Below are positions 1 to 64,000 of a stretch of 64,000 nt of DNA, piece by piece. The notes below the pieces were generated by a model. The model worked only from the letters and a program-made list of their open reading frames with translations, was not told where the DNA came from and did no database searches. The stretch spans positions 269,336 through 333,335 of the forward strand of contig CAWAAO010000014.1 of NCBI GenBank assembly GCA_963780015.1, read 5' to 3'. Numbering within the stretch: the first letter of the stretch is position 1; each line of letters opens with the position of its first letter. The translations under genes were made by a program, and so were the position numbers. The stretch comes from an uncultured Actinomycetes bacterium (lineage in GTDB: Bacteria; Actinomycetota; UBA4738; HRBIN12).

Positions 1-1
1 G

Positions 2-925
2 ATCGCCTTCGACCGGGCGCTCGTTGCGACGGGGGTGCGCAACCGCGTCCTCGACGTGCCCGGCGCGCACCTTCCGGGCATCTTCCAGTTGCGAACGGTC
101 GGCGACGCCGACGCGATCCATCGGGCGGCGGTGGATGCGCGGCAGGCCGTCGTGATCGGCATGGGCTTCGTGGGTGCGGAGGTGGCGTCGTCGCTGCGCC
201 AGTTGGGACTCGAGGTCACCGTCGTCGAGCTGTTCGAAACCGCGCTCTACCGGGTGTTGGGCTCCCGACTCGGCCGGATCCTCGAGGCCATCCACCGCGA
301 TCACGGGGTCGCGCTCCACTTCCAGGACTCGGTCGAGCGCTTCGAGGGCTCGGTCGCCGTGGAGCGGGTGATCACGCGCAAAGGCCAGATCCTCGAAGCC
401 GATCTCGTGGTGGTGGGGGTGGGGACACAGCCCAACGCCGAGGTCATGGGCACGGAGGGGATCGCCGCCAACGGTGGCATCCGCGCGACCGCCTCCCTCG
501 AGACGCCGATCCCGGGCATCTTCACCGCAGGCGACGTCGCGTCGCACCAGCACCCGGTGTTCGGCGAGGTACGGGTGGAGCATTTCGACAATGCGATCAA
601 GATGGGCGTTCACGTCGCACGCGGGATGCTCGGCGCCGCCCGGGATTTCGACGACCCGCACTGGTTCTGGTCGGACCAATGGGAGCACCAGATCCAGATG
701 GCAGGCGTCGAGACGACCGGCGAGATGGTCGTGCGCGGGTCGCTTGCTGCTCGCTCGTTCGCGGCGTTCTTCCTCGACGAGCGGAGCGTCCTGCGCGCCT
801 GCGTCAGCATCGACTGGAAGCGCGACTGCCGGCGGGCGCTGCGCCTGATCCGTCAACAGGCGCGGGTGGACCCCGCGGCGCTCGCGGATCCGGACGTCGA
901 TCTGCGGACGATCGCACCCGCGTGA
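2..925 (+). CDS. FAD/NAD(P)-dependent oxidoreductase, ferredoxin/rubredoxin-reductase type (5' end outside window)
   Basis: Frame is open from the window edge and continuous with track ORF 35..925. Has dinucleotide-binding motif VVIGMGFVGAEVA plus TAGDVA and RVEHFDNA motifs typical of this family. Confidence 0.75.
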   Translation: MAFDRALVATGVRNRVLDVPGAHLPGIFQLRTVGDADAIHRAAVDARQAVVIGMGFVGAEVASSLRQLGLEVTVVELFETALYRVLGSRLGRILEAIHRDHGVALHFQDSVERFEGSVAVERVITRKGQILEADLVVVGVGTQPNAEVMGTEGIAANGGIRATASLETPIPGIFTAGDVASHQHPVFGEVRVEHFDNAIKMGVHVARGMLGAARDFDDPHWFWSDQWEHQIQMAGVETTGEMVVRGSLAARSFAAFFLDERSVLRACVSIDWKRDCRRALRLIRQQARVDPAALADPDVDLRTIAPA

Positions 926-996
926 CACCCGTTCCCAAGAGGCTGCGGCGCCCCTGCTACGCTGAGCGCTCCGACCCTTCGAGGAGCTGATACATC

Positions 997-2154
997 GTGG
1001 ACAGGCCGGAGATCATCCTGGCCCCGGGGCCCACCCCGATCCCGCCCGAGGTGCTGCTGGCCCAAGGCAGCCCGCTCGTCTACCACCGCGGACCCGGCTT
1101 CGGGAAGCTGATGTCCGACGTCACGGAACGGCTCCGGACGCTGTACCGGACGTCGTCGGCCGAGATCTTCCTGCTGACCTCGAGTGGCACCGGGGGGCTC
1201 GAGTCTGTCGTGCAGAACCTCTTCTCACCCGGCGACGAGGTGCTCGTGCCGCTCGCGGGGTTCTTCTCCCAGCGGTGGCAGCGCCTGGCGGCCGCCTACG
1301 GCCTGACGGTGCATACGACCGAGCACGATTGGGGCACGCGGCTCGACCCCGCCGGTCTCGCGGCGGCGCTCGCCGAGCATCCCGGCACCAAGGCGGTGTT
1401 GCTGACCCAGTCCGAGACATCCACCGGCGTGATCCAGCCGATCGAACAGCTCGCCGCCGTCGCCCGAGAGGCGGGTGCGCTGGTCGCGGTCGACGTCGTC
1501 TCCAGCCTCGGGGCCGTGCCCTTCGACTTCGACGCGTGGGGGATCGACGTCGCGGTGGGTGGGTCGCAGAAAGCGCTGTCGGCGAGCCCCGGGATCGCGT
1601 TCGTCGCCGTGAGCGACCGGGGGCGCGAGGCCGCCGAGCGAGCCACCTTGCCGAAGTTCTACTTCGACTGGCGCGAGTACCGCGCGTTCGCCGCGCTGCC
1701 GTATCCGGAGAACCCGTGGACCCCCGCGATCAGCGTCATGCAGGGCCTGCACGCGGCGCTCGAGCTCTACTTCCAAGACGGGGTCGAGGTCGCTCTGGCG
1801 CGGCATCGCATGCTGAGCCGGGCGGTCAAGGACGGCGTCCGGGCGATCGGTCTGGACCTGTTCGGCGAGGGCCTGGACGACAACTGGACGGTGACGGCGA
1901 TCCGCGCGCCCGAGGGCATCAGCGCCGACGCGATCTGCGACCGGATCCGCGCCGACTTCGGCTGTGTGCTCGCGCCCGGGCAGGGCCCGCTGAAGGGCAC
2001 GGTCTTCCGGATCGGGCATTTCGGGTACGTGAGCGAGCTCGACATCATCCGCGGCCTCGCGGCGCTCGAGATGACGCTGGAGCGGCTCGGCTATCCGGTC
2101 AAGCTCGGCGCGGCGGTCGCCGCGGCGGAGCAGGTCTTCCAGGAGGCCGACTGA
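997..2154 (+). CDS. class-V PLP aminotransferase (AGXT / serine-glyoxylate / SerC-like)
   Basis: Intact 385-aa ORF with GAGGAG Shine-Dalgarno before the GTG start. GGSQKAL PLP-lysine motif. Ends 2 nt before the serA start. Confidence 0.8.
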   Translation: MDRPEIILAPGPTPIPPEVLLAQGSPLVYHRGPGFGKLMSDVTERLRTLYRTSSAEIFLLTSSGTGGLESVVQNLFSPGDEVLVPLAGFFSQRWQRLAAAYGLTVHTTEHDWGTRLDPAGLAAALAEHPGTKAVLLTQSETSTGVIQPIEQLAAVAREAGALVAVDVVSSLGAVPFDFDAWGIDVAVGGSQKALSASPGIAFVAVSDRGREAAERATLPKFYFDWREYRAFAALPYPENPWTPAISVMQGLHAALELYFQDGVEVALARHRMLSRAVKDGVRAIGLDLFGEGLDDNWTVTAIRAPEGISADAICDRIRADFGCVLAPGQGPLKGTVFRIGHFGYVSELDIIRGLAALEMTLERLGYPVKLGAAVAAAEQVFQEAD

Positions 2155-2156
2155 CC

Positions 2157-3735
2157 GTGCGCGTGTTGGTGACCGAGTCCCTGTCCGCGCAGGGGCTTGA
2201 TCTGTTGTCCAAGGACTTCCAGGTCGACGTGCGGACCGAGCTCGCGACGGGACCGCTCGCGACCGAGATCGGCCCCTACCACGCCCTCATCATCCGAAGC
2301 GCCACGCAGGTGACCGCCGAGGTGTTGGCCGCGGCCACCACGCTGCAGGTGGTGGCCCGCGCAGGGATCGGGCTCGACAACGTCGACGTCGAGGAGGCGA
2401 CGCGCCGCGGCGTGATGATCGTCAACGCCCCGCAGTCCAACATCATCTCCGCCGCCGAACAGACCCTGGCCTTGCTCTTGGCACAGGCGCGCAATATCCC
2501 CCAGGCGCACGCCGCGTTGATCGCCGGGCGGTGGGAGCGATCGGCCTGGGAGGGCGTCGAGCTCGCCGGCAAGACGATCGGGCTCGTGGGGCTCGGCCGC
2601 GTGGGCTCGCTCGTGGCCGCCCGCGCGGCGGGGTTCGGCATGCGCGTGATCGCGTTCGACCCGTACGTGAGCGCCGAGCGCGCCAAGGAGATGGGCGTCG
2701 AGATCATGCCGTCGCTGGAGGCGGTCCTGGTCCAATCCGATTTCGTGAGCGTCCATCTGCCCCGCACCCCGGAGACCGAGGGGCTCCTGGGGGAGAAGGA
2801 GCTCCGCATGGTCAAACCGGGCGCGCGGATCGTGAACACCGCACGGGGCGGCATCGTCGATGAGGCCGCGCTCGCCAAGGTGCTCGAGGACGGCCACCTC
2901 GCCGGGGCGGCGTTGGATGTCTTCGCGGTCGAGCCGACGACGGACTCACCGCTGTTCGGCCTGCCGAACGTGGTCGTGACGCCGCACCTGGGGGCGTCCA
3001 CGCGCGAGGCGCAGGACAAGGCGGGGGTGACCGTCGCCGAGATGGTCCGCCTCGCGCTGAAGGGCGAGTTCGTGCCCTACGCCGTGAACGTGTCCGCCGG
3101 CGCCGAGGTGGCGGAAACCGTTCGACCCTTCGTGCCGCTGGCCGAACACCTCGGGGCGCTGGCGGCCGGCTTGGCGGGCGGCGGCGTGCGGTCGGTCGTG
3201 GCGTCCTACCTCGGGCGCATCGCCGAGCACGACACGCGGGTGCTGACGCTCGCCACGCTCAAGGGCATCCTGGGCCGGTCGGTGAACGAGCCGGTGACCT
3301 TCGTGAACGCGCCGATGCTCGCGCGCGATCGCGGGCTCACCGTGAGCGAGATGCGCTCCACCGTCAGTCAGGACTACGTCTCGCTGGTCTCGATCCGCGC
3401 CGAGACCGACGAGGGGCCGATCGTCGTGCAGGGGACGATCGTCGCGAAGGACTCGATGCGGGTGGTCTCGATCGACGACTTCGACGTCGAGGTGGGGCCG
3501 GCCCGGCGGATGGTGTTCTTCCGCTACGCGGACCGCCCGGGCATCATCGGGAAGGTCGGCACGATCTTCGGCGAGGCGGGGATCAACATCGCGACGATGG
3601 ACGTCGGTCGCCGGGCCGAAGGCGGCGACGCGCTGATGGTGCTCACCGTCGATTCCGAGGTGTCCGGGCCAGACCCTGGACGCCGTCGCCGAGGCGATCG
3701 AGGCGAATCACACCCGCGCCGTCACGTTGGACTGA
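2157..3735 (+). CDS. serA: D-3-phosphoglycerate dehydrogenase, with an apparent +1 frame disruption near 3666
   Basis: Motifs GIGLDNVDV, GLVGLGRVG (NAD site) and ARGGIVDE, plus a C-terminal ACT-like domain. The reading frame breaks at a GGG run at 3666-3668. The C-terminus QTLDAVAEAIEANHTRAVTLD* continues in the next frame to TGA at 3733-3735. Confidence 0.85.
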
Positions 3736-3919
3736 CGCCGTTCCACGCGTTTTCTTGTTCCGTTCTCGACCCGGACCGAAGGCTCGTGGTAGCTTGGTCG
3801 GGTTATGGAGCGGATGATGATCACGACAGGAGATACGGGCGCCGTCTGAGCGCCCGCGCGTTCGCGCGCACCCTGCCCCGCCGATCCCGTCCCGCACCAG
3901 CCCCTTCAGGAGCCGCTCC

Positions 3920-5248
3920 ATGAACCTCTATCCCACAGCAGCGCGTTCGAAGATCCGCCGTCTGGCGGCCGGCCGACTGATCTCGGTGACCGGCGGCGCC
4001 GCGGCGTACACGGCGCTGAACTACACCGTCTGGAACACGACGCATTCGCCTGGGATGCAGGCGCTCTCGTTGCTGATGACCTTCGGGGTGGCGGGGTTCA
4101 TCGGTCCGTTCGGCGGGGCGCTCGGGGATCGGTTCGACCGGCGGAAGGTGATGATCATCGCGGAGGCCGTCTCCACGGTGTTCTTCGCCGCGATGGCCTT
4201 CGCGCACACCCCGATGATGTTGATCCTGCTGGCGTTCGGCTCCGCGCTCGCCGACGTGCCGTTCTTCACGGCGTCGCGCGCCGCCATCCCCAACCTCGTC
4301 GACTCTGCGGATGACATCAGCTGGGCGAACAGCCTGGTGACGATGGGCGTGCACGCGGGGATCGCCGTCGGGCCGTTGATCGGCGGGGTGTTGGTGGCCA
4401 CGATCGGCGCGTCGTGGGTCTTCGGGTTGAACGCGCTGTCGTTCCTGCTGTCCGTGGGACTGACCCTCACCGTGCGCGGCGCCTACCAGGAGGCGCGGCA
4501 CGAGGACCACGACGAGCACAAGGGCCTGGGCTCGGGCATCGCGCTGCTGTGGGGCGACCGGGTGATGCGCCGCATGACGATCGCCTGGTTCGTGTTCGTG
4601 CTCGGCATGGGGATAGGCATGGTGGCCGACGCGGCACTCGCCGAGCACTTCGGCACGGGTGCGGTCGGGTTCGCGGCGCTGATCGCATGCTGGGGCAGCG
4701 GGTCGGTGATCGGTTCGGGCCTGGGTCGGTATCTGAAGCCCGCGACCGAGCCCCTGTGGATCGTGGTGGGGTCGTTCGGCATCGCCGCGGCGGCCTTCGG
4801 CGTGGGGTTCGCGCCGGTGTTCGTGCTCGTGCTCCTCTCGTTGTTCGCGATGGGCACGGCGGACGGACTCACGATGGTCGCGGAGACCGGCATCATGCAA
4901 CGCCGCACGCCGGATGCACTCCGGAGCCGGACGATGGCTGCGTTCGAGGCAGTGGTTTCGTTGGGGCTCGCCGCCGCGTACCTGATGGCGGGGCCGGTGC
5001 TCAAGGCCCTGGGTCCGCAGGCGACCTATCGACTCGGCGGCCTTTCGGCCCTGGCCGCCGCCCTGCTCCTGCTGCCGCTGTTGGCGCTGCGTCGCGACGA
5101 TGACCCCGGCGGGGCGTCCGCGGTCGACGGGTCGGCGCCCGCACCCGAGGCGGAGCCCGTCGGCGAGGTCCTCACCGGCTCGCCGCGCTACACGTCGGCC
5201 GAGGCGCTCGAGACGGAGCCGGTGGCGGTCGAGCGACGCACGGCCTGA
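3920..5248 (+). CDS. MFS transporter
   Basis: Intact 442-aa ORF with about 12 hydrophobic helices. GALGDRFDRRKV loop motif between TM2 and TM3 is typical of MFS. Confidence 0.75.
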   Translation: MNLYPTAARSKIRRLAAGRLISVTGGAAAYTALNYTVWNTTHSPGMQALSLLMTFGVAGFIGPFGGALGDRFDRRKVMIIAEAVSTVFFAAMAFAHTPMMLILLAFGSALADVPFFTASRAAIPNLVDSADDISWANSLVTMGVHAGIAVGPLIGGVLVATIGASWVFGLNALSFLLSVGLTLTVRGAYQEARHEDHDEHKGLGSGIALLWGDRVMRRMTIAWFVFVLGMGIGMVADAALAEHFGTGAVGFAALIACWGSGSVIGSGLGRYLKPATEPLWIVVGSFGIAAAAFGVGFAPVFVLVLLSLFAMGTADGLTMVAETGIMQRRTPDALRSRTMAAFEAVVSLGLAAAYLMAGPVLKALGPQATYRLGGLSALAAALLLLPLLALRRDDDPGGASAVDGSAPAPEAEPVGEVLTGSPRYTSAEALETEPVAVERRTA

Positions 5249-5298
5249 GGTGGGGCGTCGCGCCCCACCTCGGCTACCGCCGGGGTGCGCGCCGGCCC

Positions 5299-5304
5299 TA
5301 TCCT
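5299..5304 (+). promoter_or_regulatory. -10-like hexamer placed for a leaderless transcript
   Basis: TATCCT, 6 nt before ATG 5311. No SD. Confidence 0.3.
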
Positions 5305-5310
5305 GCCGCC

Positions 5311-6933
5311 ATGAGCGATGGACGGTACGACGCGATCGTCGTGGGCGGCGGGCACAACGGTCTGGTCGCGGCCGCCTATCTCGCCAAGCGGGGCGCGCGC
5401 ACGCTCGTGCTGGAGGCCCGCCACAAGACGGGCGGGGCGGCCGACACGATGCGCCCGTGGCCGGACGCGCCCGAATTTCAGGTCACGACGCTGAGCTACG
5501 TCATGAGCTTGATGCCCGACACGATCCTGCGCGATCTCCAGCTGGAGCGCCACGGGTATCGCGCCATCCCCACCGGCCCCTATTTCGTCCCGTTCCCCGA
5601 CGGGCGCTACATCATCCAGCACGACGACCCGGCGCAGAACTACGCGGAGTTCGCCAAGTTCTCCAAGAAGGACGCCGACGCGCTCGAGCGGTGGGAGGCG
5701 TGGATCGGCGGTCTCGCCGACGTGCTCGGGCCGTTGCTCATGACCACGCCACCGCGGCTCGGATCGCACCGGATCGGCGACCTCGCCGAGCAACTGAAGA
5801 CCGCGTGGCGGTTCCGCGGGCTGGACGTCCAGGGCATCGCCGACGTGACGCGGCTGATGACGATGTCGATCGTGGACATCCTCGACCGGTTCTTCGAGAA
5901 CGAGCAGGTCAAGACCGTGATGGCGCTGGACGGGTTGATCGGCACCTGGGCGGGCCCGAACGAGCCCGGCACCGGCTACGTGATGGCCCATCACTCGATC
6001 GGCGATGTGGGCAACGGGCAGGTGGGCGCGTGGGCCACGGTCGTGGGTGGGATGGGCGCCGTCGCGGCCGCGTTGGAGGCCAGCGCGCGATCCTTCGGCG
6101 CCGAGATCCGTCTGGAGGCCCCGGTGGAGCGGATCCTCGTGGCGAACGAACGGGTGCGTGGGGTTGCCCTTGCCTCGGGCGAGGAGATCGCGGCGCCGAT
6201 CGTCGTGGCCGCCACCCACCCGCAGATCACCTTCCTCCGCCAGCTCGATGCGAGCGAGCTGCCGGATCGCTTCGTCGACGACATCCGCAACTGGAAGTCG
6301 CGCAGCGGCACGGTGAAGATCAACCTCGCGCTCGATCGGGCGCCGGTGTTCACCGCCAAACCCGACCAGACCGACCTCACCGGCGGCTTCGAGCTGGCGC
6401 ACTCGATCGCCTACCTCGAGCGGGCCTTCGAGGAGGCGCGGAACGGCCGGGCGGCGACCGCCCCCTTCAGCGACGGCAACATGCCGACCTACGCCGACCC
6501 CACGCTCGCACCGGAGGGCAAACACATCGTGTCGCTGTTCACGCAGTGGTGCCCGGCCGAGTGGGCCGACGACCCCGACGACGTCGAGCTCGAGGCCTAC
6601 GCGGACCGGGTGATCGCGGGCTACGACGAGCTGGCTCCCGGGTTCACCGACAGCGTGCTGCATCGCCAGGTGCTCGGCCCCCATGAGATGCAGGAAGGGT
6701 GGGGCCTGGTGGGGGGCAACATCTTCCATGGGGAGCTCTCCGCCGAACAGCTCTTCCATATGCGCCCGGCGCCCGGGTTCGCCGACTACCGGACGCCGAT
6801 CGCCGGGCTCTACCAGTGCTCGAGCGCGACCCACGCCGGCGGCGGCGTGACGGGCATCCCCGCCTACAACTGCGTCCGCGAGATCGTCGCGGACCGCCGC
6901 CGGTCGGCGCGCCGGATCCGGATCTCGCGTTAG
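5311..6933 (+). CDS. phytoene-desaturase-family (CrtI-like) FAD-dependent oxidoreductase
   Basis: Intact 540 aa. N-terminal YDAIVVGGGHNGLVAAAYLAKRG Rossmann motif and C-terminal GGGVTGIPAYN motif. Confidence 0.75.
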   Translation: MSDGRYDAIVVGGGHNGLVAAAYLAKRGARTLVLEARHKTGGAADTMRPWPDAPEFQVTTLSYVMSLMPDTILRDLQLERHGYRAIPTGPYFVPFPDGRYIIQHDDPAQNYAEFAKFSKKDADALERWEAWIGGLADVLGPLLMTTPPRLGSHRIGDLAEQLKTAWRFRGLDVQGIADVTRLMTMSIVDILDRFFENEQVKTVMALDGLIGTWAGPNEPGTGYVMAHHSIGDVGNGQVGAWATVVGGMGAVAAALEASARSFGAEIRLEAPVERILVANERVRGVALASGEEIAAPIVVAATHPQITFLRQLDASELPDRFVDDIRNWKSRSGTVKINLALDRAPVFTAKPDQTDLTGGFELAHSIAYLERAFEEARNGRAATAPFSDGNMPTYADPTLAPEGKHIVSLFTQWCPAEWADDPDDVELEAYADRVIAGYDELAPGFTDSVLHRQVLGPHEMQEGWGLVGGNIFHGELSAEQLFHMRPAPGFADYRTPIAGLYQCSSATHAGGGVTGIPAYNCVREIVADRRRSARRIRISR

Positions 6934-6936
6934 CCT
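6931..6936 (+). promoter_or_regulatory. -10-like hexamer placed for a leaderless transcript
   Basis: TAGCCT, 6 nt before GTG 6943. Its TAG is the stop codon of the upstream gene. Confidence 0.3.
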
Positions 6937-6942
6937 GGCCCC

Positions 6943-7482
6943 GTGGAACTCACGGGCCGGTTGCTCCTGTCGAACGCGACGTTGTTCGATCCGAACTTCC
7001 GACGCACGGTCGTGCTGATCGGCCACCACGATGACGAGGGCGCCGTCGGCGTCGTCCTGAACCGCCCGCTCGGTGTCCTCGTGGATGAGGCGGTGCCGCC
7101 GCTGTCCGATCTGGTCGGTTCCCACGACGAGTTGTTCGAGGGCGGCCCGGTGCAGCCCGACGCCGCGGTCGTGATCGCGGAGTTCTCCGATCCGGCTCGG
7201 GCAGGACTGATGGCGTTCGGGGCGATCGGCTTCCTCCCCGACGAGATGGACGAGGCGGACCGTGACGCCATCGTCCGTGCCCGCATCTTCGCCGGCTATT
7301 CGGGGTGGGGGCCGGGGCAACTGGAGGACGAGCTGGCCGAGGACGCCTGGCTCGTGACCGGGGCGACCGAGGCGGATGTCTTCACGCCGGAGCCCGACCG
7401 GCTCTGGGAGCGCGTGGTCCGCCGCCTCGGCCCCGGCTACGCCGTGCTGCAGACGATGCCGATGGACCCCTCGGCCAACTGA
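6943..7482 (+). CDS. YqgE/AlgH family (UPF0301) protein
   Basis: Intact 179 aa. FRRTVVLIGHHDDEGAVGVVLNRP and GYSGWGPGQLEDE motifs. Confidence 0.8.
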   Translation: MELTGRLLLSNATLFDPNFRRTVVLIGHHDDEGAVGVVLNRPLGVLVDEAVPPLSDLVGSHDELFEGGPVQPDAAVVIAEFSDPARAGLMAFGAIGFLPDEMDEADRDAIVRARIFAGYSGWGPGQLEDELAEDAWLVTGATEADVFTPEPDRLWERVVRRLGPGYAVLQTMPMDPSAN

Positions 7483-8262
7483 TGGCCGGGTCGCTCTCCT
7501 TCGATCCCGCGGCGGAGTACTACGACCGGACACGCGTGACCGACGCGGCCTCGCTCGCTCCCGCGATCGACCTGCTCGATGTCGTGCTGCCGGACGGTGC
7601 GGTCCTCGAGATCGGCGTGGGGACGGGCGCGCTCGCGTTGCCGATGGCCGCTCGCGGGCGACGGGTGGTCGGTGTCGATCTCTCCGCGGCGATGCTCGGC
7701 AAACTCCGCGACAAGGATCCCGATCGGACGATCCCCGTGGTGGCGTGCGACGCGACCCGCTTGCCGTTCGGCTCGGGGTCCTTCGGCGGGGCGTACTGCC
7801 GGTGGGTCCTGCATCTGATCGCCGACTGGCACGTCGCCGTGCACGAGCTGTGCCGCGTGGTCGACCGCGGCGGTGTGGTGGTCGTCGAGCCCGGCGGATA
7901 CTCCGGGGAGTGGCGCTCGGTGTGGCTTCGTTTCGTCCAGGAGCTCGGGCCTGTGGCCGAGCCGCTCGGGCTCGACGTCCGGGGCGGGTACGTGGACCTC
8001 GACGAGGTCTTCGCCGCCGCCGGTTGCCGCCTGCGCGAGATCGCGACCACGCCGGCGAGCGTCGACAGCTCCCTGGAGCGGTTCTTCGAAGAGACGCTCG
8101 CCCGGTCCTACTCCTGGACGTGGCGCGTGCCCGCCGGGCGACCTGCGTCGCGCCGTCGAGGTGGTCAGGTCGTGGGCGATCGAGCAGTACGGCCCGGACC
8201 TCAGCAGGCCGTTCGCAGCGGACGCGCCGCACCGCTGGCGGGTCTACGACCTCGGCGGCTGA
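7482..8262 (+). CDS. class I SAM-dependent methyltransferase, frame disruption near 8130
   Basis: ATG overlaps the upstream TGA (ATGA-type overlap). Motif I is LEIGVGTGALA. The C-terminal part (DLRRAVEVVRSWAIEQYG...) continues in the frame of track ORF 7873..8262. Confidence 0.7.
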
Positions 8263-8319
8263 CCGCTATCCTGTACGGACGCCCGGGGCCTTCCGGGCGA
8301 TGAGCGCAGGAGGGTCGTC

Positions 8320-9246
8320 GTGCCGATCACCGAGGTCGACAAGATCTGGATGAACGGCGAGCTCGTGGATTGGCCGGACGCCAAGGTCCACGTGCTCAGC
8401 CACGGACTGCACTACGGCTCCGGCGTCTTCGAAGGCATGCGTGCCTACGCGACCGCGCGCGGCCCCGCCGTCTGGCACCTCGACGCGCACCTCGACCGGA
8501 TGTATGCCTCGGGCGCGATCTATCACATGGAGATCCCGTACTCCAAGACGGAACTGATCGACGCGACGAAGCAGGTGATCCGGGCCAACGGGCTCGAGAG
8601 CTGCTACATCCGGCCGATCGCGTTCCGTGGGTACGGCGAGATGGGCGTGAACCCCCTCGCCGCGCCCGTCGATGTCGCGGTCGCCGTGTGGCCGTGGGGG
8701 GCCTACCTGGGGGAGGACGCGCTCGAGCAGGGCACACGCGTGAAGATCTCCAGCTGGAAACGGCACGATCAGAATTCCCTGCCGTCGGCCGCCAAGGCGA
8801 CCGGCGGCTACCTCGTGTCGATCCTGGCCAAGGTCGAGGCGGTCAAGGGCGGCTACGACGAGGCCATCTTGCTGAACCACGACGGCAAGATCGCGGAGGG
8901 CTCGGGGGAGAACCTCTTCCTGGTCGATCGAGGCACGCTGGTGACGCCGCCGACGTCGGTGGGAGCCCTGTCGGGCATCACCCGCGATGCCGTCATCACG
9001 CTCGCGCGCGATCTCGGCTACGACGTGGTCGAGCGCGAGCTGGTGCGCACCGATGTCTACCTGGCCGACGAGGTCTTCTTCACCGGGACCGCGGCCGAGA
9101 TCACGCCGATCCGCGAGGTGGACGACCGCGCGATCGGGGTCGGGCACCGTGGTCCGGTCACCAAGGAGTTGCAGGAAGCGTTCTTCGCCGCGACCAAGGG
9201 TGACGATCCGCGGTACGTCGACTGGCTGACCTTCGTCGAGGACTGA
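8320..9246 (+). CDS. ilvE: branched-chain amino acid aminotransferase
   Basis: Intact 308 aa with GGAGGG SD. Fold-type IV aminotransferase motifs (EGSGENLFLV, GITRD). Confidence 0.9.
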   Translation: MPITEVDKIWMNGELVDWPDAKVHVLSHGLHYGSGVFEGMRAYATARGPAVWHLDAHLDRMYASGAIYHMEIPYSKTELIDATKQVIRANGLESCYIRPIAFRGYGEMGVNPLAAPVDVAVAVWPWGAYLGEDALEQGTRVKISSWKRHDQNSLPSAAKATGGYLVSILAKVEAVKGGYDEAILLNHDGKIAEGSGENLFLVDRGTLVTPPTSVGALSGITRDAVITLARDLGYDVVERELVRTDVYLADEVFFTGTAAEITPIREVDDRAIGVGHRGPVTKELQEAFFAATKGDDPRYVDWLTFVED

Positions 9247-9254
9247 GTCGGTCG

Positions 9255-11802
9255 ATGACGCAGGGCTCGTCGTTCCGGCTGCCACGCACCGTGACCCCGT
9301 CGCGCTACGCGATCGAGCTGCGGCTCGACCCCGCGGCGCCGACCTTCGACGGGACGGTCGATGTCGCGGTCACGGTGCACGAGGCCGTGGGCGAGATCGT
9401 GCTCAACGGCACCGAGATCACCGTGCACGCCGGGGCGCTGGTCGGCGCCGACGAGCAGGTGGTCGAGATCGACAAGGCGGTGCCCGATGCGGCGGCAGGC
9501 AGGCTCACGCTGGAGCTGCCGTCGGTGCTCGCCCCCGGCGAGTACTCGCTGCGTCTGGAGTTCTCGGGCCGGCTCAGCGATCTCATGGAGGGGATGTACC
9601 GCTCGCGCTACACCGACGATGCCGGCGCCGAGCACGTCATCATCACGACCCACTTCGAGGCCACCGACGCCCGGCGCAACTTCCCGTGTTGGGATGAGCC
9701 CGATCTGAAGGCGTCGTTCGCGCTCACGCTGGTGGTCCCCGAGGACGTGACCGCGCTCACGAACACGCCCGAGATCGGTCGTGAGCCCGCCGATCCGGGA
9801 TTCGTTCGCATCCGGTTCGCCGAATCCATGGTGATGTCGACGTATCTGGTGTGCATCGTCGTCGGCCGCCTCGCCCTGACCGAGCCCGTCTTCGCGGGGC
9901 CGGTCCCCATCCGGGTCGCGTGCCGACCCGACCGCATCCAGCTGGCCGACTACGCCAACGAGGTCGCGGTCTTCTCCTTGGAGTGGTTCGGCGAGTACTA
10001 CGGCATCCCGTATCCGGAGCAGAAGCTCGATCAGGCGGCGATCCCCGACTTCGCCCAGGGCGCCATGGAGAACACCGGCCTCGTGACCTACCGCGAGACG
10101 CTCCTGCTCCTCGATCCGGCGCAGGCGGCGCACGAGGAACGCCTCGATGTCGCCGAGACCGTGGCCCACGAGCTCGCCCACATGTGGTTCGGCGATCTCG
10201 TCACGATGCGGTGGTGGAACGGGATCTGGCTCAACGAGGCGTTCGCGACCTTCATGTCGTACCTGTGCGTCGACGCGATGGAGCCCTCGTGGCGCGTGTT
10301 CGATTCGTTCCAGGCGATCCGCATGACGGCGTTCGAGGTCGATTCGCTCGCTCAGCACGCGGCCGATCGAGTTCCCGGTGGAATCCCCCGACGAGGCCAG
10401 CGGCATGTTCGACACGCTGACCTACACGAAGGGCGGGGCGGTCCTGCGGATGATCGAGCAGTGGCTCGGACCGGAGCGGTTCCGGGACGGGATCCGCCGC
10501 TACCTCGCCACGCACGCCTACGGCAACACCGAAACCCACCATCTGTGGGATGCGCTCGAGGAGCAGAGCGGGCAGCCCGTGCGCCGGATCATGGACGCCT
10601 GGATCTTCCAGCCGGGATACCCGGCGATCGATGTTCGCCTGCATGGCGACGTCGTGCGGCTCACGCAGCAGCGGTTCGCGCCCTCGCTGTCCGACGACGA
10701 CACGACCTGGCCCGTCCCGCTGATCGTGCGGCAGCGAACGCCCGATGGCGATGTCCTCGAACGGGTCCTGGTCGAGGCCGACGGGCTCGACATCCCGCTG
10801 GCGCATCCCGATGCTCTGGTGGTGGCGAACGCCGGGGCCTCCGCGTTCGTTCGGACGTTCTACGACGACGAGCTCCGCGCGCGGCTCCTCGCGCACGTGG
10901 ACGAACTCCCGCCGGCCGAGCGTCAGGGTCTCGTCGACGACGCGTGGGCGGCGGTGGTCGCCGGGCAGGCCGAGGTCGGGACGTTCCTCGATCTGGTGCT
11001 CGGCTTCGCCGACGAGACCGCGCCGGCGGTGTGGCAGACGATCATGGTGGGGCTGGCCTGGTGCGACCGCTTCCTGGAGGGCGAGCCGCGGGAACGGTTC
11101 CGCGACGCGGTCCGCGAACTGGTGCGCCCCGCGCTCGGCCGGCTCGGGTGGGAAACGCGGCCCGAGGACTCCGACCTCGACCGAGAGCTCCGCGGCGATC
11201 TGATCCGCACGCTCGGGATCCTCGGGGACGACCCCGAAACGCAGGGCATGGCGCGCGAGGTCGAGACGCTGTCGCGCGCCGGCGACGGTGGCGAGCCGAG
11301 CGTCGTGGCGGCCGCGATCGAGATCGTGGCGTTCGCGGGCGGCCCGGAAGAGTACGACGCGTTCGTGGCGCGGATGCAAGACGCGCCCACCCCACAGGAG
11401 CAGGAGCGATACCGGTATGCGCTCGCCCGCTTCCGTGACCCGGCGTTGATGGAACGCACGCTCGCGCTGGCGACGTCGGGGGCGATCCGCTCCCAGGACG
11501 CGCCGTTCCTGCTGTCCCGGTCGGAAACCAACCGAGATGTCGGGGAGGTCGCGTGGCGGTACGTGCGAGACAACTGGGACGAGTTGGTGCCGCAGTTCGC
11601 GGCCTCCAACGTCATCCACCTCGCCCAGGGCGCGCGCTTCCTCACGACACCCGATCAGGTGGCCGACGTCCAGGCGTTCTTCGCCGAGCACGACATCCCG
11701 CAGAACCGGCTGTCGTTGCTCCAGGCCTTGGAGCGTCAGCGGCTGCTGTCGGCCTTGCGGGAACGGGCGGCGGGCGCGTTGGCCGCCCGTTTCGGCGGCT
11801 GA
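9255..11802 (+). CDS. pepN: aminopeptidase N (M1 family), +1 frame disruption near 10355
   Basis: GAMEN exopeptidase motif, plus HELAHMWFGD and WLNEAFA (HExxH-18-E). The N-terminal part is in track ORF 9255.. and the C-terminal part in 10378..11802. The junction reads ...VDSLAQ/TRPIEFPVESPDE. Confidence 0.85.
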
Positions 11803-11823
11803 GGCGCCCGCCCTCGGGATCCC

Positions 11824-12370
11824 GTGGGCACGGACCGGCTCCACATCCTGACGGGGGCGCCCGGCTCGGGGAAGACCGCGATCCTGGAGGGTCTCGGCGA
11901 CGGCGTCCACACGGTGGGCGAGCCCGCGCGGGAGGTCATCGCCGAGCAGCGGGCCGTCGGTGGCGCCGGCACCTCCGATCAGGATCCGGCGCTGTTCGTG
12001 GCACTGCTGCTGCGAGCGATCGATCGACAGGCATCGCGACGCCGTTGCGCTCGGCGGCGCCTCTCGTGCTGTTCGACCGCGGGGTGCCCGACTGCGTCGC
12101 GTACGCGGCCGTGTTGGGCGTCGATCCCGCCGGGAGCCTCGCCGCAGCCCGGCAGTACCGGTATCACCCCGAGGTGATGATCCTCGAGCCGTGGGAGCAG
12201 ATCTACGCCACCGACGCCGAGCGCACGATGTCGTTCGAGCAAACGATCCCGTTCCACGCGGCCCTGGTCGATGCCTACGAGGGAGCGGGCTACACCCTCG
12301 TCTCGGTGCCCACCGGGTCCGTCGCGGACCGTGTCGCCTTCGTCGCGCGACGCGATCACCCGGTGACCGG
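11824..12370 (+). CDS. small AAA-type (AAA_28-like) ATPase, two frame disruptions near 12030 and 12058, 3' end uncertain
   Basis: Walker A is LTGAPGSGKTA. It continues as ...RDAVALGG / APLVLFDRGVPDCVAYA... in two other frames. The end is ambiguous because it overlaps the convergent gene. Confidence 0.5.
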
Positions 12371-13336
12371 GTCGACCTCGGCCAGATCCGACGGGTCGGT
12401 GTTTCCGCCGCACAGGACGAGCCCGATCCGCTCGCCGGGCCGTGGCTCGTAGGCCCCACCGAGCAGCGCCGCAAGCGTCGCGGCCGCGCCGGGCTCCGTG
12501 ACGATGCGCGCGTGCTCCCACAACAGCTGTCGGGCACGCATGATGTCGTCGTCGCTGACCAGCACGACCTGCGGCACGAACCGCGCGGCGATCCCCAGCG
12601 CGATCAAGCCCGCGCGCTGCGCGCCGAGCGCATCGGCGGCGACGCCGCCCACCTCCACGTCCACCGGTTCCCCGGACGCGAGCGCCCGTGACAGGGTCGG
12701 GCATCGTTGCGGCTCGACCCCGATGACCCGTGTGTCGGTCGCGTACCAGGCGGCGACGCCCGCGATCAGACCGCCGCCGCCGACCGCGACGATGACGGTG
12801 TCCAGCGCCGGCGCCTGGCCCGACAGCTCGGCGGCCAGCGTGCCCTGCCCGGCGACGACGGCCGGCTGGTCATACGGGTGCATGAACGCGGCGCCCGTGT
12901 CGAACGCGCGCTCCTCGCAGGCGGCGTACGCCTCGGCGTAGAACCCGTCGATCACGTGCACGGTCGCGCCGTAGGCACGGATCTTCTCGGTCTTCATCGC
13001 CGGCGACGTCGAGGGCACGAAGATCTCGGCGGGGTGGCCGAGCACCTTGGCGGCGTAGGCCACCGCGAGGCCGAAGTTCCCGCCGGAGGCGGCGAGCACG
13101 CCGCTGGCATCGATGTCGGCGGTGAGCATGCGGTTGAACGCGCCCCTGGGCTTGAACGAGCCGGTGTGCTGGAGCAGTTCCAGCTTCAGCGTGAGGAGAC
13201 CGCCGACGCCGAACGCCCCCGCCTCGAGATCGATCGTCGGGGTGCGCCGGATATGCGGGTCGATCAGGTGGTTGGCGGTCTCGACGTCGAAACGCGTGAC
13301 ATCGAGCGGCTGGTCCCCGGGCGACAAGGTGCTCAC
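12356..13336 (-). CDS. PLP-dependent threonine/serine dehydratase family enzyme
   Basis: [11 protein letters not shown]-lysine motif and GGGGLIAG glycine loop. I start it at GTG 13336 rather than the track start 13492, which would overlap the divergent gene. Confidence 0.8.
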
Positions 13337-13389
13337 CCCCGTATCGAACCACGTCGATGGGGCCGGGTCACGGCAGCTCGGGGGTGCGG

Positions 13390-13395
13390 TAGCCT
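13390..13395 (+). promoter_or_regulatory. -10-like hexamer placed for a leaderless transcript
   Basis: GGTAGCCT, 8 nt before ATG 13404. Confidence 0.35.
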
Positions 13396-13403
13396 GCGCC
13401 CGC

Positions 13404-14169
13404 ATGCGACTCGTCCGATTCCGACACGGTGACCGGATCGCCACCGGCGCGATCCAGACGGGCACCGACACGATCCAGGTGCTCGCCGGCACCTTCTTCG
13501 AGGACCCGCTGCCGACCGGTGAGACCGTCGAGCTGGACGATGTCCTGCTGCTCGCTCCGATCCTGCCGTCGAAGGTCGTGTGCGTCGGAAAGAACTACGC
13601 CGCACACGCGGCCGAGTTCGATTCGGAGGTCCCGGAGGAACCGCTGCTGTTCCTCAAACCCTCGACGGCGGTGATCGGTCCGGGCGATCCCATCCGGCTG
13701 CTGCCCATCAGCCGTCGGATCGACTACGAGGGCGAGCTCGCCGTGGTGATGGGGCGGCTGGCACGCAACGTTCGGGCGGAGGACGCCTCCCGCTTCATCC
13801 TCGGTTTCACCTGCGCCAACGATGTCACCCTGCGTTCCTTGCAGAAGACCGACGATCAATGGACCCGGGCCAAGGGCTTCGACGGTTCGTGTCCGCTGGG
13901 TCCGTGGATCGCCACCGACGTCGATCCCACCGGCGTCGTCGTCGAGACGCGCTTGAACGGGGAGGTCGTGCAGCACGGCAGCACCGAGGACATGGTCTTC
14001 GGGGTCGCCACCCTCATCGAGTTCATCACCGCGTTCATGACGCTGCTGCCCGGCGACGTGCTCCTGACCGGGACCCCGGAGGGTGTCGGCAAGATCGTCG
14101 CCGGGCGACGTCGTCGAGGTCGAGGTCGACGGCATCGGGACGCTGCGGAACCCGGTGGTGGGGCCGTGA
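13404..14169 (+). CDS. fumarylacetoacetate hydrolase (FAH) family protein, +1 disruption near 14098
   Basis: Motifs [26 protein letters not shown] and [13 protein letters not shown]. The tail [22 protein letters not shown] is in the next frame. Confidence 0.8.
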
Positions 14170-15589
14170 GCGTTCGCTGTCGCTTCGCGCCCGCGCCGTC
14201 GGGGTCTCTGCACGTGGGGAACGCACGAAGCGCCTTGTTCTCGTGGCTCTGGGCCCGGCACCACGGCGGCGCGTTCGTCCTGCGGGTCGAGGACACCGAC
14301 GCGTCGCGCGTGACCGAGGAGGCGTTCCGCGGCGTGCTCGAGGACATGCGCTGGCTCGGCCTCGACTGGGACGAGGGCCCGGAGGTCGGCGGACCGCACG
14401 GACCCTACCGGCAGTCCGAGCGGACCCAGATCTATGCCGAGGCGGTGGCCCGCCTCCTGGAGGGGGAGCACGCCTATCGCTGCTACTGCACCCCCGAGGA
14501 GCTCGAGGAGCGGCGCGGCACGGCGCGGGCACGTGGGCAGGCGCCCGGCTACGACGGGCGGTGCCGTTCGCTGACCGAGCAGGAGATCGCCGCGTTCGAG
14601 GCGGAGGGCCGCGTACCCGGTGGTGCGGTTCCGCATGCCCGACGACGAGCAGATCCTGCAGGATCTCGTGAAGGGCGAGGTCCGGTGGGGACCGGGGGAG
14701 CTGCGCGACTTCGTGATCGTGCGCACCGATGGCACGCCGGTGTTCCTGCTGGCCGTGGCGGTGGACGATCTCGCGATGGGGGTCACCCACGTCGTCCGCG
14801 GCGACGACCTGCTGACGGCGGCCCCGCGCAACATCGCCGTGATCCGTGCGCTCGGCGGCACCCCGCCGATCTACGCCCACGTGCCCCAGGTGGTCGGCCC
14901 CGATCGCAAGCCGCTGTCGAAGCGCCACGGATCGACCAGTGTCCAGGCGTTCCGCGAGCAGGGCTTCTTGCCCGAGGCATTGGTGAACTACCTCGCGCTG
15001 CTCGGGTGGTCGCCCGGCGACGATCGCGAGCAGCTGTCCCGTGAGGAGTTGGTGGCCGCGTTCGATCTGTCGCGCGTGTCGTCGAACCCCGCGGCGTTCG
15101 ACCCCGAGAAGCTCACGTGGCTGAACAACCGGTACATCCAAACCCTGGACGACGACGATCTCGCCGCCCGGTGTGTCCACTTCCTGGTGGAGGCGGGCGT
15201 CGGGGTCGATCCCGTGCTGCTTCGATCGGCGATGCCGCTGGTCAAGGAGCGGATGAAGACGCTGACCGAGGTGGTCGATCTCCTGCGCTTCCTGTTCAGC
15301 GACGACATCGTTCCCAACCCGAAGGCGGCGGACATCCTGTGCGAAGGCTCCCGAGGGCTACCTCAAGGAAGCGGCCGCGGCACTCGATGCCTGTCCGGGA
15401 TGGGAAGCCGAACAGATCGCGCAGACGCTGGACGCGCTGGCCGAGCGGGCCGGGCTGAACCGCACCAAGGGGTGGCAGCCGATCCGCGCGGCCGTGACCG
15501 GCTCGAACGTGTCGCCGCCGCTGCCGGAGTCCTTGGCGCTGCTCGGCCGCGATCGCACACTGGAGCGCGTACGGCTCGCCGCGGGTTGA
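14166..15589 (+). CDS. gltX: glutamyl-tRNA synthetase, two +1 disruptions (near 14612 and 15348)
   Basis: [11 protein letters not shown] (HIGH-like) and PLSKRHG (KMSKS-like) motifs. The three frame segments join into one colinear GluRS. GTG 14166 overlaps the FAH stop. Confidence 0.85.
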
Positions 15590-16331
15590 TCCGGGCCGCG
15601 ACGGCCGCGCTCGCGACGCTGTCGCTGCTGGGCGGCGCGAGCGTCTCGCCGGTCGATCTGCACGCCGCACCGCGGTACGCGGCGTCGTCTGTTCGCGCGA
15701 CCGGGCAGCATCCAGAAGCCGCCGATCGTGTGGAAGCCGATCCCCTACGGGCAGAAGCGCCTGGACGAGATGGCGGCCTACTCGAAGCGGCACTACGGGA
15801 CGAGGACCTGGCGGCTGCACGTCGCCGCACGTCATCGTCGAGCACTACACGGACGGCACGTCGTTCTCCTCGGCGTGGAACACGTTCGCCGCGAACTCCA
15901 AGCACAACGGCGAGCTGCCGGGCACGTGCGCGCATTTCATCATCGACACGGACGGAACCATCTACCAACTCGCGAAGCTCGACGTCCGGTGCCGCCACGC
16001 GATCGGCATGAACTGGACGGCGATCGGGATCGAGCACGTCGGCACCAGCGATCGGATGGTGCTGAGCAACCATGCGCAGATGCGGTCGTCACTGCGGCTC
16101 ACCCTGTGGCTGATGCAGCGCTACGACATCAACGTGGGCAACGTGATCGGCCACGCCGAGACCCTCCAGAGCAGCTACCACCACGAGTTGTATCCCGCGT
16201 GGCAGTGCTGGACCCACGCCGACTTCCCCCATTGGGCGATGCATGAGTACCGCTCCCGCGTACGCGATCTCGCGACGCTTCGCGGGATCGCCGTCGGCCG
16301 CGGCCCCGTCTGGGTCGACAACGGCTGCTAA
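15586..16331 (+). CDS. secreted N-acetylmuramoyl-L-alanine amidase (PGRP/Amidase_2 type), two disruptions near 15715 and 15825
   Basis: Signal-peptide-like AALATLSLLGGASV, then IVEHYTDG, CAHFIIDTDGTIYQL, NWTAIGIEHVG and GHAE motifs spread over three frames. Confidence 0.65.
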
Positions 16332-16404
16332 CCGCGGCGTCCGGTTCGCTTGCGCGCGGTGCCTCCGGGGAGCAGGATGCAAGGGTCATACCCGAGGGGG
16401 ACCG

Positions 16405-16617
16405 GTGGCGAAGACCCTGACCCTGCCGGAGCGGCAGGACGCGCAAGGCGCCTGGCATCAGGTGGTGCACGACGTCTGCTGGTGTGGGTGCCGCTACCTC
16501 CTCGCGGAGGACGATCACGATCTCGTCTGGGAGCCGGGGCGCCACCGGGAGCGCGGGTGTATCGACGATCTCTGCGAGTGTCACACGGCGCCGGTCGTCG
16601 GCGAGCGCCGGGAATGA
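16405..16617 (+). CDS. small Cys/His-rich hypothetical protein (70 aa)
   Basis: GTG is preceded by GAGGGGGA SD. Contains CWCGC ... C-x4-C-x-C-H. No family recognised. Confidence 0.35.
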   Translation: MAKTLTLPERQDAQGAWHQVVHDVCWCGCRYLLAEDDHDLVWEPGRHRERGCIDDLCECHTAPVVGERRE

Positions 16618-16630
16618 CGTCTCGTAGCCC

Positions 16631-18058
16631 CTAGGGCGTCGGATCCAGGATCAGCGGCGGCAGTGGTCGCTGCGTGAAGTCGAACTCCCGCATCAGGTTG
16701 CTGAGGATCGCCACTTCCTCCCGCACCGTCGGACGGGGATCCGGGCGACCGTCCGTCTTCGGGTCGAGCCGCTGGCCCCCGAGGAAGCGATCCTCGATCA
16801 GCTTCAGGTAGGCATCGAAGGACAGCGTCCGGTGGTCGATCCCGCGCTTGACCCACGGGCTGATCACGATGCCCGGCACCCGCAGCCCGTACCCGTTCCG
16901 GTCGACCTTCGGCGGCACGACGTGGTCGTAGAAGCCGCCCCAGTCGTCCCACGTCAGATAGATCGCGGAGGAGTCCCAGTTCGGGCCGCGCATCACGGCG
17001 TTCACGAGCCTCGTGACGTACGCCTGCCCGCTTCGGATCGGCGTGCCCGACCCCGGGTGCTCGCTCGCGAGGTTGCCCGGCATGATCCACGACACGTACG
17101 GGAGCGTGCCGCTCGCTCGCCTGACGGATGAACGCCTCGTGCGTGGTGAAGTTGCCGAGTTGCCCGCGGTTGACCACGTCGACGAAACCCGGGAGGGGGC
17201 TCTTCGAGGACAGCGTCTTCCCGTACCTCCCTGCCTTCTGGGTGCACGGGTCCTGCACGCAGGTGCCCTTCCCCATGTACACCTTCCAGCTGACGCCGGC
17301 CTTGCCCAGCAGGTAGGTGATGTCGGTCCATGCGTAGATCGGCGACTGCCGGTAGCGGAACTGCTCATGCCGGCCCGTCAGGTCGAGGTTCGAACGGCAA
17401 CTCATCGGGTCGGTCGTGTCGGGGCAGAGCGCCGACCATCCGGAGAACAGGAACAGATGCGACGGCAGGGTCCAGGAGTCCGCGGGCGCGAACATGTGAT
17501 CCTGCAGCAGATAGTGCTTCGCGTACGCCCAGTAGTTCGGGATCTCCTTGCCCGTGTGGTAGCTGAGGACGTCCGGCTGGTTGTGCGGCCCGAGGAACGG
17601 TCGGCACGCGGCCGTGAAGCGCTTGGTTTCGGCGGCGCACTTGTCCTTGCCCCTCGCTCACCGCGGTCACGAAGCCGTTCATCTTGCCGCCGTTGCGATC
17701 GATGATCGGAGGCCTTCTGATCGTGCGGGCCGCCCTGCTGGTACTGGGTCGTGCTGTGGTACGGGCGCGAGCAATGCCCGAGCACCCAGTCCGGTATGCA
17801 GATCTTCGGTGTGCCGTCGGGCCGCATCGGGATCCCGTTCGCACCGGGGAACGTCCCGAAGTAGTGATCGAAGGAGCGATTCTCCTGCACGATGATGATG
17901 ATGTGATCGATCGACCCGGTCGCACGGGTCGAGACGGCGGAAGCACCGACTGCGCTCGGGCTGGTGTTGTTCGGCGTCGCGGCGTTCGACGAGAGGGCGC
18001 TCGCGGCGGTAACGACGCCGAGCAGGACGATCGCCAGCAGGGCGCCAACCGATCGCAT
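16631..18058 (-). pseudogene. phosphoesterase family (phospholipase C / acid phosphatase, PF04185-like) paralog 1, at least 3 frame disruptions
   Basis: Has a signal peptide MRSVGALLAIVLLGVV and motifs [46 protein letters not shown] and [12 protein letters not shown]. These are spread over four minus-strand frames, with junctions near 17700, 17640 and 17110. It could also be an intact gene hit by assembly errors. Confidence 0.65.
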
Positions 18059-18166
18059 CCGTGTCGACGGGAGTTCCCCTCTCCGAAACACGCGCGCACC
18101 ATACCTTCCGGCCGAGGTCGGCGCTACCCGCATTGGCCATCCGTCGGGAGGCTCGGCTTCGGGGGG

Positions 18167-18172
18167 TACGGT
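18167..18172 (+). promoter_or_regulatory. -10-like hexamer placed for a leaderless transcript
   Basis: TACGGT, 6 nt before ATG 18179. Confidence 0.3.
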
Positions 18173-18178
18173 GTCTGG

Positions 18179-18554
18179 ATGGACGACGTGGGGTCCCTCA
18201 GCGGCATCGTGCTCGAGTGCCGCGACCCGACGGAACTTGCGCGCTTCTACAGCGCACTGACCGGCTGGCCACTCGTGTTCACGGATGACGACTTCGCCGC
18301 CATCGGTGAGGGTCCCGAGGCGGCGTTCCATCTCGGGTTCCAACGCGCGCCCGCTCACGAGCCGCCGACGTGGCCGGACCCGCGCTCCTCGATGCAGTCC
18401 CACCTCCACATCAAGGTGAGGGACCTCGATGCGGCGGAGCGCCGTGTGCTCGAGCTCGGCGGAACCAGGTTCTCGACGCAACCGGCACCCGACGCGTCAT
18501 CGCGTCCTCGCCGACCCCGCGGGCCACCCCTTCTGCCTCGTCCCGCTCGAGTGA
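18179..18554 (+). CDS. VOC/glyoxalase-like domain protein, +1 disruption near 18495
   Basis: LSGIVLECRDPTELARFYSALTGW ... HLHIKVRDLDAAERRVLELGG. The tail HRVLADPAGHPFCLVPLE* is in the next frame. Confidence 0.6.
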
Positions 18555-18597
18555 CAACGCTCGCGGTCTCGTCCGGACGACGACACACTGGTCGCAG

Positions 18598-18954
18598 TCA
18601 TCGGCGATCGTCGCGATTGCGTTCGTAGTCCGCCGCCACCCGCTTGGGGACGCACATCCGCCACGCATCGAGCACGAGCTCGCGCATCTCGGTCGCATCG
18701 ATCGCGGCGAGCCGGACCTGGACCCAGTGGTAGCGGACGTCGGATGGCTCCGGCATCAGGAACTTCCGCGGATCCGACGCGACGAGCGCTTCACGTTCCT
18801 CCTTGGGGAAGCCGAAACCCATCACGGCCTCGTCCTGAGAGAACGCGAGGTAGACGATGCGTCCAACTCGGAACTTGACGCGATCCCGAACCAGCGCCTC
18901 GGTCGTTCGCGGGAGCCGCAGCGCGAATGCGCGGACGTCATCGATGTCGACCAC
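18598..18954 (-). CDS. MmcQ/YjbR family protein
   Basis: Intact 118 aa. The pattern VRAFALRLP...E......KFRV..RIV matches the YjbR-like fold family as I remember it. Confidence 0.7.
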   Translation of the reverse strand: MVDIDDVRAFALRLPRTTEALVRDRVKFRVGRIVYLAFSQDEAVMGFGFPKEEREALVASDPRKFLMPEPSDVRYHWVQVRLAAIDATEMRELVLDAWRMCVPKRVAADYERNRDDRR

Positions 18955-19074
18955 GCCACGACGCTACCGCCCGGTACCGACTCCGTTCTTGCGATCCGGC
19001 ATCGGAGACGCCCTCCAGCATCCTCGACATGTGTGCCGACCGCACCCAGGTGGTGGAGTCGATCCGCACCAGGC

Positions 19075-19650
19075 GGCGGAAGTCGAGCCGCCACCCGGCA
19101 GTACCGAGACGTTCAAGGCGCCGTTCACGTTCCCGGTAGGCCCTGACTGGAGTTTCTCGGGTGAAGGGGTCCGGTACCACTCGTGGGATGCGACGGACGG
19201 GTCGAGGACGCACGTGATCGCCCTCAGCAGCGTCGTGGCAGCAGCGCCGGACGTGCTGCCTTGGTCAGCCTGCACGAGGCGTCGGCACGTCGAGTGACGC
19301 GATGACGAGCTGGCTGTCGACGCACCCCGCGCTCGACGCCACGACGCCTCGACCGGTGACGCTCGGCGCAGCGACGGGGAGCTATGTGGACGTACAGATA
19401 GCCGACGACTGGAATCAGGCATGCGCGCAAGGGCTTCACGCTCGTCACCGGCAAGCCCAGCGCTCGACAGAGCTGGTCGATCTTCGGGCCGGGAAAGCTG
19501 CGCATCTACGTGCTCGACGTTCCCGGTGGCGACACCGTCACGATCGTGATCGACGTCCCACAGAAGAGCGATTTCCACAACGTGATCGACGGAGCGGCGG
19601 CTCGTGGCGTTCTCAAGGACGGGCGGCGCGACCTCGGCCGCCGGCGGTGA
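19075..19650 (+). pseudogene. disrupted hypothetical (probably secreted) protein gene, boundaries uncertain
   Basis: High-GC3 coding segments appear in different frames: TETFKAPFTFPVGPDWSF...IALSSV, then WLSTHPALDATTPRPVTLGAATGSYVDVQIADDW, then GKLRIYVLDVPGGDTVTIVIDVPQ. No start could be defined. Confidence 0.3.
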
Positions 19651-19842
19651 AGAGGACGCGTCTGACGCTTGAGACCCGGTAGGCCCAGGGTATAGGGATT
19701 CGGCGCGCAAGTTCTGATGGACTGCGGCGGCTGGGTAGATCGTCGGCTGCGGGGTCTGATCACCGATGAACGGCGTATCGTCACGCGGTGACGTACACGC
19801 ACCGCTTCGTGATCCCCGACGTGTCAGGTTCGATCCTGCTCG

Positions 19843-21062
19843 TTGCAAGACGGGGCAGGATGGGCGCTGCCGAGAGTGCCGAGCGACGAACCCGAGATCG
19901 TCGTCAACGCTGCACCCGCGCTCCGCGACGTGGCGGGTGAGGACGTCTTCGTCCTCCGGGAGGTCCGTTTCGGCCCGATGCCCCTGCCGAACGATCAGGT
20001 CGTGTACGTCACCGAAGCGGTTTCGGGGCGCTCCGGCTCCGGACGCCGATTCGACGAGGCCGCTCTCGCCAACATGGAGATCGATCCTCTCGACCGCTCG
20101 GCCCTGCGATCGTGGTTCCGAGGCGACGCGCCCAGCTTCGCCCCAGCCCTGGCAGCGACCAGGTTGGTTCGCTTCCTGTCTCACCTGGATCGAAGCGATG
20201 GTCCCCGACGTGCAGGAGGTTCGGCAGGTCGCGACGTGGTGCAACTCCTGCATCTTGCGTGTCCAGTCGCCGACTGCGGCGCTCGTATTTCAAGGCCTCG
20301 CCCGCGTACTTCGTGAATGAGGCCGTCGTCACGGCGCTCCTTGCCGCACACTTCCCCCGCCGCGTCCCGCACGTCCTCGCCCTCGACGTCGAGCGGGGAT
20401 GGATGCTGCTGGAGGATCTCGGTGACGAGCCGGCCGACGCGATCCCCGTCGAGGATCGGATCGGAGCCCTGATCGCGATCGCCGAACTGCACCTCGCGAG
20501 CGTGCCGCATGTCGACGCGCTGACTCCAGGGCGGTTGCCTCAACCGGCGTCCGGCTGTGTTGTCGGACCAGATCGCCGAGCTGGCCGCCGATCGAACGGT
20601 GCCGCTCCCCGCTGACCTCGGCGCACGGTTCCAGCTCGCGGTTCCTCGTCTCCAGGAGTTGTGCGCCGAGGTGGCTTCGTCACCGGTCCCCGCGACGCTC
20701 GTCCACGGCGACCTTCATGCCGGGAACATCATGCGGACGGAGGGGCGCTTCGTGACGTTCGACTGGACCGACGCTTGCATCGCCGATCCCTTCGTCGACG
20801 TGCTGATGTTCCTCTCGCGGCTCCCCGATGATTCGGAGCTCGGCGCCGCGTTCCTCGACCACTATCTGGGCGTGTGGAGCGACGTGATTCCTCGACCGGA
20901 GCTGTTGCGTGGACCGAGATCGCCGAACCGGTGGCAGCGATGCACCACGCCGTCACGTATCGAGGCATCTACGACGCGTTCGGTGACTACGAATGGTGGC
21001 TGTTCGAGGGCGCGCTGCCTCGATGGATCGAACGCGCGCTCGCATCGCCTCGTCTCGCCTAG
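19843..21062 (+). pseudogene. aminoglycoside-phosphotransferase-family (APH-like) kinase gene with about 4 frame disruptions
   Basis: Segments PWQRPGWFASCLTWIE, VFKASPAYFVNEAVVTALLA, ERGWMLLEDLG, LVHGDLHAGNIM (HGD catalytic loop) and FDWTDACIADPF (DxD) are colinear across frames. Junctions lie near 20140, 20290, 20545 and 20900. Confidence 0.55.
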
Positions 21063-21118
21063 TCCCTGCACCTTGCGCACCCGCCAAGCGGAGTGGGAGC
21101 GAGGAGTTCACAAGACGG

Positions 21119-21191
21119 TAGTCCCAACGGGATTCGAACCCGTGTCTCCACCTTGAGAGGGTGGTGTCCTAGGCCTCTAGACGATGGGACC
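21119..21191 (-). tRNA. tRNA-Glu (anticodon CUC)
   Basis: The reverse complement GGTCCCATCGTCTAGAGGCCTAGGACACCACCCTCTCAAGGTGGAGACACGGGTTCGAATCCCGTTGGGACTA folds as a cloverleaf. The anticodon loop is CTCTCAA and the T-loop is TTCGAAT. CCA is not encoded. Confidence 0.9.
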
Positions 21192-21212
21192 GGAAGCGGC
21201 CGATCCGCATGC

Positions 21213-23039
21213 ATGCACGGCGATCTGGCCGGCGCGAGTGTATCAAGGGGAGGGATCGCGGCCGCTCTGTATCCTCCTGCCGTGCTCGATGCCGCAACCT
21301 CTTGGTGTCGCGCCCGCGGGCCGGTGACGCGAGCCTTCGGCGCGTTCCTTCTGTTCCTGACGACCTCGATCCTGGTGTTCGCGCTACCGGTGATGCCGCA
21401 CCTGGCGTCCCGCTGTGTCGCCTCGTGTCTGTCCGACACGGCGCTGTACGCGTGGTCGTTCGACTACATGGCGCACGTCGTCACCGCGGGGTTCGATCCG
21501 CTGCACGCGACCGTCGTGTGGGCGCCGGGTGGCGTCGATCTGGCGTGGGTCACCACGCTCACCGGCCCGGCCCTGCTGATGACCCCGTTCACCACCTGGA
21601 TCGACCCCATCTTCTCGGTCAACGTCTTGATGCTGCTGGCGCCCGCGCTGGCGGCCTGGGCGACCTACCTCGTGTGCGTGCGCGTGACGCAGCGGTTCTG
21701 GCCGTCGGTGATGGGCGGGTTCGTCTTCGGGTTCTCGACCTACCTGAGCCAGCACATGCGGGCGCACCTGAATCTGGTGCTGATCTTCTTCCTGCCCTTG
21801 GCGGTCTACCTGGTGCTGCGGCGCATCCAGCGCGACATCGCGCCGTGGGTGTTCGTGCTGCTGCTGGGGATCGATATCGCCGCGCAGTTCACCGTGTCGA
21901 CGGAGCTCGCCGCGACGACGGCGATGTTCGGCGGGATCGCGCTGATCGGCGCGTTCGCCTTCGGTGGTCGCGCCCTCCGCGGTCCGATCGTGCGCACGAC
22001 GTTGCTGATCGGGCTTTCCTACGTGCTGGCCGCGTTGCTGCTCGCGCCGATCCTCGTGTCCGCGTTCCGACATCCGCCGCCCGATGTCTTCCGCGATCCG
22101 ACGCTGAACTCCGTCGACGTCTGGAGCATCGTGGTCCCGCCGCCCACGGCGCGGTTCGGCGGGGAGACGTTCTCCTCCGTGTCCAAGACGTTCCCCAGCC
22201 TGCCGCAGGACGACACCGCCTACATCGGGCTCGGGCTGCTGCTCGTGGTCGTGCTGTTCGCGATCCAGCGCCGGAAGGAGCGCGCGACCTGGCTGCTCGT
22301 GGGTTTCTTCGTCTTGATCGTCGTGCTTGCGCTGGGCCCGACGATCTTCGTGGGCGGCGAGCCGACCGTGACCGGTCCGCAGTCGTTGATCGGCAGGCTT
22401 CCGCTGATCCAGCACGCGCTGCCCGAGCGATATCCCGCGTACGCCTCGCTCACGCTGGCCGTCATCGTCGCCATGTGGCTGGCGGGCCCCCGACGTCGGG
22501 AACCCGACGCCGATTCCGCGACGCTCGCACGCGGATCGTCCGCGTGGCGCTACGGACTGGTCACGCTCGGGGTCGTGATGCTCTCGATCAATCTGTCTGC
22601 CGAGCCCCACTACCACCAGCTGTTCGCCGGCCCCGACTCGGTGCCCGCGTTCTTCACGGAGGGCACGTACCGCGACTACCTCGCGCCGGGCGACACGATC
22701 CTCGCGGTGCCCGCGGAGCTGGGGGAGGAGTTGTCGTGGCAGAGCGCCACCGACATGACGATCCGTCTCGCGCGCGCCTACGTCGGCCCGGTGCACCCGA
22801 GCGGACACGAGCAGGCCGGCCTGCTCGAGCCGGTCAGCCAGCCGAACGCGAAGGTGCCCGGCGACGCCGCGCTGACGTACTTCCTCGACCAGCGCGATGT
22901 CGACGCGGTCGTCGTCCAGGAGCCCGTGGCGCCGCAGTGGTCGTCGGTCCTGACCGAGGCCACCGGGGCGCAGCCGGTCTCCGTGGACGGTGTGTCGATC
23001 TGGCGGCTTCCCCCCGCCGGTGCGCTGAGCGCCGGATAA
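21213..23039 (+). CDS. polytopic membrane protein with large C-terminal extracytoplasmic domain (GT-C-like glycosyltransferase suspected)
   Basis: Intact frame with at least 10 hydrophobic helices. The start is moved to ATG 21213 because the track start 21093 overlaps tRNA-Glu. It lies immediately upstream of phosphoesterase paralog 2. Confidence 0.55.
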   Translation: MHGDLAGASVSRGGIAAALYPPAVLDAATSWCRARGPVTRAFGAFLLFLTTSILVFALPVMPHLASRCVASCLSDTALYAWSFDYMAHVVTAGFDPLHATVVWAPGGVDLAWVTTLTGPALLMTPFTTWIDPIFSVNVLMLLAPALAAWATYLVCVRVTQRFWPSVMGGFVFGFSTYLSQHMRAHLNLVLIFFLPLAVYLVLRRIQRDIAPWVFVLLLGIDIAAQFTVSTELAATTAMFGGIALIGAFAFGGRALRGPIVRTTLLIGLSYVLAALLLAPILVSAFRHPPPDVFRDPTLNSVDVWSIVVPPPTARFGGETFSSVSKTFPSLPQDDTAYIGLGLLLVVVLFAIQRRKERATWLLVGFFVLIVVLALGPTIFVGGEPTVTGPQSLIGRLPLIQHALPERYPAYASLTLAVIVAMWLAGPRRREPDADSATLARGSSAWRYGLVTLGVVMLSINLSAEPHYHQLFAGPDSVPAFFTEGTYRDYLAPGDTILAVPAELGEELSWQSATDMTIRLARAYVGPVHPSGHEQAGLLEPVSQPNAKVPGDAALTYFLDQRDVDAVVVQEPVAPQWSSVLTEATGAQPVSVDGVSIWRLPPAGALSAG

Positions 23040-23046
23040 CCGCTGG

Positions 23047-23052
23047 TAGCCT
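23047..23052 (+). promoter_or_regulatory. -10-like hexamer placed for a leaderless transcript
   Basis: GGTAGCCT, 8 nt before ATG 23061. Confidence 0.35.
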
Positions 23053-23060
23053 CGCCGACG

Positions 23061-24464
23061 ATGAAGCATCCCCGTCCGCGACCCGTGGTGCGCCTCGCGC
23101 TTGCGGCGGTCGCGCTCACGGTCGTCGCGGTGGCGTGCACGCTGCACGACGACGCCACGGTGTCGACCACACCCGCGCCGCTCGAGATCGACTGGCCGGG
23201 TCCGCGGATGACGGCACCGCTGCCCGCCGCCGTCAACGCGGGGGCGTTCAAGACGCGAACGCCGATCAAGCACGTGGTGTTCATCATCAAGGAGAACCGG
23301 AGCTTCGATAACCTCTTCGGCCGCTTCCCCGGTGCGAACGGCGTGACCGTCGGCATGCGAGACGGGCAGGAGGTGCCGCTCACCCCGGCCAGCTCCGGTC
23401 GCAGCGTCGACATCCCGCACTGCCGTGAGTGCTCGATCGAATCGATCAACGGCGGCAAGATGGACGGGTTCGGCGACATGGTGCACGGCGACTACGCCTA
23501 CACGCAGTTCCGCCCGCAGGATGCGCCCAACTACTTCACGTGGGCGAAGCATTTCGTCCTGAACGACAACTTCTTCGCGTCGGCGCTGGGGCCGTCGTTC
23601 CCGAACCACCTGTACACGATCGCGGCGCAGTCCGGCGGGGCGTACGCGAACCCCCGTCAGGACTTCCAGTCGATGCTGGCCAACGCCGCCGCGGGCCAGA
23701 CCAAGTCGTGGGGCTGCGACATCGCACAGCCCGCCTACGTCGACGTCTTCGGCCCCGAGGGCGAGACGCTCGAGCTCCAGCCGTGCTTCGACTTCAAGAC
23801 CGAGGGCGATCTGCTGCGCGAACACGACATCCCGTGGACCTACTACGCGGCGACGAACAATCAGCTGGGCTACATCTGGTCGGCGTACTCCGCGATCGGC
23901 CGCTATCGCAACGACCCGGCGATGTGGGACGAGTACATCCGACCGGTGGACGACCTCGTCCGCGACGCGAAGCAGAACCGGCTGCCGCCCGTGACCTGGG
24001 TGACGCCGCGCTTCGCCCTGTCCGAGCACCCCGACTACAACTTCTGTTACGGCGAGAACTGGACCACCCAGGTCGTGAACGCGATCATGGCCAGCCCCGA
24101 GTGGAAGAGCACCGCGATCTTCATCACCTGGGACGACTACGGCGGTTTCTACGACCACGTGCCGCCGCGCGAGGTCGACATGATGGGCTTCGGGATCCGG
24201 GTGCCGATGCTGATGATCTCGCCGTACGCGAAGACCGGCTACATCGACCACACGGAGGGGGAGTTCTCCTCGGTGTTGCGCTTCATCGAGGACAACTGGG
24301 GGCTCACGCAGCTGACGGCGCGGGATCGCAACGCCGACAACCTCAGCGAGGCGTTCGACTTCTCCCAGGCGCCGCGACCGCCCGATCCGCTGCCGGAGCG
24401 CACCGATTGCCGCGGACCGATCTGGCAGCCCACCGCCGTGACCGGCGAGAACGCCGCGGGCTAG
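23061..24464 (+). CDS. phosphoesterase family lipoprotein (phospholipase C / acid phosphatase), paralog 2
   Basis: Intact 467 aa with lipobox VVAVAC. Motifs FIIKENRSFDNLFGRFPGANG, NGGKMDGF and TWDDYGGFYDHVPP. Confidence 0.85.
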   Translation: MKHPRPRPVVRLALAAVALTVVAVACTLHDDATVSTTPAPLEIDWPGPRMTAPLPAAVNAGAFKTRTPIKHVVFIIKENRSFDNLFGRFPGANGVTVGMRDGQEVPLTPASSGRSVDIPHCRECSIESINGGKMDGFGDMVHGDYAYTQFRPQDAPNYFTWAKHFVLNDNFFASALGPSFPNHLYTIAAQSGGAYANPRQDFQSMLANAAAGQTKSWGCDIAQPAYVDVFGPEGETLELQPCFDFKTEGDLLREHDIPWTYYAATNNQLGYIWSAYSAIGRYRNDPAMWDEYIRPVDDLVRDAKQNRLPPVTWVTPRFALSEHPDYNFCYGENWTTQVVNAIMASPEWKSTAIFITWDDYGGFYDHVPPREVDMMGFGIRVPMLMISPYAKTGYIDHTEGEFSSVLRFIEDNWGLTQLTARDRNADNLSEAFDFSQAPRPPDPLPERTDCRGPIWQPTAVTGENAAG

Positions 24465-25907
24465 TTCTCGCCCTGGTCGCGGGTGAAGCCGAGCTCCCCG
24501 TCGAATTCCTGCAGCTTCTCGATGTGCATCCAGCGGTGCCGCCGGCTGATCTTCACCAGCAGCTGGTTCACGTCCTCGTCGGGCAGGTCACCCGGGTGAC
24601 TGCTTGATGATGAACCGGCAGCGGAAGTGATCGCCCGTCTCGGTCATCGCGCCCGTCGGCGGGAAGACCTTCGTGCCGCGTGAACTGATCATCTTCAACG
24701 ACAGCTGCGTGTCCTGGGTGAGCTCCATGAGCGAGGCCCCGAGCTCGCCGGCGGACAGCGGGGACTCGACGAACACGTCGAGGCCGACGACGTTGCGCGA
24801 CGCGGGACGCACGTAGTCGGGCGCGGCGTCCAACACCGGCAGGACCAGGGGCTTGGCTTCCCGGATCGTCCACGTCTCGGTGCGCTTGCCCAGGTTGCCG
24901 ATGATCGCGTTGGTGTAGGCCGAGGTCGATGTGCCGCGGTCGTAGCCGACAACGTCGCCCGTCAGCACCCCCGACTCCAGCGTCACGAACACCGCGTGCT
25001 CGATGGCCGAGGCCTGCTCGAACAGTCCGAGGTAGCGCAGCATCAGCACCGACGACAGGATCATCGCGGTCGGGTTGATCACGTCCTTGCCGGCGTACTT
25101 CGGTGCGGACCCGTGCACGGCTTCGAAGATCGCGACCTCGTTGCCGATGTTGGCGCTCGGCGCGAACCCGAGCCCACCGATCAACGCGCTCGTCAGGTCG
25201 GACAGGATGTCGCCGTTCATGTTCGTCGTGACGAGCACATCGAACTGCTCGGGACGCTTCACCAACTGGTGCGCCGCGTTGTCGACGATGACGTGCCAGG
25301 ACTCCATCTCGGGATAGTCGGGCGCGACCCGTTCGAAGGCGCGCTTCATCGTGCCCTCGGAGAACTTCATGATGTTGGCTTTGGTGGCGCACGCAACCTG
25401 CGTGCGGCCCTCCGAGCGGGCGTACTCGAACGCGAACCGCGCGATCTTCTCCGAGCCTTTGACGCTGATCAGCTTGAGCGCCTGTGCGACCCCCGGCGTC
25501 TGCATGTACTCGATCCCCGCGTAGAGGTCCTCGACGTTCTCGCGGACCACGACGAGGTCGATGCCCCGGCCCGAGTACGGCGTGCGTACGCCCGGCATCT
25601 CCCGCACGGGCCGCACGTTCGCGTACGTCTCATAGAGCTTGCGCAGCGTCACGTTCGCCGATTTCTCGCCGAATCCGACGGGCGTCTCCAGGGGACCCTT
25701 CAGCGCGACGCGGGTGCGCGCGATCGAGTCCATCGTGTCCTGCGGGACGCCGCTGGGCAGCCCCGCCTTGAAGACCTCGGCGCCGGCCTCGTGCTCCTCC
25801 CACTCGATCCCGGCGCCGGCGGCCTCGATGATGCGCCGCGCAGCGTCCACCACCTCGGGGCCGATCCCGTCGCCGGGGATCAGGGTGACCGGGATCTTGT
25901 CGCTCAC
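24461..25907 (-). CDS. icd: isocitrate dehydrogenase (IDH/IPMDH superfamily, long form with extra C-terminal domain), +1 disruption near 24595
   Basis: GTG 25907 is preceded by AGGAGGA. Motifs LIPGDGIGPEV, VVVRENVEDLYAG and TTNMNGDILSD. After ...FIIKQS the reading continues in the next frame as PGDLPDEDVNQLLVKISRRHRWMHIEKLQEFDGELGFTRDQGEN*. Confidence 0.8.
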
Positions 25908-26011
25908 TTCATCCTCCTGTTGGGCGGCGGGCCGAGCCGCGGAGCCACCATCGTAGCCGCGCGCGTTCATGGCGAACTCGTGGCGGTCCCGGTCGGCCCG
26001 GTCGCGGCCGG

Positions 26012-26017
26012 TAGCAT
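26012..26017 (+). promoter_or_regulatory. -10-like hexamer placed for a leaderless transcript
   Basis: GGTAGCAT, 6 nt before ATG 26024. Confidence 0.35.
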
Positions 26018-27733
26018 GTGGCGATGCCCGCACGTCCTTCCCTCCTCGCGCGCGCGCTCGCCCTGATGGCGATCGCGGGGATCGTGGCGGTGGCGTGCAC
26101 CACGGGCGACACGACGACGCCGTCGGCATCTCCCGATCAGGGCACGACGTCAACCTCGACGGGCACCCCGCCGCCGGAGGTCTCGACCTGGCCCGAAGGG
26201 GCGCTGCCACCGGATCCGAACGCCGCCCCGTCCGGCGTCGACCTCCGCCCGCTCAAGGATCCGCCGGCGCATCGCCCGCCCGATGACGACAGCGCGCCGA
26301 TCGTGCCCTCGAAGGGGATCGACAACATCAACCATCTGGTGTTCATCGTGATGGAGAACCGGTCCTTCGATCACTACTTCGGGACCTATCCCGGTGCCGA
26401 CGGCATCCCGATGAACGCGAGTGGCAAGCCCACGACGTGTCAGCCCGACTACACGGTCGGCCCGTCCGGTCACGCCGACGGCCACCCGGTCCCCACCGGC
26501 CGCTGCGACTACCCGTATCACGACACGAACTTCATCGATCAGGGCGGTCCGCACGGGCACATCGCCTCGACGATCTCCTACGCCGACGGCGCGATGAACG
26601 GGTTCGTGAAGGCGCTCGCCTCACAGGGGAACGGGTGCATGCTGCATCCGACGACCGACCCGTGCCCGCAGGCCACCGACGGTCCGCAGGGGCAGCCGGA
26701 CATCATGGGGTTCAAGACGCGCCGGGAGATCCCGAACTACTGGGCCTACGCGGACCACTACTCGTTGTTCGACCACATGTTCGCGCCGGTCGACTCCTGG
26801 ACGCTGCCCTCCCACCTCTACCTGATCTCCGGCTGGTCGGCCTACTGCCCCGACCTGCAGGATCCGATGAGCTGCGACCCCGAGGTCGTCTTCCACGGGG
26901 ACCCGAAGTTCCACGATCAGTGGCCGGGTGCGACCTGGCGTGCGGAGGACGCGACGAAGTACCCGCGGCCCTACATCTGGGCGCCGGTGACCTGGCTGCT
27001 GTACCAGCAGGGCGTCAGCTGGGGGTATTTCGTCGGCGAAGGATCATGCATCACGCCGCCGTGCAGCGGCCTCAACGGGCCGAAGACCGCGGACGTGCAG
27101 AACCCGCTGCCCGGGTTCCTCGCGACACAGGCGACCGGGCAGTTCGCGAACATCCGACCGAACAACGACTTCTTCGCGATGGCCGAGCAGGGGAACCTTC
27201 CCTCGGTCTCCTGGGTCGTGCCGGTCAAGGATGCGGGCGATCATCCGCCCGACGACATCTCGCTCGGGCAGGCATACGTCACGAAGCTGATCAACGCCGT
27301 GATGCGCGGCCCGAAGGATCAGTGGAACCACACGGCGATCTTCGTGACGTGGGACGACTGGGGCGGCTTCTACGACCATGTGACGCCGCCGCAGTCGATC
27401 AACGGTCTGTCCGGCGACAACTACGGCTTCCGTGTTCCCGCGTTCATGGTGAGCCCGTGGGCGAAGCCCGGCTACATCGATCACCAGACGCTCAGCTTCG
27501 ACGCGTTCCTGCGACTGGTCGAGGACCGGTTCCTCGGGGGGCAGCGGCTCGATCCACTGACGGACGGGTGGCCGGATACCCGCCCCGGCATCCGCGAGGA
27601 GGCACCGCAGCTGCATCTGCTCGACAACGCCTTCGACTTCAACGGGAAGCCGCGGAAGCCCTTGTTCCTCGACCCGATGCCGGGCTACAAGGGGGCTAGC
27701 GATCGCGCTACGCGAGCGGCTTGGAGAAGATGA
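26018..27733 (+). CDS. phosphoesterase family lipoprotein (phospholipase C / acid phosphatase), paralog 3
   Basis: Intact 571 aa with lipobox IVAVAC. Motifs [44 protein letters not shown] and [15 protein letters not shown] 26024 is an alternative (leaderless) start. Confidence 0.85.
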
Positions 27734-27751
27734 TCACGTCGTGCGTCGCGT

Positions 27752-27796
27752 GCTCGATGCGCATCGAGCGCAGGATACCGAGGCATCGCGCCTCGG
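27752..27796. terminator. two adjacent GC-rich hairpins between convergent paralog-3 gene and tRNA-Gln
   Basis: GCTCGAT-gcgc-ATCGAGC (27752-27769) and CCGAGGC-atcgc-GCCTCGG (27778-27796). There is no U-tract. Confidence 0.3.
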
Positions 27797-27811
27797 TCGT
27801 TGCGGGAACAC

Positions 27812-27885
27812 TGGCTGGCCCGCCTGGATTCGAACCAAGACTAACTGATCCAGAGTCAGTCGTGCTGCCGTTACACCACGGGCCA
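27812..27885 (-). tRNA. tRNA-Gln (anticodon CUG), CCA encoded
   Basis: The reverse complement is TGGCCCGTGGTGTAACGGCAGCACGACTGACTCTGGATCAGTTAGTCTTGGTTCGAATCCAGGCGGGCCAGCCA. It has the U1-A72 pair typical of tRNA-Gln and anticodon loop CTCTGGA. Confidence 0.9.
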
Positions 27886-27935
27886 TCGGTGCCCGAGCAC
27901 TGTAACAAGCCACGCTGTGGATGCCCGGAAGCGGT

Positions 27936-27965
27936 TTGACCGCGGTCATGGGGGAGAGGTAGCGT
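27936..27965 (+). promoter_or_regulatory. candidate sigma-70-type promoter of hup
   Basis: TTGACC (27936-41), an 18-nt spacer, then TAGCGT (27960-65). A ~33-nt leader with GGGGGGA SD precedes ATG 27999. Confidence 0.3.
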
Positions 27966-27998
27966 GGCAAGGGTTTCCAAGGACGGGGGGACGGCGGT

Positions 27999-28280
27999 AT
28001 GAACAAGGGCGGCTTGGTTGCAGAGGTTGCGAAGCGCACAGGTGTGTCGAAGGCGGAGGTCGCCCGGGTCGTAGACGCCTCGATCGACGTGATCCGCGAA
28101 ACCGTGGTCGGCGGTGAGCGCGTGACGCTGGCGGACTTCGGCACGTTCGAACGCAAGCATCGCAACGAGCGCATCGCGCGCAACCCACGCAAGCCCGACG
28201 TCCCGATCGTCGTGCCGGCTCGTGACCTTCCCTCGTTCACCGCCGGCAAGGAGTTCCGCGCCCAGGTCCTGGGCGAGTAG
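27999..28280 (+). CDS. hup: HU family DNA-binding protein
   Basis: Intact 93 aa. FGTFERKHRNERIARNPRKP beta-arm motif. Confidence 0.9.
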   Translation: MNKGGLVAEVAKRTGVSKAEVARVVDASIDVIRETVVGGERVTLADFGTFERKHRNERIARNPRKPDVPIVVPARDLPSFTAGKEFRAQVLGE

Positions 28281-28283
28281 CGG

Positions 28284-28487
28284 CTAGAACGTCACGAGGT
28301 GCAGGCCGCGCGCCACGGAGCCGTCCTCGGCGGCCTCGACCTCGAACCGCACCCGCTGCCCGATCCGCAGCAGCAGGATCGACGGGTCGGCAAGCGACCG
28401 CTCGTCGATCGCGATCTCGGTGCGGTCATCGGTCAGCAGTGAGCCGCGGTGGCTGTCTTCGTCGTAGTGCTTGATCGTTCCCTGCAC
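28284..28487 (-). CDS. small cold-shock/S1-like beta-barrel protein (67 aa), hypothetical
   Basis: GTG follows GAGGAGGA, which abuts the cofC stop. The pattern GTIKHYDEDSHRGSLLTDD...VRFEVE resembles a CSD fold but lacks the RNP motifs. Confidence 0.4.
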   Translation of the reverse strand: MQGTIKHYDEDSHRGSLLTDDRTEIAIDERSLADPSILLLRIGQRVRFEVEAAEDGSVARGLHLVTF

Positions 28488-28498
28488 GCCGGTCCTCC

Positions 28499-29152
28499 TC
28501 AGGTCGCGCCGACGCGCGCGCCCATCCGTTCGTCGATCCGCAGGTCCCGGAGCACCGCTTTCGTGCGCGTCGTCCCCGGCCCCTCGAGCACCGTGAGGAT
28601 ATCGTTCGGGGCGTCGAGGTCGAAGCCGAGTTCGGGGCCGCCCACAACGGCGATCGGCAGGTCCGCCTCGGCGGCGGCCTCGAGGTGGCGCCGGTAGGAG
28701 TCCGGCCCGAACCGCGCCTCGATCGCGCGAGGGGGTCGGCGCAGCAACAGATTCGTACCGCGCTCGTCCGTCGAGGGCGCCACCACCACCGGGCCGAGCG
28801 TGTGCAGGGCGCGCGTGAGCGCTCCGGCGGTCACCAGCGGCGTATCGGGGAGCACCACGGCGAGCGCGTCGGCGCCGCGCCCGAGGGCCTCGTCCTCCGC
28901 CTGGTGGATCGCCGCGGCCAGCGGCGGCTCGTCCTCGGTGATCGCCCGGGCGCCACGACCGGCGGCGACCTCGAGGACGGCCTCGTCGGGTGAGAGCACC
29001 CACGTGTCCCACCCGGGCACGACGAGCGCCGCGTCGAGCACGTCCTCGAGCATGGCGAGGGTGAGCGCCGCGCGCTCGAGAGGGGCGAGCACCGAGCCGA
29101 GCCGGATCTTGGCGTCTTCGAGTCGCTTCACGGGCAGGACGATCGCGCGCAC
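28499..29152 (-). CDS. cofC: 2-phospho-L-lactate / phosphoenolpyruvate guanylyltransferase (F420 biosynthesis)
   Basis: Intact 217 aa. Motifs AIVLPVKRLEDAKIRL, VLPDTPLVT and TDERGTNLL are typical of CofC/FbiD. Confidence 0.75.
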   Translation of the reverse strand: MRAIVLPVKRLEDAKIRLGSVLAPLERAALTLAMLEDVLDAALVVPGWDTWVLSPDEAVLEVAAGRGARAITEDEPPLAAAIHQAEDEALGRGADALAVVLPDTPLVTAGALTRALHTLGPVVVAPSTDERGTNLLLRRPPRAIEARFGPDSYRRHLEAAAEADLPIAVVGGPELGFDLDAPNDILTVLEGPGTTRTKAVLRDLRIDERMGARVGAT

Positions 29153-29208
29153 ACGGTCAGACTAGCCCAGGCGGTGCGGTAGCCTCACGGGCTCCGAGGT
29201 CTCGCGAG

Positions 29209-29928
29209 GTGTCCCACACGATGACGAGCGTCAACACCGCGCCGATCGACCGGCGGGAGCCGTGGTTCCAGGCGATCCGCTGGACGGTGTTCCCCCTGCT
29301 GCGCCTGTGGTTCCGGTGGCGGTTCGACGGGCTCGAGCGGATCCCGCTGCGGGGCCCCGCGATCATCGCCTGCAACCACGCGTCCTATCTCGACCCACTC
29401 GCCAACGCGTACGCGGTCGTGCGCGCCGGCCGGCGCCCGCGTTTCCTCGCCAAACAGGATCTGTTCCGCGCGCCCGGCATCCGCTGGGCGATGACCGGTA
29501 CGGGGCAGATCCCCGTGGCGCGCGGCACGGGCGCCCAGGCCGCGTCGCTGGCGGCGGCGGAGCAGGCGCTCGCGAGCGATCAGATCGTCGTCGTGTATCC
29601 GGAGGGGACCGTCACGACGCGCGAGGACGGGCTTCCCATGGCGGGCAAGACGGGCACGGTTCGCCTGGCGCTTGCGACCGGCGTGCCGATCATCCCGATG
29701 GTGAGCTGGGGATCCTCGCCCGTGTGGCAGAAGTCCGGGCCCGGCTCGCTGCGACCCGGCCGACCGGTCTGGGTCCGGGTCGGCGAGCCGATCGACCTGT
29801 CCGGTCGCGCTGTGTCGGTCGAGGATCGCGACGCCGTCGCGGCCCTCACGGCCGAGCTCATGGAAGCGCTGACGCGGGAGGTCGTCCGGCTTCGCGCCTC
29901 GTATCCGGCGCGCTGGGCGGCCAGGTAG
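29209..29928 (+). CDS. lysophospholipid (1-acyl-sn-glycerol-3-phosphate) acyltransferase family
   Basis: HxxxxD motif CNHASYLDP and VVYPEGT motif. ATG 29221 is an alternative start. Confidence 0.8.
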
Positions 29929-29931
29929 GCT
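29926..29931 (+). promoter_or_regulatory. -10-like hexamer placed for a leaderless transcript
   Basis: GGTAGGCT, 7 nt before GTG 29939. Its TAG is the stop codon of the acyltransferase gene. Confidence 0.35.
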
Positions 29932-29938
29932 CCGACGC

Positions 29939-31074
29939 GTGAGCGAACGGCGTCGTCGCGTCGCGGTGCTGTTCGGGGGGCGCTCCTCCGAGCACGAGAT
30001 CAGCTGCCTCTCGGCGCGTTCCGTGATCGACGCGCTCGATCCGGCGACGACCGAGGTGATCCCGATCGGTATCGCCCGCGACGGGCGATGGCACGTGCTC
30101 CCCGGCCCGCCGGCGCTCCCGATCGAGTCCGGGCACATGCCCGAAGTTCTGCCGGGCGTCGGGCTTGGCGGCGCGCTTGGGCGACGACGACACGGGGACG
30201 CCGGCGCTCGAGCTCGCCGACGGGACGCGCGCAGACATCGACGTCGTGTTCCCGGTGCTGCACGGTCCACGGGGCGAGGATGGCGCGATCCAGGGTCTGC
30301 TGGAGTTGGCGGGGGTCCCCTACGTCGGCGCGAGCGTGCTCGGCAGCGCCCTCGGGATGGACAAGGCGGTGCAGAAGACGCTGTGGGCCGCCGCGGGACT
30401 CCCCGTGGTGCCGTACGTGGCCATCGCGGAACACGAGTGGCGCGACGATCCGGAGGGGGTCGCCGGGCGGGTCGCCGCACTCGGCTATCCCGTGTTCACG
30501 AAGCCCGCCTCTCTCGGCTCCTCGGTCGGGATCTCGAAGGTCGCGGATCCCTCGGCGCTGGACCGCGGCATGGAGGAGGCGTTCCGGTACGAAGGCAAGG
30601 CCGTCGTCGAGCGCGGGATCGAGCCGGTGCGCGAGATCGAGTGCGCCGTGCTGGGCAACGACGACCCCGTTGCCTCTGTCTGTGGCGAGGTCGTTCCCCG
30701 CGGCCACGCGTTCTACGACTACGACGCGAAGTACCTCGACGAGAACGGCGCCGAGCTCCGGATCCCTGCGCCGATCGCTCCGGCGCTCTCGTCGGAACTC
30801 CAGCGGCTCGCGGTCAGCGCGTTCACGCATCGTGTCGTGCGCCGGCATGGCTCGCGTCGACCTGTTCGTGCGCGACGACGAGGTGTGGATCAACGAGATC
30901 AACACGATCCCGGGTTTCACGTCGATCTCGATGTACCCGAAGCTCTGGGAGGCGAGCGGGTTGTCCTTCGCGGCGCTGGTACAACGGCTGCTCGATCTCG
31001 CGGTCGAGCGGCACGAGGCCGAACGCGCCAAGCGCATCGATGTCCAAGAGCTGCACGGGCGCGTCGACCCGTAG
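29939..31074 (+). CDS. ddl: D-alanine--D-alanine ligase, two +1 disruptions (near 30175 and 30830)
   Basis: Motifs [47 protein letters not shown] and [10 protein letters not shown] lie in three colinear frames. Confidence 0.85.
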
Positions 31075-31083
31075 AGACGGCTC

Positions 31084-31317
31084 CTACAGGTGCACGACCG
31101 GGCAGGTCAGGGTGCGCGTGATGCCTTCCACGGATTGGATCCGCGCCACGACGAGCTTCCCCAGATCGTCGACGGTCTCGGCCTCGGCCCGCACGATCAC
31201 GTCGTAGGGCCCGGTCACGTCCTCGGCCTCGGTGACGCCGGCCGTCGCACGAACCTCCGCGGCGACGGCCGCGGCCTTGCCGACCTCTGTCTGGATCAGG
31301 ATGTACGCGTGCACCAT
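31084..31317 (-). CDS. Lrp/AsnC ligand-binding-domain (stand-alone RAM) protein
   Basis: 77 aa. [14 protein letters not shown]...[12 protein letters not shown] pattern. Confidence 0.65.
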
Positions 31318-31440
31318 GGTGATGGCCCTCCTCGCCGTTGCAGGGGGCACATGCTACGGCGCCCGTGAGAGACCGCGCAACGCCGACCTCGACGCCGCGA
31401 CCCCGGCGGTGCGTGGCGGCGGCTGTGGGAAAGTGCCCTC

Positions 31441-31809
31441 GTGAATCCGGTGGAGCTCGTCGTCGCCTTCGTGTTCCTGGGGCTCGCCGTCCGGTCGGCC
31501 GTGTACTGGATGCGCCACCGACTCCAGACCGAGGACACCGCCGACGAGATGCTCTTCGCCCTGTTCGTGACCGGTCGGGTGGGCACCTGGCTGCTCGCGT
31601 CCGGGCTGTTCTTCCTGTTCGCCTCGATCACCGTCCGCGGACAGGCGTATACCGATGAGGCGAGCCGCTACTCGTGGCTGTTCATCGTGTTCCTGCTGCT
31701 CGGAGCGACGCAGCTGATCGCCGCGTGGTTCCTCGGCGCTCGCGGGCGGCGTGACGATGTCGCCGGCACGCCGGAGGCCGAGGACGAGCCTCGGCCTCCG
31801 GTCCCGTAA
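31441..31809 (+). CDS. hypothetical membrane protein (3-4 TM)
   Basis: Intact 122 aa with high GC3 and hydrophobic helices. No family recognised. Confidence 0.45.
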   Translation: MNPVELVVAFVFLGLAVRSAVYWMRHRLQTEDTADEMLFALFVTGRVGTWLLASGLFFLFASITVRGQAYTDEASRYSWLFIVFLLLGATQLIAAWFLGARGRRDDVAGTPEAEDEPRPPVP

Positions 31810-31828
31810 CGGATGTCTCGGTGGGGTG

Positions 31829-33328
31829 CTAGCCGACCGCCTTGATGATGTCCTCGGACAGCTGCGTGAACTGCTGCAGGTGCGTCACGCGATCCGCCTT
31901 GAGTCGCTCGACGATGTCGGCGTACTCGGCGCCCCGCCCCTGGGCTTCGTAGAGACGCCGCGGCTGCAGCTTCTCGACGTCGTCGAGGCCGGGGATCGAG
32001 GTGGCCACCTGGTAGCCGAAATCCGGGTCTTCCTCGAACACGATCGTGCGCTCCGCGATGCCGGAGACGCACGCGGAGGTGTCCGGGATCCGCAACTTCT
32101 TGGACCGGTCGTCGCCGTCCTTGCCGCCGACCCGTCCGGTATTGAGGAGGTAGGTCTCGATCGGGTGCGTGTCCAGCAGTTCCAGCAAGCGGTTGCCCTG
32201 CAGACCGTGGGGCAGCGGGAAGAACGGGTTCGTTCCCGGCACACGCAGGAACTTGCCTTCCTCGGCCGAACCTCCCGCGGCGGTGCCCGTGGTCTCACCG
32301 AGCATGAAGAACGCCGCCGCCTGCTCCTGGGACAGCTTGGCGACGGCGGGGATGATGTTCTCGTTGCGGTTCAGGATCAGCAGATAGTCGACCGTCCCGA
32401 CGTTGCGCGCATCCTCGTAGGACAGCAGGTCCCGCATCTCGAAGACCGCGCGCCCGTTCTTCGTGTAGTGCTCGTTGAAGAAGTCGATCGCGCCGTCCTC
32501 GCCTTGGTAGACGTTCTCGAGGTAGGCGTTGCTCTTGACGACCGCACCGTGGATCGACGGCTCGAAATCGGCGTCCAGACCGAACGTCTTGGCGAAACAG
32601 CCGTTCTCGGTGCCGTAGGCGTGCCCGCCGGGCATCAGGCCGACGAAGTCGTCCTGGATCGGCTTCGAGCCGTTCTGGGTCGTGAAGGTCGTCGTCGTCT
32701 TGCCCGTGCCGGACAGCCCGATGATCATCAAGACCTTGTTGCCGTCGGGGGTCGGGATCTCCTTGAGCCCGGCGTGCAGAGCGAGGCCGCCCTTCTTGTA
32801 GACGATGTCGTTCCACATGCGCAGCCCGCCCTTCTTGGACTCTCCGAAGTAGTCGGAGTGCAGGACGCGCGTCGTGTAGTCGTCGAGGTCGACGGCGATC
32901 AGGCGGTCATCGGGGTAGCCCTCGGCCTTGAGGCCGGGGGTGTAGATCACCCGCACCTCCGGGTCGGCGCCATCGGCGCGCTCGAAGTACAGCTTCTGCT
33001 GCATGCCGGCGATGTTGGCGTAGCGCTTCTCCATGACCAGCTGGGCGGCGGTTCGCATCTCGGGGTCGTTGCCGATGTAGCCGTCGATCACGATCATGTC
33101 GTGCTCGGCGATGTAGGCGTCTTGGAGTCGGGCGATGGTCTCGTAGTCCGTCCGGGACATGGTCTTGCCGCTGGATTCGCGATCCACGACGTAGGTCGAG
33201 GCCGCCGATCGGGACAGCACGGTGGTCTGCACGTTCACGTTGCCGAACTCGGTGAGCCGGGCCTCCGGCATCTCTTCGGTGAACGATCGCAGCTCCTCTG
33301 CAGTTGGATTGTGGAAAACCTGTGCCAC
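31829..33328 (-). CDS. pckA: phosphoenolpyruvate carboxykinase (ATP)
   Basis: Intact 499 aa with GAGGAGG SD. Kinase-1a P-loop is GLSGTGKTTT. Also GGHAYGTENGCFAKT and NTGRVGG motifs. Confidence 0.9.
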   Translation of the reverse strand: MAQVFHNPTAEELRSFTEEMPEARLTEFGNVNVQTTVLSRSAASTYVVDRESSGKTMSRTDYETIARLQDAYIAEHDMIVIDGYIGNDPEMRTAAQLVMEKRYANIAGMQQKLYFERADGADPEVRVIYTPGLKAEGYPDDRLIAVDLDDYTTRVLHSDYFGESKKGGLRMWNDIVYKKGGLALHAGLKEIPTPDGNKVLMIIGLSGTGKTTTTFTTQNGSKPIQDDFVGLMPGGHAYGTENGCFAKTFGLDADFEPSIHGAVVKSNAYLENVYQGEDGAIDFFNEHYTKNGRAVFEMRDLLSYEDARNVGTVDYLLILNRNENIIPAVAKLSQEQAAAFFMLGETTGTAAGGSAEEGKFLRVPGTNPFFPLPHGLQGNRLLELLDTHPIETYLLNTGRVGGKDGDDRSKKLRIPDTSACVSGIAERTIVFEEDPDFGYQVATSIPGLDDVEKLQPRRLYEAQGRGAEYADIVERLKADRVTHLQQFTQLSEDIIKAVG

Positions 33329-33596
33329 GTGGGCCTCCTCGGATCGTTGAAAGCGACGCCGCGACGGCGTCTCGAGCGGGGCTGAGAACGGGTTGCAGTG
33401 TATCGAACAGGGGTTTCCGGCCTTGGGGAGACGGCGTCGAACCCGTTGTACGAAGTGGCCAACGGGGCTCCGCGCCGAGCGCGCGGACTAGCCCTGTGGA
33501 ACCAGGTCGGATGGCCCCGGTGGGCCGTCAAGCGGACGTCCGAACGGGTCGAGGCATCGGGGAGAGCCCGCCGAACACGGGCTCGAAGGATGCAGC

Positions 33597-35424
33597 ATGC
33601 GCAAGGGCCTCACATTCGAGGCGGCAAAGAACCTGCACCGACGCCGCGCTCGGACGCTCATCTTCGCGTCCGTGGCCGCGCTGGTGCTGGGATCGACGGT
33701 CTCCGCGGCCGTGGCCGCTGCGTGGGGTGCCGATCGCCGCGATGCCGCCGAGGCCCGGTTTCAGGACGCCGTCTCCCTGCAGCGGGGGCACATCGAGGAG
33801 ACCGTGCGCGCGTATCGACGCATGCTCACCGTGACGCAGGGGTTCTTTGAGGTCGAGGATCCGACGCAGGAGCAGTTCTACGGGTTCACCGACTCCCTCG
33901 AGCTGACCGACGCGCATCCGTCGGTGATCGCGCTGCAGTTCGTCCGGCGTGTCGCGGGCCGCGCCTCCGGGGACCTCGCGTACCCGGTCACGATGGTCGC
34001 GCCGCGGTCGGCGTCGCCGACCCTGCTCGGCACGAACCTCGCCGCCGATCCCAGCGCGCGCGACGCACTCGAGCTGGTCGGCAAGGACGGTGGCGTGACG
34101 ATGACGCAACCGCAGCCCAACACGTACCAACAGCTTCGGATGCAGCTGGTCGCCCCCGTGCACCGGGGTGGCCGTTTCGTCGGCTGGGTGGGCGCGACGA
34201 TCGACCCGACGCAGCTTGGCCGGGAGATGCTCGGCGACCTGGCCCCCGGGTTGCGGGCCGCGGTGCAGTGGGACGCGAACGGCGCCGCGCTGGCGACCGC
34301 GATGGGAACGGGCTTCGACGATGCCGGTCCGATCGTCTTTTCGACGGCCGATCACGTCGTGGTCGACGGAACGCCCTGGACGATCCATCTGGACGCCACC
34401 CGCGTGTTCGATGAGGGCGTCGGCTTCCCGTGGGTCCCGCTCATCGTGTGTCTCGTCACGACCTTCATCGTCGGCGCTCGTGCTCTTCCTGCTGGGACGC
34501 TCGCGGATCGCCGCACTCGACCTGGCGACGCGCCTGGGTCTGGACCTTGCGGCATCCGAGGCAAGGGCCAAGGCCGTGATGGACAGCGCCATCGAGGCGA
34601 TCATCACCACCGACGCGCTCGGCCATATGGAGTCCGCCAACCCCGCCGCCGAGGCCCTCTTCGGCTGGACCGAGGCCGAGCTGGCGGGGCGCCCGATCGG
34701 AGACATCGTGCCCGCGTTCGCCATGACCGAGGAGCGGTCGGGGCTCCAAGACGTTCGGTGGGAGGAAGAGGAGCACATGGTGGAGGGCGTCCGCAAGGAC
34801 GGGTCCGCGCTGCCGCTCGACGTCTCGCTCGCCTCGACCTCGGTCGGGGGCAACGAGCTGTTCACCGTGATCGCGCGCGACGCGACGATCCGCAAACTGC
34901 ACGAGGACCAGCTCGAACACCAGGCCACGCACGATCCACTCACGGGGCTCGCCAACCGCAAGCTCTTCGACGAACTGTTGATCCGGGCCGTCTTCCGGGC
35001 GGAGCGATCGCGGCGCGCGATCGCCGTGCTGTACCTCGATCTGGACGGGTTCAAGGACGTCAACGACGTCTTCGGCCACCAAGCGGGGGACCGCGTGTTG
35101 TCCGAGACCTCGCGCCGGCTCGAAGCGGTGATCCGGCCGGGCGACATCGCGGCGCGCATGGGAGGCGATGAGTTCGTCGTCCTGTGCGAGAACCTGGCGA
35201 CGCCCGACGACGCCGAGAAGATCGCCACACGCATCGTGCAGGCCGTCGGCAAGCCGATCCCCGTCGCCGCCGGCGTGGCCACGGTCACGGCGAGCGTCGG
35301 TATCGCGATCGGATCGCTGGGGGAGTCTGCCGGCTCGATCGTGGCACGGGCCGACGAGGCGATGTACCGGACGAAGCAGGACGGGAAGGCCGGCTACCGG
35401 TTCGCGTCCGCGATCATCGGGTGA
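33597..35424 (+). CDS. membrane sensor diguanylate cyclase (CHASE-like periplasmic domain, PAS, GGDEF), +1 disruption near 34475
   Basis: An N-terminal TM is followed by an extracytoplasmic domain, a second TM that is interrupted by the frame break, and a PAS domain (AIITTDALGHMESANPAAEALFGW). The GGDEF domain contains RMGGDEFVVL. Confidence 0.8.
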
Positions 35425-35427
35425 GGC

Positions 35428-35625
35428 TCAGCCGCGAGCGGCGCGGACGACCTTGCCGGCCTTGATGCAGCTGGTACACGCGTTGACACGCTTGGGGGAG
35501 CCGTTGATCAGCGCGCGCACGCGCTGGATGTTCGGGTCCCACCGGCGGTTGTTCCGCTTGTGCGAGAACGTCACCGACTTGCCGAACCACGGCTTCTTTC
35601 CACAGATGTCACACACGGCGGCCAT
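35428..35625 (-). CDS. rpmB: 50S ribosomal protein L28
   Basis: Intact 65 aa. CDICGKKPWFGKSVTFSHKRNNRRWDPN. Confidence 0.9.
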   Translation of the reverse strand: MAAVCDICGKKPWFGKSVTFSHKRNNRRWDPNIQRVRALINGSPKRVNACTSCIKAGKVVRAARG

Positions 35626-35634
35626 AGTCCGACC

Positions 35635-35640
35635 AGCGTA
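35635..35640 (-). promoter_or_regulatory. -10-like hexamer placed for a leaderless transcript
   Basis: Minus-strand GGTACGCT, 9 nt before the rpmB ATG (35625). Confidence 0.3.
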
Positions 35641-35663
35641 CCAAAGGCCCGAGGGGGACCCGG

Positions 35664-36176
35664 TCAGGTCGCGATCGCCTCGATATTGGTCTCGAGGTCC
35701 TGGGCGGAGATCTGGCCCGGCACCGTTTTGACCAGCGTCCCGTTCGCGTCGAAGAACAGCGTCGCCGGTGGACTGAACAGACCGTAGGAGACCGCGATGA
35801 GGTTCGAGGGGTCGAAGACGCTCGGGTAGGGCACGCCGAATTCGTCGATGAACGACGTTGCCCCGTCGCGGTTGTCGGACAGGTCCACGCCGATGAATCG
35901 CACGGTGTCACCCCAGCGCCGGTGTGCCGCGATCAGGTCGGGGGTCTCCTCCCTGCACGGCGGGCACCACGATCCCCAGAAGTTCACCAGCACGGGTGTG
36001 CCCCGCTGCTGCGCGACCAGGGCGGCGAAGGTCGTCGGATCCATCGTCGGCAACTCCGTCGCGCTTTGCGGCAGGAGCGACGCCGACGGCGCGGCGGCCT
36101 GCCCGTCGCCCCCGCAGGCGGCGAGGATCACCAGAAGCGCGCACGCGAGCAGGACCCGCGCGGATCGTCGTGTCAT
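35664..36176 (-). CDS. TlpA/ResA-like thiol-disulfide oxidoreductase lipoprotein
   Basis: Lipobox LAAC and active site WCPPC. The start is moved to ATG 36176. Confidence 0.8.
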   Translation of the reverse strand: MTRRSARVLLACALLVILAACGGDGQAAAPSASLLPQSATELPTMDPTTFAALVAQQRGTPVLVNFWGSWCPPCREETPDLIAAHRRWGDTVRFIGVDLSDNRDGATSFIDEFGVPYPSVFDPSNLIAVSYGLFSPPATLFFDANGTLVKTVPGQISAQDLETNIEAIAT

Positions 36177-36214
36177 GCAGGCATGGTAGAACCCCAGACC
36201 GTGAGGGACCGCCC

Positions 36215-38409
36215 ATGCCGCTGAGCCCGGAGGATCCGGTCGTCGCGATCGATGCCCGTGTGGCCAAGCGCCGAACGGGTCGGTCGAAGGGTCCCGAGGC
36301 ACATCAGGTGCTGGCGGACGCGCTGGGCATCGAGACGGTCGGGCAGCTCCTCCATCACTACCCCCGTCGCTACATCGACCGGTCCCGCGTGCTGCCCATC
36401 GCGAAGCTGCCGATCGACGCGTACGCCACCGTGATCGCCACGGTGCGTTCGGTGGCCAAGCGCCAGACCCGGCGGCGCCAGGCCATGGTGACCGTCACCA
36501 TCGGGGACGGATCCGGCTTCCTGGACCTGACGTTCTTCAACCAGCCCTGGGTCGCCTCCTGGTACAAGGAGGGAGCCGAGCTCGCCGTGTCGGGCGTCGT
36601 CCAGCTGTATCGCGGGCGGCTCCAGCTCGCCAACCAGGAGGTCGAGGTGCTTCGCAGCGGCGAGCAGGACCTCGTGCACACCGGCCGGATCACCCCGGTG
36701 CATCCGGCGACCGACGGCATCACGCCTCGGACGATCCGTGAGTTGGTGTGGCTCGCGCTGCAGCAGCTGCCCAGCCAGGCCGATCCGCTGCCCGAGGATC
36801 TCCGGGCGGCCGAGGCGTTGTCCGACCGCGACCAGGCTCTTCGATGGATCCACTTCCCGGCCGATCAGCACGAGCTCGACGTGGCGCGCGAACGGCTGAA
36901 GTTCGACGAGCTGTTCACGCTCGAGCTCGGGGTGGCGTTCCGCCGACAACGACTGGAGGCCGAGCGCACCGGTGTGTCCCACGCCGCCGAAGGCCCGTTG
37001 ACGGAGGCGCTGCGCGGCTGCGCTGCCGTTCGTCGCGACCGACGCGCAGGTCCGCGCGATGGCGGAGGTCGACCGGCGCATGGAGGCGGCGCAGCCGATG
37101 AACCTGTTGCTCCAGGGCGACGTCGGGGCGGGCAAGACGCTGGTGGCGCTCCACGCGTGTCTGATCGCGATCCAATCCGGGCACCAGGCAGCGATCATGG
37201 CGCCGACAGAGGTGCTGGTCGGCCAGCACCTGCGATCGGTGGGCGCGCTCCTCGATCGCATCGGCGGGGCGCCGCTGTCCGATGCCTCGGGGCGCGGAAG
37301 CAAAGAACAGGAGTCCTTGTTCGCCGGCGACGCCGTCGCCCCGACGCTCACCTACGCCCTGTTGTCGGGCAGTGTGACGGGCTCGGACCGCGCGCGGATC
37401 CTGGCCGGCGGCCGCCGACGGGTCGCTCGATCTGGTGATCGGCACACACGCGCTGGTGCAGGAAGGCGTCGAGTTCGCGGATCTCAGCTTGGCGGTCGTC
37501 GACGAGCAGCATCGGTTCGGTCTGCACCAGCGCATGGCACTGACGGGCAAAGGGGGAGGGGACATCGACGTGCTGATCATGACGGCGACCCCGATCCCGC
37601 GGACGCTGGCCCTGACCTACTACGGCGATCTCGATGTCGCGATCCTCGACGAACTCCCGCCGGGACGCCAGCCGATCCGCACCGTGGCCGCGCGCACCGA
37701 CGGGGAACGCATCGCGGCCGAGGATCTGGTGCGCGTCGAGGTCGCCGCCGGCCGGCAGGCGTTCGTCGTCTGCGCAGCGATCGATGAAGCGAATCGCACC
37801 CAGGTGAAGGCGGCGGAGACCGAGGCCGAGCGACTGCGTCTCGACGTCTTCCCCAACCTTCGGGTCGAGCTGCTCCACGGCCGCATGCGGCCCAAGGACA
37901 AGGAGCGGATCATGGATGCGTTCCGGGCGGGCGAGGCCGACGTGTTGATCTCGACGACCGTGATCGAGGTCGGTGTCGACGTGCCGAACGCCACGGTCAT
38001 GCTCGTGGAGAACGCCGAGCGCTTCGGGCTCGCGCAGCTCCATCAGCTGCGGGGCCGGATCGGGCGCGGGCCCCACCCGTCCACCTGTGTGCTCTTCGAC
38101 GCGTCCGATCCCGCCAACGAAGAGGCACGCGCGCGGATCGACGCGATGGTCCGAACCACCGATGGGTTCGAGCTCGCGGACGAGGATCTGCGGCTGCGCG
38201 GGGAGGGCACCCTGTTCGACACGCGCCAGTCCGGGATGCCCGATCTCAAGCTCGCTCGGTTGGCCGAGGACGTGGACCTCATCGGGCGCGCCCGCGCCCG
38301 CGCGTTCGCGGTGGTGGCCGACGATCCGGGGCTGGCCGAGCACCCGGAGCTGCTCGAGGAGCTGACCCTGCGGTTCGCGGCCTCCATCGACTGGCTGTTC
38401 CGGTCCTGA
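36215..38409 (+). CDS. recG: ATP-dependent DNA helicase RecG, two +1 disruptions (near 37015 and 37410)
   Basis: Wedge/OB region, Walker A GDVGAGKT, DEQHRFG and QLHQLRGRIGRG lie in three colinear frames. Confidence 0.85.
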
Positions 38410-38435
38410 CCCTCCCTCGACGTGCAACGGGGCGA

Positions 38436-38441
38436 TAGGCT
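38436..38441 (+). promoter_or_regulatory. -10-like hexamer placed for a leaderless transcript
   Basis: TAGGCT, 8 nt before GTG 38450. Confidence 0.35.
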
Positions 38442-38449
38442 CGCCGATC

Positions 38450-39014
38450 GTGCGCATCATCGCGGGAGCGGCCAAGGGGACGCGACTCGGGCCGGTGCCC
38501 CCCGGCACCCGCCCGATGTCCGACATGGCCAGGGAGGGTCTCTTCGCGAGCCTCGGGGCCGCCGTCGAGGGCGCCCGCTGCCTCGACCTGTTCGCCGGTA
38601 CCGGGGCCGTCGGGATCGAGGCGTGGTCTCGAGGCGCCACGGAGGTGGTGTTCGTCGAGCGCTCGACCAAGGCGATCGGCACGATCCGCGACAACATCGC
38701 GCGAGCACATGCATCCGAGGGGCGTCGAGGTCGTCAGGGCCGAGGTCGGCGCGTGGCTCACCAGACATGCTGCAGCGCAAGGTGTATTCGACATCGTGTT
38801 CTGCGATCCGCCGTACGACGTCTCCGGCCCACCTCTGGACCGCGTCCTCGGCGCGCTCGACGCGGGATGGCTTGCCCCGGAGAGCTGGACCCTGATATTG
38901 ACCCGCGGTCATAAGAGTTCCGCGCCTGTAGTTCCGGTACACTGGGCCGTCCGGAGGCAGCTCCGCTATGGGGACAGCCTCCTCACCTTGTACCGGGAGG
39001 AGCGATGGGCCTGA
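38450..39014 (+). CDS. rsmD: 16S rRNA (guanine966-N2)-methyltransferase, +1 disruption near 38705
   Basis: Motifs RIIAGAAKG, LDLFAGTGAVGIEA and FCDPPY. Confidence 0.8.
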
Positions 39015-39487
39015 CCGCCCTGTGTCCGGGAACGTTCGACCCGGTGACCAACGGGCACCTCGATGTCGTCGGCCGTGCCGCAAGCACGTTCGACGCGGTC
39101 GTCGTGGCCGTCGTCGAGAACCCGTCGAAGACGCCGTTGTTCGCCGTGGCGGAGCGGATCGCCTTGCTCGAAGAAGCGGTCCGCCACCTCGGCAACGTCC
39201 GGGTGGGGGCGTTCGGCGGCCTGTTGGTGGACTACGCCCGCGCACAGGGCGCGAGCGTGATCGTGAAGGGCCTTCGGGCCGTGAGTGACTACGAATACGA
39301 GATCCAGATGGCACAGATGAACCAACGCATCGGCGAGATCGAGACGCTGTTCATGGCGACCAGTCCGAAGTGGTCGTTCTTGTCGTCGTCCCTCGTGAAG
39401 GAGGTCGCTCGCCTCGGCGGCGATGTCGAGGGGCTCGTGCCCGATCACGTGCGCAAAGCGTTGATCGACCGGCTGGAGGCGTCGTGA
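39005..39487 (+). CDS. coaD: phosphopantetheine adenylyltransferase
   Basis: Intact 160 aa. PGTFDPVTNGHLD motif. Confidence 0.9.
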   Translation: MGLTALCPGTFDPVTNGHLDVVGRAASTFDAVVVAVVENPSKTPLFAVAERIALLEEAVRHLGNVRVGAFGGLLVDYARAQGASVIVKGLRAVSDYEYEIQMAQMNQRIGEIETLFMATSPKWSFLSSSLVKEVARLGGDVEGLVPDHVRKALIDRLEAS

Positions 39488-40059
39488 TGGACCTCGCCGG
39501 CCGGCTCGCCGAGCTCGAGGAGATCGTCCGCGATGCGAAGTCGATGCCGCTGTCCTCCTCGGTGCTGATCAGCCGCGACGAGGTCCTCGAGCTGCTGCAC
39601 GAGATGCAGGAGGCCCTGCCCGAGGAGATCAAGCAGGCGCGCTGGATCGTCAAGGACCGCGAGGAGCTCCTCGCCAAGGCGCGGGCCGAGGGCGATCGCA
39701 TCATCGAGCAGGCGCACGAGGAGCAGCGCCGGATGGCGATGAAGACCGAGGTCGCCAAGCGGGGCGAGGAAGAGGCCGCCCAGGTGTTGCAAGACGCCGA
39801 GGACACGACCGGCGCGATGCGGCGTGAGGCCGAGGACTACGTGGACGGGAAGCTCGCACAGTTCGAGATCTCGCTGCGCAAGATCCTCGAGGACGCCCAG
39901 GGAACGGCCCGGGCCTTGGCGAAGACCCTGGATCAGGTCGAGCTCGGCCGCGAACGCCTCCGCGCGCCGACGACGGCGGCGGAGCAGCGCCTCGGCACGC
40001 CGGAGGAGCCGGCCGGCGAGCTGTTCGACGCCGAGGCGGACGGGGAGGACTTCGGATGA
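39487..40059 (+). CDS. coiled-coil protein of unknown function (Glu/Arg/Ala-rich)
   Basis: ATG overlaps the coaD TGA. The protein is about 190 aa with heptad-like charged sequence. The position (coaD to DUF177) is conserved in actinobacteria, as far as I recall. Confidence 0.45.
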   Translation: MDLAGRLAELEEIVRDAKSMPLSSSVLISRDEVLELLHEMQEALPEEIKQARWIVKDREELLAKARAEGDRIIEQAHEEQRRMAMKTEVAKRGEEEAAQVLQDAEDTTGAMRREAEDYVDGKLAQFEISLRKILEDAQGTARALAKTLDQVELGRERLRAPTTAAEQRLGTPEEPAGELFDAEADGEDFG

Positions 40060-40583
40060 CGCTGGCGCCCATCGACGTGCACGATCTGCTCGGACAGCCG
40101 GGCATGTCGCGTCGCAGCGACGTGCTCGGCACGATCGACGGTCTCGCGACCGAGCTGGTCGCGGTCCCCGACGACGCGCCGCTCGGCGGCTCGCTGCTGC
40201 TCGAGTCGGTCGTTGAGGGCATCCTCGTGACCGGGCCGATCACCGGCACGTGGACGGTGCGCTGCGCACGCTGCCTCACCGAGCGCCAACAGCCGTTCAG
40301 CGTGGAGGTGAGCGAGTTGTTCGTCACGAACCCGTCCGAGGACGACGACGAGGACGACGACGGGTACGCGCTCGTTGCGGACACGATCGATCTCGACCAG
40401 CTGATCCGCGATGCCGTCGGCGTCGAGATGCCGTTCGCTCCGCTGTGTCGCCCCGATTGCCTGGGGCTCTGCGAGGTCTGCGGCGGCAACCGCAACCTCG
40501 GCGAGTGCCCCGGCCACGAAGCCATCGACCCACGGTTCGCCGTCCTGGCGGACCTGTTGCCCGATCTCCCGGATATCGACTGA
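40056..40583 (+). CDS. YceD/DUF177 family protein
   Basis: Intact 175 aa. CRPDCLGLCEVCGGN motif. Precedes rpmF, as is usual. Confidence 0.8.
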   Translation: MTLAPIDVHDLLGQPGMSRRSDVLGTIDGLATELVAVPDDAPLGGSLLLESVVEGILVTGPITGTWTVRCARCLTERQQPFSVEVSELFVTNPSEDDDEDDDGYALVADTIDLDQLIRDAVGVEMPFAPLCRPDCLGLCEVCGGNRNLGECPGHEAIDPRFAVLADLLPDLPDID

Positions 40584-40599
40584 CACGAAAGGAACCACC

Positions 40600-40776
40600 A
40601 TGGCGGTCCCCAAGAAGAAGCAGAGCAAGACCCGTACCGCGAAGCGACGTGCGAACTGGAAGACGGAGGCGACGTCGTACAGCTCGTGTCCGCAATGCAA
40701 GCAGCCCAAGATGCCCCATCGGGTGTGCGGCAACTGTGGGTACTACGCCGGTCGCCAGGCGGTCGAGGTCGAGTAG
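40600..40776 (+). CDS. rpmF: 50S ribosomal protein L32
   Basis: 58 aa. MAVPKKKQSKTRTAKRRANW and a CPQC...CGNCGYY zinc ribbon. Confidence 0.9.
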   Translation: MAVPKKKQSKTRTAKRRANWKTEATSYSSCPQCKQPKMPHRVCGNCGYYAGRQAVEVE

Positions 40777-40780
40777 CCGG

Positions 40781-41494
40781 GTGCCCCCCGCGGTGGCGCA
40801 GCTGGACGCCCTGGACCGGGCCCTTGGGGTCCGGTTCCACGACGCCGGGCTGCGTGAGGCGGCCCTGACGCATCGTTCGTTCGCGTTCGAGCAGGGGCTC
40901 ACGGTCACGAACGAGCGCCTGGAGTTCTTGGGCGACTCCGTGCTCGGGCTGGTCGTGACCGACATGGCCTATGCGTCCTATCCGGATCTTCCCGAGGGGC
41001 ATCTCGCGAAGCTGCGCGCGGCGATCGTGAACATGCAGGCGCTGGCCGACGTGGCACGCGGGCTCGGGATCGGCGAGCTCGTCCTGCTCGGCAAGGGAGA
41101 GGAGCAATCGGGCGGGCGCGACAAGGCGAGCATCCTGGCCGACGCGCTCGAGGCGATCTTCGGCGCCGTGTACCTGGACGAGGGGCTCGACCGGGCACGT
41201 GCGTTGATCGAGCGGCTCTTTCGCCCGCGGATGGAGGCCTACGTACGGGGCGAGGGAGACCGCGACTTCAAGACGATCCTGCAGGAGCTGGCGTCGCAGC
41301 GGCTCCGATCCTTGCCGAGCTACGAGGTCGCCGAGGACGGGCCGGATCACCAGAAGGAGTTCACCGCCGTCGTGTCGGTGGCGGGCGAGGAGCTCGGAGC
41401 GGGGAGTGGACGAACCAAGAAGGAAGCGGAGCAGCACGCTGCGCGCGAGGCCTACGAGCGACTGCGTGTGCGCGGCGCCGGGGAGACACCCTAG
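40781..41494 (+). CDS. rnc: ribonuclease III
   Basis: NERLEFLGDSVLG signature plus a C-terminal dsRBD. GTG start at 40781. Confidence 0.9.
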   Translation: MPPAVAQLDALDRALGVRFHDAGLREAALTHRSFAFEQGLTVTNERLEFLGDSVLGLVVTDMAYASYPDLPEGHLAKLRAAIVNMQALADVARGLGIGELVLLGKGEEQSGGRDKASILADALEAIFGAVYLDEGLDRARALIERLFRPRMEAYVRGEGDRDFKTILQELASQRLRSLPSYEVAEDGPDHQKEFTAVVSVAGEELGAGSGRTKKEAEQHAAREAYERLRVRGAGETP

Positions 41495-41503
41495 GAGGGA
41501 CGG

Positions 41504-42346
41504 ATGGAGCTTCCCGAAGTCGAGGTGATGCGCCGGGACCTGGATCGCGACGTCGTCGGCAAGAAGATCAAGAGCGTCGAGGTCAAGGGCACCAAGAACG
41601 CCATGCGCGCGATCCGCCGGCACAAGACGCGCAAGGAGTTCACCTCGCGCGTGGCCGGGCACAAGATCGCCAAGGTCGAACGGCGCGGCAAGTACATCCT
41701 GATCCACCTCGACGGGGGCGATGTGTGGGTGGTGCATTTCGGGATGAGCGGCCGCTTCCAGCGCGGCAACGGCCGCCTCGCGCTTGCGCCCCACACCCAT
41801 GTCGTCGCGACGTTCCAGCAGGGCGGCGATCTCCGCTTCATCGACCCCCGGACCTTCGGCGAGGTGTTCGTCGTCTCGCCCGACGAGATGGGCAAGATCA
41901 AGGATCTGCAGCACATCGCGATCGATCCGCTGGACCAGGTGTTCACGTGGCCCACGTTCCAGTACCTGCTCGCGGAGAAGGCCGCGAAGATGAAGCAGCT
42001 GCTGATGGACCAGAAGTTCATCAGCGGGCTCGGCAACATCTACTCCGACGAGGTGCTGTTCGGGGCCGGCCTCCGGTTCGACCGGCTCAGCAACACGCTG
42101 TCGTCCCAGGAGGTGCGCCGGCTCTACCGGGGGATGCAGGAAGTGCTGCAGGAGGCGATCAAGCTCCGCGGCACCACACTGGAGGACGAGGCGTATCTCG
42201 ACCTGTTCGGGGAGCCGGGGGAGTACCAGAACGAACTCAAGGTCTACGGCCGGACGGGGTTGCCCTGTCGACGGTGCCGCACCCCGATCCAGACCGTGAA
42301 GATCTCCCAACGCAGCTCGTATTACTGCCCGCAATGTCAGAGCTGA
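41504..42346 (+). CDS. mutM: formamidopyrimidine-DNA glycosylase family (Fpg/Nei)
   Basis: Intact 280 aa with GGAGGGA SD. ELPEVE N-terminus, H2TH region and C-terminal zinc finger CRRC...CPQC. The N-terminus reads MELPEVE rather than MPELPEVE (see findings). Confidence 0.85.
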   Translation: MELPEVEVMRRDLDRDVVGKKIKSVEVKGTKNAMRAIRRHKTRKEFTSRVAGHKIAKVERRGKYILIHLDGGDVWVVHFGMSGRFQRGNGRLALAPHTHVVATFQQGGDLRFIDPRTFGEVFVVSPDEMGKIKDLQHIAIDPLDQVFTWPTFQYLLAEKAAKMKQLLMDQKFISGLGNIYSDEVLFGAGLRFDRLSNTLSSQEVRRLYRGMQEVLQEAIKLRGTTLEDEAYLDLFGEPGEYQNELKVYGRTGLPCRRCRTPIQTVKISQRSSYYCPQCQS

Positions 42347-42353
42347 GTCCGAG

Positions 42354-42590
42354 ATGAGTGGCGGCGGCAACCAGTACACGCTTGCAGCGCTCGCGACGAC
42401 CGCCTCGCACTCCGTGCCGCGTTCCGGCAGCTACTCGCTGCAGCATCGGCACCCCGACGGACGGCACTGGCTCGAGATCGGACGCTTCGCGACGCGCCAT
42501 CTCGCCAAGGAGACGATGAGCGCGTTCGTCGCCGCCGACTATGGACCGAAGGAGGACTTCCGCGTCCGCAAGCTCAATCTCCCCGACTGA
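42354..42590 (+). CDS. hypothetical protein (78 aa)
   Basis: High-GC3 intact ORF. No family recognised. Confidence 0.4.
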   Translation: MSGGGNQYTLAALATTASHSVPRSGSYSLQHRHPDGRHWLEIGRFATRHLAKETMSAFVAADYGPKEDFRVRKLNLPD

Positions 42591-42857
42591 CCGTCGCCAC
42601 GTCCTGGTGAGCGGCCGGGTGCAGGGGGTGTTCTTCCGGGCGAGCTGTGCGCGCGAGGCAACACGCCTCGACGTCCGCGGCTGGGTGCGCAACACGGCCG
42701 ATGGACGCGTCGAGGCAGTCTTCGAGGGTCCCGCGGCGACGGTCGCCTCGATGGTGGCCTGGTGCCGCCACGGACCGCCCGGCGCGGTGGTGAGTGAGTC
42801 TCGAGGTGCGTGCAGGAGCCTCCCGAGGGCCTCGACGGGTTCCGGATCTTGGGCTAG
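42541..42857 (+). CDS. acyP: acylphosphatase, frame disruption near 42795, start uncertain
   Basis: VLVSGRVQGVFFRASCAREATRLDVRGWVRNTADGRVEAVFEG. The tail ...EPPEGLDGFRILG* is in another frame. No canonical start codon lies near the domain start (about 42592). Confidence 0.6.
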
Positions 42858-42938
42858 AAAGGTCCGTGACCAGCGACGATGGGGAAGCCGAGCCGCGCTT
42901 CCCGCTCGGAGAATCACATGCCTGTTAGCATCCGCGCG

Positions 42939-45900
42939 ATGTTCCTCCGCTCGATCACGATCCGCGGTTTCAAGTCCTTCGCGGACAAAACGGTCCTCGA
43001 GTTCGTGCCCGGGGTCTCGGTGATCGTCGGCCCCAACGGGTCGGGCAAATCCAACCTCGTCGACGCGATCAGCTGGGCGCTCGGCGAGCAGGGCCCGCGG
43101 GCGCTTCGCGGGGGACAGATGGCCGACGTGATCTTCGCCGGCACCCCCTCGCGCCCGGCGCTCGGCATGGCCGAGGTCAAGCTTGTCATCGACAACACCG
43201 CGGCCAGGATCCCGGTGCCGATGACCGAGATCGAGATCAGCCGCACGATCTTCCGCTCGGGCGAGTCCGAGTACCGCATCGGCGGTCAGGTCGTCCGTCT
43301 GATGGACGTGCAGGAGCTGTTGTCCGAGACCGGGATCGGCCGCGCGCTGCACACCGTCGTGGGCCAGGGGCAGCTCGAGGAGGTGCTGCTGGCGCGGCCC
43401 GAGGATCGCCGCAAGTACATCGAGGAAGCCGCGGGCATCGCCAAACATCGGCGGCGCAAGGAACGGGCGGAGCGCAAGCTCGCGAACCTCGATCAGGACC
43501 TGCTTCGACTGGCCGATGTCCTCACCGAGTTGCGTCGCCAGTTGCGGCCGTTGCAGCAGCAGGCCGAGTCCGCCAAGAAGCACGAGCAGCTCACGGAGCA
43601 GGCCGATGCGCTCGCTCGGACGCTCGCCGCGGCGCGTCTGCGCGCGCTCCAGCGTGAGCAGGATCGCCGAAAGGGCGGCTGGGACCAAGGGCTCGAGGAG
43701 CGGCGGACCGCCCGCGCGCGCCTCGACGCCCTGGACGCCGACGTGCTCGCGGCGGCGGACGCACGTGCCGAGGCCACCCGCGCGCAGGCGGAGGCAGAGG
43801 GATCGTTCCGGGCCGCCTCGTTCGATCGGGAACGGGCGGAGCAGGCGTTCCGCGCCGCGGTCGATCGCGAGACGGGGGCGCGCCAGGAGCTCGCGTCCCA
43901 GGCCTCGCGCGCCGCGCGCATGGACACGGTCGCGACCGAGATCGCCCGCATCGAGGGCAGGCTGAGCGAGGTCGTCGCCGAGCTCGAGGCGAAGGAGGCG
44001 GAGCTCGACCTCGCCGAGGCCGCCTATCGCGAAGCCGAGGACCACCGGCGACAGGTGGAGGAGATCCGCCGTCGGGTCGGCGAGGAGGCAGCCGGTCGTC
44101 GCGCCGAGGCCGAGGCCACGGAGCGTGCGCTGGCCAGCGCCGAGCGGGAGCACGAGCGCGTCGCGGACCAGCTCGCGGCCGTCCGCGAGCGGATCGCTGC
44201 GGCGGAGGCCGCGCACGGTGAGACCAAGGCCGACATCGAGCAGATGGACGGCCAGACCGCCCCGCTGGCGGAGCGGCGCGATCAGCTCGACGACGAGCGG
44301 CGCAAGCTCGTGGATCGGATCGAAGAGCTGACCGAGGCGCGCCGGCGGATGCAGGCGCGCAAGGACCTGCTCGAGGCTCGGCGCCGCGACATCGAAGAGA
44401 CGCCCGGCTCGCGGTTCCTCGCCGGCCACACGGGCGATGCGATCGGACTGCTGAAGGACCTCGTCCGCGTGGAGCCCGGGCTCGAGCGTGCGCTGGTCGC
44501 GGCGCTGGGGGCCCTCGCCGACGCCGTGGTGTATGACGACGGCGACCGCGCTCTGGAGGACGCGCCGCGCGGGGATGGCGCGATCCTGGCGATCGCGGCC
44601 GGCGGACCGGTGCCTTTGGGGCTGCCGGGTGAGCAGAAGCTGCTTTCCAAGGTCGAGGCCGAACCGGTGGCGCGCGGCATCGTCTCCACCGTGCTCCGCG
44701 ACGTGTACCTGGTCCCCGATATCGAGGAGGCCGCGCGCAAGCAGACCGAGCACCCGCAGGCCTCGTTCGTGACGCCCGACGGCGTGCTCGTCGGCCCCGC
44801 GGTGATCCACACCGCGAAGGAGGCCGACGTGCGCCTGCGCGAGATCCGCGCGGAACTGCAGGTGCTGGCGCACGATCTCTCCGCCACCGAGCACCAGCTT
44901 CGGCCGCGCACCGAGCGTCTCGACGAGATCGCCGGCGAGGTCGCGTTCCTGCAGGAGCAGATCGAGGCGGCCGATGCCGACATCACCGAGGCCGCGGAGC
45001 GACTCACGATCGCCGAGCGCGAGCTGGCGGCCATGCACAAGGAAGAGGAGCTGCTCGCGCAACGACTCGGCGTGCTCGTCGAAACCGCGGCTGCCGCGCG
45101 GGCGCAGATCGCCGAGATGGGGCCCGGCGCGACCGAGGAGGCGCCGGAGCTGCCTCCGCTGCCCCAAGTCCCGATCCACGCACGCGTGACGGTCGAGACC
45201 CTGCGTCGTGACCGCGCCAACCAGGATCATCGGCTGGCCGAGCTCCGCGAGGAGCGCGACCAGCTGGCCGCACACGATCCGATCCGGCTGCGCGAGGAGC
45301 TCGCGGCCGCGGAGACGGCCCGCGTCGAGGCGGCATCTGCCGTCGCCGCCGCCGACGCCGCGTTCACCGCGGCCGCCGAGGCCCGGGAGACGGCGGGCAC
45401 GGCCGAGCGAACCGCCGCGGAGACCGAGGCGGCCGTCAACAAGAGCTGGCGCGATGCATCGACCGCCCTGGAGGAGCTGCGGGCGCGGTATGAGGATGAG
45501 GATCGCCTGCGCGGCGACATCGAGCGGCGGATCGGCGAGGCCGAGCGCCTGCTGCGTGAGGGCTTCCAGGCCGACCCCGCCGACGCGGTGGGGGCGCTCG
45601 ACGACGACGACACCGTCGAGACGATCGAGAAGAAGCAGGAGCTCGTCCAGCGGCGCCTCGCGCTGCTCGGACGTGTGAACCTGCTCGCGACCGGCGAGCT
45701 CGAGTCGATGCAGGAGCGGCACGACTTCATGCAACGCGAGCTGGACGACGTGCGGAAGGCCCGCCGGGACCTGCTCGAGGTGATCGCGCAGATCGACCAC
45801 CAGATCACCGAATCGTTCACCTCGGCCTACCAAGACGTGGCGATCCAGTTCGAGCGGCTGATCGCCGAGCTGTTCCCGGGCGGGGAGGGTCGCCTCGTCC

Positions 45901-46403
45901 TCACCGACCCGGCCAATCCCCTTGCCTCCGGCATCGAGATCGAGGCGAGCCCGGGCCGCAAGCGCGTCAAGCGGATCTCGCTGCTCTCCGGTGGCGAACG
46001 TTCGCTCACCGCGCTGGCGTTCCTGTTCGCGATCTTCACCGCCCGACCCTCGCCCTTCTACCTGATGGACGAGGTCGAGCCGGCGCTCGACGACGTGAAC
46101 CTTCACCGGTTCCTGCGCCTGGTCGACGGTTTCGCGTCGGCGTCGCAGGTCCTGATCGTCACGCACCAGAAGCGCACGATGGAGATCGCCGGCATGATGT
46201 ACGGCATCTCGCTGAACAACGACGGCACGACGAAGGTCGTGGCGCAGCGACTGGAGAACGACGAGGTGGCCGAGGCCGCCGCCCGGATCGCGGCCGAGCG
46301 GGCGGACGCCGGTGCGGCGACCGCCCCGCCATCTTCGGCCGATGAAGAGCCGGTGCACACGGTGGCGCCGAGCGAGGAGCTGGCGAGTCCTCCGGTAGGC
46401 TGA
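42939..46403 (+). CDS. smc: chromosome partition protein Smc
   Basis: Intact. Walker [10 protein letters not shown], long coiled coils, a hinge, signature LLSGGERSL and Walker [12 protein letters not shown] 42939 is preferred to the track start. Confidence 0.9.
46396..46401 (+). promoter_or_regulatory. -10-like hexamer placed for a leaderless transcript
   Basis: GGTAGGCT, 9 nt before GTG 46411. It overlaps the smc stop. Confidence 0.35.
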
Positions 46404-46410
46404 CGGTCCC

Positions 46411-47398
46411 GTGACCACCGTGTACGTCGTTCTGTTCGCGCTTCTTGCCCTGCTGTGCGTCGTCGCGTTCTTGGTCGTGCGCTCGCGTCGAACCGAGTAC
46501 ACCGCGAGCACGTCCGATGCGAGACCCGCCGCCACGGGCTCGGCGGGCGCGTTCCGTGCGGGCGGTCTCGGCGCCAGGGTTCGCTCCCTGTTCGCCGCAA
46601 GCGACGCCGACGCCTGGCGCGATCTCGAGGACCTGCTGGTCAAGGCCGATGTGGGGCCGAAGGGCGCCGCCGACCTCGTGGCGCGGGTGCGGGCGCGGTA
46701 TGCGGAGGGCGAGGATCCGGTCGGGCTGTTGCGGGAGGAGATCCTGGCGATCCTCGGCCCCGATCGCATGCTCGACCTCGGTGCCGACGGGCTCGATGTG
46801 ATCTTGGTGGTCGGGGTCAACGGCGCGGGCAAGACCACCACGATCGGGAAGCTCGCGGCGATGCTCGCCGCCGAGGGCAAGCAGGTGAGCCTTGCCGCGA
46901 GCGACACGTTCCGCGCGGCAGCGGGCGAGCAACTCGAAGTGTGGGCGGACCGCGCCGGGCGCGCACCTCGTCTCGCAGGATCGCGGGGCCGACCCGGGCG
47001 CGGTGGCCTTCGACGCGGTCACCTCGGCGACGGCGCGAGGAGCCGACGTCCTCATCGTCGACACCGCGGGACGGCTGCACACGAAGCAGCCCTTGATGGA
47101 CGAGCTCCAGAAGGTCAAGCGCGTGATCGAGAAGGCGGGCGCGACGGTCGACGAGACGTTCCTCGTCCTGGACGCGCAGACCGGTCAGAACGGGATCGCG
47201 CAGGCCCGCGCGTTCACGGAGTCCGTCGACGTCACCGGCGTCGTCCTGACCAAGACCGACGGGTCGGCCAAAGGCGGGATCGTGCTTGCGGTTCGCGAAG
47301 AGCTCGATCTGCCGATCCGCTACGTCGGGGTCGGCGAGACGGCGGCGGACCTGCGTCCGTTCGACGCGGCGGCCTTCGCCGACCGGCTGCTTGCCTGA
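46411..47398 (+). CDS. ftsY: signal recognition particle receptor FtsY, +1 disruption near 46955
   Basis: N-terminal [19 protein letters not shown] and [10 protein letters not shown] motifs. The C-terminal half is in track ORF 46892..47398. Confidence 0.85.
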
Positions 47399-47400
47399 GG

Positions 47401-47793
47401 ATGGGATCGATGGCGACCCGCATCCTGATCGTCGAGGACCATCCCACGATGCGCGAGGCGATGCGGCTCGTGCTCGAGGGCGAGGGGTTCGAGATCGACG
47501 AGGCCGCCGACGGTCACCTGGCGATGGAACGGATCCGGCTCGCACCGCCGGACCTGCTGTTCCTCGATCTCAATATCCCCGGGACCAGCGGCGCGGAGGT
47601 CTTGCACGCGGTGAAGACCGACCCGGCGACCGCGTCGATGCGTGTGATCGTCGTGACCGCCACCGGTGAGGAGGGGCGCGCGGCCGCGTTGCGGCTGGGC
47701 GCCGACGAGTACTTCACCAAGCCGTTCAGTCCGACCGCGTTGCTGCGGACGGTCGAGCGGGTGTTGGCATCGGGCGGGTCACCGGAAGCGTGA
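47401..47793 (+). CDS. stand-alone receiver-domain response regulator (CheY-like)
   Basis: [18 protein letters not shown] (phospho-Asp) and TKPF motifs. In the ORF track it is fused artefactually to the FtsY N-terminal frame. Confidence 0.8.
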
Positions 47794-49529
47794 CCGCGAA
47801 CGTCGTCCCCTCGGGCGACGAGGTCAGGGTGAGCCAGCCGCCCATCGCCTCGGTCAACAGCTTGGTGATGTAGAGCCCGAGTCCGAAACCCTCCGCGTGC
47901 GAACGATGGTCGCCGCGCTGGCGGAACCGCTCGAAGATCAGCGCCTGTTCGTCGGGCGGGATGCCGGCGCCGCGATCGATCACCTCGAACACGATCGTGC
48001 CGTCGGCGGGTGCCGACCACCGGATGCGGACGGGGACATCGTCCGGGGAGAACTTCACGGCGTTGTGCGCCAGGTTCGTGAGGATCTGGATCAGCCGGTT
48101 CGGGTCGATGGTCAACGTCGACGGCGCACCGGCCATCTCTTCGAGCTCGATACGACCACCGGACTCGCCGAGGCCGGCCACGACCTGGGCGAGCAGCGGG
48201 CGGATCTGGACGTCCTCGGGTTCGAGCACCAGCGCGCCGCCCTCGACCCTGGAGACGACGAGCAGGTCGTCGACCAGATGGATCAATCGCTCGGTCTGGG
48301 TCTGCACGATCCCGAGGTACTCGAGCTGCTCGGCCGCGGAGAGGTCGGCGCCTCGTCGCAGGAGCATGTCGACGAACCCCCGGATCCCGGCCAGCGGCGT
48401 CCGGAGCTCGTGGCTCGTGATCGCGACGAAGTCCGTCTTCATCGCATCGAGCTCCGTGAGTCGATCGACGGTGGCGGCCTGCTCGGCGCGGAGCCGGGTG
48501 GCCTCCAGGGCGACACCGAGTTGATCCGCGATCGTCTGCAGCGCGTCCACCCGCGCGGCATCGGGCGCCGCGTCGGTGCGCTCGTGGACCGCGCCGACGA
48601 CGAGCGCCACGCACGCGCATCGGCGCGACGACGTCGCCCTCGGCCACCACGGTGACACCGTCGACCGCGGCCGCCGCCACCGGGCTGGTCACGGGCGACA
48701 GCTCTTGGCCGAGCAGGTAGCCCGGATCGCCGTGGACGCCGGCGACCGTGAACACGTCCTCGCCGGCGATGCCCGTCGAACGGGTGAGCAACCCGAGCGC
48801 CGTGCAGCCGAGCTCCGCGGCGACGCGCCCCGCCGTGGCGCGAAGCGTCTCGGCCAGGTGCTCCGGCTGCGCGTCGGCGAACACCGCGGCATGGAAGGCC
48901 GCCACCTCGCGATGCGCCTCGGCGGCCTGCGACGCCGCCACCTCCGCACGCTGGGCGGCCGCCGAGGCCGCGATCGCCTGATCGGCGGCCTCGGCGGCGG
49001 TGCGCTGGAGCGAGGACACGAAGGAGCCGGTCACCGCGCCGATCACGAACGCCATCCCGGCGCGGAACGACACCTGGGACGCCCCGGCGGCGACCTGGGC
49101 GCGTGCCGCCTCCTGGACGATCTGCTCTCCGAGGAACAGGCCGGCACCGATCAAGCCGCCGGGGAGCCCCCAACGCGCGGCTCCCTCCAGGGGGACGAGG
49201 TAGCCCAGGACCCACACCGGGTCGCCGGGACCGCTCGGGACGAGCCAGACGAGACCCAGGATGACGACCGCGTCCAGGGCGAACGCGACCACGCCGATCG
49301 ATCGGAACTGACCGGGCTCGGTGGCTTTCTGCACGGAGCTCGAGATCGCCAGGTTCCCGATCGCCAGCCCGATCACGAGCGCCACCGCCAGCGGCAGGGC
49401 GAACGCCGGGTCGTTGCCCCGGTCCCGGACGGCGAACCCGACCTGGACGGCCCCGAAGGCCGCCACCAGCCAGCGCAACCACACGAGCTGCCGCTCGAGT
49501 CGTGCCGCCTCGATCTGCGTGCCGTCCAT
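47726..49529 (-). CDS. membrane sensor histidine kinase (multi-TM, GAF-like, HisKA, HATPase_c), +1 disruption near 48615
   Basis: About five N-terminal TM helices. H-box [11 protein letters not shown]-box [12 protein letters not shown]1 DRGAGI and G2 GFGLGL. Its 3' end overlaps the response regulator's 3' end by about 68 nt. Confidence 0.8.
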
Positions 49530-49601
49530 CGATCGTTCCCCCGGTCTCGGGTCGATACACTAGGACGCGTTGCGGCGGTGGTGCCGTAGCGCCCTCACCT
49601 T

Positions 49602-50948
49602 ATGTTCGACACTCTGAGCGATCGCCTCGACGGCGTTTTCAAGAAGCTTCGCAGCCGCGGAAAGCTCCACCCCAAGCAGGTGGACAACGCACTGGCGGAG
49701 ATCCGCACGGCGCTGCTCGAGGCCGACGTCTCCGTCGAGGTGGCCGACGATCTGCTCGCACGCGTGCGCGCCCGGGCGTTGTCCGAGGAGGTTCTCAAGA
49801 GCCTCACCCCCGCCCAGCAGGTCGTGAAGGTGATGGACGAGGAGCTGACGGTCACGTTGGGGGGCGAGCATCACCCGTTCACCCTGTCGGGAGCCAGCCC
49901 CGCGGTGATCATGCTCGCCGGGGTGCAGGGGTCCGGCAAGACGACGGCGTGCGCCAAGCTCGCCAAGCATCTGAAAGGCAAGGGCAGGCGCCCGCTGTTG
50001 ATCGCCGCCGACCTCGAGCGGCCCGCCGCCGTGGAACAGCTCCGGACGCTGGGGCGTGAGATCGGCGTCCCGGTGTGGTCCGAGGGGCGCGACCCGGTCC
50101 GGCTCGCCAAGAACGGCGTCAAGGAGGCCCAGCGCACGGGCGCCGACGTCGTGATCATCGACACCGCGGGGCGCCTGCACGTCGACCCCGAGATGATGAA
50201 GCAAGCCCGCAAGATCAAGGACGTGACGAAGCCACAGCACGTGGTGATGGCGTGCGACGCGATGACGGGCCAAGACGCCGTCATCCAGGCGCGGGCGTTC
50301 ATGCGTGAGGTCGACACGACCGGGTTCATCTTGACGAAACTCGACGGCGACGCCCGTGGCGGTGCGGCGCTGTCGATGACCGCGGTGACCGGGAAGCCGG
50401 TCTTCTTCGTGGGGACGGGCGAGAAGGTCGATGACCTCGAGCCGTTCTACCCCGATCGGATGGCCGGACGGATCCTCGGGATGGGCGACGTGCTGACGTT
50501 GATCGAGAAGGCCCAGGACACGGTCGACCAGGAGGCTGCCGCCAAGGCCGCCGAGCAGATGCTCTCCGGTCAGTTCAACCTGGAGGACTTCCTCGGGCAG
50601 CTGCGCGAGATGCGGAAACTCGGTCCGATCCAGGACCTGCTCAAGATGCTCCCGGGGGTGCCCGGCGGCAAGGCGGGCATGAAGGAACTCGCCGGCGCGA
50701 TCGACGAGGGGGAGATGTCCCGGGCCGAGGCCATCATCCTGTCCATGACCCCCCAGGAGCGGCGGGAACCCGGTATCATCTCCGGGTCGCGACGCCTCCG
50801 GATCGCCAACGGGTCCGGGACCACCACCGCCGACGTCAATACGCTGCTCAAGGACTTCGAGAGCGCGAGGAAGATGATGCGGACGATGATGGGCGGCGGC
50901 AAGCGCGTACCGGGGATGAAGCTGCCCCAGAACCTCCCGACGAGATAG
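49602..50948 (+). CDS. ffh: signal recognition particle protein Ffh
   Basis: Intact 448 aa. [16 protein letters not shown] and [10 protein letters not shown] motifs plus a Met-rich M domain. Confidence 0.9.
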
Positions 50949-50962
50949 AAGGACGAACAGGC

Positions 50963-51461
50963 ATGGCGACGAGGATCCGGCTGCGGCGGATGGGGTCGAA
51001 GGGACGCCCCTTCTACCGTGTCGTGGTGGCCGACCAGCGGTCTCCCCGCGACGGCCGCTTCATCGAGAACATCGGGAAGTACCACCCGTTGAGCGACCCC
51101 TCGCTGATCGAGATCGACGAGGACCGCGCGCTGTACTGGCTCCGGGTGGGCGCCCAGCCTTCCAACCAGGTCCGCAACCTGATGAGCAAGCTCGGCATCT
51201 GGGAGACCTTCGTCAAGGAGCGCCCGAGCGCCCTGGTCGGCGTGAAGACCAAGACCGAGCGCCCCGCCAAGGAGAAGCTCTCGAAGAAGGCCCAGGCGAA
51301 GGCGGCCGAGTCCGCGAAGGCCCGCCGCCGCGCCGCCGCCCGCCGTCGAGGAACCCGCCGCGGTCGCGGAGCCCGCGCCGGCCGTCGAGGAGACGGTCGA
51401 AGAGCCGACCGCGGCCGTCGAGAGCGCGGAGACCACCGTCGAGGAGACGGCCGAGGCCTGA
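50963..51461 (+). CDS. rpsP: 30S ribosomal protein S16 with Ala/Glu/Pro-rich acidic C-terminal tail, +1 disruption near 51325
   Basis: [21 protein letters not shown]. From about 51325 the high-GC3 frame reads [45 protein letters not shown] and stops 1 nt before the next gene. The uninterrupted frame gives a low-GC3 Arg/Gly tail. Confidence 0.8.
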
Positions 51462-51462
51462 G

Positions 51463-51693
51463 GTGAAGGAGCTCGTCGAGTTCCTGTGCCGTGAGCTGGT
51501 CGATGACGCCGATGCCGTGCGCGTGTCCGAGTCCTTCGACGACCGGGGTCCGACGTACAGCGTCACCGTGGGCCCCGGCGAGCTCGGCAAGGTGATCGGT
51601 CGCGGCGGCCGCACCGCCAAGGCGATCCGTGCGGTCGTTCGAGCCGCGGCCTCTCGCCAGAACCTGGCCGCCCGCGTCGACTTCGAGGACTGA
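51463..51693 (+). CDS. KH-domain RNA-binding protein (YlqC-like)
   Basis: Intact 76 aa. [15 protein letters not shown] GxxG loop. Confidence 0.8.
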
Positions 51694-51694
51694 C

Positions 51695-52213
51695 GTGGAC
51701 GAGCCGACGGTGACCGTCGGCAGGATCGCCAAGCCCCACGGTGTCCGCGGGGAGCTGTCCGTGCAGAACCGCTCGGACAACCCCGAACGCTGGGTGCCGG
51801 GCTCCAGAGTGTTCGACGAGACCGGACGGGTGTACACGGTGCGCTCCGCGCGCCCGCACGGCGAACGATTGCTCGTCACGTTCGAGGAGATCGGCGATCG
51901 CACCGCCGCCGAGGCGGTCGCGGGGACCGAGCTCCTCATCCCGGAATCCTGGTTGCCGGAGCTGCCCGAGGGGCAATGGTGGTCCCACCACGTGGAGGGC
52001 TTCCAGGTGACGACGGAGTCCGGGCGCGCGCTCGGGACGATCGAAGAGGTGCTCCCGTATCCGGCACAGGACCTCTGGCGCGTCGTCGCCGACGACGGGA
52101 CCGAGACCCTGATCCCCGCCGCAGAGGAGCTCGTCGTGTCGGTGGACATCGGCGCCGGTCACGCCGTCGTGCGGGACCTTCCCGGGCTGACGGCCCCCGA
52201 GGAGACGGGCTAG
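51695..52213 (+). CDS. rimM: 16S rRNA processing protein RimM
   Basis: GTG 51695. VGRIAKPHGVRGEL motif and a PRC-barrel C-terminal part. Confidence 0.85.
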   Translation: MDEPTVTVGRIAKPHGVRGELSVQNRSDNPERWVPGSRVFDETGRVYTVRSARPHGERLLVTFEEIGDRTAAEAVAGTELLIPESWLPELPEGQWWSHHVEGFQVTTESGRALGTIEEVLPYPAQDLWRVVADDGTETLIPAAEELVVSVDIGAGHAVVRDLPGLTAPEETG

Positions 52214-52917
52214 AGCCCGGCGATCTTCGCCAGCTGCGCCGGCTTCTTCAGGATGTAGCGCTGGCCGTCACGCTGCACGAGGCCGCGGCGCTGGAAGTCG
52301 GCGACGATCCTCGTCACGTTCTCGCGGCTGCCGCCGCACAGGCTCGCGAGGTCGGCGTGCGTGAGCGCGGGAACCGCCGTCCCGGCGTCGGGAAGATCCT
52401 CGAGCGAGGAGGTGCCCATCTGGAGCAGCCGTTTGGCCACGCGGCCCTTCAGATCGAGGTACAGCAGATCGTCGGCGAAGGCCTGGTGCTCCTGGATCTG
52501 CCGCGCGAGGGCCGCCAGGAGTTGGCGGGCGGCCTCCGGCTGGCTCGTGATGAACTCGACGAAGTCCTCGCCGGGGGTGGTCCAGACGTCGGTGTCTTCC
52601 AGCGTCAGCAGGTCGGCGCCGCGGGGGAGGTTCCCGAGCACGCCGAGCTCGCCGAGGAACTGCGGCGTGTCGACCGACGCGTGCAGGATCCGCGCGCCGG
52701 TCGGGGAGAAGGAGCTGATCTCGATCCGCCCGTCCACCAGGAAGTAGACCTCGGGCGACGGGTCGCCCTGGTGGCAGATGTAGGTGCCGCGGCGGAAGCG
52801 TCTGACCGAGCCCAGGGCCGCGAGCCCTTCGACCGCCTTCTTGGGGACCCCTTGCAGCACCGGGCTGGACGCCATGGCGACGATCAGCCCGGCGGCGGCG
52901 GCGACGGTGGGAGACAT
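52210..52917 (-). CDS. Crp/Fnr family cyclic-nucleotide-binding transcriptional regulator
   Basis: Intact 235 aa. The cNMP-binding cassette is FLGELGVLGNLPRGAD. The HTH recognition helix SRENVTRIVADF keeps the R-E-x-x-x-R triad. Confidence 0.85.
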   Translation of the reverse strand: MSPTVAAAAGLIVAMASSPVLQGVPKKAVEGLAALGSVRRFRRGTYICHQGDPSPEVYFLVDGRIEISSFSPTGARILHASVDTPQFLGELGVLGNLPRGADLLTLEDTDVWTTPGEDFVEFITSQPEAARQLLAALARQIQEHQAFADDLLYLDLKGRVAKRLLQMGTSSLEDLPDAGTAVPALTHADLASLCGGSRENVTRIVADFQRRGLVQRDGQRYILKKPAQLAKIAGL

Positions 52918-52924
52918 CGGGCCG

Positions 52925-52930
52925 AGCCTA
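52925..52930 (-). promoter_or_regulatory. -10-like hexamer placed for a leaderless transcript of the Crp-family gene
   Basis: Minus-strand TAGGCT, 7 nt before ATG 52917. Confidence 0.35.
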
Positions 52931-52964
52931 GCGGGAGGAACAGGTCGCTGCTACCTGGAACGCG

Positions 52965-52991
52965 AGAGCCCGGGCCGAAGGCCCGGGCTCT
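52965..52991 (-). terminator. hairpin after small basic ORF A
   Basis: AGAGCCCGGGC-cgaag-GCCCGGGCTCT, an 11-bp stem. It shares its core with the hairpin at 53333-53362. Confidence 0.4.
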
Positions 52992-53015
52992 GGCTGCGAG
53001 GTCGATGCGTGTGGT

Positions 53016-53168
53016 TCAGGACTTCTTGGCGTTGATCCGCCGCGTGCTGGACTTCCTCGCCGCCTTCTTGTGCAGGATGCGACGGGAGCTGGTCTTCTCG
53101 GTCTTGCGGGCGCCCGCGGCCTTCTCGTCCTTCTCGGGCTGCTTCGGCTCGATCTTCTTGTCGGCCAT
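53016..53168 (-). CDS. small basic protein A (50 aa), not in ORF track
   Basis: ATG is preceded by GAGAGGAAGGGA. Translation: MADKKIEPKQPEKDEKAAGARKTEKTSSRRILHKKAARKSSTRRINAKKS. High GC3. Followed by a hairpin. It has a paralog at 53387-53536. Confidence 0.55.
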   Translation of the reverse strand: MADKKIEPKQPEKDEKAAGARKTEKTSSRRILHKKAARKSSTRRINAKKS

Positions 53169-53245
53169 CTGCTGGTCCCTTCCTCTCGGGGCCCCTGCGG
53201 GCCGTCTCCGATGCCTGCATCATCCCGCCGATGCGGCGGGAGCTC

Positions 53246-53307
53246 GGTATCGGAGGTCACATCGAGGGCGTGCTGTCTGTCACCGCCTCGGTGTGACGGG
53301 CGTCACG
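53246..53307 (-). promoter_or_regulatory. array of three CRP-like boxes upstream of small ORF A
   Basis: Plus-strand reading: GGTAT-CGGAGG-TCACA (53246-61), CGTGC-TGTCTG-TCACC (53269-84) and TGTGA-CGGGCG-TCACG (53292-307). Centres are 23 bp apart. The proximal box ends 21 nt before a GATGAT -10-like hexamer (53219-53224, minus strand). Confidence 0.5.
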
Positions 53308-53332
53308 CCGCCGTCGACCGGTCGAGAAACGA

Positions 53333-53362
53333 CGAAACCCGGGCCGAAGGGCCCGGGTTTCG
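53333..53362 (-). terminator. hairpin after small basic ORF B, followed by a T-rich stretch
   Basis: CGAAACCCGGGCC-gaag-GGCCCGGGTTTCG, a 13-bp stem. In the transcribed orientation it is followed by TCGTTTCTC. Confidence 0.45.
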
Positions 53363-53386
53363 TGCGGAGCGTGAGATCGGGTGGCG

Positions 53387-53536
53387 TCAGACCTTCTTGA
53401 CTGAGGTCTTGCGCGCTACCTTGCGGGCCACGACGCGGTTGGAGGTGCGCCGTGCGCTGGTCTTGGTCGCCTTGCGGGCGCCCGCGGCCGGCTCGTCGCT
53501 GGTCGGGAGCTTCGGCTGGATCTTCTTCTCGGCCAT
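53387..53536 (-). CDS. small basic protein B (49 aa), paralog of A, not in ORF track
   Basis: ATG is preceded by GAAGGAGAAG. Translation: MAEKKIQPKLPTSDEPAAGARKATKTSARRTSNRVVARKVARKTSVKKV. It shares MA-[DE]-KKI-x-PK ... DE-x-AAGARK ... KTS-x-RR with A. Confidence 0.55.
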   Translation of the reverse strand: MAEKKIQPKLPTSDEPAAGARKATKTSARRTSNRVVARKVARKTSVKKV

Positions 53537-53613
53537 CTGCTTCTCCTTCGTGCTCCGGGGCTCTCGCCGAGCCGCTCGATAGGCGCATCATGCCCGGTTC
53601 GCCCCGAGATGCC

Positions 53614-53675
53614 CGTAGCGCAGGTCACATCGGGGCGGTGCTTTCCGTCACGGCCGAAGTGTGACGTACGTCACT
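53614..53675 (-). promoter_or_regulatory. array of three CRP-like boxes upstream of small ORF B
   Basis: CGTAG-CGCAGG-TCACA (53614-29), GGTGC-TTTCCG-TCACG (53637-52) and TGTGA-CGTACG-TCACT (53660-75; core palindrome GTGACGTACGTCAC). Spacing is 23 bp. The proximal box ends 21 nt before CATGAT (53587-53592, minus strand). The distal box overlaps the stop codon of the zinc-ribbon ORF. Confidence 0.5.
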
Positions 53676-53883
53676 CGTCGAGTTCGGGGAGGTCGATCGG
53701 ATCGGGACGCGGCGTGCACGCGCCGCAGAACAGCGCGTCCTCGACGACGAGCGCGCGGGTCATGTCTCCGCCCCGGTACAGCTCCAGTACATAGGGCCGC
53801 TCTTGGGCGTGGTCCTCACAGACGCCGCGGCCGCAGAAGCGGCACGAGCCGACCGCCGTCCGGCGGCAATGCCAACACACCAT
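53671..53883 (-). CDS. small zinc-ribbon protein (70 aa)
   Basis: Translation: MVCWHCRRTAVGSCRFCGRGVCEDH...FCGACTP (CxxC, CxxC, C..H, CxxC). The ATG lies 11 nt after the protease stop and is preceded by GGAGGA, consistent with translational coupling. Confidence 0.6.
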   Translation of the reverse strand: MVCWHCRRTAVGSCRFCGRGVCEDHAQERPYVLELYRGGDMTRALVVEDALFCGACTPRPDPIDLPELDE

Positions 53884-53893
53884 CGCGTCCTCC

Positions 53894-56183
53894 TCAGTGC
53901 TCCATGTTTCGGTCGGGTGTTCGCTCCGTCGCGCCACGACGGAACGTTTGTGCGATCACGCTGGCGAATCCCTCTCGGTCCAGCGCGAACACCCGCGCCG
54001 GCGTGTGCGCCGTGACGCTGGCGTTGCGGGGGGCGTCGGTCAGCAGCGCGATCTCGCCGAAGTGCTGGCCGGGCCCGAGCGTCGCGATCACCTCGCCGTC
54101 GCGATCGACGTCGACCTGGCCGGTGCCGAGCACGTAGAAGGTGTCGCCCGCCTCGCCCTGCGTGATCAGCCGCTCGCCCGGGGCGACGTTGCGCCAGGAT
54201 CCGTGCTCGAGCACGAGGGCGAGGTCGGCAGTCGACAGGGTCCGCAGCGGCGGCAGGGCTCGCAGCTCTGCGTAGGCCTGCATGGTCGGCGCGAAATCGG
54301 GCGCGTCGATGTCGTCGGCGAGCAGCCGATCGAACGACGCCTTGTCGACACGGAACAGGGTCGCCTCGCCTTCCGCTCGGGCCGTCGCCGCCCGGACGCC
54401 GGAGCCGATCAGGCCGAATTCCCCGAAGGCGTCGCCGCGACCGAGCGTGGTGATGATGCGCGTGTCGCCTTCGTCCGGATCCTCGTCCTCGATGTGGATC
54501 GTGCCGGACCGCACCACGTAGAACGCATCGGCGACGTCGCCTCGGCGAAACGCCGCCTGGCCGTCGCGCACCGTCACCAGCTCGATACGTCCCGCGAGGT
54601 CGGACAGCGCATCTTCGTCGAGGTCGTCGAACGCGGGGAGCGCGTCGATCAACGCGGCCGCCTCGACCCGCCAGGACCGTTGCACGCGGAACCGGATCCG
54701 GTCCCGGATCGACTTCAGTCGTTTGTAGATGCTGCGTGCCAGCGTGAGGAGACCTCGGATCAACGGCCCGATGAACACGAGGGCGAGGAGCAGCAGCAGG
54801 ATGCGCGAGCCGAGCCCGCCGTTCCACAGGCTCGAGATCAGCCCTCCGAAGATCTCCTGCCAGAAGAAGTAGGCGGTGTAGAAGGAGAAGATCGTGAACG
54901 CGATGCCGACGATCCCGTAGAACCCGAGGCCGAACTCCTGCAGGCTGAACCGCTCCCACCGCAGGATCTTGTGCCACAGATCGCCCTGGATGAAGTTGAG
55001 CGAGCGGCGACGCAGATCCGGCATCTGGATCAGGTCGGAGAAGATCCAGTAGCCGTCCAGCTCGAGCAGCGGGATCAGGTTCATGAAGATGATGAAGTAG
55101 TTGATCAGCGCGAAGCGATAGAGGAACGCGGCGAGGCCGCTGCCCGGCGTCGCAACGATCACGAGCGAGGCGACGCCGGCCAGGATCATCTCCGAGAACG
55201 GCCCCGCGAACGACTGCACGATCCGCTCACGGCGATCCATCATCAGGCCGTCGGAGGCGTCGACGAAGAACGCCGGCGAGCCGAAGAAGATGAAGAACCC
55301 CGCGCCGAGGACACGGCGCTTGTAGTGGATCAACGCCATCGCGTGCCCGAGCTCGTGCGCGAAGGTCAGGAACAGCCCGAGGGCGAGGAAGATCAGCGTC
55401 TCGCCCGGCGCGGCGTCGATCGACAGCTGATAGCGCCCCGATTGCTGCACGCCGATGAACGCGACAAGGCCGACCAGCGCGACGAGGGACCCGAGCACCA
55501 CCAGCACCGGACGGAAGAAGAGCTTCAGCCCTCCGTGGTACGCGCCCTCCACGAAGCCCTCGGCGCCCGCCCAGGAGATCCGCAGGTTCTTCGCGAAGTC
55601 GCGCAGCTTCCGCCGGCCGGCCGAGGCTCGATCGAGGTGCGTCTGTACGAGCGCCTGCACGTCCGGTCGCGCCGGATCGAGGAACCCGCCCTCGCGCAGC
55701 GCCACGATCAAACCGAGCACCGCGGCCGGGTCCAGATCGCCGGCCGCCTGGAGGTGATCGACGATCAGCTCCTGGGTGGTCTTGGTCCCGTCCATCTGCT
55801 CCATGAGCGTCGCTTCCCACGGTTGGAGCTCGAAGTGCAGGGCGTGGTCGGGGCGGGCGACGATGGCGAAGTCGTTGCCCCAGCGCATCGAGAATCGCTT
55901 GATCTCGGTGCCGGCCGCGAGCGTCGGCGCGAACGTCTCGGGGTCGAGCATCGCCGTGAGCTCGTCCCACAGCCCGGGTGTGTCCGCCGCGATCGTGGGA
56001 ACGGCCGCCAGCGCCTCTGCCAGGGCCGGGACGGGTGCCCGTTGCGTCGTTCCGCGCCCGCACGGCGGCCGCGACGAGCCCGGGCACGTGCAGCGCCTTC
56101 CGGCGGGCCGCGCGCTCGCGGATCGCGTCGACGCCGACGATCAGACCCGCGATCACCAGCGCGGCGAGGATCAGGTATTGCAT
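53894..56183 (-). CDS. site-2 protease (peptidase M50) fused to two C-terminal cyclic-nucleotide-binding domains; probable N-terminal extension across a +1 disruption near 56045
   Basis: HELGH lies within a TM helix and NLIPLLELDG is the second S2P motif. The two CAP-type cassettes are FGEFGLIGSGVRAATARA and FGEIALLTDAPRNASVTA. The uninterrupted part is 53894-55951. Upstream, ATG 56183 (SD GAGGGGGA) encodes the TM helix MQYLILAALVIAGLIVGV. The protease frame is open back to about 56120 with no start codon of its own. Confidence 0.75.
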
Positions 56184-56269
56184 CGTCCCCCTCGGACTCC
56201 TCGGAACGCGAACGGCCGGAACGCATCCTGCCCCGAGGCCGATGGTTCCTGCAAGCCGACCATACCCAA

Positions 56270-56332
56270 GGTGCCGCGCGTCACATCCGGCCTGTCGTCA
56301 AGAGCACAGCGCGAACGGTGACGCGCGTCATC
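56270..56332 (+). promoter_or_regulatory. third array of three CRP-like boxes, oriented toward plus-strand small ORF at 56386
   Basis: GGTGC-CGCGCG-TCACA (56270-85), TGTCG-TCAAGA-GCACA (56293-308) and GGTGA-CGCGCG-TCATC (56317-32). Spacing is 23 and 24 bp. The proximal box ends 20 nt before TACGCT (56353-58). An AGGAGG SD then precedes ATG 56386. Confidence 0.45.
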
Positions 56333-56385
56333 GCCGGGCGGCCGTCGATTCCTACGCTGCAGGCATCGATACAGGAGGTGCGCAG

Positions 56386-56557
56386 ATGCTGAACGGAGAC
56401 GTCGCCAGGTACCGGGTCCACGACATGGTCCGCAGCGCCGAGGGTCACCGCGCGGGCCGTCCGATCAGCCGCCGCGCGCAGCGATCGCCGCGCGTCGACG
56501 ATCCGTCGCGTTGCCGCGGCGACGGTCGCGCTGCTGTCCGTCCCGTTCCGGCACTGA
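56386..56557 (+). CDS. small hypothetical protein (about 56 aa if one inserted base is removed; 63 aa to 56577 as sequenced)
   Basis: AGGAGG lies 7 nt upstream of the ATG. The N-terminus is MLNGDVARYRVHDMVRSAEG. GC3 favours a +1 shifted tail ...DRRASTIRRVAAATVALLSVPFRH* ending at TGA 56555-57. Confidence 0.35.
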
Positions 56558-56574
56558 GGCACCCGGGGCCGCGG

Positions 56575-56580
56575 TAGCCT
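56575..56580 (+). promoter_or_regulatory. -10-like hexamer placed for a leaderless transcript
   Basis: GGTAGCCT, 6 nt before the trmD GTG 56587. Confidence 0.35.
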
Positions 56581-56586
56581 CGGGAC

Positions 56587-57345
56587 GTGCGGATCGATGT
56601 CATCACGATCTTCCCGGGGCTGCTCGCGCCGTTCCTGACCGAGAGCCTGCTCGGCAAGGCGATCGCGGCGGGCTCGTCGACGTGCGGGTCCACGACCTGC
56701 GCGACTGGACGCAGGACCCGCATCGCAGCGTCGACGACGCCTCCTTCGGCGGCGGCCCCGGGATGGTGTTGAAGCCCGAGCCGCTGTTCGCTGCGGTCGA
56801 GTCGCTCGACCCCGACCGGGGTCGCGTGCTGGCCCTGTCGCCGGCGGGGCGACGGCTGGACCAGACGCCTCGTCGCCGAGCTGGCTTCCGAGCCGCACCT
56901 CACGCTCCTGTGCGGGCGCTACGAGGGGTTCGACGAGCGCGTGATCGACGGCCTGCCCGCAGAGGAGGTCTCGATCGGCGACTACGTGCTCGCCGGCGGT
57001 GAGCTCCCGGCGTTGGTGCTCATCGAGGCCGTGACCAGGCTGCTCCCGGGCGTGATCGGCAGCGACGAATCGCACGCGCGAGACTCGTTCAGCGAGCCGG
57101 GACTGCTCGACCACCCGCACTACACGCGCCCGCAGGAATTCCGCGGCATGCGGGTCCCGGACGTGCTCGACCTCGGGGATCACGCCGCGATCGAGGCGTG
57201 GCGCGTCGAGGCGCGCGCGCGCCAAGACCCGGCGCAATCGCCCCGATCTGTCGAGCTCCGCTCGGTCCCCGCTCGCGACGCGCGGCAGCGGACGGCAACG
57301 CGGGCGCCCGGAGCCCGCTGGTACAATCGCCAACCGTTGCCATGA
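56587..57345 (+). CDS. trmD: tRNA (guanine37-N1)-methyltransferase, about four frame disruptions (near 56672, 56870, 57213, 57250)
   Basis: [50 protein letters not shown] and RRNRPDL are colinear across alternating frames. The stop overlaps the rplS ATG (ATGA). Confidence 0.8.
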
Positions 57346-57905
57346 ACAAGACTGATCTGATCGAGCAGCCGTTCTTGCGCACGGACCTCCCCGAATTTCG
57401 CCCCGGCGACACCGTCAAGGTGCACGTCCGCGTGGTGGAGGGGAACCGTGAGCGCGTCCAGGTGTTCCAGGGCGTGGTGATCCGGCGCAGCGGCGGCGGC
57501 ATCCGGGAGACCTTCACGGTTCGGAAGATCTCCTTCGGGGTCGGCGTGGAGCGCACGTTCCCGCTGCACTCGCCCTCGATCGCCACGCTCGAGCTGGTGC
57601 AGCGCGGCCGCGTCCGGCGCGCGAAGCTCTACTACCTGCGCGATCTCCGCGGGAAGAAGGCGCGGATCAAGGAGCGCCGCATCGACGACGCAAAGCTGGC
57701 GGCGATGGAGGCCGCGGCCGCACAGCGCGCCGCCGAGGCCACGGCGGAGGCAGATGCCGAGGTGGCGGACGCCCTCGACAGCGAGCCGGTGGAGACCGTC
57801 GAGGCGACAGCGGCGGTGGACCTCGAGGCGGTCGAGCCTGCCGGCGACGACGAGTCGGCGGCAGAAGTGCCGACCGATGAGGCGGAAGAGCCCGCAGAGG
57901 GCTGA
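57342..57905 (+). CDS. rplS: 50S ribosomal protein L19 with about 70-aa acidic Ala/Glu-rich C-terminal extension
   Basis: Intact 187 aa. [29 protein letters not shown] core. TACAAT lies 14 nt upstream of the ATG. Confidence 0.9.
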
Positions 57906-57908
57906 CCC

Positions 57909-58568
57909 GTGGCCGATCGGCCCGGCGACGACGAGACGACGTCACAGGCCCAGCACCCCACCGAGGAGCAACCCGCGCGCGTCTGGCGCGAGATCCCGAT
58001 CCTGCTGATCGTCGCCCTGGCGATCGCGATCGTGGTCAAGACCTTCCTCGTCCAAGCGTTCTACATCCCGTCGATCTCGATGTCCCCGACGCTGGAGAAG
58101 GGCGATCGCATCCTCGTGTGCCGGATCTGTGTGCGCGTCGGCGACATCCATCGCGGGGACGTGATCGTGTTCTCCGATCCACATCCCGCCCCCGGCGTCG
58201 ACCGCGGGCCGATCGGCGCGGCGCTGCACTGGTTGGGGGAGGGGATCGGGGTGGCGCAACCCGAGAACGAGGACTTCATCAAGCGGGTGATCGGGCTTCC
58301 CGGCGACGTCGTCGAGCTCCACGACGGGACACTGTTCGTCAACGGTGCGATCGTCGACGAGCCGTACCTGAATCCCGAGATCGATACCTCTTCCTACCCC
58401 CCGACGACGGTGCCCGATGGCATGCTGTTCGTGCTGGGGGACAATCGAGCCCACTCCGGTGACTCGCGTTTCGAGCCGCCGGTGGGTGTGGGGCTCGTGC
58501 CGGAGGATGCGGTGATCGGGAAGGCGTTCGTGATCGTGTTCCCGCCGTCGAGGTGGGGATGGCTGTAG
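57909..58568 (+). CDS. lepB: signal peptidase I
   Basis: Intact 219 aa. SISMSPTL (catalytic Ser), GDNRAHSGDSR. Confidence 0.85.
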   Translation: MADRPGDDETTSQAQHPTEEQPARVWREIPILLIVALAIAIVVKTFLVQAFYIPSISMSPTLEKGDRILVCRICVRVGDIHRGDVIVFSDPHPAPGVDRGPIGAALHWLGEGIGVAQPENEDFIKRVIGLPGDVVELHDGTLFVNGAIVDEPYLNPEIDTSSYPPTTVPDGMLFVLGDNRAHSGDSRFEPPVGVGLVPEDAVIGKAFVIVFPPSRWGWL

Positions 58569-59206
58569 CGACGGACCTCGAGCGCTACGAGGCCGCCCTG
58601 CGCGCCCAGGGCTTCGGGCGGATCGCGGGCGCCGACGAGGCGGGCCGTGGCGCGCTCGCAGGCCCGCTCGTCGCGGCGGCCGTGATCATCCCCGAGGGGT
58701 TCGAGACCGCCGGCATCCGCGACTCGAAGCAGCTGACCGCCAGACAGCGCGACCGGCAGTTCGAACGGATCGTCGCGGGCTGCGTGGTGGCCGTCGCGAA
58801 GGCGCCGCCCGCCGCCCTGGACAGCCGGGGTTTGCACCGATCGAACATCGCGCTGTTGCGACGGGCCGTTCGGGCGCTCGATCCCGAGCCCGACTACGCG
58901 CTGCTCGACGGATTCCCGGTCCCGCGGATGCCCTGTCCCGCGCTGGCCGTCAAGAAGGGCGACGCGGTCTCGGCATGCGTGGCGGCCGCGTCGATCGTGG
59001 CCAAGGTGACCCGCGACCGCATCATGATCCGGCTCGACCGCCGGTACCCGGCGTTCGGGTTCTCGCAGAACAAGGGCTACGGCACACGGGATCATTGGGT
59101 CGCCCTCGAGGCACATGGCCCCTCCGCCGTGCATCGCCTGAGCTTCGCCGGGGTCGGCCAACCCTCCCTGCCGGGCCTGGGGCGAGCGGACGTCGGTCCC
59201 GCGTGA
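58553..59206 (+). CDS. rnhB: ribonuclease HII
   Basis: Intact. GADEAGRGALAGPLV catalytic motif. ATG 58559 is an alternative start. Confidence 0.85.
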   Translation: MGMAVATDLERYEAALRAQGFGRIAGADEAGRGALAGPLVAAAVIIPEGFETAGIRDSKQLTARQRDRQFERIVAGCVVAVAKAPPAALDSRGLHRSNIALLRRAVRALDPEPDYALLDGFPVPRMPCPALAVKKGDAVSACVAAASIVAKVTRDRIMIRLDRRYPAFGFSQNKGYGTRDHWVALEAHGPSAVHRLSFAGVGQPSLPGLGRADVGPA

Positions 59207-59221
59207 GAGCATGATGCTCCG

Positions 59222-59536
59222 ATGGAAGACGACATCGAACGCTTCGAAGAGGAACGCGAGATGGAGCTGTACCGGGAGTACCGCGACGTGCTCCCGATGT
59301 TCAGCTTCGTGATCGAGACCGAGCGCCGCTTCTATCTCGCGAACAAGGTCGACATGGCGCCGCTGGACGACGGGTGGGTCCGGGTGCAGCTGACCGACGC
59401 GTGGGTCTGGGACATGTTCCGTCCGGCCCGGTTCGTCTCGAGCGTCCAGGTGATGACCCGTCGCGACGTCAACGTCGAAGAGCTTCGGCGCGACGACACG
59501 ACGATCCCCGACACGCCCGAGCTCTCGTCCAACTAG
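59222..59536 (+). CDS. DUF2469 family protein (actinobacterial, conserved after rnhB)
   Basis: Intact 104 aa. ELYREYRDVLPMFSFVIETERRFYLANKVD pattern. Confidence 0.8.
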   Translation: MEDDIERFEEEREMELYREYRDVLPMFSFVIETERRFYLANKVDMAPLDDGWVRVQLTDAWVWDMFRPARFVSSVQVMTRRDVNVEELRRDDTTIPDTPELSSN

Positions 59537-59580
59537 CTGGACGATCCACCGGGCCGGGCATCCCTCGGCGGCTCGATCCG

Positions 59581-59967
59581 ATGTCAGACCGCGGTCCTAG
59601 CCTCTGCGCGATGGATCAGCGTGCCGACGTCGGCCGTCGCGGCGAGTTGGCGACGGAGACGCGCTACGTGGCGCGGGGGTACCGCGTCGTCGCCCGGAAC
59701 TGGCGGTGCCGCCTCGGCGAGCTCGACCTCGTGCTCGCCCGCGGCCCCGCGCTCGTCTTCTGCGAGGTCAAGACGCGCCGAGGCTCGCGTTTCGGCGGCG
59801 GGTTCGAGGCGGTGGACGTCCGCAAGCGGCAGAAGGTGCGCGCGCTCGCCGAGGTCTTCCTGCTGCAGACCAAGGCGTCGCCGGCAGCGGTGCGGTTCGA
59901 CGTCGCCAGCGTCTGGCTCAAGCCCGACGGCTCAGCGTCGGTCGAGCTCTTCGAGGACGCCTTCTGA
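59581..59967 (+). CDS. yraN: YraN family endonuclease (UPF0102)
   Basis: GRRGELATETRYVARGYRVVARNWRCRLGELDLV and CEVKTR motifs. ATG 59611 is an alternative start. Confidence 0.75.
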   Translation: MSDRGPSLCAMDQRADVGRRGELATETRYVARGYRVVARNWRCRLGELDLVLARGPALVFCEVKTRRGSRFGGGFEAVDVRKRQKVRALAEVFLLQTKASPAAVRFDVASVWLKPDGSASVELFEDAF

Positions 59968-61461
59968 CAATCGACGAAGCGCCGCGATCAATGCGTCGAC
60001 CTCGGCGCGTGTCGACAGGTAGTTCACGATCCCGGCGCGCAGGTACGTGCGGCCTCGAAGCGTCGTGACGCTCACCCACGCGGTGCCGTCGACCTCCAGC
60101 GCCCGCTGCAGCGCGTTCTCGTAGGCGTCGAGGTCGATGTCGTCCGATGCCGCCGGGCCGGGCAGGTGTCGGAAGCACACGACCGACAGCTCCGGTTCGC
60201 ACGCGAGATCGAAGTCCGGTGCCGTCCGAAGCGTCTCGGCCAGGTAGGCGGCCAGGTCGTCGTTGTGCTCCACCAGACCGCCGAGGCCCTCGGTGCCCAG
60301 ATGCTGCCAGCTCATCCAGAGCTTCAGCGCACGGAACCGTCGCGTGCCTTCGATCGAGTACTCGTAGTAGTTCAGCGGCGCGTCCTCCGGACGGTTCGAC
60401 GCGTAGTACTCGGGCGCACGATGGAACGTGTCGAGGAGGTCCTGGCGGCGACGCACGACGAGGGCGCCGATGTCGTAGGCCTGGAAGAACCACTTGTGTG
60501 GATCGACCGTGACCGAGTCGGCCAGCTCGAGGCCGGGCACCCGCTCGGCATCGCGTGCCGACAGCCTGGCGGCGCCCCCGTAGGCGGCGTCCACGTGGAG
60601 CCAGCAGCCCTCGGAGGCGGCCAGCCGGGCGAGCGCCGGGACATCGTCGACCGATCCCGTGTTCGTCGAGCCGGCGACGGCGCAGATGGCAAGCGGGATC
60701 AGCCCCGAGGCGCGATCGGCCGCGATGGCGGCGGCGACGGGCTCGGCCCGGAGTCGGAACGTCTCGTCGGAGGCCACCACGCGCAACGTGTCCTCCGGGA
60801 ACCCGAGGATGTCGAGCCCACGCCCCACCGAGAAGTGCGTCTGGTCGCTCGCGTACACGCGCACGCCGTCCAGATCGGCACCGCGCGGGGCGCGATCCAG
60901 ACCGCGCAGCGTCCGCAGGTGCACCTCGCGAGCCACGGCGAGCGCCATGAGGTTGGCCATGGCGCCGCCGCTGGTCAGCACGCCCCATGCGCCCGGCGGC
61001 AACCCGACGAGGTCGCAGAGCCAGCGGGTGACCTCCTCCTCGACGAACGCGCCGACCGGTCCCGCGTGCCAGACGTCGACCCCTTGTTGGAGCCACTGGC
61101 CGAGCACCTCGCCGCCGACGGACATCGCGAGCGGCGGCGGCGTGAAGTAGCTGAACGCGGCCGGGTGCTGCGCGTTGAAGGTCATCGGCGCGACGCGTTC
61201 CCGGAACGTGCGAAGCACGTCGTCGGCGGGCACGCCGCGCCCGGGCATGCTCGCGGGCGATCCGTCGGGGCCGAAGAAACGCCGCCGCGAATCCGGGTAG
61301 CTGTCGGGATGGATCGGCCGGTCCATCGCGCGGTCGAACAGCCAGTCGAGCGCCTCGGTCGTGATCGCGTCGGCGAACCGCGCAAGCGCCTCCCGGGCGC
61401 CCGGCGCCGTCAGATCCAACAGCTCCGGGTCGGGGACCCGCGGCAGATCGTCACGCGGCAC
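59932..61461 (-). CDS. PLP-dependent group II amino-acid decarboxylase family
   Basis: Intact 509 aa. HVDAAYGGAA and TVDPHKWFF (PLP-lysine) motifs. Confidence 0.8.
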   Translation of the reverse strand: MPRDDLPRVPDPELLDLTAPGAREALARFADAITTEALDWLFDRAMDRPIHPDSYPDSRRRFFGPDGSPASMPGRGVPADDVLRTFRERVAPMTFNAQHPAAFSYFTPPPLAMSVGGEVLGQWLQQGVDVWHAGPVGAFVEEEVTRWLCDLVGLPPGAWGVLTSGGAMANLMALAVAREVHLRTLRGLDRAPRGADLDGVRVYASDQTHFSVGRGLDILGFPEDTLRVVASDETFRLRAEPVAAAIAADRASGLIPLAICAVAGSTNTGSVDDVPALARLAASEGCWLHVDAAYGGAARLSARDAERVPGLELADSVTVDPHKWFFQAYDIGALVVRRRQDLLDTFHRAPEYYASNRPEDAPLNYYEYSIEGTRRFRALKLWMSWQHLGTEGLGGLVEHNDDLAAYLAETLRTAPDFDLACEPELSVVCFRHLPGPAASDDIDLDAYENALQRALEVDGTAWVSVTTLRGRTYLRAGIVNYLSTRAEVDALIAALRRLSEGVLEELDRR

Positions 61462-61522
61462 GCCGGGAGGCTACTAGGGGGCGGCCGTGACATCCGTCAC
61501 CGTCGACGGGGCGACCGCGGCC

Positions 61523-61528
61523 TAGCGT
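61523..61528 (+). promoter_or_regulatory. -10-like hexamer placed for a leaderless transcript
   Basis: TAGCGT, 7 nt before ATG 61536. Confidence 0.35.
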
Positions 61529-61535
61529 CGCGCAC

Positions 61536-63074
61536 ATGTACGGACGGGTGCGTGGCATGACGGTCCTCGGCGTGGGCGGGCACCCGGTGACCGTCGAGGC
61601 CTTCGTCGGCCGCGGGTTGCCCGCGCTCACCCTCACCGGTCTTCCCGGCGCGGCCGTGGCCGATGCCCGCGATCGGATCCGTCCCGCGGTGGAGCACGCG
61701 GGCTTGGAGTGGCCGTTGCGCCGGGTCGTGGTCAACCTCGCGCCCGGCAACCTGCGCAAGGAGGGCGCCGGCCTCGATCTCCCGATCGCCGCGAGTGTGC
61801 TGGTGGCCACCGGGCAGGTGCCGGGGGCGGCCGTCGCCGGCGCCGTGTTCTTCGGGGAACTGTCGTTGAAGGGGGAGGTGCTGCCGACGCCCGGCGTCCT
61901 GTCGGTCGCGATCGCCGCCGTACAGAGCGGCTCGCCGGTCGTCGTGGTGCCGAAGGCCAACGCCGTCGAAGCCGCGCACGTCGAGGGGATCCACGTGGTC
62001 GCCGTGTCGTCGCTCGAACAGGTGGTGATGTTCCTGCGTGGCACCTGGCACGCGCCCGAGATCGAGGTCGAGGCGGGCGCGGGGTGGCAGTCGCCGGCCG
62101 CCGATCTCGCCGATGTGCGCGGGCAAGCCCAGGCGCGCAGGGCGCTCGAGGTGGCCGCCGCCGGCGGGCACAACCTCCTGCTCGTCGGCTCGCCCGGCGC
62201 AGGCAAGACGATGCTCGCCCGCCGGCTCGCGTCGATCTTGCCCGAGCTCACCCGTGACGAAGCGCTCGAAGCCACGCAGTTGCATTCGGTGGCGGGGTTG
62301 CTGGCGGGCCGCGGTCTGCTGCGGCAGCGCCCCTTCCGATCGCCGCACCATTCGATCAGCACCGTCGGGCTGCTCGGGGGCGGCTCGAGCGTGTTGCGCC
62401 CGGGGGAGGCGAGTCTCGCCCACCGCGGCGTGCTCTTCCTGGACGAGCTGACCGAGTTCCGACGCGACGCGATCGAGTCGCTCCGCCAGCCGCTCGAGGA
62501 CGGGTGCGTCGTCGTGACGCGCGCCAGCGGGTCGGTGACCTTTCCCGCGCGATTCACGCTGGTGGCGGCGGCCAACCCGTGTCCGTGCGGTTTCCGCGAC
62601 GACCCGGTGCGCGTGTGCGGGTGTCGCGACGACCAGCGTGCGCGCTACATGGGCAAGCTCTCGGGTCCGCTGCTGGATCGCATCGATCTGCGTGTGCGGG
62701 TGCCTCGGCTCACGAAGCACGAGCTCCTCGGTGCCGCGGGCGGCGAGCCCTCGGCCGTCGTGCGGGCGCGCGTGCTGGACGCCCGCGACCGACAGCTGCA
62801 CCGGTACCGCGACACCGTCTGGACGTGCAACGCCCATCTCCCGGGGCCGCTCGCGCGCCGGCAGGCGTCGTTGACCGATGAGGCGGAGCACCTGCTGGGT
62901 GACGCGGTCGAGGCCTCGGCGTTGTCGGGGCGAGGGTTCGACCGGGTGATCAAGGTCGGTCGCACCATCGCGGACATGGAGGGAGTCGCCCGGGTCGATG
63001 TGGGTCACATCGCCGAGGCGCTGTCCTACCGAGAGGCGTTCGAGCCGGAGGAGCGGACGGCGCGTGCGAGCTGA
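61536..63074 (+). CDS. comM: YifB/ComM family Mg-chelatase-like AAA+ ATPase
   Basis: Intact 512 aa. Lon-like N-terminal domain, Walker A GSPGAGKTMLA and VLFLDELTEF. Confidence 0.9.
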   Translation: MYGRVRGMTVLGVGGHPVTVEAFVGRGLPALTLTGLPGAAVADARDRIRPAVEHAGLEWPLRRVVVNLAPGNLRKEGAGLDLPIAASVLVATGQVPGAAVAGAVFFGELSLKGEVLPTPGVLSVAIAAVQSGSPVVVVPKANAVEAAHVEGIHVVAVSSLEQVVMFLRGTWHAPEIEVEAGAGWQSPAADLADVRGQAQARRALEVAAAGGHNLLLVGSPGAGKTMLARRLASILPELTRDEALEATQLHSVAGLLAGRGLLRQRPFRSPHHSISTVGLLGGGSSVLRPGEASLAHRGVLFLDELTEFRRDAIESLRQPLEDGCVVVTRASGSVTFPARFTLVAAANPCPCGFRDDPVRVCGCRDDQRARYMGKLSGPLLDRIDLRVRVPRLTKHELLGAAGGEPSAVVRARVLDARDRQLHRYRDTVWTCNAHLPGPLARRQASLTDEAEHLLGDAVEASALSGRGFDRVIKVGRTIADMEGVARVDVGHIAEALSYREAFEPEERTARAS

Positions 63075-64000
63075 GGGCGATGCGACGTCGCCCGCGGGCT
63101 TTCCCCCGGGGTTCGCCGCGGACCCGGGGGAGGCCGACGCGGCCCTGTTCCTGCGGTGCCTGCTCGGCATCACCCCGCGGGTGCTGCACGACCTGATCTG
63201 GCAGGTGGGGTCCGCCTCGGAGGCGGTCCGGGCGATCGCCGGCGGCGTCGCCGGTTCGGACAACGACCGCACGTGCTTGCGCGATGTCGTGCCCGCCGAG
63301 GTGCGACGTCGCCTGGTCGAGGCCGACGCCCGGTTCGCCCTGCCCGGTGACCCGGAGTACTGGCCCGCGTTCGCCCGGTTGGCCGACCCTCCGGTCGGCG
63401 TCTTCCTGCGCGGTCGACCGCTTCGCCTCGGGCACCGCCGCGTGGCGCTCGTCGGATCGCGTCGACCCTCGCGGCTCGGGGTCGAGGTCGCCCGCGATCT
63501 CGGCCGGGGCGTGACCGCGGCGGGGCTGGTCGTCGTCAGTGGGGGCGCGATCGGCATCGACGCCCGGGCGCACGAGGCAGCGCTCGACGTGGGCGGGACG
63601 ACCGTGGCGGTGCTCGGCTCGGGTATCGACGTCGACTACCCGGCGACCAACCGGGACCTGCTGCGATCGATCGCGCAGCGCGGCACGTTGGTCAGCGAAT
63701 ATCCGCCGGGCGTGCCGGCGGAACCGTTCCGTTTCCCTGCGCGGAACCGGCTGATCGCGGGCCTGTCCATCGGGGTCGTGATCGTCGAGGGCGGTGCCCG
63801 CAGCGGCACCCGGAGCACCGCGGACTACGCGGTCGCAGCTCGGCCTCGACGTGTTCGCGGTCCCGGGTCCGGTCACGAGCCCGCTCAGCGAGGCGCCCCA
63901 CGAGCTGATCCGCGACGGCGCGCGCCTGATCCGCGGCCCGGCCGATCTCCTCGAAGACCTGGGGTTCGAGGCCATGCAGGTCGAGGCGGTCTCGCTCGAC
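63063..64000 (+). CDS. dprA: DNA-processing protein DprA (3' end outside window), +1 disruption near 63835
   Basis: Not in the ORF track because it runs off the window. VALVGSRRPS, VVSGGAIGIDARAHEAAL and FPARNRLIAGLS. After ...STADYA the sequence continues as QLGLDVFAVPGPVTSPLSEAPHELIRDGARLI in the next frame. Confidence 0.8.

Follow-up and report, generated by a model that had tools for sequence, protein, structure and literature searches.

Phased arrays of CRP-type boxes with a class II-like proximal site precede small basic protein genes in a conserved cassette of uncultured Actinomycetes

In a 64-kb stretch of DNA from an uncultured Actinomycetes bacterium (the entire stretch analysed, hereafter the window), two genes for small basic proteins are each preceded by three regularly spaced palindromic boxes, which raises the question of which protein reads these boxes and with what effect on transcription. 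A reading made from the sequence alone had interpreted the region as two duplicated promoters, each with three phased TGTGA-N6-TCACA-like boxes in class II geometry. Re-reading of the sequence confirmed all six boxes and the 23-bp spacing of their centres exactly. Positions 53700 to 52950 of the minus strand form a tandem duplication, the units of which (A and B) align at 80% mean column identity and each constitute a promoter-gene-terminator module, in agreement with the view of duplicated promoters. Each unit comprises, in this order, three boxes, an nATGAT hexamer, a ribosome-binding site, an ORF encoding a basic protein of 49-50 aa and a hairpin terminator; the leader spans ~50 nt and carries a ribosome-binding site of the GGAG type.

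The boxes are 16 bp long, conform to the type GTGAC-N4-GTCAC and have their centres exactly 23 bp apart in both copies; all coordinates of the units refer to the minus strand. The distal box of unit B (AGTGACGTACGTCACA, 53660-53675) is a perfect 14-bp palindrome, which includes the TGA that terminates the upstream Zn-ribbon gene and scores 21.4 bits with a position weight matrix (PWM) built from all loci, whose training set included these boxes. The right half-site of the middle box (CGTGACGGAAAGCACC, 53637-53652) is degenerate (GCAC). The proximal box (TGTGACCTGCGCTACG, 53614-53629) would be centred at approximately -41.5 relative to the start predicted from the hexamer, and its right half, GCTAC, departs from the palindrome, yet is itself conserved. 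The -10-like hexamer CATGAT (53592-53587), which is conserved in the promoter alignment presented below and predicts transcription to start at ~53580, is followed by ORF B (49 aa, MAEKKIQPKLPTSDEPAAGARKATKTSA and then a basic tail; 53387-53536) and by a GC-rich hairpin terminator (GAAACCCGGGCC-loop-GGCCCGGGTTTC, then a T-containing tail; 53334-53361). Unit A has its distal, middle and proximal boxes at 53292-53307 (CGTGACGCCCGTCACA), 53269-53284 (GGTGACAGACAGCACG) and 53246-53261 (TGTGACCTCCGATACC), its -10-like hexamer GATGAT at 53224-53219 (predicted start ~53212), ORF A of 50 aa (MADKKIEPKQPEKDEKAAGARKTEKTSS and then a basic tail) at 53016-53168 and a hairpin terminator at 52965-52991, the core of which (GCCCGGG...CCCGGGC) is kept in all loci. 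In both units, the proximal 16-mer ends 21 nt before the hexamer. The alignment of the two units bears out the earlier observation that the boxes and an ATGATGC block are kept while the intervening sequence has diverged.

Whether such boxes exceed chance depends on how they are counted. A search of the window for the loose consensus TGTGA-N6-TCACA, allowing up to two mismatches, yielded 8 matches versus 12 expected, which is not significant. In contrast, a PWM trained only on boxes from the related loci L003-L015, i.e. from other genomes, detected nine matches of at least 12 bits in the window, namely the six boxes described above and three further ones at 56270, 56317 and 61486, all of which are intergenic. 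In 300 dinucleotide shuffles of the window, the same matrix found 2.27 +/- 1.5 matches each, and the phased triplets, present twice in the window, did not occur in any shuffle. Hence, the motif is denser than in shuffled sequence when scored with the matrix from other genomes, but not when counted with the loose consensus. The box arrays are not a product of chance, the signal residing in phasing and cross-genome conservation rather than in the number of loose-consensus matches. A scan of positions 52000-57000 against Rfam returned one sub-threshold chance match only, indicating that no known RNA element explains the conservation.

A scan of a genome collection with the Crp-family protein encoded next to the units identified 15 orthologous loci in metagenome-assembled genomes of uncultured Actinomycetes (72-92% identity), and 18 promoters from 16 genomes were compared. 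Each small ORF in these loci is preceded by the same architecture of boxes and hexamer. The boxes are spaced by 22-24 bp, mostly 23 bp, and the gap between the proximal box and the hexamer measures 21-22 nt in 18/18 promoters, which places this box at -41.5/-42.5 when a start is inferred from the hexamer, the sole conserved -10-like element. Invariant columns are confined to GTGAC..CAC, GTGA..CAC, GTGA..G.TAC, A.GAT and ATG. Pairwise identity reaches 94-97% in the half-site columns (96.8% in those of the distal box) and 90% in the hexamer (nAkGAT), in which the A at the second position and the GAT (positions 4-6, final T included) never vary; it amounts to only 39-44% in the spacers that separate the boxes as well as between box and hexamer. 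This difference argues for selection, as the sequence-only reading had proposed from two copies, and supports the view that strong purifying selection acts on the boxes as CRP-type inverted repeats, whereas the spacers are left to drift. Each distal box is a perfect GTGAC-N4-GTCAC palindrome and thereby also represents the GTG-N8-CAC inverted repeat that characterises operator sites of the CRP/FNR family. The same gradient of scores recurs in every locus, from ~20 bits for the distal box to 12-15 bits for the middle and proximal ones. The number of boxes is not fixed at three, but varies from three to six among related genomes; those with four or five carry their additional boxes distally, and these are almost perfect palindromes.

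What kind of core promoter is served by these arrays? No sigma-70-type -35/-10 match was found in the promoter region, and across the 18 promoters no column is conserved between the proximal box and the hexamer; a -35 element is thus absent at the position overlapped by the box, as is typical of class II promoters. As a -35 element is often missing in actinobacterial promoters, finding none here is weak evidence of activator dependence. The nATGAT hexamer, putatively assigned as -10 element on grounds of conservation, lacks the first T. The neighbouring crp gene has a conserved hexamer of its own, TAGGCT (52925-52930, minus strand), located 7 nt before the start codon, which suggests that the crp promoter is leaderless and devoid of boxes. 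This hexamer matches TANNNT, the canonical -10 element of the lineage, and nATGAT therefore looks sub-optimal. Two other interpretations of the sequence around the hexamer were discarded. GGGCAT as a -10 element of the SigF/SigB type fails because the register of the G-run is not constant and the run is missing in several loci, whereas ATGAT is invariant. ATGATG as start codon, providing either an N-terminal extension or a leaderless mRNA, is ruled out by a reading frame relative to MAEKKI that varies between loci, by the unconserved intervening peptide and by the ribosome-binding site that precedes the ATG of MAEKKI.

With respect to class II geometry, the sequence-only reading is supported for the proximal box, but the remaining boxes do not follow the rules established for class I and class III promoters of E. 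coli. There, upstream sites must leave room for the alpha-CTD of RNA polymerase and, in class III promoters, lie for instance at -74.5 or at -90.5 to -93.5 on the same helical face. Here, the upstream boxes would be located near -64.5 and -87.5, and at a distance of 23 bp the bound dimers would abut, which sets the array apart from the tandem CRP sites of class III. For this reason, class II is used here as a term for proximal-box geometry alone.

The presumed binder of the boxes is encoded directly downstream of the duplicated units (52210-52917, minus strand) and belongs to the Crp/Fnr family, with cNMP_binding and HTH_Crp_2 domains according to Pfam. Its closest relatives of solved structure are CRP of Mycobacterium tuberculosis (Rv3676) and GlxR of Corynebacterium glutamicum (E about 2e-25). 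The motif SRENVTR keeps the DNA-contacting residues known from E. coli CRP as R180, E181 and R185 and aligns to RETVGR in E. coli and to RETVNK in M. tuberculosis. Hence, the adjoining protein combines a cNMP-binding domain, a helix-turn-helix domain and the R-E-xxx-R recognition helix expected to read GTG, which backs its earlier nomination as candidate binder. In 25 orthologues, the recognition helix reads THADLASLCGGSRENV(T/S)R (SRENVTR in 23 cases, SRENVSR in the other two), leaving the R, E and R contacts unchanged, and this constancy persists down to an overall Crp identity of ~46%. The near-invariant helix matches the invariant GTGAC half-site. In the cNMP pocket, the phosphate-binding arginine is kept, while H and Q occupy the positions of T127 and S128, which in E. 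coli CRP contact the adenine of cAMP. Because of these replacements, the identity of the ligand is uncertain.

The units and the crp gene are part of a larger cassette, which is inserted between rimM and trmD and runs on the strand opposite to theirs. The order trmD, M50-cNMP gene, Zn-ribbon gene, small basic ORF (one or two copies), crp and rimM was found in 15/15 related loci. The M50-cNMP gene (53894-56183, minus strand) encodes an M50-like membrane metalloprotease with an HExxH motif and two C-terminal cNMP-binding domains, and the gene downstream of it (53671-53937, minus strand) a Cys-rich Zn-ribbon protein, whose divergence within the compared loci is lower than that of Crp and of the M50 protease. 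A second phased array precedes this operon (56270-56332, minus strand) with boxes at 56317-56332, 56293-56308 (weak) and 56270-56285. Three boxes are present here in the window and in L005 and L011; elsewhere, two boxes lie 46 bp apart. The predicted core promoter of the operon (56225-56254, minus strand) consists of TTGCAG (56254-56249), a spacer of 18 nt and CAGGAT (56230-56225). TTGC and A.GAT.C (CAGGATGC) are invariant in nine loci and separated by 17-18 nt, i.e. the same type of -10 element recurs. The boxes are located wholly upstream of the -35-like element, a position typical of activators, at a distance of 9 to 18 nt from it, which is looser than classical class I phasing. A further strong box (CGTGACATCCGTCACC, 61486-61501) stands isolated between divergent genes for a PLP decarboxylase and a Mg-chelatase-family protein (YifB/ComM-like).

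To assess the wider distribution of the arrays, metagenomes were scanned with the pattern GTGA-N7-CAC-N9-GTGA-N7-CAC-N9-GTGA-N8-AC. Most matches were unrelated low-GC satellites with a 23-bp repeat. The phased pattern was present in 38 high-GC loci, ~25 of which are part of this cassette or possess its small ORF. The arrays are associated near-exclusively with a cassette in which this Crp is encoded throughout. The cassette-linked loci extend to lineages in which Crp is only 46-63% identical and in which the small proteins form divergent subfamilies, e.g. MADKKITPKAA...(QTKR)n. Inspection of such divergent promoters by eye revealed up to six phased boxes, with one box at -41.5 relative to a CAnGMT hexamer. 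Promoters of the MADKKITPK subfamily carry an additional GTGAC-containing pseudo-box at ~ -18.5, inside the core promoter.

Taking the sequence evidence together, the arrays probably serve as a cooperative operator for the Crp of the cassette, which would activate the -35-less promoters of the small genes from approximately -41.5. According to this model, the distal box, a perfect palindrome of presumably high affinity, would load the first Crp dimer. From the 23-bp spacing we infer that neighbouring dimers abut, so that loading might proceed cooperatively from the distal to the weak proximal site. The dimer at the proximal site would overlap the position of the -35 element, at -41.5/-42.5 as judged from the sub-optimal -10 element (nATGAT), and most likely activate RNA polymerase through a class II-type contact. 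In this way, the gene of the small basic protein would be turned on steeply and in dependence on cNMP. Activation is favoured for three reasons: the fixed distance between box and hexamer matches the published class II signature, i.e. 22 bp from the CRP site to base 2 of the -10 element (PMC10187061); the -35 element is missing and the -10 element sub-optimal; and the array at the second promoter is placed upstream.

The array might instead be a repressor operator or a biphasic one, at which Crp dimers filling the array would cover the -35 region or dislodge the alpha-CTD, so that the promoter is off at full occupancy or on only at an intermediate level of the regulator, as is the case for whiB1. 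Cooperative multi-site arrays are common among repressors, the pseudo-box at ~ -18.5 of the MADKKITPK subfamily occupies a repressor-like position, and read-through from the upstream operon could provide basal transcription, no terminator being located between the Zn-ribbon gene and array B. At whiB1 of M. tuberculosis, the nearest characterised case among actinobacteria and one that speaks against activation, adjacent CRP sites lie 21 bp apart; activation occurs from -58.5 and repression from -37.5. The upstream site is the stronger and helps to fill the weaker proximal one, whose repressive effect is explained by a lack of space for the alpha-CTD between the abutting dimers (PMC2844151). However, the whiB1 promoter is equipped with TTGACA and an extended -10 element, whereas the small-gene promoters offer no recognisable -35 element to occlude, have a sub-optimal -10 element and differ in spacing (23 rather than 21 bp) and in the position of the proximal site (-41.5 rather than -37.5); these features do not agree with an activate-then-repress arrangement of the whiB1 type, in which a strong site in the class I position adjoins a weaker one that overlaps a functional -35 element. 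Moreover, the distance between box and hexamer is fixed within 1 nt across deep divergence (judged partly by eye), which steric repression does not require, and the array of the second promoter lies entirely upstream of its -35-like element. We thus consider repression unlikely, albeit the most serious of the alternatives.

Another protein could read the boxes, be it a global CRP/GlxR orthologue or a different GTGAC-binding factor, in which case the Crp of the cassette would be linked to them through gene neighbourhood only. GTG-N8-CAC is a generic motif of the CRP family, a global CRP encoded elsewhere in the genome might recognise it as well, and the isolated perfect box at an unrelated divergent promoter, 8 kb away (61486-61501), hints at a wider regulon. 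It speaks against a foreign reader that array and cassette Crp co-occur in every locus with enough sequence, that the metagenome-wide scan recovers the array mostly in this cassette and that the recognition helix of the cassette Crp is nearly invariant and matches the invariant half-site, making this explanation rather improbable. Finally, the boxes might not form a protein-binding array at all, but be what is left of a 23-bp tandem repeat, an RNA element or a cluster that arose by chance in GC-rich DNA. Satellites with a 23-bp period that fit a loose pattern do exist in unrelated low-GC metagenome contigs, but a repeat remnant would not conserve half-site bases only, with spacers at 39-44% identity; indeed, this is the opposite of what a remnant should look like. 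In addition, the boxes are palindromic, the shuffles are devoid of phased triplets, and an RNA element is disfavoured by the Rfam result and by the location of the boxes upstream of the predicted transcription start. We regard this last explanation as effectively refuted.

Activation from a cooperative Crp operator thus being the preferred interpretation, how does the element relate to known systems? CRP-family regulation is usually described with one site, or two well-separated sites, per promoter. As in class II promoters of the family (E. coli CRP at galP1, FNR, NtcA and TAP of Thermus thermophilus), a 16-bp GTG-N8-CAC repeat is found ~41.5 bp before the inferred start, where it replaces the -35 element, the regulator has an R-E-xxx-R helix and the distance from the site to the -10 element matches the signature. 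Here, however, the site in the class II position is the weakest of three to six abutting ones, and start and activation are predicted. whiB1 resembles the present arrays in being actinobacterial, in its adjoining sites, of which the stronger upstream one helps the weaker proximal one, and in being controlled by the closest solved relative of the cassette Crp; it differs in having two sites, a TTGACA -35 element and an extended -10 element instead of three to six sites at 23 bp, a proximal site at -41.5 and no -35 element (PMC2844151). The mtl operator of E. coli comprises five CRP sites that are read by the co-repressor MtlR, its conserved spacing serving this third protein (PMC13421365). In this multi-site array too, the functional parameter is the centre-to-centre spacing and not the spacer sequence, but the spacing of 43-44 bp leaves room for a bridging protein, whereas dimers at 23 bp would abut. 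Speculatively, the Zn-ribbon protein of the cassette might nevertheless be a co-regulator recruited by the spacing of Crp. The motif of Clr from Sinorhizobium meliloti, HGTYHC-N4-GRWACA (reviewed in PMC10187061), shares with GTGAC-N4-GTCAC a 4-bp centre flanked by a conserved C (position 6) and a conserved G (position 11), but stems from a different lineage, tolerates variation at position 4 and occurs as single sites rather than in phased arrays. A literature search did not turn up a description of a 23-bp phased Crp array or of this cassette. The comparisons support classification of the element as a known kind, a probable CRP-family operator at a class II-like promoter; what appears new is the combination of three to six abutting sites, a strict 23-bp period, a fixed gradient of predicted affinity and dedication to one cassette. 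Sites have been kept at this period across deep divergence, and the strong-to-weak gradient ends at the class II position. Should cooperative loading hold true, this would be a natural design by which transcription responds to a graded signal from cyclic nucleotides with a sharp switch, and it would be useful in high-GC hosts as a part for synthetic biology.

In addition, the arrays point to a compact, uncharacterised and presumably cNMP-responsive cassette in abundant uncultured soil Actinomycetes; the tiny basic proteins it produces, with repeat tails that evolve fast, form a rare family. The small ORFs are coding, as pairwise differences over the first 23 codons fall mainly on third positions (1128, compared with 541 at first and 411 at second positions). 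The proteins share a conserved N-terminus, MAEKKIQPKRP..DEPAAGARKAEKTSA, which is followed by a hypervariable, Lys/Arg-rich tail composed of short basic repeats such as (KRVHA)5, (KAVHP)7, (KKQLA)6, (SKRVA)5, (ARRWS)3, (KAGKRAGL)4 and (QTKR)4. They have no match in Pfam or NCBIfam; the family forms 22 clusters at 90% identity, and 27 cluster representatives were retrieved at E <=0.001 among 1.84 billion proteins, all of them unannotated. The promoter-gene-terminator unit has been duplicated repeatedly and at different times, since its copies are identical at 99% in L008, 88% in L007 and 75% in the window.

A tentative and rather unlikely extension of the model sees the arrays as the ultrasensitive switch of a self-contained and so far undescribed cyclic-nucleotide module comprising a cNMP-gated intramembrane M50/HExxH protease, the strongly conserved Zn-ribbon protein and a dedicated Crp. 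Its output would be a peptide in which a conserved N-terminal 'leader' (MAEKKIQPKRP..AAGARK) precedes a hypervariable cationic 'core' of short repeats, e.g. (KRVHA)n, (KKQLA)n, (ARRWS)n or (QTKR)n, which may be processed by the protease and could act as an antimicrobial- or RiPP-like peptide or as a dormancy factor coating nucleoid or ribosome. The three to six dimers, closely packed at 23 bp, might themselves form a wrapped nucleoprotein filament, a mode undescribed for the family.

Two more specific assignments of the cassette were rejected. As a defence system it had matches in PADLOC for Crp and the M50 protein, all of which go back to the generic cNMP-binding domain of Pycsar effectors. 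As a RiPP cluster it had a match to the NCBIfam model 'daptide HExxH protease', which reached 154 bits versus a cut-off of 300, and genes for daptide or RiPP modification were not found in the cassette. In the M50 gene of the window, the segment encoding the N-terminal transmembrane region (from 56183) is out of frame with the remainder.

The two small basic open reading frames in the window (53016–53168 and 53387–53536, both on the minus strand), each of which is predicted to be controlled by a Crp box array, belong to the same family as the small proteins encoded in the related loci L003–L015 and in loci L028–L135 from the metagenome scan. In all these sets, a conserved N-terminal block of ~27 aa is followed by a hypervariable tail of basic tandem repeats comprising 4–8 residues each. 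Repeat units include KRVHA, KAVHP, KKQLA, SKRVA, ARRWS, KAGKRAGL, QTKR, THKA, STNR and GKHLR. The family is rare, comprising 22 clusters at 90% identity, with 27 representatives found among 1.84 billion proteins, and it carries no annotation.

The entire unit consisting of promoter, open reading frame and terminator is duplicated in the window (52950–53700) and likewise in loci L007, L008, L053, L064, L097 and L121. Identity between the copies is 99% in L008, 88% in L007 and 64–76% in the other cases, and the duplications are independent events of differing ages. Of note, the 5’ leader contains a short GGNC/GNCC stem-loop just before the ribosome binding site (53190–53203 and the equivalent position in copy B; alignment A3). 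Compensatory changes across loci are present in 2 of the 4 pairs in this alignment, making the stem-loop a tentative candidate for a leader structure.

Array architecture varies in the divergent MADKKITPK subfamily of small proteins, as observed in L028, L030, L031, L075, L092 and L135. Here, arrays reach six boxes, two of which retain the right half-site alone, and an additional GTGAC-N5-nGAC pseudo-box with its centre at ~-18.5 abuts the -10 hexamer. The distal box of copy B contains the stop codon of the gene encoding the Zn-ribbon protein (88 aa; 53671–53937, minus strand), and a terminator is absent between this gene and the array. When the window is compared with loci L028–L115, the Zn-ribbon protein is less diverged than the other cassette proteins, showing 71–84% identity where Crp shows 49–63% and the M50 protease 46–59%.

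A second phased box array with core promoter elements is located upstream of the M50/Zn-ribbon operon (56225–56332, minus strand). Downstream of the boxes stands a conserved TTGCAG, separated by an 18-nt spacer from CAGGATGC. This array is kept in 9 loci and is absent from L007–L010, L013 and L015. All 9 related loci checked encode an M50-cNMP protein whose N-terminus is a transmembrane segment, MQYLILAALVIAG..., in frame with the remainder of the protein. In the window, the segment (start at 56183, minus strand) is out of frame with the open reading frame starting at 55951, which indicates an indel at roughly 56040–56060, be it a true frameshift or a mistake in the assembly. The neighboring trmD gene (56587–57345, plus strand) is also split over frames: the orthologues match residues ~30–107 in one frame and the remainder in another, pointing to two indels, near 56674 and 56907. 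Taken together, the M50 frameshift and the trmD indels suggest that indel errors are present in this region of the assembly.

The crp gene itself (52210–52917, minus strand) is preceded by a TANNNT hexamer (TAGGCT, within 52918–52930) exactly 7 nt before the start codon; both the hexamer and its position are conserved in all loci, which suggests a leaderless transcript. Alignment to E. coli CRP revealed that the cNMP pocket retains its phosphate-binding Arg as well as the GEL motif, and that S83, T127 and S128 are replaced by G, H and Q, respectively. Due to these replacements, the effector may be a ligand other than cAMP. Finally, an isolated strong box, CGTGACATCCGTCACC (61486–61501), lies in the intergenic region between the divergent genes for a PLP-dependent decarboxylase (59932–61461, minus strand) and a Mg-chelatase/YifB-family protein (61536–63074, plus strand), and may mark an extra regulon member or a global CRP target.

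Follow-up and report, generated by a model that had tools for sequence, protein, structure and literature searches.

Known modes of site-2 protease regulation are a preceding site-1 cleavage, PDZ domains and an ATP-sensing CBS domain, and regulated intramembrane proteolysis is the classic task of M50 proteases, among them RseP, SpoIVFB and Rip1. The CBS module of the SpoIVFB type is a plausible analog for ligand gating. In daptide clusters the leader is removed by an intramembrane site-2 protease with an RRE fused to its N-terminus, and the family was found through this RRE; the precursors of these clusters end in Thr, and decarboxylase, aminotransferase and methyltransferase genes are present (daptide paper). 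To our knowledge, no RRE-fused site-2 proteases are known other than the leader peptidases of daptide-type natural products.

We analyzed a 64,000-nt stretch of DNA (hereafter the window) from an uncultured Actinomycetes bacterium (HRBIN12; GCA_963780015.1, CAWAAO010000014.1, positions 269,336-333,335, forward strand). The ORF list of the window contains a protease ORF of 685 aa at 53894..55951 (-); after frameshift repair the complete gene spans 53894..56183 (-) and encodes approximately 762-763 aa, with an N-terminal TM helix, an RRE, an M50 core and two cNMP-binding domains. The product is a polytopic site-2 (M50) zinc metalloprotease, whose proteolytic activity is inferred without biochemistry. 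What is new is that this protease is part of a conserved module in uncultured Actinomycetota. No published description of the module was found in the literature searched, nor any publication joining M50/S2P with cyclic-nucleotide domains, the 2009 paper defining PF14407 not having been covered. The domain architecture and the conservation of the module, taken alone, can be asserted with high confidence.

The protease matches the daptide protease model NF041824 (NCBIfam) with an E-value of 7e-45 over model positions 18-374 of 379. It has the RRE-then-M50 order of the daptide proteases MpaP/DapP, and as in that system genes for small peptides that share a conserved motif at their N-terminus are found nearby. 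Unlike MpaP/DapP, however, it has one more TM helix at the N-terminus and a pair of cNMP-binding domains at the C-terminus. There are no MpaB, MpaC, MpaD or MpaM-type genes adjacent, the neighbors being instead genes for a 70-aa zinc protein, small peptides and Crp, with rimM and trmD, and neither the invariant Thr at the C-terminus nor the hydrophobic core is present in the peptides. With a score of 153.7 bits against a cut-off of 300 bits, and without the defining gene set, we rejected membership in the daptide family; the protease is a homolog, not a member.

The YydH/LiaK family (NF058609) shares the M50 protease type maturing a small ribosomal peptide, and its model matches residues 174-315 (E 3e-11), yet with only 43 bits against a cut-off of 225; moreover no radical-SAM epimerase is nearby and YydH/LiaK proteins have no cNMP domains. 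Membership was rejected on these defining features. SpoIVFB and other CBS-domain site-2 proteases likewise place a cytoplasmic nucleotide-sensing module after the M50 core, making them a plausible analog of ligand gating, but the sensor here is a tandem cNMP pair rather than CBS, the recruitment device is an RRE, and there is no pro-sigma substrate; the protease has no Pfam match to a CBS domain, its C-terminus being two cNMP_binding domains, and membership was rejected on the absence of CBS. The tandem CNB-A/CNB-B domains of the PKA regulatory subunit and PKG align with both sensor domains, which here are fused to a membrane protease instead of regulating a kinase. Finally, TIGR03896 (cyc_nuc_ocin), a tandem cNMP-binding protein linked to bacteriocin-type transport, matches weakly (47.7 bits, cut-off 161) and offers a precedent, by genome context only, for a cyclic-nucleotide sensor associated with peptide maturation or export; members of that family are soluble and stand alone, without fusion to a protease.

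Domain architecture of the protease

The repaired 762-aa protein is covered over 100% of its length by full-length homologs of 755-770 aa. The AF2 model of the complete protease has a mean pLDDT of 78. In the predicted topology a single N-terminal TM helix precedes a cytoplasmic RRE; the M50 core then contributes six helices and a re-entrant hairpin, and the cNMP domains follow as a tandem pair in the cytoplasm. The M50 membrane core (54644..55510 (-)) is supported by PF02163, by motif and hydropathy scans and by the AF2 helices, and it includes a re-entrant beta-hairpin; the Pfam score for Peptidase_M50 (PF02163) is 30.5 bits, above the cut-off of 27.2. HELGH occupies ORF residues 199-203 (55357..55343 (-)) and NLIPLLELDG residues 291-300 (55081..55052 (-)). 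Each motif lies inside hydrophobic 19-residue windows and a predicted helix (hydropathy scan, AF2): in repaired numbering, HELGH falls within hydrophobic window 257-281 and helix 259-286, and NLIPLLELDG within window 357-375 and helix 349-385. Among 102 homologs, H276, E277 and H280 of HExxH are invariant, as are N368, P371, D376 and G377 of the second motif (NxxPxxxxDG, whose Asp is the third zinc ligand).

The domain between the N-terminal helix and the membrane core (55673..55924 (-), approximately ORF residues 10-93) is predicted to be an RRE (PqqD-like), a peptide-docking domain, with leader binding inferred. Foldseek with the full-length model gave PKA-R/PKG matches only, hence the N-domain was modeled separately. 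The isolated AF2 model (pLDDT approximately 90; 82-92 over the domain) shows strands at 16-20, 28-32 and 39-42 and helices at 44-51, 59-70 and 75-88, a winged helix in which three antiparallel strands are followed by three helices, like solved RREs. Nearly all of its best PDB matches by Foldseek belong to RRE proteins (TbiB1 with bound leader, PqqD, lasso B1, LynD, TruD and TigE), led by TbiB1 with leader (5v1u/5v1v; prob 1.0, TM 0.64-0.66) and followed by 5sxy (PqqD), 6jx3, 4v1t and 4bs9; the E-values are modest, 2e-3 to 0.1. The NF041824 alignment also covers this region. RREs are very divergent in sequence (daptide literature). No Pfam match to PqqD (PF05402) was obtained at E<=0.1, and the assignment therefore rests on fold and on NCBIfam homology.

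The two cNMP-binding domains lie at 54308..54625 (-), with phosphate-binding cassette FGEFGLIGSGVRAATARA, and at 53933..54265 (-), with cassette FGEIALLTDAPRNASVTA. Pfam cNMP_binding (PF00027) matches in two stretches (E 3e-41, 139.7 bits), the best being ORF residues 587-668 in the second domain; the first is also supported by profile comparison with PDB and by Foldseek. The tandem domains of PKA-R/PKG are matched with E 1e-63 by profile against PDB and E 1e-20 by Foldseek. In the same 102 homologs, the cassette residues G587, E588 and R597 of the first domain are invariant, as are G709, R719 and A721 of the second, where E710 is near-invariant (>=90%). The first cassette carries PRAAT, as does PKA RI-alpha.

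The N-terminal TM helix MQYLILAALVIAGLIVGVDAI, with the basic stretch RERAARRK, is encoded at 56097..56183 (-) in the frame of ATG-56183 (hydropathy 2.49, GC3 0.93-1.0) and is kept in orthologs. It is separated from the protease ORF by a frameshift in a variable linker, within 56029..56049 (-). Near 56045 the third-position GC signal leaves the ATG-56183 frame and continues in that of the protease; a 91%-identical ortholog used as tblastn query yields HSPs in two frames, 56183-56049 and 56029-53897; and a DNA alignment with five close relatives shows a 2-nt gap in the linker. Since the window is 2 nt shorter than its relatives, two missing bases fit as well as one inserted base. The given sequence does contain the frameshift. 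If it were also genuine in the organism, the gene would be a pseudogene, giving the truncated 685-aa protein or none; its presence in the given sequence favors this, but we consider it very unlikely. The essential trmD, 400 nt away, has two compensating frameshifts in the window, which points to assembly indel errors; GC3 is above 0.9 and identity to an intact ortholog is 92% on both sides of the shift; and the gene is intact in all five close relatives. Because trmD is also frameshifted, the protease frameshift is probably an assembly error, and the gene is likely intact in the organism. A 685-aa homolog (P0006), considered as a second frameshift case, was rejected as merely truncated by a contig end.

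All features named by the sequence-only reading are present where it placed them, confirming it as an observation. It had claimed a site-2 protease with HELGH in a TM helix and NLIPLLELDG, which held by motifs, Pfam cut-off and membrane-core topology, and the PF02163 match that it foresaw was obtained. Its two CAP/PKA-type cNMP domains likewise held (Pfam, profile, Foldseek). The stretch it had likened to PqqD/RRE spans strand 3 and helices 1-3 in the N-domain, and that claim held by fold and daptide-protease homology, not by the Pfam PqqD profile. Its N-terminal TM helix and frameshift held too, with the inserted base equally readable as two missing.

A conserved module of four gene families

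We found the module in 85 loci of uncultured Actinomycetota, with the gene order protease, 70-aa Cys/His protein, one or two small polycationic peptides (a CRP-type operator before each) and Crp regulator. The 70-aa gene adjoins the protease gene in 84 of the 85 loci, the Crp gene is present in 80 of 85 and a peptide gene in 78 of 84. Only 37 of the 85 are in the trmD/rimM setting, and the module therefore moves as a unit; in those 37 it sits inside the ffh-rpsP-rimM / trmD-rplS-lepB core cluster. Rfam matched only two distant tRNAs, so the module contains neither a riboswitch nor another known RNA, and a scan for sigma-70 promoters returned no match. Uncultured Actinomycetota of soil and sediment carry the module widely, and related versions have other peptide families. 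Apart from Crp, its components are listed merely as hypothetical or under the name of a domain.

One alternative is classical regulated intramembrane proteolysis, in which the protease would cut a TM regulator of the anti-sigma type whose gene lies elsewhere, with the cNMP domains as gate and the neighboring genes irrelevant. In its favor are the canonical role of M50 proteases and the active-site motifs in TM helices. Against it, the module contains no sigma, anti-sigma or TM-protein gene; the enzyme has an RRE and belongs with the leader-peptidase clade (daptide and YydH/LiaK models), not with the PDZ/CBS group; and the four-gene module is kept across changed genomic locations. We regard this alternative as very improbable.

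The 70-aa Cys/His zinc-ribbon-like protein is encoded at 53671..53883 (-), starting 11 nt past the protease stop with GGAGGA before the start, and has an acidic C-terminus (DLPELDE). With eight conserved Cys/His residues, it has the look of a compact, folded zinc module. Its identity across loci is 67-99%, higher than that of the protease (46-94%), and it is also found beside protease relatives of 34-40% identity and differing length. A database search yielded 453 clusters of this family, all unnamed or 'DUF2180 family'; Pfam matches to DUF2180 and C5HCH were below cut-off, and a profile search against PDB had no significant match, the best (E 0.085) being the NSD3 C5HCH finger.

Two small basic peptide genes follow: s1 at 53387..53536 (-), encoding 49 aa (MAEKKIQPKLPTSDEPAAGARKATKTSARRTSNRVVARKVARKTSVKKV, ending in Val; GC3 0.92), and s2 at 53016..53168 (-), encoding 50 aa (ending in Ser; GC3 0.96), a paralog of s1 by alignment. 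GC-rich hairpins were recognized in the sequence after s1 (53335..53354 (-), terminator-like) and after s2 (52966..52990 (-)). CRP-type palindromes (unstranded) lie approximately 125 nt upstream of each gene: TGTGACGTACGTCACT at 53660..53675, which overlaps the 70-aa gene's stop codon, for s1, and TGTGACGGGCGTCACG at 53292..53307 for s2. These are the sole sites in the 64-kb window with at most one mismatch from TGTGA-N6-TCACA. The TGTGACGTACGTCACT site occurs at the same position in related loci, and GTGA-N6-TCAC is found upstream of the peptide gene in all 78 peptide-bearing loci; 141 of the 198 such sites in 903 kb sit in the short gap upstream of a peptide gene. The last module gene, at 52210..52917 (-), encodes a Crp/Fnr-family regulator (cNMP_binding and HTH_Crp_2; Pfam, NCBIfam).

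The peptides, one or two per locus and 40-70 aa long, have a conserved N-terminus (consensus M-A-E/D-K-K-I-x-P-K-x-P), a second conserved motif (AAGARK / AATRVTK) and hypervariable tandem-repeat tails. By analogy, this organization resembles leader plus core. Net charge is +8 to +25 with almost no hydrophobic residues, and the peptides are very hydrophilic and soluble, unlike known RiPP cores. The s1 family comprises 296 database clusters, all hypothetical, and no significant Pfam/NCBIfam match was obtained, only a compositional match to HC2 histone-like below cut-off (E 0.0075).

An ordinary RiPP/bacteriocin cluster for exported cationic antimicrobial peptides is a second alternative, with support from the RRE-leader-peptidase homology, from the conserved N-termini and hypervariable C-termini of the peptides, and from a distant relative (locus L091) with two PF14407 RiPP-type precursors behind a CRP site and an ABC-transporter-like gene. 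Several observations speak against it: no modifying enzyme, exporter or immunity gene is found in the module within the clade studied; 37 loci lie inside the core cluster named above; the active site and the RRE are both predicted to lie on the cytoplasmic side; and the peptides are nearly devoid of hydrophobic residues. This explanation too appears very unlikely.

A third alternative concerns the substrate itself. The protease and the 70-aa protein are the tightest pair and stay together even in a locus (L089) that showed no such peptide, which leaves room for the zinc protein to be the true ligand of the RRE. It would then be ligand or substrate of the protease, such as a soluble regulator that a cNMP signal causes to be destroyed or set free, with the peptides merely co-regulated by Crp. 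The adjacency, the higher identity and the retention beside divergent protease relatives described above favor this, as do the closely spaced stop and start codons with a Shine-Dalgarno sequence between. However, the tight coupling and extreme conservation fit a subunit better than a substrate, the protein looks like a folded zinc module and not a leader-plus-core peptide, and peptide genes travel with the module even when it is rearranged, as in distant locus L090, where the gene order differs and the peptide has STRNTR repeats. We consider this alternative unlikely.

Proposed mechanism and implications

The reading that we prefer is that a cyclic nucleotide controls both peptide transcription, via Crp, and RRE-guided cleavage, via the protease. 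With no data on ligand binding, docking or cleavage, we lean toward this reading as a whole by a narrow margin only. Counting for it, distant relatives (L090, L091) retain the same logic around different peptides; counting against it are the absent Pfam PqqD match, the modest Foldseek E-values of the RRE, peptides that differ from known RiPP cores, and a module that in this clade includes neither modifying enzyme nor exporter. The nucleotide, most likely cAMP, would act at two levels. Crp on TGTGA-N6-TCACA would set transcription of the small peptide genes. The peptide N-terminus would dock on the protease RRE as an extra strand, as RiPP leaders do, while the tandem sensors, in a position comparable to that of the SpoIVFB CBS domain or the PKA regulatory subunit, would open the active site, which faces the cytoplasm, or shut it off; the direction of this control, activation or inhibition, is not fixed by the proposed mechanism. 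The protease would then cut the peptide, plausibly near AAGARK / AATRVTK, so that the hypervariable basic tail would be released or destroyed. The translationally coupled 70-aa zinc protein would most likely be a stoichiometric accessory subunit. A bolder version, in which the module is a housekeeping cAMP circuit and not a secondary-metabolite cluster, where Crp induces the peptides and cAMP at the same time licenses their RRE-guided cleavage by the cNMP-gated protease with the zinc subunit, is possible, though we would not quite favor it.

The sequence-only reading had also proposed that the substrate is encoded nearby, and this is supported by the conserved small peptide genes downstream with their leader-like N-terminus, their cleavage being an inference. 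Its proposal of gating by a cyclic nucleotide is likewise inference only, without ligand-binding data, and its comparison with the CBS domain of SpoIVFB is an analogy only. Its interpretation is thus supported overall, with gating and cleavage of neighboring peptides still inferred.

An RRE and two intact cyclic-nucleotide sensors in one protease would tie a universal second messenger to peptide processing. If the bolder version above is true, it would be the first link between cyclic-nucleotide signaling and site-2 proteolysis, and the peptides would form a new family of leader-dependent intracellular regulatory peptides, with basic repeat tails that evolve very fast and whose targets may be nucleic acid, polyphosphate, the ribosome or the membrane. 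The module is compact, of four gene families, and has obvious candidate ligands and substrates.

A site-2 protease with an N-terminal recognition domain and tandem sensors

We found that the protease ORF (53894..55951, minus strand; 685 aa in the ORF list) has a GC3 of 0.91 and that in a composition scan its GC content by codon position is distributed as in a real gene. Pfam matched Peptidase_M50 (30.5 bits against a cut-off of 27.2) and, over two stretches, cNMP_binding (E 3e-41). Both HELGH and NLIPLLELDG fall within hydrophobic segments and long predicted helices (hydropathy scan, AF2 model). Alignment of 102 homologues shows no variation at the zinc ligands, nor at Gly, Glu and Arg of the phosphate-binding cassette in the first sensor domain; in the second, Gly, Arg and Ala are invariant and Glu nearly so. 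A profile of the protease family matched the tandem PKA-R and PKG sensor pairs over both domains (E 1e-63), and the full protease model resembled these pairs in structure (E 1e-20). These results upheld the sequence-only reading of site-2 protease motifs followed by two cyclic-nucleotide-binding domains, as well as its placing of a PqqD/RRE-like (RiPP recognition element) stretch at the N-terminus, exactly where the AF2 model has three strands and three helices (pLDDT 82-92).

Nine of the 11 top Foldseek matches to this isolated N-terminal domain were RRE-containing proteins, namely TbiB1 in complex with leader peptides, PqqD, a lasso-peptide B1 protein, LynD, TruD and TigE; probabilities were 0.91-1.0 and target TM-scores about 0.6-0.66 for the small RRE proteins, with modest E-values. 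Pfam PqqD did not match the domain; we call it an RRE because of its fold and its homology to the RRE-protease family, leader binding being inferred. That homology is to the NCBIfam daptide intramembrane metalloprotease model, which aligns with ORF residues 29-403 (model positions 18-374 of 379, E 7e-45) at 153.7 bits, under the 300-bit equivalog cut-off. According to the daptide discovery paper, what led to the clusters were RRE domains at the N-terminus of an intramembrane site-2 protease, in fusion with it, and that RRE-site-2 peptidase removes the leader. By analogy our protease would work like the daptide enzyme MpaP, as an RRE-dependent leader peptidase, although cleavage is only inferred; membership of the MpaP group was rejected, since both the score threshold and the daptide cluster definition are missed. 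The sole likeness to SpoIVFB is that the M50 core is followed by a cytoplasmic nucleotide sensor. Searches of the open-access literature turned up no account of cyclic-nucleotide-binding domains joined to an M50 protease, and database names for the homologues are domain names only, e.g., 'CRP-like cAMP-binding protein/Zn-dependent protease'.

The domain architecture is thereby shown, while topology is inferred from hydropathy, charge and the model. The predicted order is an outside N-terminus, a TM helix, the cytoplasmic RRE, the M50 core and the cytoplasmic sensors. A re-entrant hairpin would lie between the helix with HExxH and the one that follows, and a strongly basic juxtamembrane helix would join core to sensors; RRE, active site and sensors would then all face the cytoplasm.

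The interrupted reading frame

Translation continues in frame upstream of 55951 with a coding appearance but without a start codon, and near 56045 the GC3 signal passes from the frame of an ATG at 56183 into the protease frame. The repaired 762-aa query retrieved 949 homologues; among 120 of these, most have a length of 755-770 aa and 100% query coverage, and the homologues share the N-terminal membrane helix and basic stretch. By tblastn the 91%-identical homologue P0001 matches in two frames (56183-56049 and 56029-53897). The earlier proposal that a further TM helix from ATG 56183 joins the protease through a frameshift therefore held; its 'one inserted base' may equally be two missing ones, since the window, aligned as DNA with five close relatives, is 2 nt short in a variable linker.

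The neighboring essential gene trmD (56587-57345, plus strand) can be read correctly only with two compensating frameshifts, so the assembly is indel-prone and the protease frameshift is probably an artefact of it; a genuine pseudogene, in which the break would be real, is the less likely explanation. The trmD reading falls into three segments: the first 29 aa and the C-terminal half have a common frame, and the middle (~56675-56880) has another. A 685-aa homologue (P0006), considered as a second frameshift case, was rejected as merely cut by its contig end.

A conserved module with small basic peptides

The protease belongs to a module whose existence is likewise shown. On the same strand a gene for a 70-aa Cys/His protein (53671-53883) starts 11 nt past the protease stop, behind GGAGGA. 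It is followed by two paralogous genes for small basic peptides, s1 (53387-53536, 49 aa, GC3 0.92) and s2 (53016-53168, 50 aa, GC3 0.96), each trailed by a GC-rich hairpin, and by a Crp/Fnr regulator gene (52210-52917). The block is inserted between rimM and trmD in opposite orientation, and orthologues of 91%, 73% and 55% identity adjoin the same arrangement. A scan of species-representative genomes matched 121, almost every one of which carries the label of a metagenome-assembled genome from uncultured Actinomycetota or Actinomycetes. Crp was found in 80/85 loci and the trmD/rimM setting in only 37/85.

The 70-aa gene directly follows the protease in 84 of 85 loci, at 67-99% identity, exceeding the protease's own, and accompanies even relatives of 34% identity. 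Conserved Cys or His residues occupy eight positions in the protein (C3, H5, C6, C14, C17, C22, H25 and C53/C56), and its tail, DLPELD, is acidic; neither structural nor family searches gave it a significant match. That it is the true ligand or substrate of the protease is the main rival to the mechanism we propose, and an unlikely one.

A peptide gene was found in 78 of 84 loci, frequently with a GTG start, the N-terminus being M-A-[ED]-K-K-[IV]-x-P-K-x-[PA]. Contig ends account for four of the six exceptions, L049 and L081 being the other two. The 83 distinct peptides (median 46 aa, net charge +8 to +25) are without Cys and almost without aromatic residues. They carry a second, semi-conserved motif (AAGARK or AA[TA]RV[TS]) and tails of short basic tandem repeats that vary between genomes (e.g., KRVAS, KAVHP, RQTK, KKLSH, KKTRVGA), with at least three copies in 42/83. 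They evolve through change of repeat unit (3-7 residues) and copy number (up to 8), the first 11 residues being almost fixed. Some genomes have a pair of paralogues, and each member comes with a CRP site and a hairpin of its own. Pfam and NCBIfam yielded no family for the peptides, and in the 296 clusters retrieved by a profile search each named cluster is a 'hypothetical protein'. An ordinary bacteriocin cluster is a less likely account of these genes.

The window has four GTGA-N6-TCAC sites where 0.86 would be expected, and only two sites differ from TGTGA-N6-TCACA at no more than one position; these two lie upstream of s1 and s2, about 125 nt away. A GTGA-N6-TCAC site precedes the peptide gene in all 78 peptide-bearing loci (consensus TGTGAcgtacgTCACA), and of the 198 sites in 903 kb scanned, 141 lie in the short interval that separates the 70-aa gene from crp. 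As comparative evidence this is strong for control of the peptide genes by a Crp-family protein, presumably the module's own. A further GTGA-N6-TCAC palindrome (61487-61500) separates divergent genes for a YifB/ComM-like Mg-chelatase (59932..61461, minus strand) and a pyridoxal-dependent decarboxylase (61536..63074, plus strand); the same intergenic position carries a site in the related loci L001 (729), L003 (672) and L005 (1103). The local Crp regulon may thus reach this far.

In the mechanism we infer, cyclic nucleotide would act at two points, on peptide transcription through Crp and on protease access or activity through the tandem sensors. The conserved peptide N-terminus would dock on the RRE, and the role of a stoichiometric accessory subunit would fall to the 70-aa protein. 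A classical membrane-regulator substrate, in place of the peptides, appears less likely.

Breadth of the family

A phmmer query with RRE and M50 core returned 8978 cluster representatives at E<=1e-3, of which 364 reach E<=1e-30; lengths concentrate near 400-490, 700-760 and 1030-1170 aa. Two cNMP_binding domains also occur in six relatives (697-1156 aa) of the ten checked, and one of the six adds an AhpC/TSA domain. The longest class contains relatives in which ~400 extra residues separate M50 core from sensors; in several genomes (L038, L040, L041, L043 and others) the tblastn match to the protease exceeds 3 kb instead of ~2.3 kb.

We looked up four phmmer relatives, and all have the 70-aa Cys/His gene beside or near the protease. 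The L090 locus has a CRP site, Crp, and a peptide whose N-terminus has PKKITPE and whose repeats are STRNTR; an extra stand-alone 141-aa cNMP-binding protein (9566-9991) adjoins its 70-aa gene. The L091 locus reads Crp, CRP site, two PF14407 'Frankia_peptide' genes, protease, 70-aa gene and ABC-transporter-like gene; RiPP precursor families are listed as including PF14407. Within L091 (4269-10220) the protease relative is 1102 aa, the PF14407 genes have Nif11/NHLP-like N-terminal regions, and a 63-aa coiled-coil-like ORF is grouped with the 70-aa and ABC-transporter-like genes. Judged from these four relatives, the protease and the zinc protein (the 70-aa Cys/His product) thus form the invariant core, while the associated peptide family can change; L091 suggests that this protease family works with several families of peptides.
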